Source: Zygnema circumcarinatum SAG 698-1b (Eukaryota > Plantae > Zygnematophyceae). Taken from it: a DNA stretch of 64,000 nucleotides. This document shows positions 1 through 64,000 of the stretch, piece by piece. Position numbers and translations under genes: made by a program. The stretch spans positions 1,488,001 through 1,552,000 of the forward strand of contig CM074807.1 of NCBI GenBank assembly GCA_037447605.1, in the 5' to 3' direction. Positions within the stretch are counted from its first letter, which is position 1; each line of letters starts with the position of its first letter. The notes under the pieces are model-generated. The model saw only the letters and a list, made by a program, of their open reading frames with translations. It searched no databases and was not told the origin of the DNA.

Positions 1-102
1 TGTCCCGTTTATTACTCTGGAAGCAATTGGCAAACAAATGGCTTCTCCCAATCAAAGGAACTGCAAAGGAAAAACGTGAATCCTGAAAGGCTGCAAGCTC
101 AC

Positions 103-346
103 CTCCACTTCCAGTATAGCCTTCACGTTCTCGACCTGCGCCACACCAAACAGCAAACCGAATGAATTTCTAGTAATTGCAGAATTGCTCAAATTGGTGT
201 ACAGAACTCAACACAGAGAGATGCTTGTCTACAGTACCGAATACCGCTCACTACATTGGCTCTCTCTGAAGCACACGCACCGGCTCACCGGGCGAAACGT
301 CAACCATGATGATTCTCTCGTCCTCCGTCATAACCGTCACCTTCAT
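103..346 (-). CDS. DDI1: DNA damage-inducible protein 1 (UBL domain), 5' part only; gene continues beyond the window start
   Basis: Exons 346-281 and 135-103 (GT-AG, phase 0) give MKVTVMTEDERIIMVDVSPGEP|VENVKAILEVE, matching the plant DDI1 N-terminal ubiquitin-like domain (MRITVMT..EQII.LDV....VENVKALLEVE, from memory). Confidence 0.75.
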
Positions 347-744
347 GCTGACAGCCTGCTCCAGCCAAACTAACTCCTCCCTCTCCCTACCTGTTCTCCG
401 TCTGCCCTCCACTTCCTTCCCTCACTTCCTTCCCTCTCCTCCCAATTTCGTCCTAGACGCCCCTCTCTCACCCCCTCTCTCTCTCTCCTTCTCTCTCTCT
501 CTCGTCCCTCTCCCTGCCTCTCCTTCTCCTCCCTCCCACTGCCCTGCCGACGACAGTTTGCAGATACGACCTTCCTGGTGCGTTTGTTGTTGAAGCGTCC
601 ACCGACCCGGCGGTTGGCCCTCTCTCTCTCTCTACCTCCGCGTGCGCGCCAAGTAAGCAGTCTACCGAGCACGCGAGAGGCGTCCGGAGCCTGCCCGCCC
701 GCCCGCCTGCACCTTCGCGGAACCACCGCACAAGTCACGATATA

Positions 745-905
745 TCGCGCGACGATACGGCACGATACGGTACGGCATAACACGATACAACACAATACGA
801 TACAGAACAATACGATATAATATAACATTGTGCGATACGATATGGGTACGATATTGTGATACTATGACAGTACGATACGGTAGCAGTACGATACGATACA
901 GTGCA
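745..905. repeat. Degenerate 5-bp-period array (ACGAT/ACAAT/ATAAT/ACGGT/ACAGT) upstream of DDI1
   Basis: Directly visible: cacgatacggtacggcataacacgatacaacacaatacgatacag...gtacgatacgatacag. Confidence 0.8.
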
Positions 906-1082
906 TGCAGTTGAAAAAGGTTACAAGCAGGCCCGAGAAAACTAAGAAGTGAAGTGCATCAGTAGGTGCAGTCAACACTACGGCGAGTGTCGGATCATTT
1001 TGCAGCAGTACCGATACATCCCCAACTTCTTAGGCTGAGAAAGTTTAGATTCATTCAAGAACCACTCTAGAACTATTATGGA

Positions 1083-1640
1083 CCATGTACATTTGATGGC
1101 CTCGCCATCGTGAGATCAATGCCACTTCCTTATCCCTTTAGGACTACGATCCAAATCCAATCGGTATTAAACGTCACCGATTAAGCTGCCGGTTTGGCAG
1201 CTCGACGTTGGCCCTGGTACTCCCTCCCACACTCGCGGGGATGCGATTTGGCAGAGCTGAGCAGAGCTGAGCGGTGGATTGCCCGCCTCTCGTCTCCTGC
1301 CATGTGCGCCATTGCCTATGTCCGCGCCAGGCAGCAGCTTGGTGCGAAGGTTGAAAAGCAACTTCGCCACGAGCATGTCGATGCAATGAGCATCTCCTGC
1401 CACATAATGTAAGGGTAGACCTGGCCATGACGCTTTCAATGTGCAGACACCGATGTGTAAATCCTAGATTTGTATTGCGTTAGGAGCCCATCTCCTTGTC
1501 GATGGCATACAAGCTTTCTCAGTGCGATACGTGCGTTATAAATACTCTTTTACGCCGCTGTTTCCTTCGAGACGTCGAGCCAAATCAAAGGTGCAGAGTG
1601 CCCCTCTCGCTGGGCTCGTCACAAGGCGTCAACCGTTCCC
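1083..1640 (-). mobile_element. Decayed hAT-like (DUF659-type) transposase fragment
   Basis: Minus-strand frames with stops and frameshifts read RLVTSPARGA..F....EG..VKEYL / LYAIDKEMG / PNAIQI*D..GVC.LKASWPGL.LHYVAGDAHCIDML. This parallels the hAT order NFLV.SP.G..F...K.AEY...VIEEVG..NVVQ..TDNA....YP.I.W..C.AHCIDL. Confidence 0.55.
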
Positions 1641-2478
1641 AACCTCGAAGTTGAGAGCGTGGTCTGCAAAAAACAAAGCCTAGCCTGCAGCGACAGAGTG
1701 ATAAGGTATAAAAAGCTATCAAGTAATATTGTATGAAACGTATATTAATCACTGGAAAGGGCGAAGCAGCAATACGAAAAAAAGGGCTTCCTACAATGCA
1801 AAACGCGCTTGTCATTGTCCTGTAAACGATGACACTATGCAGAACTCCTCCGCTGATTCCTCACCCTTCTGAAAAGAAGATGGAAGGACTCCTTTCAGAA
1901 TTATGTTCTAGCATTACCTTCCATTACAGTTGTGTTCCGTCAGGAGACCTAAACTTACAACCTACAAATGGACCCGTATACCCAGCAGCATAGATTGTCC
2001 ATGAAAGAGGAGCGATGCCAAGGACGAGGAGCAAGTAAAAGCTGAAACGAGAGGAGCACGATAAGTGAGGGCAAGAACAAGCTCATGTGGCAATTACGAA
2101 GCATGATACAACACAGAAAACTGACCTAAACTGGTTTCACCACTCCAGACAAGCATGCACAATCTACGACAGTGAAAAGTGTCAAACCTTACCAGTATCC
2201 GGCGCAATGTACCCACCTTCCACCACCAAACTCGGACCATGACGCAAGTAATAACCAAGAGAACACTTTTTACACATCTCATTACGAAGATTATGGATTA
2301 ATGACGGATTGCCAGTCACCATGAATAATTCACTGCACAATATTGACACAGACTTGCTGACTCTCATGGACTGCGTCAAGTAAGAGGGTTGAATCCTGAC
2401 TTCCTGCATGCTTACTATCGTTGAAGTACACTTCACCTTCATTGGCAAGGTGAAACCCCTAAGCTATCTGAGGCAACT

Positions 2479-3378
2479 TTAAAATCCGTAATCTGAACTG
2501 TCAAAAACACCATCCAGAACTTCTAATTTCTTAGCGCGTGGCGCAGCGTCAGAAGAGGTACTCTCAGGCACTCCAGTTACTCCAGCATCCTTGCCATCAA
2601 ACGAAGGGAGGTCGTCACTAGTAGGCAGTGCTTGCTCCTCGTCAAAAGAATCAAAAGCTGGATGCGTAAGAAGCTTCTCAAAAAGTAGAGTGCCTCGTAA
2701 CGCATTTGTCAGGGGAAGATGTCCCACAGGCGCATCTATTTCCCATGTAAACTCCAAGGGGAACTTCTTGTAAGTGCTGTTCTCCCCATACGTCCACCCA
2801 ATCTTCAAGAAGAAGGGTTTCCAGCGGCAATCCAGCGCTTTCCACATCCTGCGCTGTACGCTGAATCCAAACTTGTCATTGCTGTAGGTTCTCCACAATG
2901 TGTCAATTGTGAGCAAATCTGATGCTGGAATAAACGACACTTCTGAAAAGTACACCCACTTCCGCTTGGCGGCACCCTCTCCCGCAAGAACACAGATAAG
3001 CCTCCTTGTTTCATCATCTGCAGCCTCCCACTGTCCTGCCGCAAGCTTATCCCGAAGGGCCTCATAGGAAATTCCAACATCTGACTTCAGCGGCACTTCC
3101 ACAGCATCCACAATCCCTTCTCGGCTTGTAGCTTGAGCCAAAGCTAGGACCACTCTCCCACTGGAACGGCCTGCTCTCCTCACCAGCGGCTCCTCCTGAA
3201 GCCGCACCTGCAAAGTTCGCTGCTGCAGCTCTATTCTATGCTCGCATGCTCCAACCAAGGCGAGCTCCGCAGCAGCTCCTTGTCCCCTTCCTTGCACTCT
3301 CCCACTCCCAAACACCATCCCCTTCCCTACCAGCGTGCTTCCTTGCGCAGAAGCCATCCCTACAACAGCCATTGCCAA
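2479..3378 (-). CDS. GUN4: GUN4 porphyrin-binding Mg-chelatase activator, with predicted transit peptide; intronless
   Basis: 299-aa ORF containing ISYEALRDKLAAGQWEAADDETRR, KRKWVYFSEV, DLLTIDTLW..YSNDKFGFSVQRRMW, and PVGHLPLTNALRGT.LFEKLLTHPAF; plant-type acidic C-terminal tail ending SDYGF. Confidence 0.95.
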   Translation of the reverse strand: MAMAVVGMASAQGSTLVGKGMVFGSGRVQGRGQGAAAELALVGACEHRIELQQRTLQVRLQEEPLVRRAGRSSGRVVLALAQATSREGIVDAVEVPLKSDVGISYEALRDKLAAGQWEAADDETRRLICVLAGEGAAKRKWVYFSEVSFIPASDLLTIDTLWRTYSNDKFGFSVQRRMWKALDCRWKPFFLKIGWTYGENSTYKKFPLEFTWEIDAPVGHLPLTNALRGTLLFEKLLTHPAFDSFDEEQALPTSDDLPSFDGKDAGVTGVPESTSSDAAPRAKKLEVLDGVFDSSDYGF

Positions 3379-3800
3379 ACCCCTTCAAACTCCCCTCCTG
3401 CCTCCTCTCTCAGCCCTCCGCCCCCCTCCTTCCTCGCCCTCGCGCTCGGCCTCACCCTCGCCTTCCTCGTCCGCAGAGAAGAGAAGCGGCGGAGGCGGAA
3501 TTGCGGCTCCTTGCTCGCGGACGTGGCCGGCGCCTATTAGGCGGAGCGGATAGTGCTGGGATCGCCGCATCCAAAAAGTGCACAGCCCTGCAGGGGAGGG
3601 GAGGAGAGGGGAAGAGAGGGGAGGGGGGGCTGTAGGAGGGGTCCATGGCGGCTGCTGGCGGCTGCAGCTGCTGCGTCTGAGGGGTCCGCCATACGTGTGG
3701 CGGGAGGCGGGGGGGGGGTGAGCGCCGAGCAGGGGGGTAGGGTTGGAAGAGGGAAGAGCAGAAGGGGTTCAGGTGAGGGGGAGAAGAGTGACGGGCTGCG

Positions 3801-6769
3801 ATGGCAACGGATAGGAGGGAGGAGAAAGGGAAGACTAGAGTTGATGACAGTGGGATATACGGCACTAGTTTGGAGCATTGTGAGAAGATGATTCAGCATT
3901 CGCTGAAGCGGAGTAAGAGCGACGAACTTGACTGGGGGCCTGATTGTTGGAGTGAGGAGATCTTCTGCCTTTGAGAAAGTGCAAGCTGCAACGTTGAGCA
4001 TGCTCGGCTATTATTGAGAGCTGCGTGTATGGATGGTGCTGGCGGCACAGATTCACTGGTAAAATTTATCCGAGACGCCATGGAAAAGGCGGGCTGTCCA
4101 GTGGGAGATAACTTTTTTCGCGCACAGGTGTGTGAAATGAAGGCCGGCGGAGGATTCATGCCTGAGGAAGGGGTAAGATATTTGCTTTTTCTCTACATAA
4201 TGCTGATAAAGAAAAACCACGATCTCCACAGACCAAGCTTTAATCCCTCATTCAAATCAATGATTGAAAGTTGAAACTGCTAAATTGTAGGATTATTGCG
4301 CTGCCAAACCTTAGGTGCAATGCGGTTTGTTAAGCTGACCAGCTTTCTCAGATTTTGGCGTCTGCTCTCGGATGGTTTTGGCATTTTGGTGAAGAGTCAC
4401 ACTGAGGTCAGGTACTCAGTGCATTCAGGAGAGTATCAAGAGAGGCGGGGAAAGCTTAATTTGCCGCACTGTGTTTACAGCTGGTTATTGCGCAAGAGGT
4501 CATGGCTTGTCAGGACTTGATTCGTATGCCGGAATTATTGAAAGAAGCTATTGAACTATTGTACAATACAAGCCTATACCCTGTAGGTCTAGACGACCTT
4601 GAACATACGAACGACAGCATTTCTGAGAGTCCTGTGAAGTCATTTCGCGGCTGCATAGGAGGCACTTTGGTAGGAGTGTATGCTCTGAATTTTTTGGATA
4701 AACGGGACTGCTCGTGAAGCAATGCCAACTGATTGTTTGCGTATGGAATCGTTTAGGTTCTGAGGCCGGGAGCATTGGTAGCAGGTGGTGGTGTGTAGTA
4801 ACCACGTTCTTTATCAGGACGAGGTGGACACAGCGTTGGCCCACGAGCTGATCCATGCCTATGACCACTGCAGGGCTGCCAACTTGGATTGGGTCAACTG
4901 TTTTCATCACGCCTGTAGTGAGGTGGGTTTCAGTCTCTTGCATTCCTTCTCCTTATGGAATATTCATGCCAAAGGTTCATTGTTCATTGAAGTAGTTTTG
5001 GGGAGTGCTGCTTAAGTTATGGAAGAAAAGGTGTTTTCAGTAAGGTAATGTGTCGTCAGCTTTAGCAATGAACTTATCCTGGGTTCACCATAGACAGATT
5101 AGCAGGAGTTTGGGGAGTGCTGCTTAAATTATGGAAGAAAGTTGTACTAAGTAATATAATGTGTCTTCAGCTTTAGCAAAGAACTTATCCTGGGTTCACC
5201 ATAGACAGATTAGCAGGACTGAAGAGTATCTAGTTGCAGTCGGTGTGATTCTAGCCTTCTTCCCCTAGCATTGCATTAATTGTACTTGAACTCGGCAGCT
5301 TTTCCTGCAGTTAAAGTACATTGACCACACACTTTGAATTCTACTTTTTGCTTGCCCTAGTCAGTGACACCTCCGAGCTCGTATTGGAACTAGTGTTGAA
5401 GCAGATTCAGATTCTGTAGAGGATATGCAACATCCTGTAAGCGAAGTAAGCGTGAAATTTTTGGGTAATGGTTCTGAGTGCTATTAGGGTTTACAGCTTG
5501 AAGCTTGTCTCCAAATGTGGCCCACACTACATAAACTGTAGGCTTATGAAGGTGCTTCGAGCTTAGTGTGTCATAAGCAAGAAGGACCTCCAGATGTTTT
5601 CCGAAGTGTAAAGATGGATGGATAATTCACCATTTCAGCTGCAGTGCAGTCAGATATCAGGAGCTTGTCTTTTGGGATAAGTAGTTCGATTGTCTCCCTT
5701 ATGTATGGGACTAAGGCATTGTTGTCGGGTCTTCTTATGTGATGGAATGTACTCAACAATATCATCCAGTTTACAGTTTTAAACTCTGATCTGAAAACCG
5801 CTTAGAGCCTTATTCTGGGCCATTATGCTATTGGGTTGATTTTAATCTTTAGAGTTAAATCGAAGTATCAGCCCACTTCTGAGCTGAAAGCTGTACCTTG
5901 CTATGGGTGCAGCCTGGCTTGAAGCTACCTTCGCACTCTGTGTTAAGTCAAGGTTACCTTAACCACAAGATATCCCTAATCGTGTCCCTATCGCCAACTT
6001 ATTCCTTGTCCAACCTGTGTCGATTGAGACCCACCTCTTGCCTACTCCTATCTTTGAATTACAGCTTAACTGGGGCGTAGGCCTGAGCATCTAGTTAGGT
6101 TTGGTAACAGCTTGACTTATTTTTTACCGCATCAGTTACTTGCTACTAGGGAGACGACTAATCGTCGCTTATGGTCCGGGATAATCTGCAGATTCGAGCT
6201 GCCAACCTCAGTACGGCATGCCACATGCATAAAGAGATCCTCACTCGAGGATCTGACTTCCGATTCCGGGCCGGCCATCAGGTTCCATACTTCCTCCTGA
6301 GCCATCCTTTCTTTACCGCTTTCATATACATTGTTACCCGCGGCAAAACAATAACTTTTACTGAGACTATCAGCAAGTGCATGTGTTTTCTGTCTCATCA
6401 CTTTACTTGATTGAATGCTAGAGCTTTCCCTTTCCTCGATTGGAGTGAGGCTAGGTAAGATGGTTGTCGACGATGAATGAGGAGGCAAATGAGGCTACTG
6501 CAGGAAGGGAGGTAAGGAATGAGTGAGGAGAAACAGAAAGCCTTCAGTGAGAGCGAAGATGGAAAATTCCATAGTAGGACGTACGCTTTGTTCGCTAAGG
6601 TTGCATTTTCATGACTTCAGCTGTGGGCTTACAGGCGTGTGTCCGGCGCAAGGCCTTGCTGTCCGTGGCAATGAACCCTAACTGCTCGCAAGAGGAAGCT
6701 AAGGCAGCAGTTGAGGGTTCTTGGAACTGCTGCTATAAAGACACCGCGCCATTCGACCGGATCCCTTAG
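3801..6769 (+). CDS. ATP23: Mitochondrial inner membrane metalloprotease ATP23 (peptidase M76)
   Basis: Exons about 3801-3912, 4051-4172, 4785-4921, 6192-6281 and 6635-6769. They give ..HCEKMIQHSLKR|NSLVKFIRDAMEKAGCPVG..|VVVCSNH..QDEVDTALAHELIHAYDHCRAANLDWVNCFHHACSE|IRAANLS..|ACVRRK..PNCS..WNCCYKDTAPFDRIP*. HExxH motif present. Confidence 0.93.
4995..5218. repeat. Tandem duplication, two units of about 112 bp, in an ATP23 intron
   Basis: tttggggagtgctgcttaa...gaacttatcctgggttcaccatagacagattagcagga occurs twice head-to-tail; the last 38 bp of each unit are identical. Confidence 0.9.
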
Positions 6770-7712
6770 AAGACCTTCCTGTCATCGCCTTATTCAGACG
6801 CAAGCACTCATATGGGGATATCCTGCGACCTGATACGTAGCTGGGGCCCTCTTGTGGAAGGACAATCAGGACAGCCTTGCAGCTTTATGGCATCTTTCCA
6901 GGCGACATCACCAGAGCAATTGGGTATCTTGGTCTCCTCAAGTTTGAACTATGCAAGTGAGCGTGCGTAGTGCATGGCTTTTATTCTCACTGAACTCAGG
7001 CGCACACTTTCTGCAAGATGTGGGCTTCATTTTTTAGACGGGAAATGGCTTGAAGATGCCATCGAAGTGGCAGTGGCATTGGTTGGTTCTGATTTGAACA
7101 ACCTTTGCTACTGCTAAATTCAAGGGAGCAGCTGCCTGCTTTACTGATCCTCCTTGCTATTGGGAGGCGGGAAATCTCTAGTAACGAGCTTTGCCAGGGC
7201 TTGGTGAAAATAAACTAGTCTATCAATTACATGTTTCCAAGCTGGCACATAGGGCACAGTTATTTTTTCATCTATTCGTTTGAGCCAGCGATTCGAATTC
7301 TTTCTACAGACAGTAGACTTGAAGTTTTGGAGGTGGAAAATGCACGATTTTAATGGAAACGCAAGTTTGTAGTTCCTTGAGATTGCATTGCCAATGCTGT
7401 GCTGCTATGCTTCGTGGTCATCTTTAGGATTCCTGGCCAAGCGATTCCTGGAACTAATTGATTGGTATTTGATCGTTTTGTAGCTGTAATAATATGTGGA
7501 GCTAGCTGTAATTTCGGTTGTTGCATACTGAAACAACGCCATAGCTGTCTGCTAGAACCCACAAGTGGGCGCCAAGGCCATCCATAGCTGACTCACAGCA
7601 GCACCCCCAGCCACGAGCGAGAGCACCAGTGTCCCTGCCCAGTGTCGTCATGCCTCCGAAACTGTGGCAACAGTGAACGCAGCGCGCGTCGCAGTTCCGT
7701 TCAGCGTTAGCT

Positions 7713-7813
7713 GTACTGTACTGTATCTCGTAGTACAGTACGACCGATGTGCCGTACATCACGGTACTGTACTGTACTTTTCTGCATGTACAGTACTGTA
7801 CTGTACCGTACGG
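7713..7813. promoter_or_regulatory. GTAC / (TACTG)n array upstream of YAK1, ending in CCGTACGG
   Basis: 13 GTAC cores counted in 7713-7811. GTAC is the established SBP-domain binding core; the regulatory role here is inferred. Confidence 0.5.
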
Positions 7814-8624
7814 CGGGGCAGATGAACGGCGGCACGAAACAGGGCCAGGTGCAGACCGCTCCTTTCCTCTCCGCCCCCCGGCCAGCGGCCGGGCCGGGCG
7901 GTGCCGCATGGTCATGGCCATGGATGGGCGCGCTGGCGCGTGAGGAGGGCGCCAGCGCGCCGGGGGGCGGGCCAGCCAGCGGGGCAGGGAGGGCGCCCTG
8001 CACGGACGGCCCAGATCCGCTGCGGGGGAACAGTCCTGCTCGCGTCGCGGCATGCCATGCCGCCATGGCGCTACATCCCTCCTTCGGGAATCCCTGGTGA
8101 CGCCACGAACAGGTCATCCCATGCATGGGCCCATCCGCACCATGGCCATGCGGCCCATGCGGCCCATGCCATGCCATCCGGCCGCCCGCCCGGCCGCCCG
8201 CCTGGCGTGGCATCCAAGAAACATCGCGCGTCTCGCCTGTGCCTCGCCCGGACTTTATGGCGTGGGCGCTACCTCCTCCCCCCCATCCTCCCCCTTCGCC
8301 TCCGATCGCTCCGCTGCCCTCCTCTCCCTCCTCTCGCTCTCCTGCTGCTGCCGAGGCTGCTGGGGGAGGCGCCAACATCTGCGAAATGCTCAGGAAGGGC
8401 GAGAGGACGGCAATCTGAGAACCAACATGGGCGGAATGGAGGGAGGGCGCGAGGATTGCAATTTAGAGAGAGCGAAGGGTAGGGAGAGGTGAGAGGTTGG
8501 GAGAAGGTGACGAGGAGAAGGAAGGAGCCCGAGGAGTTTTAGGACGCACTGGAGGAAAAATTGTGACCGACTGCTGCCATGCTTGGTAACGGTGGAAGTA
8601 TAGGGCCGGCGCTGGACTGCAACA

Positions 8625-16563
<7,939 letters not shown>

Positions 16564-18577
16564 CTGCAAAGAGAGAGAGAGAGAGAGAGGGAGAGAGGAG
16601 AGAGAGAGAGAGAGAGAGGCCTCTGCAGGGTGGGAGGGATGCTCCAGGACTGCTTCATTGTGCGTTGTATGCAATGGCCGGTTTCTCAGAACCTTTACGC
16701 GGAGCATTTTCATCTGCTACGAGGTTGAGGCTACTCTTGCACCCAACGGCATTCAGAGCACACAGCATTTGAGAGAGCTGGACCAGGAATGGAGGGGCAG
16801 GCTGTGAAGAGATAGGATATAATGTCACATGGTGTCGGGCCCCTCATGCAGAAGCACTGCTCAGGCGGGGCCACGGAAGGGGTTGTTTGTCTGCCTGTAA
16901 GTGTTTAAGTGGAAGTGAAAAACTTACATACGCTATAGGAGATATGTGAACAAGCCGGAGGGCCTGCAAGAAAGGAGTGATTGAAGAGCAGACTCTTTGA
17001 TGGCGAGTGTAGCTGTTAGAGAAAGCATCACCATGCCCTTGGAGGGAGTATTCGGCAGGATTATGCCATTCATTGGTATTGATCCCCACCACTTGTAGTC
17101 CCCTTCTCCCACCCTGCCGAGCTCACATGGAGGTAGCTGAGCTCTTAAGGGGGTAGCCACGACTGAAGAGGGAAGCTCAATGTTCAATGGTGTGGCAGCG
17201 CCCTGAAGGGGAGTATACATGTGCCGGTTTGGCAGGTGAGGAAATCCTTCTGCTTAGGGTTACCGCCCATTGGGTTGCCTTAACGCCTTTGTCTTTGAGC
17301 TGTTTTGGGAATCTGAGTCAGGAGGTCGGCAGAGTTAAGAGATCCTAATCTTTCCTATGCTTAAGTGGAGCGAGTAAGTGCAATTGAGGGAAGTACAGCT
17401 ACCAGCGTTAATGCAATAGAGTTGTTCCTTGAATATCGCAGCATATGAACGAGCTCCTCCTACTGGCTAATAGAAGGACTGTGTTGATTTGCAGAGGAAC
17501 ACTTTGGGACAGGAAGGACGGTAAAGATTGTCCGCATACCAATGGCGCATGTAAAGATGGCCTGTAAGCTGATGCGCCTATAGCTTAATGACGAGAGTCT
17601 TCTGTACTTCAGAGGCAGAGCGGAACATGAGGTGGGCAATAGCATGTGCTTGGTATTACGCATATGGGACTAAGGATGCTTGCTCTTATGAAGAGGGGAG
17701 AGGAATTAGTACGAGAGAAGTCCTGCCCAGCTTTAAGCCCCTCAAGGTGGTTTGAGCTGTAGGATGACATATGTATTGAAATGTCAATTCTTCGGGCTAT
17801 GAGAGCTGCATCACAAGCTTTGCAGGAGTGCTCCTCTTACAATGGCTACTTGACAATTTCCGCATGGCATGATGTGACAGCATCGTCTTGTTGCAAGTGA
17901 AAGGTGTCTGCCAATCGAAAGTCCAACTTTTATCCAACTTGAGAAATATCTAGTGAGACGTCAGGCTCGCTTAGCACGTGCTCAACCAGCACTCGCAATT
18001 TCTTTGTCCCTGTGAGATGCGGATGAGGTGACGAAGAGGTCCCTCGGGTCCCTTGTCATGTCTTAAAATGTCAACATCAATCGTTTTGCCGTTTTGTCTA
18101 CATATGCGGGCAACACGAGTAGGGACCAGTGACCAGTTTTCTTTAACTGAGGGCCTTCCCCCGACTCGGTGCGTTTCCATGAATTGGAGAAACGTAGCTC
18201 GTAGCTTTGCTTTGGTGGCTCCAAGAACGCATCCGCGATTCTTAGCAAATGAATACGTGCGGGCCCTCCGCGTGAGTGTCTTACCGTTAAGCTCAAATTT
18301 GGGAGATTGGGTTTCTATGAAGCATGTGTGGAAGTGCAGCCAACCCCTTTAAAAAAAACCCAACAATGGGCACACAACTGATAGCGCACCAAGTTGTTTC
18401 GCACGTAATTTGCAAAGGAACATGAAAGAGAACAAATTGAACAGGGAACGCCAAATTTTATGAATGGCAGGGGGAAAGTACATGCAGTCCATGTCAAGGG
18501 CGGCTCATGCCTTCGACATTTCTTTTGTCCTTCGGTCCTTTGTGACCACTTCCTTGTGGGTTCCCCATGGCGCATTT

Positions 18578-18631
18578 GTCCATGTACATTTGACGGCATC
18601 CTCGCCATCGTGAGACCAATGCCACTTCCTT
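18578..18631. repeat. Dispersed ~50-bp repeat core shared with 1083-1131 and 63673-63703
   Basis: ccatgtacatttgacggcatcctcgccatcgtgagaccaatgccacttcctt versus ccatgtacatttgatggcctcgccatcgtgagatcaatgccacttcctt; all three copies are in the same orientation. Confidence 0.8.
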
Positions 18632-20863
18632 TTCTCTTGGACATTAACTTTGTAGAGTCTCGTTCCATCACAAGCTCCTCATCATGGGGCCCACGAATGC
18701 GTGTATTTGCTTCTGACTCCCACAGGGTGGCGGGGAAAAGCCCTTCTTTTCAATTGTAGCAAATGGGGGGCTTCAATCGTTAACAACCATCTGCGTAAGA
18801 AGTGCGATTTTCTGCGTGACAGGCAATGTATATCGCTGCAAATCCGGACCAGATTCGGCTGATTGTGACGTCTGATTCAGCGCCAAACGGCCGTCTCCAG
18901 TCTGTCAGTCTCTCCGCCAGTCTTCCTCGTGTGCCAACAAAAAAACAAAACAGGTGGAGAAATTGCAAACGAGTTTACTTAATTTCTCAATTCTCAATCT
19001 TATTGACAATTGAGCGTTCAACATTGAACACTCAATAAATACTCCTCAAGCCTTCGAAGAAGTTCCGCGACTCAAAGAGCCACAGAGTGTTAAAATGAGA
19101 AGAAAAGCTACGAGAGAAACTCTATCTGACGCTATCTGACGATATCTGACTATATTCCTCTAAAGATGATGATGATGATGATGGTGACCGAAATCCCCCC
19201 TTTTCCTACCTCCTGGAGATACCCAGACCGCCTTCAGACGGAGCAGGCGCTGGTGCTGCTTTCCAACATCCCTGTTTTGGGCAGGCCCGTTCCATGTGGC
19301 TGTTACCGCAATATGAGCCAAACGAACCCTAACAAAACTGTCACAGCGACACGGAACGCCACATTTTTTGAGTGGGCTGTGCGCGAAACATAACGGAACG
19401 AATCGGAACGGAACGGAGCGCATCGATCGGGTCGTTAGGGTTTATTCTTTCGCCGGATGTGGAAATGAGGGAGTTGGGCAGAGAGGGCCTAAAAGCAGGC
19501 CTTGCTCCGGCTCTGACTGCCAAGGTGAGGGCCGGGCAGGGCAGGGCAGGGCCGTGTTCTGTAGATTTTCCAATTTCATGGAATGCCCACAAAGTGAATA
19601 ATGAGAATGGGAGGTGAAGGCTGAAAGGGAGAACGAAAGGAGCCCACCATTGTTAAGCGACGTTCTCATTGCAGGGAGTTGATTTGAAAACCGGTACACT
19701 GATTACAGGAGAAAGTTCAATGCTGACGGCCGATAGCAAGGATTAGCAAGGAAGGGAAACGAATCCATGCCAGAAATTCGCTAAAGCAAAGGCAGTCTAT
19801 CCAGCCGGTAAGGCTCAAACATCACATGCATTGCGTAAATCTCCCATAACATCTCACGCATGGATGCCTCATTGATCTTAGCCAAGTTGAGCCAAGTCGC
19901 CCATCTGCATTGCTTTCTAAGCAGGTAGCCGTCCATCCCGACCTTGCTTATTCGCGTTGACTGTATGATGTTCAAATTAGTTCTCCCAAAAAAAATGTAT
20001 TGGGAAAGGAAAGCCAAAATCTTTTTAATTTCTTTTTTTTCTCAACCTATTCGGGTTCCCGCTACACGACAGCACTCGATTGTACGGCCAACCCACTCAA
20101 GTCACCATTTTGGTACAGCCAGCTGGCGTCAGCTTCCTAGCCACGTCAGCCATAACCCGCCCAAGGACCGTATCTGTACGGCCAACCCTCTCGCGCGTGC
20201 GCGGTCACTACTTATGTACGATTCATCGTACAACCCCGTCCTGCCAAAGCCATCCATTGTTCCGCCGGCCGGCCCGCGACCGGCAGCCGGCCCTTCTTAT
20301 CGCTTTCCCGATATTTCCCGTCCAACGTGGCGCGCTAAAAATCTCCGCCGCCGCACTTTTCGCCCAATCAGACGCGTCCTTTGCTGGCCTGTCCGTACCG
20401 CCACGTAGACGTGTCATGACGTGACGCCCCCCGATCCGATTTTCCCGGCCGCGCCAAAAGATAGGATTTCGCAAATGTCCATTTACGGATTCGCGGGGCC
20501 TTTTTTTGGTTATTTGTGGCAGCGCGCGGCGGATTTTTTGTCGGGCCCGGCCGGCGAATGGAGCCAAGTCGGACCAGGTTCAGTGCACTTGGAATGATTG
20601 CGCCGTACATCCCCCCTGGCCAAGTGGCCTAAAAAGGGCGGGCCCGCCCGGGCCCTGGCGGTCCCCGCACTCGATCGGCAGCTGCCACGGCCGCGCAAGT
20701 GGGCCTCTTCCTGTCACGCTTTTAGGGTTTGGAGGGAGGAAAGGAGGGAGAAAAAAGGAGAGCGAGGGGGAGGGGGAGAGGGAGTGGAGGCGGCTTCAGG
20801 GGGAGTAGTGCAAGGAGGAGGGGGAAGGACTGAAGCTTGGATACAGGGAGTCTGAAGCTCGCC

Positions 20864-22329
20864 ATGGCTCGGGAGTCGTCTCCCACACGTGTGTTGATGG
20901 GCCCTGAGGCGTCAGAACTTGCAAGCCCGTCGCTGCTGAAGTTTGGAAGCTCCGCGCAATGGAGCACAGTCATGGGAACGGCTTTGAAGGGATGGCAGTC
21001 TTGGGAGCTTCCTGGACCTGTCTCTGTTCTTTCGTCCAAGTCCCTGCTCTGCTCTGATGGCGAAAGTGGCGGATCTGCGTGCCTGGAGTCTCTTGCGCTT
21101 TCGCATCAGGGGACGGGCGCCTCTCTGCTCTCACTGCTCGGGACGTTTCCTTCCACAGTCGAGGCGTGGACGGCGGCGACCAGCCACGCGTTTCAGTTCT
21201 TTCTGTGGGACAATTGGCTGAGAAACCATGGCAAATCTGAGGAATTCAAGGAGTTTGCGGAGTTTTTGGGCGATCTTGAAAGGTCTGCAATGCCGGCACA
21301 GAGTCTGGAAGCGACTGTTGTGGATGGGAGGAATGTCTTCCCTGTACGGCTCGACAGAAAGTATCCCGGGAAACGGCGCAGCTTTGTCGCAGCAGTTCAT
21401 AGCCTGGCAGCAATCGGAGGGGAAGGGGAGTGTGGCGGCTGGTGGTTGAGGCGATACCTGCGAGAATGGCGCGTTTATGCCTCTGTAAGTGATATTTGGG
21501 CGTCGATGTTAGTGAAGGTAGAGAAAATTGAATTTTTGGCATGAAGAGTCCAGAATTTAGTTTTTCCTTTGTCCTTGCTGTCCCTCTTGTCCTGTCGTCC
21601 GATTCCAGTGCCTGCAACTGTTGATCGTGCCCAGATCTAGCAGAGGTTGTCCTTGACATGACAGGGTGCAGGGTGCTGATACGTTGACTTGTTTTACAAC
21701 TGCAGAACGGATTGGAGCTTCAATCTCAGCTGATACAGCAGTGTGCCGACGGCAAAACGCCTGCGTTGGACGCCTTTCTTGAGTGCAAAGCGCTGACCTG
21801 CGGTGCTTGTAAATGGCTCCTTCTTGCTGCTCATAACAGGGGCTTGGCGCCACTGGATGAGGAAACCCATGACGCACTGCTGCCTCTGCTGGCCATGGCT
21901 TCTATGGCGCTGGCCCTGCACAACGACGTCGTCTTGTTCGCAAAGAGCCGTCAGAAAAACCTGAGCTCCCTCAACAGTGCGGTTGTATACGACCACGAAC
22001 AAGCCACTCTTGTTTATAACTTAATTTTGGGTTTGTTTGTCGAGGAAAGGGCCTCCTTGCTGGACGAGGGCCGCTGGCTTTCAGGGGAGCAGAGGAGGAG
22101 GGCACAGCAGGTAGTTGAAGTGATAGAATCCAGCATGTATGGAATCCATTCTTGGCACAAAATTGTGTTACGACGGCATAACAGGGAAGTGAAGGGAACG
22201 GCATTATACGAAGAAGATTGCTTCGATTTGAGCTCGGCGCCGAGCTGGATGGCTCCGCACATTCGTGGAGCAGTGGCTAGTGTTGTCAGAAAAGTGATAG
22301 CGGCCTCCGGTCACTCGCTTAACTGCTGA
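20864..22329 (+). CDS. Class I terpene-synthase-fold protein, microbial type (MTPSL-like), with degenerate catalytic motifs; 414 aa
   Basis: Exons 20864-21484 and 21706-22329, phase-0 GT-AG intron of 221 bp. Motifs appear in the TPS order and spacing: LLGTFP...FQFFLWDNWLR (DDxxD position), WRVYASNGLE...GKTPALDAFLECKALTCG (YL..RR.T.G position), LALHNDVVLFAKS....LNSAVV (NSE/DTE position), YGIHSWHKIVLRRH (WxxxxxRY position). Confidence 0.72.
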
Positions 22330-22788
22330 AAGTGCTTGTTATAAATAGTAGTATTATCCATTGTTTTTGTGTTAAATAGTGCAGCTTTGCTTGTTATATG
22401 TTGTTTGGAGTAAAGTAGATCGCAGTTCTGTTCTGTTCTGTTTATTGGTTTATTGCTTTGTTGATTTCCTTTGCATATACAGGATAGCAAGCCGAATAAG
22501 CCAGGAATTACATGTAGTTATTCAATTCAGTAAAGCTCGTCCTGCTTTGAAGAAGCATGACCTCTTCGACTTTCCTTGAATCTGCAGGTTTCGTGAAAGA
22601 TCGTTGATGATGATAAAAACTGAATGTTCATTCCTCTTCTAAACGCCTGTGTTTGATTAGACCGCGTTGTCCTCTAACGTTTTTCTCCACGCCCTGAAGT
22701 GGAGCCCTGGACTCCTGCGGTGATGGGGCACAGTCACCCTTCTTCATTCTGTGGACCCCTGAAGTCTGTATCTTGGAAAGCTTTCAAT

Positions 22789-23070
22789 TTTCACGGGTCG
22801 GAACATTGGATCGACAATTGGAATGGTTTGCGAACCGTTGATTCGCAACCCAGCCAGCCATTGGCAATGGTACCAACCATTAGATTTAATGGTTGCCAAG
22901 TATGGGCAATGATTGACAACCATTGGCTTGGAACCATTGCTGTCAAACCAAAACACCATTGCCAATGGTTGTGACCATTGGATGTGAATGGTTTCGAGCC
23001 ATTGGACATCCAACCATTGCCATTCAATGGTTGTCCAATGGTTGCCGGATCAATGGTCCGACCTGCGAAA
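22789..23070. mobile_element. MITE-like element, ~280 bp, with imperfect terminal inverted repeats and internal CCATTG/CAATGG repeats
   Basis: Left end TTTCACGGGTCGGAACATTGGATC; reverse complement of right end TTTCGCAGGTCGGACCATTGATC. The interior is dense in AACCATTG/CAATGGTT; AAAGCTTT lies near both ends. Confidence 0.5.
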
Positions 23071-24222
23071 GCTTTATCTGCGAAATACTAATTACATTGC
23101 AAGCTTTCGAGCTTCTGCTTTTTTCCTTTTTGAACTGATTGGTCCTTGCTCACGCCCATGACCATGTTTTGGCAAATGAAAGTCAGTCGATGTATGACAG
23201 CATCCACGACGGCCCTTTCTGAAGGCTCCCACGAAGGGCCGCGGCTCGGTTGGCCGCTCCGTTTGAAGGATGCATTTGAGCCGTCGGATAGTGACCACTT
23301 GCGATCGGCGCATCGCCACCACCGGTTGATATCGCGGGGGCAATCTGACGATCTCCCCTCTCCGCAGGCGCAGGCAGTCGGGAAAATTTGCCTCAAAAAT
23401 TTCTATTATTTATTTTTCATGTGCATCGCGCGCATCCACACCGTCGATTGGTGCTCGCGCTGAGGACGCATCTTGTCCGTTCAAGCGGACGCATCGTGCA
23501 CATCTGTCCAGTGTCCACTTCAAAAATTTGATTTGACACGGAGACGAGGGTGACTATATCGAGGTACTCGCGATGGACCAGCCGAAGGGGACATAGAAAG
23601 GCGCATTGCTCTGCGATACGACCAAACAGACGGGAAGAAGAGGGGAACCTACAAAAAAACGAAACCAAATCAAACTAAACCCCATGAAACAAAACTGAAT
23701 GACGGGTGGGTAACCATTGGGGGCAAACACTCGCCCATTTAAAAGCTCACCACATCGGACAAAATGCGTATGTAGCAACTTGGGAATGGCCAATGCCTTT
23801 CAAGATTAGCTTCAAGGTTCCGACACGCAACCATATAAACCAAAGCCCCAATGGACATAAATATTCTATTCTTAATGCAAGGTTGAAATCATCAGTGTAG
23901 CTGTTACCACCCCTCTGCCAAGCAGTGATTCGTCCTCTGCGCAGGCGTGCACTTCAATGGTGCACGGCCAAATAGAGGTGCCCACGCCCATGACGTACAT
24001 TTACGAAACTGAAAACGGGTTACGAAATTCGCCCTCAAATAAATCAATCGCACCTTCCTTAGGGCATCAAATAATTTTCCTGCACCGCCATTCAAACTCA
24101 CTTGGCCAAGCCATTCTGTCCTCCATTCGCAAAGCCAGCAGCAACGAGTCTGCAATGACGTCACTGCGTTCAGCCTTTGCGTTTACATACGTCAGTTGCC
24201 TTTTTCAAGCATACAGCCTCCT

Positions 24223-27200
24223 TCACAGCTCATCCTTGACACGAGAGGCGTCCTCGTCCTCTCTAGCAAATCGAAGCTCTTTCTGCTCAGCAACTTCCTC
24301 CACTAGCGGTTCCTTCGCCAACTCGCCCTTCTTTGGCAGAGTGAACGGGATCTTGGCATTTTGTTTGAGGAACTTGGTCAGTGCCTTGAGAGTATGCCCT
24401 TCAGCGGTAATCTGTGAGAGCAAAGGAACCAGGAATCGCTGCGTTAGGCGGACCTTGCGAGGCACACGATATGTCAGCAGCTTCCTAGTGCTTGTATGAG
24501 GAGAAGACCTTGATTGGTTGTCTCTAGTTGCTGAGACTGCGCTTTCTACCACGTCATTCTACTCAAAAATTCTGCTTACCGGGTCCCCAGACTTGTTTCC
24601 AGCGGGGAAGAAGTAAAGTGTGGGGAAGCCCTCGATCTGCATTCAACACACACAGGGAACACACAAGATTATGCATAGTACGCACGTACTTTTGGTGGTG
24701 AGAAATATAGCATTTCTTGAGGATGTACAGTCAGCCTCAGTCAAAGAAAACTTGTAAATGGACGCCACAGCTGAATATAAACTAGATATAATTTAACTCC
24801 ATGAGCCCATCCCTGACTTCAGTGTCAAGGCCTCAGAAGCATCAGGATCGCATCAGCATCAGCCAGCCGTGTGCCAAGGTCTGAATGAACTGACTCACAA
24901 AGTGCACAAATCCATACTATGGCAGATGCGACAGCACTCGAAGGATGGTGGCTCTAAATTTCAAGTTGGAGCTTTTCTTCGTCAAGTCAGACCAACAGCA
25001 AACACGTGCGCTACAGCCACTGCTCAATCAAATCAAGTGCAGAAAAGGTTTGCGGTTTGAAGAACTCCTTTGCACCCACCTTCACTCTCTGATGCTCATT
25101 AGTTGTTCCATCCATTTTCGCGATCACAACACTATCAATTATGCTGAAGCGCTTCCCCAGCTTCTCATACACAGGAGCCAGCTTTTTGCAGTGACTACAC
25201 CACGGTGCATACACCTGTCACGCCAAAGCTCTCTGTCAGAGACACACCCATCAATTGGCCAATCCAGGTCCAACAAGCTTCTTAGTAACACTAATTCACG
25301 AATTAGTCTCGCTTAATGGCTGCAAAGCCCTTGCATCACTTAAACCTCAGCACAGTCATTAACTCCATACAAGATATCTACGTCTACACCTTTGCTTAAT
25401 TGTTCTCTGGATGTTGAGTACTCGGTGCCCCCAGACTTTGTGGGAGAACCTATCTCTGAAAGAAGGTTTGCCTTTATTAAAAGATGACCCGTGAGCAAAC
25501 ACTTAGCACATACAGCAGACCCTGGAGAAAAGTAAGAATTTCTGACGAAACGCCAAAAATTGAATGACTGAAACACGCAGAGTTACTCTAAGATCGCCTC
25601 GCATATGTGTGATGACAATTGATGACATGATGACATGATGACAATTGCAATTTATATTTTCTCAGCAAATTGATATTTATTTTTATCTCAGTGGATTCTC
25701 CATGGAAAGGCTTAGACGTCCAAGTGAAACAAGAAAATCCATAAAATAAAAGACAGGGTTTCCGAATGAAAATGTTCAAGAACAAAGGTGCCAGGAAAAA
25801 GCATCGTTTCACATTGCTTACTGCCTTTTATCAAAATGTTCTTAGAGTGTTCAAATGTTCTCCCCACCATATGATCCTGTGTGAGTAGACCTTGCCTTGG
25901 TCACAACAAAAGTTATGACAATGTTCGGCTATTTTTGCAATTTTTTTAGAACCAGTAACTTCCAGTGGTGCAGAAAGAAGAGATTCAGGGCAGTACCTCA
26001 AGAAGAACATCTCTCGAGTCGTCGAGAACAATTGCATCAAAGGTTGTTCCCACGACAATCTTTACATTACCATCATTCTGTTCAGGAACCCAAGATCCCG
26101 CATACATCAGTTTAAGATTAGACCTACCCTGCCATCGTAGTCAACATCATGACGCTCTTCAAGACGCGAGGGGCTGACTCGCAAATGCCACAAGGTGCAA
26201 TTCTCTTTCCTGGCAAGAGAACCAGAAATAGAATTCTTGCCATATTGATGCAGAAACCACAGCTTGCAACAGGCTTGGAGCTAGTAAGCTAGTGTTGTTG
26301 ACTAACATTGTTAAAAAACAATCTCTACAAAACAGGGCAAACACCAGAAAGTAAAAGTTTCCCCCCGCCTGATCAGCACGATGGTACTGCCCGCCCATGA
26401 GGCTCAGAGTTCAATAATCTTAAGTGGACTATATGCACGATGATGCATGATTTCCTTGTGCCATCACTCACCTTCTCAGGAACAGGTTCGGATTTGAGAT
26501 AGGGCTTCAAGGTGCCCTCTACGAAACCCTTTGCAAAAGCCTGCCACAAAAGAACAACATTGGTCGTCATAAACAAGCTGCCAACAAATTGCAAACTAGT
26601 GTGTAGCCCAGCATAAAGCGCCTAGCATGTACACTTATCGCGAAACAGAACATTCTCGCTTTGGGCCAATATTTCACTTTCTTGAAACCCGTCACCCCTG
26701 TAGTCACCTTGATGTTTTCCTCGGTATAGGGAGGGTCCATCTTGAACTTGGCTGAGTCATTCTCCGATTCATAAGCCATAATCTGCGAATTGAGGACCAC
26801 CACATCTCCCAGGCTGGATATTAGCATTGGCGAGTGACCGCCAACGACCGCTCAACTCTGACTTCATGAAGTGAGCACCTAAAATTGCATTTTACGTTTG
26901 TCTCAGTCCAATATAACTGCTTATAGCAATGCCTAGCAAAGCATACGCTATCGGAGACCTCAGGCCCATACGAATACGAAAGATAATTGCATAAATCACC
27001 CGAGCACCCCAACACGGCCCTTATGGCGGGTTTATATGCCTCCAGAAAAAAGAAAAGTAGCAACGATTTAAGATCACTGGGTAATCTCCAGCTTATGCTT
27101 ACACCAGGAGTGCTCTCGTCCATGCCAAAGAAATCCAAGACTGACTTCGAGTCTTTCGAGTTGCTCGAATTAATGTGCACAAAGATGATCTGCTTGAGTA

Positions 27201-30193
27201 CCAACGCGTTGTGGTCAGTACAAGGTAAAAAAAAATAGCCAGCAGCAACAAGATCTGTTCTCAAATCCTGCAGCCAAGTGACAAGTGACAGAAGCTGCAT
27301 GCACAATCTTACTTTGAAATTCAAACTAGTCTACTCCAGTTTTAGCTGCTACTTACTCCTTTGAAATCTAGCGCAGCTGCTCGATATCCAGGAAGAATGG
27401 TATGATAGTCCTTTACATTAGCAAACAGCAGCAACTGCAGTTCACCACCCAACAGATTCACAGTGAGCACGCATGCCTCGGTATTCCCCTTCAACTATGA
27501 CTTGAGAGGAAAAACTAAGCTGCTTAGATACAATACATGGCTAAGCAGGCAAGCAGCAAGCTCTTGCCTCTCACACCGGACTCAGTCAAGACAGCACTCC
27601 GTCCATAACAAGTCACAAGGCCTATAGTAAGCTTAGGTTTCTTCATCTCCAGCACCATCCAACTGCACAAAAGGTCTTCTTCAAAAACAAAACTTCGTAT
27701 TTAGGGAAGAACCAAGTCTACTTATTCACAGGTAGCTCTGATGTATGGCAAAACCCACTTGTACGCTGCCGTGGATTATTGAGCATATTGAGATTCACTT
27801 GGTTGATGTTGAACTCTTTTTCTTTCACTAGTGACAAGAGGAACAGTAGTGCTAGAGAATCACTGACAAAATGCCAGTTGTGGCGTGGTGAAGATTGCCT
27901 TGGTGGAAAAACCAAATTTAGTTTTAAGCGATGTATTCCAAACTCTCATTCTCGTCCCTGACCAGTGCTCGCTATAACTAAGGAAGTTTTTGGAAAAAGC
28001 ATCCATGCCTGCACCACCTTGTTGCACATGTTGGCTTCCACCTCCACAAGAGCTTTTACCCAGGGGCTAAGGACGAGTTGTGAAGCTGTGACCTCTGGCA
28101 TCAAAGGTAAGCACCAACCTGCCTCTTCGATCCCTCACTGCCAAATATCTGTGCCGACGTCTCATCGCTGAACGTGATGACCAGAGGAAGCTTATTTGAT
28201 TTAAAGAACTTAGAGAGATCCTCTGCGATAAAACTTCCCTCTGCGTATGCATTCAAGATTCACGAAGTAAAGAGGTTATTCCCTTAAAAAATAATCAAAA
28301 GGTGCAAAGAGCCCATTTTTTTGTTGCAAAAAATCATAAAATCTTCATAAACTTTTACTTGTAATACGACTTCAATGTTTCTGAAGGAGGTCGGCGCTGA
28401 CTCTTGCTTTTCACCACACATTACTGCCTAGCAAGTTGCACCTTCATCCTAGAAAATAGTGATATGCTGTAAGAGCTACATACATGGCAGACAAGATGTT
28501 GTTTCAGTAAAAAAAATATCCTTCAAGGTGCCCACCTACTGCAGACAGTTAGCATGGATTTTTTAGTCATTCCCGGTCAGTAGGCACTTCTCAGCAACTA
28601 TTTTTTAGGGCTTTTAGGGTTTTAAGGGTTTTTAGGGTTTTCAGGGTTTTAGGGTTTTTGTTACATGCGCAAGTGTGGCAACAAAAGCGAAATCCTGAAA
28701 GAATAAGAAAATGTATGAATGAGTCGATCCAAGCTTGAGTTACCCACAACACATCATGTAAATGCCAGAAAGTGTGCTAGTGGGGAAATGGTCATCGACT
28801 TGCATACCAAATTTAACGAACTTCTCATCCTCCTTCTTAATCACAGCAATAGCGGGCGACTTGCCGGTGTCTAGACCAAAGAGTGCAGCAATGGCGGCAT
28901 CAGTAGTCTGAACAAAGTAGACATTGTCATCTTGGGCTGCTGCAGATTGGTACTCTTCATATTCTGGCCCCTGCAACCTCCTCCCTTCTTCAAGCGTCAG
29001 CCTTGTAAGCAGAAAAACCCACGATGCTGCAGCTACCACAGGATGGAACATAGAATACATAGCACTGCCCAAAAGACAGAGAAATCAAGAAATCAATCAA
29101 CAGAAGTGGTAACAAGAACATCGCTTTCAAGTTCCAGCTGTTAACGTTTGGAAATGTCTTCAACCAAAATTAATCCAGGTCTTCGAGGACTGGATTCACC
29201 TCAAACTTACTGAAGTAGCCAATGCCAATGACAGCTTTCTCGGCAAGAACTACCTCCGCCAGCTTCTTGTCAGTGAGTGAATTAACAGGTGGCCCAACCT
29301 TTTTTCGAATCCACGCCACGATATCGTCACTGTGAATCACGCGAAACAGGAGGCAGCACATGCTTCAAAAATAGGAATAGTTTGTTCAATAGGCTTGCGA
29401 TGAATGCCATCAAGACCAATCAGTACACGGCTTAGCCGCGTAATGATCCAAGGTCGTCAACACCAATGACTGATCCTCGTTTAATAAAATCGTTCCACCA
29501 GCCTCAAATGCGGGCAGCAAGAATGACACACAGCGCAAGAGACATGCCCGTGATCACTTCGATAATCTGAAAAGGTTTTGGCTTTCAGCTTTTTGTCTCT
29601 CTATGCCTCTGCTTTGGTGCATGGACGAAGCGCTTAACAGACCTGGTTCTTCCTCCAGAATACTGTATCGTAGCACCTTTATAGAAAAGGAAGATTGTTG
29701 GATAACCCTCCACTCCATATTTCTCAGCCATGTCCGTTTCACGAGTGCCGTCAATTTTTGCAAGCGTCACATTTTCAGATTTGAGCGTAGTAGCAGCCTT
29801 TTTGTACTCTGGCTCTAAGGATTTGCAGTGTCCACACCACGGAGCATAGAACTCGACCAGAATCGGGTCAGGTGACTCAATGGCAGCCACAAGACGCGCA
29901 GTATTGAACGACAGCACATCGCTGCCAGGCTCATCTACAGGCTCCTTCGCTTCCGGTTCATCCTCTTCATCGTCATATTGCTCGTCCCCGTCATCCATGC
30001 CCCCATCCTCCTCATCATAGGCGCTGCCCTGTCCGTCTTCCGGCTCATCAATCTCTCCTTCGTCGTCTTCAAGCGCGTCGGCGTCGTCCTCCCCGTCGTA
30101 GTCCTCCGCCTGCGCCTGCTGCAGCAGCGCCAGAGGCTGCAGCAGCAGCAGCGCCGCCAGAAGGAGCGCCAGCGGCTGCCTCACTCGCGCCAT
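24223..30193 (-). CDS. Protein disulfide isomerase (PDIL1-3/1-4-like; acidic N-terminal extension, a-b-b'-a' domains, KDEL)
   Basis: Signal peptide MARVRQPLALLLAALLLLQPLALLQQAQA, then a D/E-rich tract, ILVEFYAPWCGHCKSLEPEY, GYPTIFLF, a second site YAPWCSHCKKLAPVYEKL, IEGFPTLYF, and C-terminal RVKDEL*. Confidence 0.95.
28601..28659 (+). repeat. Interstitial telomere-like T4-6AGGG tract in a PDI intron
   Basis: ttttttaggg cttttaggg ttttaaggg tttttaggg ttttcaggg ttttaggg: six degenerate units. Confidence 0.75.
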
Positions 30194-30842
30194 GCCTTCC
30201 CCTTCTGCTCCTCCTGCTCCTGCTCCTGCTCCTGGTCCTTCCCCTGCTGCTGCAAGATACCGAGAGATTCAGGGATGGGGATGCTCTACTTATACTAGGA
30301 TTTGGACGGGCAGCGAAAAAAAATCATCAGGCGCTTGAACCGTACATACGGGTACGGACGTCATGCTGAAAGCTTCGTGCACCGACAAGCGACGGCGCCT
30401 TCGTCAATTTTTGCAAACGACCGCCAACGTGTCCACCCCGTAGAAAATAGACACCTGGCACTAAGAATGCTCCCATTGGCTCCACATAACCCGCCCGCGC
30501 TGGCTGGCGCCTTCCGGCCCCGCCGGCCGGCCCGCTCAAGTAACCGCGACTCCGCCCTGCGCGGCCGTACGCTGCCACTCTCGCACACTCGCGGTCCGTA
30601 CGGTCTGTAGGGAGTAAACCGTACTGTACATGTTCCCAAAGGCGCAGGGGGACATGTGACGGGGAGGGACCCGAGGCTCCATGCGCGCGCCGGCGGTGGA
30701 ACTGGACGGAGCGCATGGAGCTGTAAACCCTGTTGGAGAGAGCAGAGAGCAAGCGCAAGTGCAGGAGAGAGGGAGGGAGTGTGGGAGGGAGCGAGAGAGA
30801 CAGGAGGCGGAAAGGTGAAGGGGTGCGGAGGTTGGCGCAGCA

Positions 30843-32949
30843 ATGCAGTTCCTGCGAGGACTGTGCGATGACATGCTGGTGCTGAAGAGCATATGGCTCC
30901 CTTCTATCACCGGGGACACGCACAAGGAGCGTCTCGACTCCTTCTACGGCCCGCAGGCGCAGGCTTGTGCGTTGCGTGTGGCTTACTACTGGATTGTAGC
31001 TTGGAGTCGTGCATTTTGGTTGATCTTTTATATTTTTAATGATATGGTGAATTCATGTTTGCAGCATGTATCCATGTGTGTGTGGTGACGCTCGTTACTC
31101 GTGCTGGCTTTTTTGTCCTTCATAGTAATTTGTAAAAACTTGTCTGACTTCAAACTGGATACGTAGAGTTTCTTCCATGATTGAGCGTTATTTTAGAGCT
31201 TACACATTTCTGCCAGGCCTCATTCCAGAATATGAAGCAATGTAGGGCCTCGTGCCAGGTCCTTGAGGGAACATAATCTGGTAAGTCAATTAAATGGCCA
31301 TGAATGATAAAAAAAAAAAAAAAAAAGCATTTTCAGCTTATAAGCATCGGCAATTTATTGCCACCGAGCAATATCCAAAGTATCGATCTTGGAATTCGAA
31401 CTGGCTATATGGGAATTTGTGTTGAGGTTTGTCAATTTCTCTAGGCTGACACCTTCATGTCTCCAAAAAATTGAACAGCCATGGTTATGAACTTTAAAGA
31501 AGGAAGGGGAGGAAGAGAAGCGCCGGTCAAGGATGGTGTGAGTATCTTTAAGTAGCAATGTTTTTGCCCTGTTTTCCTGGTGCAGATGATCGCTTCAGGG
31601 CCAATTTTCTCCATGGCCGCCGTCCACTGCTTCAGGCGTGTGCAGCACAAGTCCAGGCAATGGAGGATCAGTCAGGACTTGTATGGGTCGACCTAGGAGG
31701 GGGCACTGGTGAAAACATTGACATGATGGGCGACTACATGGACCTCTCTAAATTTGATAAGATTTACATGGTGGACTTGTGCGGACCCCTCTGTGAGGTT
31801 GCCAAGCAGAAAGCCACAGAGAAGGGGTGGAGCAATGTGGAAATCATAGAGGGAGACGTTTGTGACTTTGTGCCAACAGGAGGACGGGCAAAGCTGGTTA
31901 CATTCTCCTACTCCCTCTCCAGTGAGTTGTCGTTGTTCATTCCTCGTTTGCTGCCTTTTCTGTCGCTGAATCTATGTGCAGGAGCGTATGTTGTGGTCAA
32001 CTGTAAGCTTTCGTGTGTACCATTATTTGGAGTGAGCAGAGCCAGTCTATATTTCTTTTGGAAAGAGCCTTCAAGAGAAACACGTTGTGACCACGCTAAC
32101 GGGGCAGGGTATGGAGCAGGTTCAGAATGACTTATATTCCAGCTTTCGTGTACTTGTTTGCTTTTCTGAAGTTGCTGTTGCAGATGTGCTTCGCAGTCCA
32201 TCAACGAGGCAGTATTGTTTTGATAAGGCTTGTCATGCATCAGTCTGCTGTTCAAGATGAGCATCCGTCTTGGACCACTTTTCAGACAGTCTGTAAGGGA
32301 AAAGACAAGGATGTGCAAATGTCATGTGCAGTGATTCCGCCTTTTATGGATGCCATTGACAAGGCAATCTCATACCTTGACAGCCGCCAGGGAATATTCG
32401 GCATTGCTGATTTCTATGTGTCAAGGAAGTATGACTTGCCTCCGCGCCAGCACAGCTATCTGACCAGGTGGTTTTGGCGAGCTATTTTTGACCTTGATGG
32501 GATTGACCTTGGACCAGAACGAAGAATGTATCTCGAACATCGTCTTCAAAGAGGTGATCGTTTTTGGTAACCTGCTTACGATTTATCATATTTGGAGCCA
32601 ATCTTTTCATTCGGGTGCTATGGGAATGCAAAGGAAGCGCTATGATCTTCTGCCGGTTTAGTAGAGCCAGGGCCAGAACTCATTCACTCACCAGCTGAGA
32701 CTTTTAGTAATCTGATACTGTATTGTACAGGCATCATATAGTTGAGGCGTATTAATTTGCGCTTGTTTGCTTGGAAAGAATTCCAATTTTACTGAGGCAC
32801 ACCTGCACTATCTTGGAGTTCTAACTGGGGACCAACTTGAGGAGCGTTCTGCAGTGAAGGAGATAAACAGCAGAGGCTCTATACCGTACGTTCCGCTATT
32901 GAAGGCCCCTTTCTATGTCTGGCTTGGACGCCATATACCGCCTCAGTAG
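30843..32949 (+). CDS. BtaB-like SAM-dependent methyltransferase (N-terminal half of betaine lipid synthase BTA1), stand-alone, 258 aa
   Basis: Exons 30843-30966, 31586-31921, 32332-32553 and 32855-32949 total 777 nt. They give DDMLVLKSIW..HKERLDSFYGPQAQAYDRFRANFLHGRRPLL, WVDLGGGTGEN, VTFSYSLSMIPPF, ADFYVSRKYDLP, IDLGPERR.YLE, GSIPYVPLLKAPFYVWLGRHIPPQ*, matching the Chlamydomonas BTA1 BtaB domain from memory. Confidence 0.9.
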
Positions 32950-33793
32950 CTGCCCTGTGGTCTGCATCTGCTTCAACAGCCCTCAAGCTCCTGGCGTTCA
33001 CCCTCTGCGCTGCCTTCAAGGGAAACTCAAGCGAAACATGCTTGGCTCCCAGTCTGCTCTTAAACACGTTGCCCTTATTCAGTTTGCCATGAGGCAGGGA
33101 ATCTCGAAGGCTCAGTTTTCCCTAACCTCGGGGCACGTTGGAACGCTGAGCTCTTGTCATCAGCTGCAAGCAAAGGAGGTTCACTCGTCATGTGGTGCTC
33201 CTGAAGGTAAACAAGAATGTCTTCCCGGACGAGACCATGAACTGGCAACTGAAGGCACCTATGTCTCCTGACCTGGGAGGTCCGCTTTCCTTGTCACTCC
33301 GTAATGTGATCAGTTATTAATTACGAGCTCTACAACATGGAGATCTGGATCATGGCGACACATGGCATTGACCAACTGCTCAATCCTTTTTTTTGTTAGT
33401 GAGAACACCGCTCCGCTTGAGTTAAAAACTATGTGCAGATTTGTATTTTTTTGCTTTTCCAGATTTATGCTACAAGCAGGTCACTTTCCATGCATGGTGT
33501 GCGATTGACATCAGTACAAATTAATGGCAAGTTTGGAACATGGGTTCACTATTCTTTGTGCATAGGGAGCCTAAACGATGCAATGCAACAGAACGGAATG
33601 ACTCTAAACGTTCAACCTCGTAGGCAAAGCAGCCCACACACCTCTCACATAGGCTCTTCCAAAGCGTGCAGCCTACAAGAGACGCCAAAAGGAGATTCTA
33701 ATCGTGTCATTTCCTTCAGAATATCAAAAGGTTGTGATAAAAACTGTGAGCACTTAATGGGTCAAAATCTATTGCCTCAATGGGAAGGCGATG

Positions 33794-36700
33794 TCATCTT
33801 TCCAGCAGACGGATTTCCGCCATGCCTTCGCGGCGAGTTGGGCTGTACCACGCTACCAGCTTCACCGCCCCTAACTTCCCCAAAGCACAGTCTAGGCCAT
33901 ACGTGGTTTCTAAGGAGTGTGGGCCATGAGAGAGCCTGAGGGGGTCCAGAGCAAACCGCGCGTCAAATCGGGCCCGGACCGGTCCCAACAGCTGCAGCAC
34001 ATGTAGGAGAAAAAAACAGGCTCCAGCCTTTTAGGGGTAGTGGATCACAACATTCTTCAATCAGCAACAGCCCTCTGCCACCTTCAACCCTCTTTGGCAA
34101 CCCCTGCCTATCCTATTCACCTAGTGCACCAAAAAAACCAAGAACACCGAATGCTTCGGCCACGGCTTGTGAGCAGCAGTAAGAGTTGAGTCCAATCAAT
34201 AATTGGTATAGCAGATAACTTTCTTGGGACAAGGCCAGGGCGCTTTCATGGCATCCATACACATTCTACCTTTTGCAGAGACACGAGCAATGAAATGATG
34301 TTCGTGAAAAAGGCAGTTTGCATGATATGGACTCGTAAACTTGGAGCAGCCTTTCCCCTCTCGCACCACTCACCTGCTGCTGGGCCGTTACAGCAACAGT
34401 AGGGAAGCCCCTCTCATCAAAATTGTCATTCGTCTCCCTGTCTCCATTGGCTGCACTTGATGCTTGGCTTGTAGCGGTGGCAAATGCAGATGCTGCTCCA
34501 CAATCCAATCGCAAGCTGACAGCTGTGTGATCAAGAACCAGCCTTTCAAACTTCCCCACTTGGACTGTCATTCCGGTCGATGCAAACAAATCTGCTGAAA
34601 GATTTTTTGGCTTCCTTCCATCGTCAGCACTCCTGCCCTCGCTGCTTTGAGTGATGGTTGAAGCTGATCCGGAGGACAAAGCATGTAGATTTGCATTTAA
34701 GAGACCCCCTGCAACCTCACAGAAATGAACCACCGAGTAAGGCTCCTGCCCCCGCTAAAGTTTCCACTATTGATGGATAACTCGTTCATTCTTTTGCCTC
34801 CAAAACTACAATGCTCCAAAAGCAATCTGTTCAATTGGATGCTACACATGTGTAACCGCATCCACCAATGAGCCTACAGCAACATGGAGCTATGGGAACC
34901 AAGCCAACTGAGTCCTAGGAGCCTTCTGAAAGTTGGACAGTAGAAACGCATTCTGAGACATCTTGAGTTTTACAATCATTGAAACGCATTGTACAGCACT
35001 CATCAGTGAATAGCGAACCCACAGGAAACATCCATCCCTTCCTATATCCAGCATTGCTACCATACAAATGGCTTCATCACCAAAAGCAGAGTAAAAACAA
35101 AAAAATCCAAACTCACGAGCATGACAGTCATTTGCTCACCCAATAGGCCAAACACAGTAACACGTGGTCGAGCTGAAAGAACATTATGTGCACGGCTTGT
35201 CATTTGTATCGGCGGAGCTTTCCAGAGTGCCATCTCCTTCTCCACGGTGATGGCCGCCTGAGCCCTAGTGCCTGGCTGAGCGCCGGCAGGGACTGCCTTC
35301 ACCACTGTGCCCTGCTCACAGCGCTGTAGACCACGCTTCCAGCAACTTTTAGTCACATCTTTACTTGAACTCTCACCTTACTGAACCTAGATATGATTTG
35401 CTTGAAAAGAGAAAGGCCTCTATGGCAGCTTGGTTGTTGTCACTCACTCCGTAGCACTCTTCAACGGCTTTCTTGAAGTATTACTTTGACTCGGGTTTGA
35501 AGATTGTTTCCTTTTGTGTTACGTTCCATTCATGAACGCATGCAATGTCTTTCCGCTTTGTGGTAATTGCACACTTTAGCGTTCCAAGTACTAGACTCGT
35601 AAATAGGAAGTAAACAGCCTTGACCAACAAGAGCAGCTGAATTTATGACATTCTTTCCTCCTCACACTCTTAACCCCAGTGGGCCAAGAAGTTATGCCCA
35701 AGAAGAAATCCCAGCTTTCGAGCAAGTGGACGTTACCAATGGAGAGCCCGAAATACGATGCATACCAACACGATAGCGCAAGCCACCACGAGCTCCCCGA
35801 CTGGAGAGGTCAAGAGATAGGGTTTGGGGCACGTCCCAGTAACATGCCATGCGATCCACACAACATTCGTGCCAAGCTGCTTCCAACGTCATGTCATGTT
35901 TCTGCAACTGCAGTTTACAGGCAGCGAGAACAAGATCAGGTCAGGTTCCTCCTTACAAGTTCGTGAAAAAAAAACAACGGACAATCCTCCATTGGTACTT
36001 TAGTCATTTGAAATCGCGGTTTCAGAAGCACGCCACTAGTATACATACTTGAAAATGGGTCAGTGATCCAGATAGACATAGCCAGAAATTGTTACTGACT
36101 TACTTAACAAGCACGTCATCTGAAAGTCCCTGCTCGCAATTTTCTGTTGCCTTTCAGCAGTGGAACGGCTCAAATTTTCCAAAGCCAGCCTCTTGTACTA
36201 ACCTTGTGACGAAGAGTGACTCGTCCATGCCATGGCAATCTGCTACTTTTCTCCCCATTACTGCATCCTCCTGTTAGGCCGACCAGGGAGCTTAGCTCTG
36301 AGCTGGCAGTTAAAGATGTCTGAGGGCCCAGCAGAAAGCGTCCTTTGCCACATAGTGCATACAGTGAGGGGTCTCGTAATCTCTTAGCCCAATTAAAATG
36401 GCCCAAATTTAACAATTTTGATCCATCACGACCATCTTCTTGGTCTTGCTGATGTACAGGCGCATTAGAACCTCTCCCTCCAAAAGCCTGTCCATTACCT
36501 CGGGCCCACAAGCGTTGAGCCCGGACCCGTCCAGTCAAAGTAGCCCACCTGCGAACAAGTCAGCCAGGAAACTGCATAAACACAATAGTCGCACTGTGGT
36601 AAAAACACAAGAACTGCAACAACGTAGTACATCGTGACTGACTCCGGATGTTCTGCGTCAGAAAAGCCTTGTCTTAAAAATCTCTTATCCACAAACTTAT

Positions 36701-37706
36701 CCGACATTTTGCAAGAAAGTGCTTGCTAGGAAGTTCGACACAACCAAAATAGTTTTTGAGTGATAAAGAATTTACTGAATTGGCACAAAATCAAGCACAT
36801 CGTTTTAAGGGGCTCCAATTCAAAACCATCAGCATTGTTGCACTTTCAGTTGTCACCCTAGGTTCTGTAAATCATTAAGGAATTAAAGACCATTACCTTA
36901 ACAAATGCAAAAAGAAACAAAGTACATGATAACAAAAGGTCTGCTTCGGAGTGTCTTGGACCTCACCAGTCACGTCCTCCTGCACTTGCCAAAACTCGAT
37001 CGAGCACCCATCCTCCTCCATCATCACTGTCGACAGCATACGAAGGAGTGCATGGCACTGCCACATGTGAATAAACAGCCCTCACAGCATCCCGTCAGCT
37101 CGAAAAAAACGACGAATGTGTTGAGCTGGCCTGCTCAGGAAGCCGGTGCTGCAGTGGAAAACAAACTGTGGATAATGTGACTCCAAAGCGGAGTTGCTTG
37201 ATTTCCCTAAGGTGCAATGTACCCCAATGGAAACTGGACAGTCAACCAGGAACATCTTAGCTTTAGCCCTCTCCTTATAGTTATGATAACGATGATAATT
37301 GAGCCATGACTTGAAAGAACACCTACACAGTGAATCAAGACAAGAAAAGACAGCCATGATCATAAGATTAAAACAAGGATATGGAAAGGGGACTTGCGGA
37401 AAATGACACATGAGCGCCTTCAGGACTGCAAAACCTATAATGCACTTGAGCCACAGCTCTATAACTTCGTAAGAACTTTATTTCTCATGATGGTTGCCAC
37501 AGATAATAAGGGGAAACAAAAAAAAGACCTGCGAGGAGCCGCTGCAGAAGGAGAAGCTGCTGGGGACGGCTGAGCCTGGAAGATTGCTGGCTGCCGAGTG
37601 GAGGAGGCTCATTGGGCAAAGCTCTCACAACGGCCTCCAGTGACCTAGTGGACTCCACCTCCTGGTTCCAGAACTGTGCGCCTAATATCTCCTTCATGGA
37701 AATCAT
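33794..37706 (-). CDS. TGD4: Trigalactosyldiacylglycerol 4, chloroplast outer-envelope lipid transfer beta-barrel
   Basis: Exons give ..FWNQEVESTRSLEAVVRALPNEPPPLG....RLSRPQQL, PCTPSY...DGGGWVLDRVL, WAKRLRDPSLYALC, HDMTLEAAW....DR..CYWDVPQTLSLDLSS, LSADLF...GKFERLVLDHT..SLRLD, QQQVSGPVRARFD, and KLVAWYSPTRREGMAEIRLLER*. These are colinear with Arabidopsis TGD4 motifs as remembered. Confidence 0.88.
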
Positions 37707-38160
37707 TTATGGAAGAAAGGGACTGCAGCCAGTGTCTCTGAACTAGTTGCAGCCACGACATTGCTCCAAAAAGGCTTCAGCACGCTCCTGATGTGTTAGC
37801 GGAGGCGAGTGCAGAAGCCATAGCTGCTGCATTGACGCCATTGATGATAAGCAAAGACGAGAAGGAAGGTGCCCGCGAGGCCGGCAGCCACAACTTGTTC
37901 CTCCTCCTCTGTGGTCGCTTTAACTTTGAAGTTTGAAGGCGGTGTGAGCTCCGCGTGAGACCGCGCTCTAATCTGCCGTTCGCTTTCACTCTCCTATCAG
38001 AGACTCATCGCAGGGCACTTCTTACTGCTGTCTGGCCTGGAACAAGAGCTTTTGCATGGAAGAAACCAAGCCTTACTGCCATACGCTTTCTGTGTTTTGG
38101 ACGACAGGCTGCTAACGAAGAGGCTATGAGGGAGGAATTTTAGTTTCCTCCGTTGGAGTC

Positions 38161-41100
38161 ATGGCTAGCAGCGGGAGTCTCTCTCGTTCCACTGCTGTTG
38201 CTGGAGTCACCCTTGCGTCTGTGGTGGCCATTGCTGGCACGTATTATTACTGGCTCCTCATCAAACCTCGTCGTATTGCTTCAACTGCTTGGCGAGGCTG
38301 GACGCTATCCTCAAAAAGAGATCTGCAAATTTACACTGCGGACAGCTGGCGAGGCAGGCTTGCTCGGATAGTCTACGCACCCTTCATTGATGCTGTAAGT
38401 CGTATTACCTGATAGGACGTTCTCAGAAAGAATGCTGGCGGTCCTACAAAGGAAAGTAAGATCCTCTTTCTAGAGAGGCAGAAAAAAATGCAGTAGCCAT
38501 TGAGGATTTGTACCTATTTCAGCAAACAGGTTCAATGCCAGAAACTTTCAGCTTTAGTGCGTGCGTACGAAAATTTGCTTACACGAACTGCCACTTCCAG
38601 GCTCTAACCTGCATGATCATGTTCAAAATCTATAGCTGCACTGGTAAATTGCATTGTCAATACTGCTAATGTTTAGTTGATTGCGAAACCTCTCATTGGT
38701 TGTCAACTGACGGAGATGACTACATCAAGGCTCTTTCTGTATGTGAATCTGTGTACTTGTTTAGCAACGTGAAGACTTCAATTTTGTCCTCGGCATCCCT
38801 CCCATTTGTCAGAGAATCTTGAGGAATCTAACACTACTTTGACATAAACCAAGATTGGCATCTGCAACGTTGTCTTTATTCTCTCTGCTTTTAGGATGGT
38901 CCTATGTTTCCCCCTTTTTCTTGGATTTAGATGATACTTTCCTGTCCTGCCACTTACAAGCCAGCTGGAATGTGTGAATTTTTCGCATTTATGAACGAGG
39001 TGTGGTGGTTGTATTGCAGGTAAAGGTGACGAATGAGGAAATCTCTTTCTTGAATGCTTTGCCCAGATTGAGCTACCTATCTTCATTAGTTGAAGTCGAC
39101 CTCTCGGGAAACGGTTTCGACGTATTCCCGGACGCATTGTTGAAGCTGAAGTTCATCAGGAAATTGAGTCTTTCACGGAACAAGATCAAAAGGTTTTGTA
39201 TTGTATCCAAACTTCCACCTTGTACTCATCTCAGTTTAGATGTATGAGTTGGAGTATCGCGATCAAACTTTTTGAAGGTGTGTCTTCGTTGTTTTGAGCC
39301 AGTGGGAAATAAAGTTGTGTTTGAAGCGTATAAGGCCTCATATTGGGCATGTTGGCCAATTGCGTGCAGCCTGCCAGGTGATATTATGATGTTGGAGTTC
39401 CTCGAAGACTTAGATGTTGGACGAAACCTTTTGGAGTCAGTGCCCAGCGAAATCGGGAGCTTGACAAGGCTGCGTTTCCTTAATCTGATGTCCAATAACT
39501 TGTCAGAAATACCCGATGAGATTGGCCAGCTCACGGCATTGTACCGTTTGGGGTTGAAGAGCAACAAGCTCGGGTGAGGTCAGGTCTCTACCCGCTCAAG
39601 CTCGTGGTCCTCTATACTTAACCAGGCGTACAGTGAGGCGGCCACAGTATCACAGGATGAATTTGGACCTGACCAGCAGATTGCATTTGGACTAAAAAAA
39701 AAATCTGTGTACTGTGTCTCCTATGTCCTGGCCATGCACGTCGCATGTTGCAATGAGATCGTAATGCGTGAATTCAATTCGCATCGTGTGGATTTTTGGT
39801 TATCCTTCGGTAGTTGTGCCCTTGCACCGAAGGAATAGCTCAAGGAGTCATGGGGGAAATGGCAAGGCGGGAAACAGGACTTTACCGGATTCCATGGGGA
39901 ACATGGTGGGCTTGGTGGAGCTATTTCTTACTGACAACAAGCTCACAGCCCTTCCTGCAGGATTTGGAAAGTTGACCAACCTTTTCAAATTGCAGGTTAG
40001 CTTATCTACCATATACTGATGTGCAGCTTGTAGGGTATTTGTACTCCCGCTCACCTCGTTTTAGCTCATGTTTATCAGGAATGGCTTCATCCTTTTCAAA
40101 AGCGAAATTTTCATGACCTTCCCTTGGGCTCTGAACTGAATGCAGGCTTCATTTAACAGCCTGGAATCACTGCCTCCTGAGATGGGAAACCTTCCCAACA
40201 TAGAGCTGTTCCGTGTCGCTGTCAACAGCTTGCAGGCAGTCCCTGAATCTTTTCGGAACTTGGATAAGCTTTCATGGTTTTCTTTGGCTGGCAATCCCGC
40301 TTGTCCTCTACCGCCTCCTGCTCTTCCGCACATACGCCACATCAGCATTACGGAGCTGGAACTCGGCAGAAAGCTGGGAGATGGTGCCTCGGGTATGCTC
40401 AAGATTTGCTCTAACTTTTGTTTTCAGCGATATTCTTCCGCAATAGAAAATGTTGACGTCTTTGTGGTGAACCTTTCAAAACTGTTAGCTCGCCTACAAC
40501 CTACGAGAAACTCCCCATTATTTGACGAGTATCGGGATTATTAAGGTTACGGAACAGCGGTGGGTCATGGGCTGCTCTATAACAGTAGCTTTTGAATTTC
40601 TGTTTGCATTAGAGGCCATGTCTTGATGCCCAAGGTATAGGCTGGGCTTGCACTTGCAGGAGACGTGTTTTGCGCCAAGTGGGGTAAAAAAGAAGTGGCC
40701 TTCAAACAGTTTAAAGCTGAGACCAGCCCCGATGGGCACTCGCGTGATGAGATGGACATAAGCTGTGCATTGGCCCATCCAGGACTCATCAAAGTGCTCG
40801 CAGTGGTAGATGAACCAAAGGGCCTCGTGATGGAGCTCGTCCCAGGGAGGTGAGCCTGAGAAGCAGCTTAGGGGGAGGCCGAGCAAGTACCAAGAGAGTT
40901 GTTCTCGTATTCTTAATGAAAATGGGTCAAACATAAGCAGCATTTTATCGGCATTTTCACCTTTGTGTCGACTCTTGCGGTTTCCTTGTTCCGACGTTGT
41001 TTGTTTTCATTTGAACAGGGCGATGGCGGAGAAGCCGAACTTCGACTCTCTCCTGAGATGTCGGTGGACTAAGGGGGTTTCCTTCGAGCGGCGATTCGTG

Positions 41101-41721
41101 ATACAAGTTGCTTCACAAGTGGCAGGGGCGTTGGCCCACATGCACTCTATGGGTATCTGCCACGGGGATGTCTACGCCCACAATGTTGTGGCAGATGATG
41201 ATGGCAACGCAGTGCTTTGTGACTACGGTAAAGCTTTCATCACCTCCCTGTTCATCATTGTTTCCTGTTGGATATTTGCTTGAATTAGTGTGCCCTCTCG
41301 TTATCCTGGGCTGTTGGCTGAGGGCTCCGTACATGCCTGCATTGATGGGAATAAAGCCAGCGCAGGGCAGTATTGAAAAAAAAAATTAGGGAAAATTGCA
41401 GGAATACTACAGTTTTCTGCAGTCTTCATAATTGCATACAGGTCAATTAATTGCATCTATGTCTGGACGCGCACAGGAGCTTCCTTTTGCTATTCGTTGA
41501 ATACAAAAGCGCCTTTTGAAGCTCAGGAGGTTCGAGCTTTTGGACTCTTCCTTAACGACATGGTCAACCGACTAAGCCCTGCAAAGTCAGTTAAGGACAC
41601 CCAGGTGGGATTTGAGCTCAATGGTTTGGCAACTGGCTGCACGAAAACCTCCGCCAAGCACAGACCCATGTTCGAGGAAGTCTCTCGGGTGCTCGACTCA
41701 ATCAGACAAGACTTGGCGTGA
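38161..41721 (+). CDS. N-terminally anchored leucine-rich-repeat protein kinase of the bacterial-type LRR-kinase family
   Basis: Hydrophobic segment VAGVTLASVVAIAGTYYYWLLI followed by KPRR; LRRs (LVEVDLSGNGFDVFP, LEDLDVGRNLLESVP, LVELFLTDNKLTALP, LSWFSLAGNP); kinase motifs LGDGASG, VAFKQFK..TSPDG...DEM, HGDVYAHN, LCDYGASF, EVRAFG; stop at 41721. Confidence 0.85.
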
Positions 41722-42723
41722 AGCAGCGGGAGAGGTGGGAGTCCTCTCGAAGAACGCTTGCAGGAAGGAGCTTGTATCTCTCCCAATTTCTGTCCGCTTA
41801 ATCTGCTGTGTTGTTTTACGGCAAAGGCTTCATGAACTTCTTAACTCAGTCAGGCCCTTCTGAATCTATTTTGTAACTGGGGAGGTAGAAAGACTGAATC
41901 ATTTCGTTTCCTGTGTTTGTGTTGCCAAAGTTTACAGGACGGAAACAGTCATAGCTTGTAGCCATAGCTCGTTTAAGGCACCTGATGCCACTGCACTTGG
42001 GAGGAATGCATTCTTCGTACAGGTTAGCGAGTCTCACTCTTTTGTCGGTAACCGCAAAAGCAGCGACTGAATAGCATCAAGCGTAGCGATCAAAACTGGT
42101 GCCTCACACTGAATCAATTAATCATTACTATCGATTTAAGATGTTGTTATTTATTTGACCTAATGAGAAATCTCGCTTGCCTGTGTTCACATTGTAACGG
42201 GTCCTAAAGAAGCGTATTAAGTCTTCACATGTCATCAACTATCGATATGATCTTGCAAATCAGCCGCTAGGGTACAGTAGAATCTCCACAATATCATTGT
42301 TGATAAGGAGAATCCTTCATAAGTCATTCCCATTCCGGAGAGAGTCGAGGAAGTGATTGGAAGGTGGAGGATTTTCATAGATGTTTTTCAGCATTACCAA
42401 GAACTTCAGCTCCTTGAAACGCCCGTTACATTATTTTGCTGTACAATGCATTGGCTCCTTTATGCTCCCTGTATGAACGCTCATCCAACTAGCTACAGTG
42501 ACGTTATCTGCAGCTTCCAGCGTTACACAGCCCTATATGTGCTCTCTATACGGTATCCTCAAAATGTACAGTATGGGACAAACCTCCAATTGTTTCTCTC
42601 TCGCTCTCCCCTCCCCCCGCCCTCCCTCTCTCTCTCTCTCTCTCCCTCTTTCGGGCACACATACATCCATGGCGGCCCCTCCCGTGCTCGCCCGCCAGCA
42701 CTCATCAGCTGCCGCCAGTGCAC

Positions 42724-43153
42724 TCACTGCCCCGCTACCACCTCCTTCGCTTTCCTTATCACATTCTCCACCGTGAAGCCGTACGCTTCAAACACTGCCA
42801 GGTACGGCCCGCTTGCTCCGAATCGGTTGACGGCGAGGGTCTGGCCCTTGGGCCCAATCCACTCTCTCCAGCCCTGGCAGGGAAGCCGCGGAATGAACGA
42901 GGTCAGCGGGTCAAACTTCGTCCAAACTGTGCTTGTATCGTGTATGACCTTCATGTTTTCCATTACGTCCATTCCCAACATACTCTTCTAAAATAGAGTC
43001 GACCGTCAATTTTTGTGTCTGTCTCCTTTAGCACCGTTTAGATAGATAGCAAAATCAAAGAGGGTCTTTTAGCTAAGCCCCATCCCAACGTCCGAATGTC
43101 AATTGCAAAGCGGGTTTGGTGAGAACTGTTTCGCTGCAATGACGAGCCATCTC

Positions 43154-43214
<61 letters not shown>

Positions 43215-46200
43215 TCTTAGTATCTCATCTCAGTAGCGATGTATGTACCTGAGGCGAGCCCGCCTCCACACTGAGTCTGGCGGTGACAGAAGGCGGCAGG
43301 ACCGTCTCGCGGTAGCGCTCATCTTGCTCTTCAAAGAGCTCCCAACTGACGAGGGACACCACTCGCACTCTGCGCCCACGTCACGAGAGATTCCCACATA
43401 GACTGTCAGTGCGCCTTACTTAACATTCTTGTTGTCGATGACGAAAAGTTCCACGACAAGTAGCGTCATTTGCATGATAATGATGTGGATGATAATACGC
43501 AGTTGCTCCATCCTGTTAGATGCATCCAGAGCTCCTGGCAACTACTTATGACTAAAGTCACCAGAAGGCAGTCAAGAACAGCGAGAAAAGACGACTTGCA
43601 GAGTGCATGGAGAATTAGTACAACTCACTTCATGCCCTCGTCACGCAGCTGCTGCGCTGCCTTTTGGCACAGCACCAGTTCTGCGCCTGTACTGATCAGA
43701 ATAAGCTCTGGGAGGTTGCCTTCTCCGGAATTGTCAGTTAGAATGTAGCCTCCTTTCAGAGTGCCCTCAATAGAAGACCCCTCCAGCTGCGCGTCAAGCT
43801 TCTGCCGTGAGAGAGCGAGTAAAGTTGGGCCGTTGTTTCTGCGAATGGCGGCGATGTATGCTCCCGATACTTCGTTTCCATCGCCGGGCCGCAACACATT
43901 CAGGTTCGGGATGGCTCGCAAGGAGGCCAAATGCTCCACTGGCTGGAAAACCACAATGATAAGATCGTTAAGATGGCAGAGAATTGATGATTTCGAGGAG
44001 ACTAACACTTGAAAGGAAGGGAAAGCAATTGCATGATGCCTTCTCCAATGGGATTTGGTCTTCTCCAAAGTCTTTCTCTGACTATTTGTTGTAAGCTCTT
44101 CTTTGCTTTCTCCTAGTTATCACATGCACCTGGTGGGTAGGCCCATCCTCTCCAAGGCCGATGGAGTCATGAGTGGTGATCCATAGAACTGTCGCGTGTG
44201 ACAGAGCGGAGAGACGGACAGCAGCACGCATGTAGTCCGTAAACACAAGGAACGTCGCGGCAAACGGGATCAAGCCGCTGTTATGTAAAGCAATTCCGTT
44301 ACTGTTTGACACACAAAAAAAAGGGCCGTTAATTGGTACACCATCCAATTGCAAGTGATCACACGTTCTAAGCAATATCGTCTTAATACCTGACCTAAGC
44401 CTCCTGCAGCAGGACGTGTTGAAGGCGAAAGATGAACTTCCCATTCACGAAATTTGCATAATAGTCAGGAGATGTCTGAGACGATGTGAGTTTCGGAACA
44501 TGCCTTATGGCCCCCATCCCATGCTCCCTAACCCCATAGCGGATGTTCCTCCCAGAGGGAGAGTTCCTTTGGAAGTCGGCCACTCCCTCAAGGTACACTT
44601 TGTTAGAGGAGGCGAGGTCGGCGCTCCCTCCCACAAGGCCGGGGAGGACCCCCCCCAGTGCGTTCAGAGCTGCCTCCGAATAGCCCCTCGTCGCATCCGC
44701 CTTGTCTTCTGCACTCCATCTCTGCATTGAAACGAAGGGGCACATGAAACACAAGGGAGTATGGAACGTAAGAGAGTTACAAGCTGTGCAAGTTTGAGGG
44801 CTTTTGTAAAGGCGAGGTGAAGCAGGAAGTGGGTGCGTGGTCGAGAGGTGCATGGAGGTGGGTCGTACAGGCAGTGCATCTTCCCAGTTGGGAGGGAGTT
44901 CCTTCGCAAGACACTTGTGAAACTCCCGCGCTTCTTCCGGATACTTCCTCTCATACTCTTCGAGCGTTTCCTTCCATTCTCGTTCTGCGACCTCTCCTCT
45001 CTCAACCTGCTGTCGCATTTCTCTGCACAGTGTGTGTACAAACTTATCAGAGTCTGAAGAATAAACATTCGCACTTCTCTTTTTGATATAAAAATTGAAG
45101 ATTTGTGAAATTATTCAGTCGAATCCCTATCTCTACGCTACAAATGCTGCGAGGGAGTGAGGGAGAGGGAGAAGGGAAAAGTTTCAATCACTTGTACACG
45201 TCTTCCGGTACATAGAAGGGCTCTTTGTGCTTCCAATCGAGGTGCTCCCGAATGCGCTGACCCTCCTCCTCCCCAAAGGCTCCATGGTGGGCTTTGTGAG
45301 TTCCCTGCTTGCTCGGGGACCCATAGCCAATTGTGGTTTCCACCTGCAACCGAGGGCAGATGGGAATTCATATCAGCACCACACTTGCTACAAAAGCAGA
45401 GACCCCCCCCCCTTCTACTCCCACTATTGTATCCACAACCGAATCTAAACATTGTACTTGCAAACCCTTTCCACAAAAGCTAAACTCAAGCACTGGCTAA
45501 CCGTGATAAGAGACGGCCTATCTGTCTCCGCCTTTGCCGCCGTAATGGCTTTTCTGATAACCTCCGGGTTGCCGTACTCTTCAATCCCCACACTCTGCAC
45601 GTGCCATCCGAGGGCCCTATAGCGCGCTGCCACGTCCTCACTGATGGCCAACGCAGTCGCCCCATCGATGGTGTTCTTGTTGTCATCGTAAAACGCGATG
45701 AGTTTCCCGAGCCCCCAATGCCCCGCGAGGGACCCCGCCTCGTTGGTCACACCCTCCATTACGCACCCGTCGCCCATGATCACATATCTGCGCAGCGAAG
45801 GGGGAGGGAGGGAGGGNNNNNNNNNNGAGGGGAGGGAGGGGGAGGAAGGGAGGGAGGGAGGGAGGGGGAGGTGAATCCATCGTATGCACAAAGATAGACT
45901 CACAAATCGGAGGCATTATAAGGGGGGGGAATGGGGGGGCTGTAGGAGTGAAGAAGGAGCGCACGTGTAGTGGTCGACAAGGGTGAGGTCCGGCTTGTTA
46001 AAGCGCGCAGCAAGATGCTTTTCTGCCAAAGCGAGGCCGACGGAATTGGCAAACCCTTGGCCAAGGGGACCTGCAGGGGAAAAATCCGGCTGATTTCTTT
46101 TCAAGAGAAGGTTGTGATCTAGTACAATTCTTTCAGACAAAAGCTTCTGGAGACTCCAGATCGTGAACATAATAGCCCCTATTGAGAATAAAGTGAAAAG

Positions 46201-47529
46201 TCGTCGCTGTACCAGTAACTACTTCGATGCCCGGTGTGAGGAGATTCTCAGGATGTCCCGGCGTCCTGCTGCCGAACTGAGCGAGCTGCTTCAGGTCCTC
46301 TATCTGAGTTAAACCCATCCCATTCACAAAGTCCTTATAAGTATTGTCAGTAAGTAAGTAAGTATTGACAGTATTGTATAAGGACATAAGCACATCCTCC
46401 CTCTCTCCCTCCTGCATAACACCCCGATCCATCATCTCCCTCAGAGAGAGCCAATGCCAGCTGCGCTGACCTGCAAGTCGAACCCTGTGAGGTGAAGCAG
46501 CACGTATTGGAGGAGGACGGCGTGTCCTGCGCTGAGCACAAATCGGTCCCTATTGAACCAGTGCGGGTTGCGAGGGTTGTAGCGGAGGACCTCGTCCCAT
46601 AGGACATAGCCAATGGGCGCAAGGCCCATGGCGGCCCCTGGGTGGCCGGCCTTGGCGTGGTTCACACTGTCCACAATGAGCAGGCGGATGGCGTTCACAC
46701 ATTTCTCGACCAGCTCCGCGCCGACACGCTGCACTCTTGCAGATGGAGGGACAGCAGAAAGGCTTGGTCAGATGCCTGAAAGGGGTGAGGCTTGGGAGGT
46801 GAATAAAAACGAAACGAATAAAACATGGAAAACATTCGCCCTGCACGTTAGAGGGAGAGGGACTTCAACAGCATTTTAACCGCACTTAAAGAAGAGATGC
46901 TTTAATATGCTACTGACGAAGAACGTACGAAAATAAAGATATGAATCTAACTTATCATCTTGATTTCTTGAAATTAGCGGACAAGCTAAATGCAGTTGTC
47001 ACGGTTTTTGATCAACCTTTCACTATGAATATAGTGAAAGGAAAAGTCTCGATCTTGAATGATACACTACTGAGAACAATTCCTAGAACGAGTATTTTTC
47101 AATTGCCGTAGAGACCCCTTAGGGAATTTTATGCGTCAACTTCCATTGGGATGGGTGTACGTCTAGACAATGAAAGGAGCTACGAAACTTCAAAGGTTAA
47201 GCTACAACCCAATTCGTTTTCACTCTAAGTGCAGATCAAGATCAACTTCACGCGTCTGCCCTCACCGGCTTGATCTCGATGGCCTGTGCGGCTTGAATAG
47301 AAACGCTCCTTGCAGTTTTTCTCGTGCCAGATCTCAGAGAGCAGCGCTCCCCGCCCTTCCAGAAACCCACTGGCGATCCATTCAACCATGTCCTCTTCGC
47401 CTCTCTGCACTGCGCAGCTCCCTGCAAGCTCACAGGTCGAGCCGCTCTCGCATCGCCACAGCTTCCTGCAAGCGCAGACTGACTCCAGGAGCCATAACTG
47501 CGGCAACTTGCGCCAACAGCGAGCTTCAT
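42724..47529 (-). CDS. TKL: Transketolase, probably plastid-targeted
   Basis: Transit-peptide-like exon 1, then [54 protein letters not shown] (TPP motif), [49 protein letters not shown]; stop at 42724. A 10-N gap lies in an intron. Confidence 0.95.
43154..43213. repeat. (AGT)20 microsatellite in a transketolase intron
   Basis: Perfect trinucleotide run, directly visible. Confidence 0.95.
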
Positions 47530-47764
47530 GGCGGGAGAAGTAGCTTGGAATCCACCAAACCCAAAGATCGAGCTGCGCCCAATTCAGCTCTGCGTTGCAG
47601 GCAGCCCTCTCTCACTCTCCCCCTCTCTCTCTCTCCCTCTCCCTCTCGCTCCCTCCCTTCCGGGCGAGGCCGCAAAACCAGCCATCCGGGGTCGCCCGGC
47701 GGCCGTAACCTTCGCCACGTCGACCGCCATGTGGCCCATGCATGTGCATGCGAAGGAAGCGGGC

Positions 47765-47829
47765 GCCACGTGGCAACCTTCACACGTACGGCAGTCGACG
47801 CGGCGCCCTTGGACTCCACGTGGCACGTG
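47765..47829. promoter_or_regulatory. G-box/ABRE cluster upstream of transketolase
   Basis: GCCACGTGGC palindrome at 47765-47774, plus CACGTG at 47817 and 47824, about 240-300 bp upstream of the ATG. Confidence 0.5.
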
Positions 47830-48606
47830 GAGGGCGCTCGGGCGCCGTACTATTGGATGTACGGAGCAGGGAGGGTGGGGGCGCGTGATATATGTCACGG
47901 GCCATGGCAGAGCCCTTTATCTCACTTCTGCCTTCCGTGTTTCAGGGTTTTAGATTCTAAGGTTTTCGGTTTTTAGGGTATTAGAGCCGTGTGGTTGAAG
48001 AGCAGGTTTTAGCTCCCTTTTTTTTATTTTTTCCCCGTCCTTAAGTCCGTCTGTGATTGTGATTTGTTGTTGTTTGTACGTTTGATAGCATCGCCATGTG
48101 CGAGATCAATGCAGATTTTTCCTTCCCTTTTCACCCCAAACTCTCCTCCTGTTGGGTTATTTGTTCTCTCCAAGGGAGTGTTCGTCAGTTCAGTCCGAAG
48201 GGGAGATCAGTGCAGCGGTTGATGTTTTTTCATTTGACCGACCATTCACATTATGCTCGAAGGATTCGACGAAGAGGGAGGCATTCCAGCCACGTCTCAA
48301 ACGAGTCCAAAACAAAAATAGAATGTCAATGTCAATGTAAGTGACCCATTCGCGAGCCGGTCACTACCTCACACTTTGCCCGTCAATCTGTCTGCCGTTA
48401 TTGCTCTTAAAAATAAACCAAATGGCGAACTGGGCCGCATTCAACCACGTGAACGTGAGCATCAAATTGAGCCGCAAAAGACTTCTTCTTCTGCAGGCCT
48501 CTGAATGAAACCTGTCTCCCGACCCATCCTCTCCTTGTGGTAGACTCCCGCGATCGCCAACTTTGAGAGCTCCCTCCTTCTTCCTGTTCGCGGAGGGCCT
48601 GCACGG

Positions 48607-48896
48607 CTACCCGGCGAAGGCATTCGCATAGGAGAAGCCCTTGACGCCGGGAACAGTGCACTTGTACAGGCCCCCGCCCTTCCCTGCACCCCCCCCCCCG
48701 CGACCAACACCAACAACCATGTCGATCTTAAGCAGTTTCACGTGTTGGAGACTGCGTTTAAGAAGAAACGGAATCCATAATACACAAGTCATAATTCATT
48801 ACTCATAACTCAGCTATCATCGCTCAAAAAGAGTTTTCTCTGCCATCGAGTGGCGGGACTTAAAGTGCAGCCAATGACAGAAAGACAGAGAGAGAA

Positions 48897-48953
<57 letters not shown>

Positions 48954-51388
48954 GAGAGAGAGAGAGAGGAGCCACTCTGCAGTCTGCTCCCACCTGTTCC
49001 CTCCTCCATCTTCGTCGTCACGTACAGTTCACTCAGGTCTTTCCCTGCCGCCCCCACACACCATCAAGGCCGCGGGCTGTGGGACAAGCATCTGAAGATA
49101 TGGGAGGAAAAACTACGACTTCTATTTGATGTATGCCGAACCACAGAGGTATTCGAGGAAGAAAGAAAAAAATAGATTATTGCGAAAGTTTAGAAAGAAA
49201 CCAATCAAAATTGAAATCTCACGCCTAAATGGCGTCGACATTCATTTGGCTTCAAAAAGAAAAAAAAAAAACTGAAAACTTTTTCTTGGGGACATGTTCA
49301 AGGTAAATCTTTCTCCAAACTTGTTCCACTATAATCTGGAAAATGGCAATTGCGTGTTTTTCTATACAAGAGATTCCAAGAGTCGCTCAAAAGTCGCCGC
49401 CGCGAGTCCAAAAAGTTCAGTTCAAGCCCGACCGACATCCTAATTCCCAGAGTCCCTCCCTCCCTCCCTCCCTCCCTCCCTCNNNNNNNNNNCCCTCCCT
49501 CCCCCTCTCTCTCAGCCCACCCCCCCCCCTGCATACCTCCGAAGGCGCAGGAGGTTGGGCGCGCAGCGGGGATGGCTACGCGCACAACCTCCTGGCCCGT
49601 CTCGGGGTCCATCTGCCGCACCGTCCCGCTCTCGCCGATGGCCACCCACAGCTTGCCGCCCGCGTCCATGGCCATGCCGTCAGGGAGACCTGCACACCGG
49701 AACACATCGCTTGTCTGAAGTTTCCGCTTCCAGTTTGCGTGTTGGCAGGTGGAAAGATTACGGAGATGTGATCAGGAGCCTGCGCCATGCGGCCGCTTTT
49801 CTTCCTGGAGGGGAAATCTCTCGGGTCATGAGAGTATGTACAAAGGATGGCAGCACAGTGTTTGACTGTGTCAAGAAAGGTTCACTTTTTAGTCAGCTGA
49901 CTAACCAAAGTCGGCATCTGGGAAGTCTACTCAAGCTGACATCGTTTGCACCTTTTTCAACCTCCTTTCCCGTCTTCTCTATCTCCTCACACTCCGGAAA
50001 TCGCACCACTGTCCGCCGATTGCTGATTTCCCCAGTTGCCTCCGAATAGTCAAAGCAGTCCACCGTCTGGTCGTATGCAAGAGGTGGAAATTTTCCGTCA
50101 GATGATCTGCTGCACGCAACAGACTGCAGCCATGTCCAAGAAACGACCTAAACTGAAGGAGAAATCTTGAACACGCCCCACTTAATACTAGTCTGCGCGT
50201 AGTCACCAAAGATAAACATGAAATATTCAGATGTCAAACGGGTGTAAGCTCACGTAGAGGCACGAGTCGATGTAGAAAAATTTAGAGCGATCAGACGACC
50301 AGGCCAGCCCGTTTGAGACGATGCAATTGGATAGCACCTCCTTCAAAGCAGACGCCCCGGGTTCAAGCACATACAAACGGCCCCTTGGGGCAGCTGGGTT
50401 TGGCCACTCCTTGCCATTCATGCTGCCCACCCAAAATCTCCCTGCAGGATCGACCTTCCCATCGTTGAACCTGTTCAAGAGGCACAGTGAGGGAACTACT
50501 GTAAATGATTGGAAGTGGACGCGGTAAGTGATGAACAGCGCGAACGCAGAGGAACAGAATCCGGATCCGGCAGGTCGTGATTAGTTTTGCAGCACAGATC
50601 CATGAATTACACGGTATAAAACAGATAATGTGAAAGATTAAACTATCTTGAAAATATCTGGTATACAATGTGGTGAAGAAGAGATACCGACTGCGTGATA
50701 CATATCACACATCCTAGTAATAAACAGAGTCTGACCTGTTGTGAGAGTTTTCAATGAGCTCTATATGTTTCTGAATAGTTGCTCCAACCTGAATTGAGGG
50801 CCTCCATGTTCATCAGGCAGTGAGGCCACCTCCTGACCAGCCTTCCACATCTCTGACATAAGCACTTCTGACTCCACGTGCACTATAGGAGCCTGTAATC
50901 GCATAAAAGGACATGATTTAGCAGGTACATCGGAGAGAAAGAAAAAAAGAGAGCAGCATTACGTACAGGAGCCTTGCAAAAGTCGACAGACGAGGCCAAA
51001 GAGACGTACATTATGATACGTCTAATTATCCATGCATTAACATCACTTATATATTTTAACCTATTCACCAATATTGAGCCGACTTTGTAAGTAGTGAAAA
51101 CGATATGATGAACCGCGGGAGTCATAAGGTCAAACATTGCTCCACCGAGCTCTGAAACCATGGTGTCAGAAGCACCTGCATGGCTGCGAGGAGTCCTCCC
51201 CTTGCTCGCGGCACAATGCAGCCCACCTCCTGCGGAGCGTCGAGCTTCCTGTGTGCTCCCGACAGCGAGTCGTACCAGAAGATCTTCATCCCATTTGTAT
51301 CCGCGAAGTACACGCTCCCTGATGCATCGCACACGGGGGACTCCCCGCATGCCGTCCTCGCGTCCAGCACCATTCTGGACGCCGCCAT
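48607..51388 (-). CDS. SMP-30/gluconolactonase/regucalcin family beta-propeller, paralogue 1
   Basis: MAASRMVLDARTACGESP, VGCIVPRARGGLL, RFNDGKVDPAGRFWVGSM, SNGLAWSSD...FFYIDS, TGEISNRR, GLPDGMAMD..GKLWVA, RPTSCAFGG|KDLSELYVTT, GGLYKC..PGVKG...AFAG*. Confidence 0.92.
48900..48968. repeat. (GA)n microsatellite in an SMP-30 intron
   Basis: Near-perfect AG run with one T interruption. Similar (GA/CT)n tracts occur at about 430-520 and 16570-16620. Confidence 0.95.
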
Positions 51389-51521
51389 GGCCCCTCCTCG
51401 CTCCCTCCCTCCCTCCCTCCCTCCCTCCCTCCCTCCCTCCCTCCCCCTCGTGCTCCGCCCGCCGCAGAGCTTCCCAGGGAAACGGCGACGCCAAAAGAGG
51501 GGAGTCGTATGCACGACCCCT

Positions 51522-51643
51522 GCCACGTGGCACGCTCTTGGCGTGTCCTCTGTCGGTGATGCCACGTGTCTTTCTTCGATTGGGCTTATTTTGTCGGTGG
51601 AAGTGGGCTGCGAAAGCGACGTCTCTCACTGTGCCACGTGTCG
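51522..51643. promoter_or_regulatory. ABRE/G-box cluster upstream of SMP-30 paralogue 1
   Basis: GCCACGTGGC at 51522, GCCACGTGTC at 51561 and 51634. Confidence 0.45.
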
Positions 51644-53279
51644 ACGTGGCGAGTTGGAACGGAACGGAAAACGGAGAACGGAGAGGGCCGCGGTGGATGG
51701 GACAATGGCCATGAGCGGTGGTCGCAATGCGACTTGTACTGCATGAAGAACCACGAGCTCTGGCAACTGCCTGCTCGCGGGGAGAGGGAGGGAGGGAGGG
51801 AGGGAGGGAGGGAGGGAGGGAGGGATGGCATCATGCCATCATCGCACCATGCCCTCATGCCCTCATGCTGGTTTTGGAGTTAGATTGCATTATATCTGTG
51901 AGAAGGAATGTTGGTAGTTAATAGTACGAGTTGTGAGGTTTTGCCTTCATGCACTGTCACATGCATGGATAAATGTTGCACTTCCAGACCTTATGATCTC
52001 TCCTGTAGAAGGTTTATTACTAATTGAAGTGACAATCAACATCCTGCAAGCTTTTGGAGCTTTTGTGGAACATGCTTCATTCAGGAGAAGCGCCAACAGA
52101 GGTTCTGAGTCTGGCGCTCTACCTGAGATTCTTGGGCATTATGATTCTGTGCAATGTGCAAGCAAAACAGTAAGTAGTCCCAAACCATGGTCTTGAAGCC
52201 TTGTTCCTGGACCAAACTGTCGCCGGCTAACGCTGCCTTCCATAATCTGTACAAATATCTATCGCGGATGAGCGTGAATCCCTCCTCAGATTTGTTTGGG
52301 AAATCTTGTCTGAACCTCTGTGAAGCCGCCAACTGTCATGTATGAAGGTCGAGGTACTTCGCCAGATGGGCGTATTTGTGATAAAGAAAATGCTTGCTTC
52401 CATTTCCCAGGCCCTGCAGGGGAGTGGACAACCCTAGTCGCCATATCTGTCTATTCCTTGGTTGATGCACTGAGTAATGGTCGAAACTACCCACTGTATA
52501 ATGTCGTTAACTAGCCGTTATGATACAACATGGGGTGAGGTGTACATACAAAGGTGCCTTGCCATGATTGAAGTCGGGAAACCTGTGATACCCTCACTTC
52601 GCCTGTTGAGAGGGATTGTGATGCTGGATCAAGAGGAGCCAATGTTTCAGGCGAGTTTTTTTGGGGTGCAGACAAAATCTCTTAGGGCTAACATTCGGAC
52701 GTTCAAACCCCATTAAAACACGCATTTACTAGTGTTTGTTCTGCATGTGTTCTTGTTATTTTTAGATTGAGTGTCAGGCGTATTTTGAACTTTGGTGTGA
52801 TCAACCTCAATTGAAGTCCAGGCATTCCAGACAGCATGCCAATTATCCAGTGTTTCGTTGTTTTGAGTCAACTTGTATGTCAGTCAAACAAAAACCTCGA
52901 CTTCAGTAACACCCATGAAAGTCACTTCGGTTTATCAAAGTGTACTGTTATTAGCACCATTTTGCGACCATGTAGACAGTGAATCAATCGACAGAGGAAC
53001 CAACGGCAAAGAAAAGCAAAATGAACTCGCTGCGATTTTTTCTGGCAGACGTTTCACGCCTGCAATCCGAACCCTACATTGGTGACCGATGCTTCATATA
53101 AGCTTACAAATATGCTGATTTGTTCAAGGAAATCTGGTTAAGGCTCGGCACTTACATATGAACCTCACTGATTCACGCGACTCTAGCTTCCAAAGTGTTG
53201 AATAGCCTCCGCTTGAATGACTGATTCTCATGTGAAGCAAGGCGACAAAATTTTGAGCTGGAAGCGGCAAAGAAGACCG

Positions 53280-56129
53280 CTAACCCGCATAAGGAACAGC
53301 AAACGAGGGGCCCTTGACTCCCGGAATTAAGCACCGGAAGAGTCCCCCCGCATTAGGAGAGGCATTTCCTGCAACAGGAGGAGGAAGGGGCTCCAGTCAG
53401 AGCTGGGAAAGGAGGGGGGGTGGGGTCCATGAAAGAGTGCCCGAAAGGTGATACTTCGGAAACCAAAGGACGTGTGAGTCAAACAAAGAATGCCGGGTCT
53501 GCTTGAAGAATCTGGAATGTGGAAAAGCTACACAATACTCAAAACAGGAGAAATTGAAGCTAAAACAGGTAAACACATTGAAATTAAATAATCGTTGAAC
53601 TCACAGAAAAAGCACAGTACAAAGCATTTTCTCTCTGACTCAATGGAAGGCGCACCCCCCCTCACTTGGTGAGAACTTGTATAAAATGTAAATGCAACTC
53701 ACCTTTCTCTTCACGAGTTGTCACATATAGCTCGGATAAGTCCTTCCCTGTACACACAAGAGTCGCCACCAAATCACTCCCTCGTGAGTCGATCGCTTTG
53801 AGTATCGAAAAGAAAGGAGATAGTTAAAGCGAGAACAGCTGTACTACACAGGGGACAGAACTCCAACCTCCGGAGTGTCATTGTGGCCCAAATGCTAGAA
53901 AAGAGTGACTAACCTTAAAGCACGACTGTATCAAGAAAGAAGTTGACATTGCAAGAAGTACAATGTCAAACAGTGCATGGACTCTTCATATTTGATGGAA
54001 GTAAACCTGAGAGAGTCAACCATTGACAAAGCTGAGGCAGCACAAGTACATGAAGAGTTTTGAATTCCACCCTTTACATCAACCAGACCTCATCACCATC
54101 TTCATTTCTGCTCACCTCCAAAAGCGCATGATGTCGGCCGCTGCACAGGGAGGGCAACCCGCATCAGTTCAACGCCAGTTTCAGGATCAAACTGCCGCAC
54201 GGAACCGGTCTCTCCAACGACCACCCACAGTTTACCGCTTGCATCTATGGCCATGCCGTCAGGAGGGCCTGCAAAGAGTTCGACCAAATCATCCCTCTCC
54301 ACCTCAGGAAACAGCAACACGAGGGTGCTGGGACAAGCTTTTGAGAGCATTGCGGCTAGTGTTGTTTGTTAGCTTTGCTAGTTATGGCTTCAACTTGCAG
54401 TGTGAACTACTTTGATTTCAAATGGTCCATTAAAGAATCAGAGAAGGTCCTAAAAGTAGGGTATAACCCCCCAAAACAAAGCACAAACTTGTGCACAAAT
54501 TTCTTTCTTATATAAGAAAATAATTCCTTCAGCATTGTTATGTCGAAAAAGAAATTATTTCTCTGAAATTGCAGAATGTTGCTTTGTGGTTGTGTCATTA
54601 CAAGGTGAGGCTTGCAGTCCTACCTGGCTCCGTCTCCGACACTTTTACTGCTGTTCTCCGATTGGATATTTCTCCTGTCGCATTGTCATAGTCAAACGCA
54701 TCGACTGTCTGGCCCAGGCCATGCTCGCGATTAAGCTCAGTGATGACAGGCTTCAAATGTAGATCCATTTTATGTGGGTACACCCGCCGATCAAGGACCT
54801 TTTTGAAGGTTTCAGACGCATACATACCCTGTAGAATGAGTCGATCCAGAACATGGTGGCGTTGTCCGAGGACCAAGCCAAACCATTTGAAAGTTTCGTT
54901 GGAAACACTTTTTCTTGCAGCTTTGGCGAGTCTCCAGAGTGTGGATCAAGGATGTACAAACGGCCTGGAGGAGCCGCAGGATCTCGCCACGTGGAGATCA
55001 TCGTGCCTACCCAAAATCGCCCCGCTGGATCGCACTTTCCGTCATTGAACCTGCCAAGGCAGGGGCATTGAACTTTACTTTCCCTCTCCTTGGTGAATAA
55101 AAGAGTAATCAGGGTCAGACTAGTTTATAGAAGGTGCGCCATTCAAAGTTTTGCAGTAATCATCAAGCCGTAGGCAGCTATAACTGCAACAACCATAGCC
55201 CAAGTTAAAAAAAAAAAAACAAAGCAACTACCTGATCTAAAGAAAGGAACATGTCATACATGCATTTATTTATTTGCCAGGTTAGAGATCAGACAAGAAG
55301 TTAACAGACTACTTCCCACAGAAAGCTGAATACGACATGCGCACTTGGTGCTTAAGGACCCTTTCTAATTTCAATATCCGTCAGAAGACAAGAGGAAGAA
55401 CTGCCAAAAAACCAGAAGCATTGTGGAGAACAAATACAAGATAACTTAAACTGAAGGAACCTTATCCAAACATACCTGAAATCAGGCCCCCCATGGCCAT
55501 CCGGTATAGCCGCAATCGCATCCCCTATAACATTGGCTGTCATATCAATCTCCACTATCGGTTCCTGAAATTGAATAGTCCAGACAATGCGGTTCTGACT
55601 TACGCAAAACAAAAGGATAGAAATATTCCGACTGCTGTTGACTCTTTAGGATGCTGCTATGATATCGTTCGATTGGAAGGTCACACTGCTTCAATGCGCT
55701 ACTGCTCCCAGTCCTGACGTCTGTCATGAGCTAAGTGCATTCTCTCATTTCTTCAGCAGCACAACCCACAAGTGTGTGCCTTCCCTGTCACCGCACAGTA
55801 CCAACAGCATTAAGAAACCAACAAATAACGCAAACATTTCAAAGAAAGCCTCTTGCAGCTAGCGTACATCGCATTCAGATGTTTGCAGGCTTGTTCTACC
55901 ATTCCATAACTCTCACCTCCATTGCTCCCAGAAGGCCTCCCTTGGCCCTTGGGACAATGCAGCCCACCGCTTGCGGAGTGGACACAAACGCATGAGAGCG
56001 GTTAACGGAGTCGAACCGATGAACGGCCTTTCCACTGATATCCGCAAAGTACACAGCACCTGATTCATCGCAGAAAGGAGACTCTCCGAGTATAGCCTTG
56101 CAGTCCAACGCCAGCTCAACGGCAGCCAT
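53280..56129 (-). CDS. SMP-30/gluconolactonase/regucalcin family beta-propeller, paralogue 2
   Basis: MAAVELALDCKAILGESPF, VGCIVPRAKGGLL, RFNDGKCDPAGRFWVGTM, SNGLAWSSD, DYDNATGEISNRR, GPPDGMAID..GKLWVV, RPTSCAFGG|KDLSELYVTT, GGLFRCLIPGVKG...PYAG*; intron positions match paralogue 1. Confidence 0.92.
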
Positions 56130-57383
56130 GGCGGCTGGAGAGTCCTCCGCGCCTCTCCCTCCCCCTCCCCCTCCCCCTCCCCGGTTCCCTCTCCCTCCCT
56201 CTCCTGCTCCTCCCTCTTCTGGTAGGACGCCATGGCCGCTAGACTCGACCCAAGCGTTTCCATGCGTGGTTGTGGTTAAGCGTTGTTTGTTTCGTCGCCG
56301 TTACGGTTGAGGGTCGAACTGCGAAACATGGAACTGCTGAAGGGCAGCTTCGCCTTTGTTCGAGCAGAGGGAGTGCGGGAGGGAGTAGGGACCACGGCAG
56401 ACATAATAATTGATAAAAAATAAAAAATTGAATTAATATGAAGTTCTTATTATTCGTAAAGAAGAATGATGAGGATTTGTTTATTCGTCACTGGTTGAGC
56501 ATTCGATCAATTCAATGGAGGTCCAACGGCTCGGCTCCATTGTGTGACATTAAAAATATTGGGGTATCCGCGCGTTTGAATGTGGCTGTCTGAACAATGG
56601 AAACAAACTGAGACAAGGCCCAAATGTTTAACTGGAAAGAATTCCAAGCCTCTGAATCTCATATTCAATCTAATTGAATTAATTTGAGAAAAGAACTAAA
56701 TGCCCAAAGACGTGTTCAAATGTCAAAACAAGGTGTTAGATTTTCACATCTATGTGAGGAAGGCAGACTGCAACAGGGGGTTGGTTCTCCATGCCGGGGT
56801 GTTCCCTACCAGAACTTCAATCCTGCCAGAGCTGCTTTCAAGTCTAATTCTACATGACTTAACTCTATGACTCTCCTACACCCTCTCAAAGCCAACATCA
56901 GCAGCTGCTCCTGCTTCATCCTGCTAGCAACCACCGCGCGCCATCAGCTGTGGAGGGAAGCTACAAAAATATTGGACTAAGCATAAACAAAACACGTTCC
57001 AGCACGGAACCGCATCTAAGTCTGCTGTACATCGAGCAGAATAAGCCAACTATTTGCCCGCAACAAGGCCACCCTCATGTTCAAACTCCTCCGTAGCCTC
57101 TTGCAGCCAGTTGCCCTCAGCCACGTGCTGGCAGGCAGGCAGACTCGCCTACCTTTATTTCCTCCTCCTCCATCTTCAGGCTCGCAAATGGCCTTCCTAG
57201 CTGCGCCGATGGCACGTGGAGGGCAGAGAGAGGCTTAGGGCAGGTTCAACATTGGCCACACAAAAATCAAAGTCGTGATACGCCCTGAGAGTACCTATAG
57301 GCGGCCTGCCCCTAACGAGATGCGGCGTCCATTCAGGGCAGGGCAGGGGGGCGGCATTCTAAAAGATTCGGCTGCTTTCTCGG

Positions 57384-60300
57384 CTATTGCGCTGCAACGG
57401 CAGCTGTCTGAAGTTGCAGAGGACGTCCGCAGCCTTCCAAGGTCCTCTGTGAAAGTGTGGGAACACTCAACACTTGGTTCGCTCCGTCAGGCAGACAGCA
57501 CCATTCCAGATAGAAATAACGAGTTGTGTGTTTCTCAAAAGCGTAGTTGTCGGTTTGATTGTAAAACCTGCGGGGTTTCCAGAGGCTGCCATCAGCTTCT
57601 TACCTTTTCAACAGCTGCCTAAAAAACCCAGAAGAGCTCACATAAGATGCAAAGCTCCACTGGACATGATGCAGCAAAAGGAAAAAAGCAACGAGGGATT
57701 CACCTGCAAAAAGCATTCTTTGCGTCCGCAAAGTGCAGCACTCTTGTACTCTTGAGCCCTCCTAGGATTTCACGCACTTCCACATCTGTCGCATTTGATG
57801 GCAGCATCACTTGCGAGTGAAGGGCACCTTCTCCAGTGCCGTCAGAGGGGTTCTTAATCCCAACAGTCAGCCTGAGGACTCCACACACGTCAAAAGCACA
57901 TCAGCAAAGTAAACTACTGTGAGACCTACCGAGCTATCACGATAACGAGTGCCGGTTTCAACTTGCTCCGTGGCTTAAGAGCTGAGATAACTACCACGGC
58001 AATAGACCCACAACAATAGCACCACCCAGTCCGTCCTCCCTCCCTGATGGACAAATCGTTCCAGGAAGCAAACCATTCCAGTAATCTCCACTTACCGAGA
58101 ATTCAGAATTTCCGGAGAAACGCGAGGGTTTTCCAAAAATGTGCTCTGACGCCAACGAATGCTTCTTGCATCACGCCCCCAAAAGTAAGGATTGATGAAG
58201 TGGTCAATTGGGCAGACGAAGGGAGGATCAACATCTCCTCCCGGTGCTCTACAGGGCGGCGTTAACTTGTCCCACCACCTGCAGTGAAATGCAGACTCAC
58301 CTTCAGGCCTGCTTGCCCGTATTCAACTCGGCTTCGGCATCCGCAGGGAGCTATACGGTCTGAATTGAGATTGTGAGGAGAAAATTCGAAAGCACTGAAC
58401 CAAAAGAAACTCGGGAGGAAGGGCGGGAAGAGTCGCACCTGTCGCAGAAGCAGGTGACTTTGGGCAAAATGAGGTAGCGGTCCAAAATGTCAGCTATAGC
58501 ATAAGCGTTTTGAAGAGCCTCCTGTATTTCACTTGCAAGCAGCTGTCACAAGTTGGCTACAACTGTTTGCTTTCGCAACCCAAAACAACACGCAAGTCTA
58601 CTTCTTACGTTGCTGCTTTAAAGAAGTTCACCACCGACTAGTTGGTCATTGAAGAACCTTCAAAAGGGCAAAGCAAGTGAGACATACTATCTGCATTTCT
58701 GGACGCTCAACTACCAACTTTCAGCATGCACGCTCCTTTCAGAAGGGGCTTGATTTCTCTACATTGAAATCGCTGACTGATTTAATTCGAATTACTTTCA
58801 GTTCCTTTGCTAGCCAATTGGTGCGCACGTACATGGTAGTATGCAAAGGCAGCCTTGTGTCGCTCGATTCCTTCCGGTATCCCGTACACCCATTCTGGAG
58901 TCTTCACATCAAACGAAACAAAATTGCCACTTGTGTAGAACCTGCAGCCATGATCAAATTATGACACGACACTGCATTTCAGCTGCCTGCCTTGCCATTA
59001 TCACGAAGAGAGAGCCGAAAAGGAAGCCGTAATTTCAAGTTCGTCTAGCTTCTATTTTCCATCTCAAGATGTGTATTATCCGGCAGCTGCAGAGTCTATA
59101 GTTCCTGGAAGCATAACCTACTCGTCCGGATCAAGAAGCCAAAGTCCGTGCTCCCGGAATCTGGCAGTCTTGCCATCTCCATAATAAAACTGAAACGTGT
59201 TGTGCACTACATATGGTTGGAGGCCAAGCTTCTGCGGAATACGTTGGACAAAGTACATATGACCGTTACAGAACTCCGCGGGAGGAAGGACCCCGAGACG
59301 AATAGTGAAGTTGAAGGTCCAAAAGATGCGGTTGTGGCGTGGCCGGCCATCCGCATGCTTGACTACCTGAATGAACCCCCAACAGCAATAGACAAATTTT
59401 ATTACTTCGGGAATTTTGCATACAAATTAAAACTTCACGCACACTAGATGACTTCCCAGAATGCCAAGAAAATTATCGACCGTCTAGCTTCTTATCCTGA
59501 GAAGAGTAAAGGCAATAACTTTTCCGGATGCTAACTTTGCCTCTAAGTGGAAGTGCAACAATGTGATGGTGGCTCAAAGCACAATGCAGCAGGGCACGTA
59601 TGTACTGTCCATGTGCTTGCCTGGATAGGGAACATTTTGATCCGCATGAGCTGATTCAGAGCATGCTGATCACCCCAAACCAAAGGCCAATCTCGACTTT
59701 TCCCTCGTGTTCTGCGCCGCGGCAGATAATGCTGCAGGTCAGTAGAAAGCCGTAGCCCTCCTATACCTGACAGGTCTCTACTTCACAAATCATTTGAATT
59801 TCAGGAAACAGCGACCTACAAGGTACTCTGAAGAGCTTTTACAATCTTTTTGCCGGTAAGCCACGCAAGAGCTCAGACTGTAAGCAGATGACATACGAAG
59901 GCGAGTTGCAACCCACCGCATAACATCGTGCCATTCGATGCAAAAAGTTAATGTTTCGGGAGTCGCTCGCAGGTAAAGGACGCCCGTGTTGAATGCATGC
60001 TCGTAAACGTTCCCAAATATCTCTTTTGCACGATCTGTGGCGAAACGAAACCAGCCCTGAACATCTTGATTCACTTTGACGGTTGGGTCTGCCTGCATGC
60101 TGCACATGTGATATTGAGCAGGGAGTGAAATCATTGGCTCGCCAAGCAGTGGCACTTTTGCTCTGCATACCTGCATGCTGATAAAAATCCACTTGCTTCT
60201 CCAGGGACTCACCTTGCAATATCGTTACTATGTGAGACAGAATCTGTCGTCACAAGAAGGTCTGTCGCACCCATTTCTCCGTGTACGCTTGTGATGTTCA

Positions 60301-61327
60301 CTGGATTTCTGAGCCACGCCACATCCGTGTCACTCATGAGCACGTCCCACCCTAATTCTACTATGCTAAGAATAAAAGCTGTCTTCAGAGTTCCCATATG
60401 CTTGAAGGCCTCCGGATCCCTCCGGAAATCCTCCTGCTTAACTTTGCTGCTCAGCAAAATGCTCGAGACACCCATCTCTGCCGCCACCTGCACGCCACAT
60501 CCACATGCTCTCAGATTCCTCCCAAAATGTCTCACTCTTGTCAAAGGCGGCCGGGAAGGGATGATACTATTCTTCACTGCAAACCGACATGGACGCACAC
60601 TCCGCCATAGTTTGTTCGACCTCTCCCCTTGCAACAAACAAACCCGCACTGTAAATTAGGTTTCTTCGCAAAAACGCACCTGATGCACTTCCGGATTTAA
60701 GGAGGCTACGAGAACATTGGTCATGTTGGCGCGGAGCACGTGCTTAATCCAGTTGAAAAGCATCTCTTTAAACGCCATGTTCGCAATTGTTCCCACCACG
60801 GGCAGGCCCGGCTTCATCGTGCTCAGCAGCTGCTTCAGGTCTCCTTGATCCACCATTTTATGACGAACCATGGGGTCCGCAGCATATGAATAATTACCCT
60901 CCGGGCCGGGGCTGACCTCATTGGTAACAGATGCATTGTTTACCGTAGTAGCTCTTATTCTAGCTTTTTCAGCCATGGCCGTACGGATCTCAGTCAGCAT
61001 CCCCTTGACAGTGGCCGAGTGACCCGCCATGGTCCTCGGCTGCGGAAGAGGTGTGGGAGGCCACACTATGGAGAGGCTCCGTTTGTCATCCACACCGCCT
61101 CTCACTGAGCGAGAAGCAAGCAGGAACGAGTTCGCCAGAAACCCTAACAAGCCAAGAGCGCCAAGGAAAGCGAAGAGCAGCAGACTGGTCGATAGATGCG
61201 GCCTTCGCGAGCTCTGCTGCACCTTCCTTCCCACAGCCCCGCGATGCGGTACGCCCCTGCAGCTCGCATCCTCACTTGCGTAGGGCGCCATATCACCTGC
61301 AGCTGCTTGCCATGCGCGGGAGCCCAA
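57384..61327 (-). CDS. GT77 nucleotide-diphospho-sugar transferase, XEG113-like arabinosyltransferase
   Basis: Type II TM segment (LLLFAFLGALGLLGFLANSFLL), VVGTIANMAFKEMLFNWIKHV, FKHMGTLKTAFIL..VELGWDVLMSDTDVAWLRNP (DxD motif), FNTGVLYLRAT..F..EW, and a C-terminal F.....RYF..WCC motif; stop at 57384. Internal exon boundaries were not all resolved. Confidence 0.82.
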
Positions 61328-63659
61328 CCCGCCTCCCCGCAGGCTCCCCCGGCGCAGCTCTCAGTGCCCCTCCCGCCCTGCGCGCAACCACGGCGGCCCT
61401 GCGCGAGGGGGAGGCCGCGGCCGCCATTGCCCCTCGCAGGCGGAGCTGCAACCGCCCAGACCCGCCTGCCGAGTCGCGCCCCGCCTGAAAGGCGCCTGCC
61501 GGCCGCCCCCCGGAGGGGGGGGGGGAGGACAACAGCCGGCCGTACGGTGTGAACCGTACGGTACGGCTCCCGCCTGCTGCCGCGGTTGGATGGGACTGTG
61601 AGTCACTGGACAGCGGATGGGGCCGCCCCGCAGGGCGCCCAGGCCGGCTGGCAGGGAGCCGTACAACTGCGGCGGTTGCGCCGGTCGGAGTTCGCCTGCG
61701 CGCGAATCGCGCGATGCAAAAAGGGACAGGCCGACGGCGACGAGCGTGCCGGAATCCGTCGGATTCTGTGACGGCGGGCGATTCTGGTCCGTACCGCCGG
61801 GTTAAAGTTTTTTTTTCTACCTCAGTAATTTCTTGGCAACAAGAGAGTTGGACAACAAAGGAAATGATTATTGCGGGAGGTCGAGAAACAGAACAACTGT
61901 TGCTGTTATTGCGAGCTGTTCAACATTTGGACGAAGGGAAATTGCATTTCCGTACAGATTGGAAGAGGGTTTTTGTGTTCACATGGCCCAACTGAGCAAC
62001 TCTCGTCAACTTCTGCTGACGTGGTTCAACTGTGCTGATGTATGCTCGCACATGCGGACGGTTGAATCGTTTGGAGACGGGGGAAGTTGAATGAACCTCT
62101 CGAAGTTCGGGTCCCGTCAAGTCGCCATACCGGAAAGCTTCCAAAAGCTAGATCACATACCAAAATTCGCGGCCCGATCGAAGTAGCGCAGTTCAACTTC
62201 GTTTAGAGGTTGAGAAACTGTCCAACCAGCCTTTCAGCCAACACCGAGGGAGGAGGTTTGAACCACGAGAGGGCGACATTTCCAAGGCGTCGGTGCGCAA
62301 AGTTCCAAAGTTCAAGGCAGACCGAATTCCTATTTCCTCGAGTTTCCCGTTCAGCTTGAACTCAGCGACATTGCCCAATCCAACCATTTCCCCGCGCTGG
62401 CTGTCGTCCCACACGTGTCGCTTTACTGCAGCTTCCGAGTCTGCCTCCAAACCTGCATCCCGCCAATGCCAGACAGCCAGCAGGCCCTGCTGACGTGCCT
62501 GCCAGCCTGCACGCATTCCGTACGAAGCGCCCACAGTGTCTCCGTATGGTACGGCAGTTCCGCCCGGCCGGCCCCGCCCCGCCCCGCCCCAAGGATCTGC
62601 AACAGCCAGCCGCGCCGGTCACCGGACCGGACCGGACCGTACGGCCTCGGGACTTCTTTGGCGAGTCGGCGGGCGGGCGGGCGGCAGGGACGCGTAGATT
62701 ATAGACAGATATTTGCCACGTGGCAGGGCGCACAAGTCGGCATGCGCGGCGTGCGCCGCGTGGCAGGTGGTCTTGTCGCTTGCGTGGGCGGACGGGCGGG
62801 CGGGCGGGCGGGCGAGCTGCCAGCCTGGCCGAGCGGCCCCTCCCCCTCGAGGGGGCAGATTCCTATCCTTCCTGGCGCGCGCGTCACGTCATGTCACGTC
62901 ACGTTACTCGCGGGCCGGCCCGGGCCTGGCCGGCAGAACGGATGGATGCATGCATGGATGGGTGGGTGCCTTCCTTTCGCCAGCAGCCATGCCCATGGGC
63001 ATGGGCATGGGCATGGGCCATGGCCGCCTGCGCGATGCATGTATGCGCGGCCCGACTGCAGGACGGCGGGCCCGCAGCGAGCCCCCTTCCCTCCCTCCCC
63101 TCCTGACGAGGGTCGACAGCGCGGTAAGAGTCGCCTCCTCGCGTCCGCCCTCCTCCTCCTCCTCCGCTATTGTTATTATTGCGAGTGGGCGGGCGGCCCT
63201 CCTCCAGCGAGACGCGCCCCACAGTGGCTGGCGATCGTTTCGGCTGCCTTTAGACAGAGCCGTGTTGCTGGCTGGGCCTGTTGGCAGCGTGCTGCACGTG
63301 GCCTTTCCTTCTAAATTTGTGACCATTTCACGTTGCTTCCACGTATCTTCTTTTTCCATGTACATGATGGTGACACTACCGTCAGATCAATGTCTATCTT
63401 AATATCTTAGTTTGCACATTGATGTACCGCAACAGAATACCTTATTCTCAAATCCCTATTTACAAGCAAAATAAAGTGATTTTTTTTGTAAACGTAAGGT
63501 CGGTGCGCTACCGTTATCCAATGGCCCCTCCCTTGAACCACAACTTGTACGTTACATTTAAAAAAAGATAGAAGCAAGGGAGGGCTACCTCGAGTGGCGA
63601 GGCCCTTCGGAGGTAAGATAACGCCTTATGCTTATCGCACAAGACTGGCCCTATCCAAG

Positions 63660-63975
63660 ATTTAACCTGTCCTGATGGCATCGCCATCGTGAGATCAAAG
63701 CCAAATCCTATCTGTTTCCACTGATGCCATTACAGGATTACTCCGGTGTAGTTGCTTGAGAGTTTGTAACAAAGCCAAAGGTCCGGTACAGAAACGAGCA
63801 TCCATTCCTTAAGCCATCCCTAAGAAGCATGTCCACCAGCCACCCTAGCAGGGAGTTGCCACCTAAACAAGCACCGCGGATGGGCCACGGATGCAACAGA
63901 TGCCAGCATGCGACTCTCTCCTAAACCGGATGGCCCTTCTCAATGACACGAAGAAACTGCCGAGCAAGAAAGACT
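63660..63975 (-). mobile_element. Possible second decayed hAT-like fragment
   Basis: Carries the dispersed repeat core (63673-63703). Minus-strand frames read FLARQFLRVIEKG...LVDMLLRD...GFDLTMAMPS, the same motif order as the 1.1-1.6 kb fragment. Confidence 0.35.
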
Positions 63976-64000
63976 GCAAAAGAAGAGAAACGGAGAAACA

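Follow-up and report, generated by a model that had tools for sequence, protein, structure and literature searches.

The window, by which we mean the whole stretch of 64,000 nucleotides of Zygnema circumcarinatum DNA that was analysed, carries on its forward strand (20864-22329) a gene whose product is a single-domain protein of 414 aa encoded by two exons. Coding begins at an ATG at 20864. The first exon (20864-21484; 207 codons, residues 1-207) corresponds to the N-terminal half of the fold domain described below, and the second (21706-22329; residues 208-414 followed by a TGA stop codon) corresponds to the C-terminal half. Between them lies a phase-0 GT..AG intron of 221 nt (21485-21705; GTAAGT...TGCAG). 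No second copy of the gene was found within the 64-kb window.

Splicing of this gene was evident in public transcriptome data. All four of the runs examined, which come from different studies, yielded contigs carrying the joint 21484|21706. A contig of run X20 (1784 nt) joins 20560-21484 to 21706-22564 with zero mismatches at a depth of 280, and it represents the longest transcript, whose 5' UTR spans 20560-20863; the transcripts of the other three runs begin at 20778-20851. At their 3' ends, the transcript contigs terminate between 22494 and 22641, placing the 3' UTR at 22330-22641. A form that retains the intron was present at a depth of 3.5-10, versus 27-280 for the exons, which amounts to low-level retention. 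Because spliced transcript contigs match in four runs, the model of the gene at 20864-22329 is correct and its expression is confirmed. An earlier note on this DNA had described a clean two-exon ORF of 414 aa and proposed that its splice be confirmed by RNA-seq; the frame, the GT..AG intron and the transcripts bear out the former, and the joint seen in all four runs supplies the latter.

Some further features of the transcripts were recorded. The retained intron contains an in-frame stop codon at 21542-21544. The 5' UTR of the longest form includes an upstream ORF of 12 codons (20594-20632) and a GA-rich polypurine tract (approximately 20731-20830) with a tandem GA-rich unit, and similar GA-rich sequence occurs in all four runs as loose ends of other transcripts.

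The surroundings of the gene are eukaryotic. Approximately 10 kb upstream, at 10941 on the forward strand, is the catalytic-loop signature HCDLKPEN of a DYRK/YAK1-type kinase, and on the reverse strand at approximately 29588-30193 lies a PDI-A6-like thioredoxin exon with the WCGHC motif, for which a homology search returned generic PDI-A6 matches only. The gene had been described previously as flanked by YAK1 and PDI genes; both signatures are present, with eukaryotic genes on either side, but neither is immediately adjacent. The associated proposal that the gene is integrated in its host, rather than a contaminant, agrees with the spliced structure and with the eukaryotic genes on both flanks, and the locus is shown to be a functional gene in the nuclear genome of a streptophyte alga. 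Elsewhere in the window, a search for homologous proteins with the ORF at 13505-14746 gave zero matches, and the ORF at 31558-32127 (forward strand) gave a weak match to ubiE/COQ5-type methyltransferases (PF01209; E 1.3e-4) and is probably an unrelated gene.

Exon 2 served as query in an exhaustive HMMER (phmmer) search that covered 1.84 billion representative sequences. Twelve proteins reached E <= 0.001, the top match being 39% identical to exon 2, and on inspection all 12 appear to belong to the same family. The relatives that carry an organism name are ME000167S01815 of Mesotaenium endlicherianum and proteins of several Closterium strains, all of them Zygnematophyceae; the others come from further public assemblies and transcriptomes. 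Full-length members are 406-479 aa long and can be aligned with the window protein over their entire length, and exon 1 is 41% identical to the corresponding exon-1 ORF of another contig, L003. We found no published description of this motif-altered family in the literature. Besides the altered landmarks described below, the members share an N-terminal SPTRV motif (residues 6-10 of the window protein; 20879-20893, forward strand), which most full-length members have close to their N-terminus, as well as WQxWELP, FPxRLxxKYPxK, WxxRYL, SASLSxxxxFD, and a C-terminal PxW helix. One deposited gene model in the family deserves comment. For the Closterium sp. Naga37s-1 protein P0017 (contig L124, 8001-9551), the model includes an intron close to the 3' end; the annotated C-terminus looks wrong, because the uninterrupted ORF, of 479 aa, ends in the C-terminus of the family (PQW...IETA...), in the same form as another Closterium copy, P0006.

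Remote homologs were sought with exon 1 and exon 2 as separate queries, and the spliced whole protein was used in profile alignments. Exon 2 matched the Pfam family PF19086 (Terpene_syn_C_2) with 20.4 bits (E 4.6e-4), below the gathering cut-off of 23.7. The HMM search that had been suggested for this gene therefore found the expected family in exon 2, but at a score under the threshold. Weak matches to PF19086 were obtained for six of 16 family members, those other than the window copy scoring 13-16 bits or nothing, and the cut-off was reached by none of the 16. In language-model (Atlas) features of exon 2, clusters of microbial terpene synthases ranked first (0.93). Exon 1 alone had no recognisable match in Pfam and was unrecognised by its Atlas features (best score 0.60), and a profile search of the PDB with the N-terminal half alone gave chance matches only (RNR beta, Prp8). 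When the profile of the family was compared with all PDB sequences, the best 12 matches were all terpene synthases, with E values of 0.06-0.8.

Predicted structures pointed to the same fold. For P0002, a full-length relative that is 34% identical to the window protein, AlphaFold2 gave a model with a pLDDT of 82 and a pTM of 0.84. As the earlier note had advised, a predicted structure was submitted to Foldseek: the top 50 matches of the P0002 model in the PDB and its top 30 in Swiss-Prot were bacterial, fungal, and amoebal class I synthases. By VIA-align, the model superimposed on selinadiene synthase (4OKM) with a Z of 23.4 and an rmsd of 3.4 A over 291 of 345 residues, and Z exceeded 20 for dozens more class I synthases and was approximately 20 for the N-prenyltransferases DabA and KabA. 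The exon-2 half of the window protein, modelled with rows of the family alignment, had a pLDDT of 87.5 and matched the C-terminal halves (residues ~150-350) of class I synthases with Z of 10-14.

Profile-profile alignment was performed with hhalign in local mode, with the spliced window protein as master of the family profile and with geosmin synthase genes, taken from bacterial genomes by DNA pattern, as templates. The family aligned with 43 C-terminal domains of geosmin synthase over 321 columns (probability 91%, E 1.1e-6) and with 29 N-terminal domains over 327 columns (E 0.01). Because the sequence, structure-model, and profile-profile results stand together, we regard the predicted assignment of the window protein to the microbial-type (alpha-only) class I terpene synthase fold as solid; the claim of such a fold, made initially from the letters of this DNA, is upheld by the PF19086 match, by hhalign, and by the models of P0002 and of exon 2. 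The protein has no match to PF01397, the plant beta domain, or to PF03936. Typical plant terpene synthases carry both domains and exceed 500 aa, whereas the window protein, at 414 aa and with neither Pfam match, has the alpha-only architecture that lacks the plant N-terminal beta domain.

A different assignment was considered and rejected. In Atlas features of whole P0002, clusters of the cyanobacterial CO2 hydration proteins ChpX/ChpY (CupA/CupB; about 430 aa) ranked above terpene synthases (0.94), a result that was itself flagged as probably wrong. None of the 16 family members matched PF10216 at E <= 10, no CupA chain appeared when the family profile was searched against PDB sequences, and an Atlas shape search returned nothing informative.

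The four landmarks of class I synthases had been reported for this protein as present in order, each in altered form. The four strings in question begin at residues 116 (DNWLR), 231 (FLECKALTCG), 280 (NDVVLFAKS), and 357 (WHKIVLRRH). Their positions and the profile-profile alignments agree with this description, each string being aligned onto its class I landmark. In place of DDxxD/E, the window protein has W115-D116-N-W118-L-R120 (21206-21223), aligned by hhalign to DDHFLE and DDYYP; the register is certain to within one residue, D116 falling on the first or the second Asp according to the template, with moderate posterior confidence. The position of the diphosphate-sensor Arg is occupied by K235 (21787-21789), as indicated by hhalign and by a HMMER alignment to pentalenene synthase, followed by T238, so that the basic character is retained while the exact residue is changed. 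The helix that carries K235 breaks at C239-G240 (residues 32-33 of the exon-2 model), which is the site of the G1/G2 kink. At the NSE/DTE position (21922-21948), HMMER and hhalign alignments place N280-D281-V-V-L284-F-A-K287-S288, in which Asn280 and Asp281 are kept, the Ser/Thr is replaced by Leu284, and the Glu by Ser288. The same two methods place W357...R363-R364-H365 at WxxxxxRY (22153-22179), with Trp357 and Arg363 kept and the Tyr replaced by Arg364. Neither the canonical Asp-rich DDxxD/E motif nor the canonical NSE/DTE motif is thus present in the window protein.

These alterations are not peculiar to the window copy, as the first description of the gene had implied, but ancestral to a conserved family represented in at least Closterium, Mesotaenium, and several transcriptomes. 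At the Asp-rich site all full-length members have W-[D/N]-x-W-[L/M]-[K/R/S], or in its longer form L-W-[D/N]-x-W-[L/M]-[K/R/S]-x-x-G, with W115 and W118 invariant and D116 nearly so. The sensor region reads TPxLxxFLx-x-[R/K/Q] across the family; at the NSE site the Asp alone is invariant; and at the RY site most members have HGxxxWxxxxx[R/K]F, with Ala or Gln in place of the basic residue in a few. Since the altered motifs are shared by the members, the metal ligands were replaced before the lineages of Closterium, Mesotaenium, and the others split. Because all members lack the first or the last acidic ligand at the Asp-rich site, and two NSE ligands out of three, we infer from the alignments that the canonical cluster of three Mg2+ ions cannot form in the window protein or in its relatives. 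Without such a cluster, ordinary ionisation-dependent, and hence Mg-dependent, terpene cyclisation by the window protein would be unlikely.

The family is under constraint. Of 52 positions with a conservation of 80% or more among the other members, the window protein keeps 41 (79%) and departs at 11, and the other full-length members keep 75-96% of the strongly conserved positions of the family. The window protein also occupies the longest branch of the tree (1.51, versus a median of 0.72), and this long branch, together with the 11 departures, could mean partly relaxed constraint in this copy. A comparison of dN/dS with related species had been proposed at the outset; it was made between Closterium copies rather than on the window gene itself, and in a pair from two strains dN was 0.032 and dS 0.19, giving a dN/dS of 0.17, which is not near 1. 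In this same pair the intron is 76% identical, versus 93-94% for the exons. The Closterium pair P0006 and P0017, which has six differences, was left out of this measurement as too similar. Purifying selection on the family is thereby shown, at least in Closterium. The phase-0 intron position is common to the window gene (...YAS|NGL...), L003 (...YAQ|DGL...), and Closterium NIES-54 (...YST|AGL...); another Closterium paralog is without that intron. Taken together, the constraint, the dN/dS, and the shared intron position argue for a long vertical history of the family within the algae and against a pseudogene, a contaminant, or a recent transfer.

Two accounts of the gene's status and origin were weighed against this evidence. 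That it is a decaying pseudogene, a mis-assembly, or a contaminant would be in keeping with the alteration of every catalytic motif and with the long branch of the window copy; we nevertheless consider it very improbable, and reject pseudogene decay and contamination, given an intact frame, a canonical intron that is spliced, good transcript depth in four runs, the retention of 79% of family-conserved positions, a family dN/dS of 0.17, and eukaryotic genes on both sides. Somewhat less remote, though still improbable, is the suggestion of the earlier note that the MTPSL lineage extends into the algae, or that a separate, recent transfer from bacteria or fungi was followed by loss of the motifs. 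Microbial synthases and MTPSLs have the same alpha-only architecture, and published surveys found no charophyte terpene synthase (PMC9169658), which could make any such gene seem foreign. Against this, the 12 relatives found at E <= 0.001 among 1.84 billion representatives all belong, as examined, to the same family, with no canonical MTPSL-sized synthase among them; every member already has altered motifs, and the conserved DDxxD and NSE/DTE that characterize MTPSLs are absent from the family; and the phase-0 intron common to the window gene, L003, and a Closterium gene speaks for long vertical descent. An ancient transfer followed by strong divergence may have occurred. We conclude that the gene belongs to a small, old, constrained family of streptophyte algae and is neither a decaying gene nor contamination.

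What this family does can be approached from the residues that it has kept. The positions that contact the diphosphate (the sensor and the Arg of the RY motif) largely stay basic. The G helix is still kinked, the Trp of the J helix persists, and so do the hydrophobic residues that precede the Asp-rich site; two Trp at that site are invariant, and most members have a basic residue where the last Asp/Glu of the Asp-rich motif stood. Conservation appears to cluster around the opening of the former active site, and because conserved residues concentrate there, the pocket of the window protein is probably still used. Our best guess, drawn from the aligned residues, is that the Lys/Arg and Trp side chains would bind an anionic, probably isoprenoid, ligand without a metal, and that the protein would act either as (i) a non-catalytic binder or regulator, or (ii) an enzyme with non-canonical chemistry, for which AsR6 offers a precedent (PMC8457177). 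The joint explanation that we favor, to which we assign a probability of roughly 0.7, is that of a small, old algal family with the terpene synthase fold, whose named members are zygnematophytes and whose protein is not an ordinary cyclase but probably still uses its pocket, most likely for metal-independent binding of an anionic ligand. The pair of options offered originally, a pseudo-enzyme or new chemistry, still stands.

The chief competitor of this explanation is that the protein is still an active terpene synthase or prenyl-diphosphate enzyme, working with a reduced metal site (D116, N280, and D281) or by Lys/Arg-assisted catalysis of the kind seen in AsR6 or DabA/KabA. The basic residues at diphosphate-contacting positions and the kept G-helix kink are compatible with it, as is the invariant Asp left at both of the sites that once bound metal; these two Asp residues, together with Asn280 in the window copy, may form a reduced metal site. 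The fold is moreover shared with the N-prenyltransferases DabA and KabA (Z about 20), and AsR6 is an instance of this fold working with a binuclear cluster and an essential Lys (PMC8457177). We nonetheless regard such an enzyme as doubtful: throughout the family the Asp-rich motif has lost its first or its last acidic ligand and the NSE triad retains just one of its three, and the Pfam score lies under the cut-off in every member. A more specific proposal is that a Trp/Lys/Arg site replaces the three-Mg site, making the protein either a metal-independent prenyl-diphosphate enzyme or a receptor-like binder of an isoprenoid signal. We offer this proposal tentatively, as a possibility well short of even odds. 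If true, a protein with a Trp/Lys/Arg site would constitute a new functional class in the terpenoid synthase fold; published surveys of charophyte terpene synthases would have missed this class, its members lying below their Pfam thresholds.

At least some streptophyte algae thus carry a conserved, expressed protein family with a predicted terpene synthase fold and a consistently altered active-site mouth, and no other algae are as closely related to land plants as the zygnematophytes. If the family handles isoprenoids without a metal cluster, it would widen the repertoire of the fold and open a new way into the study of isoprenoid metabolism or signalling in this lineage; if it is a non-catalytic binder, it would represent a natural, ancient case of a terpene synthase turned pseudo-enzyme.

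Among known systems, the bacterial and fungal class I synthases (PF19086; 4OKM, epi-isozizaene synthase, and the geosmin synthase domains) share with the family a single alpha-helical-bundle domain of similar size, and all of the landmark positions (Asp-rich, sensor, G-helix kink, NSE, and WxxxxxRY) can be aligned, at a sequence identity of just 10-19%. The family differs from them in that its metal ligands are replaced and the Tyr of the RY motif is a Phe or an Arg, and in features of its own: the motifs SPTRV, WQxWELP, and FPxRLxxKYPxK, a disordered segment inserted behind the Asp-rich helix, and the C-terminal PxW helix. MTPSLs (Jia et al. 2016; Jia et al. 2022, PMC9169658) resemble the family in being nuclear genes of the plant lineage that have introns and encode the alpha-only, microbial-type fold. 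They keep DDxxD and NSE/DTE, make terpenes, and are reported from land plants only, where they have been described as confined to non-seed plants (PMC9169658), whereas the family lacks these motifs and its named members are zygnematophytes. Jia et al. (2022), who surveyed transcriptomes of 47 charophytes' worth of data and 31 genomes of algae, reported no terpene synthase at a Pfam E value of 1e-5 (PMC9169658), a threshold at which no member of the family is detectable. AsR6, a humulene synthase of the terpene synthase fold, has a non-canonical site and relies on an essential Lys (PMC8457177); like DabA/KabA (6VKZ, 9M1W), it shows that this fold supports chemistry beyond the standard set of motifs. 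The likeness of these enzymes to the family, as far as shown here, is one of fold, and both AsR6 and DabA/KabA still use Mg2+.
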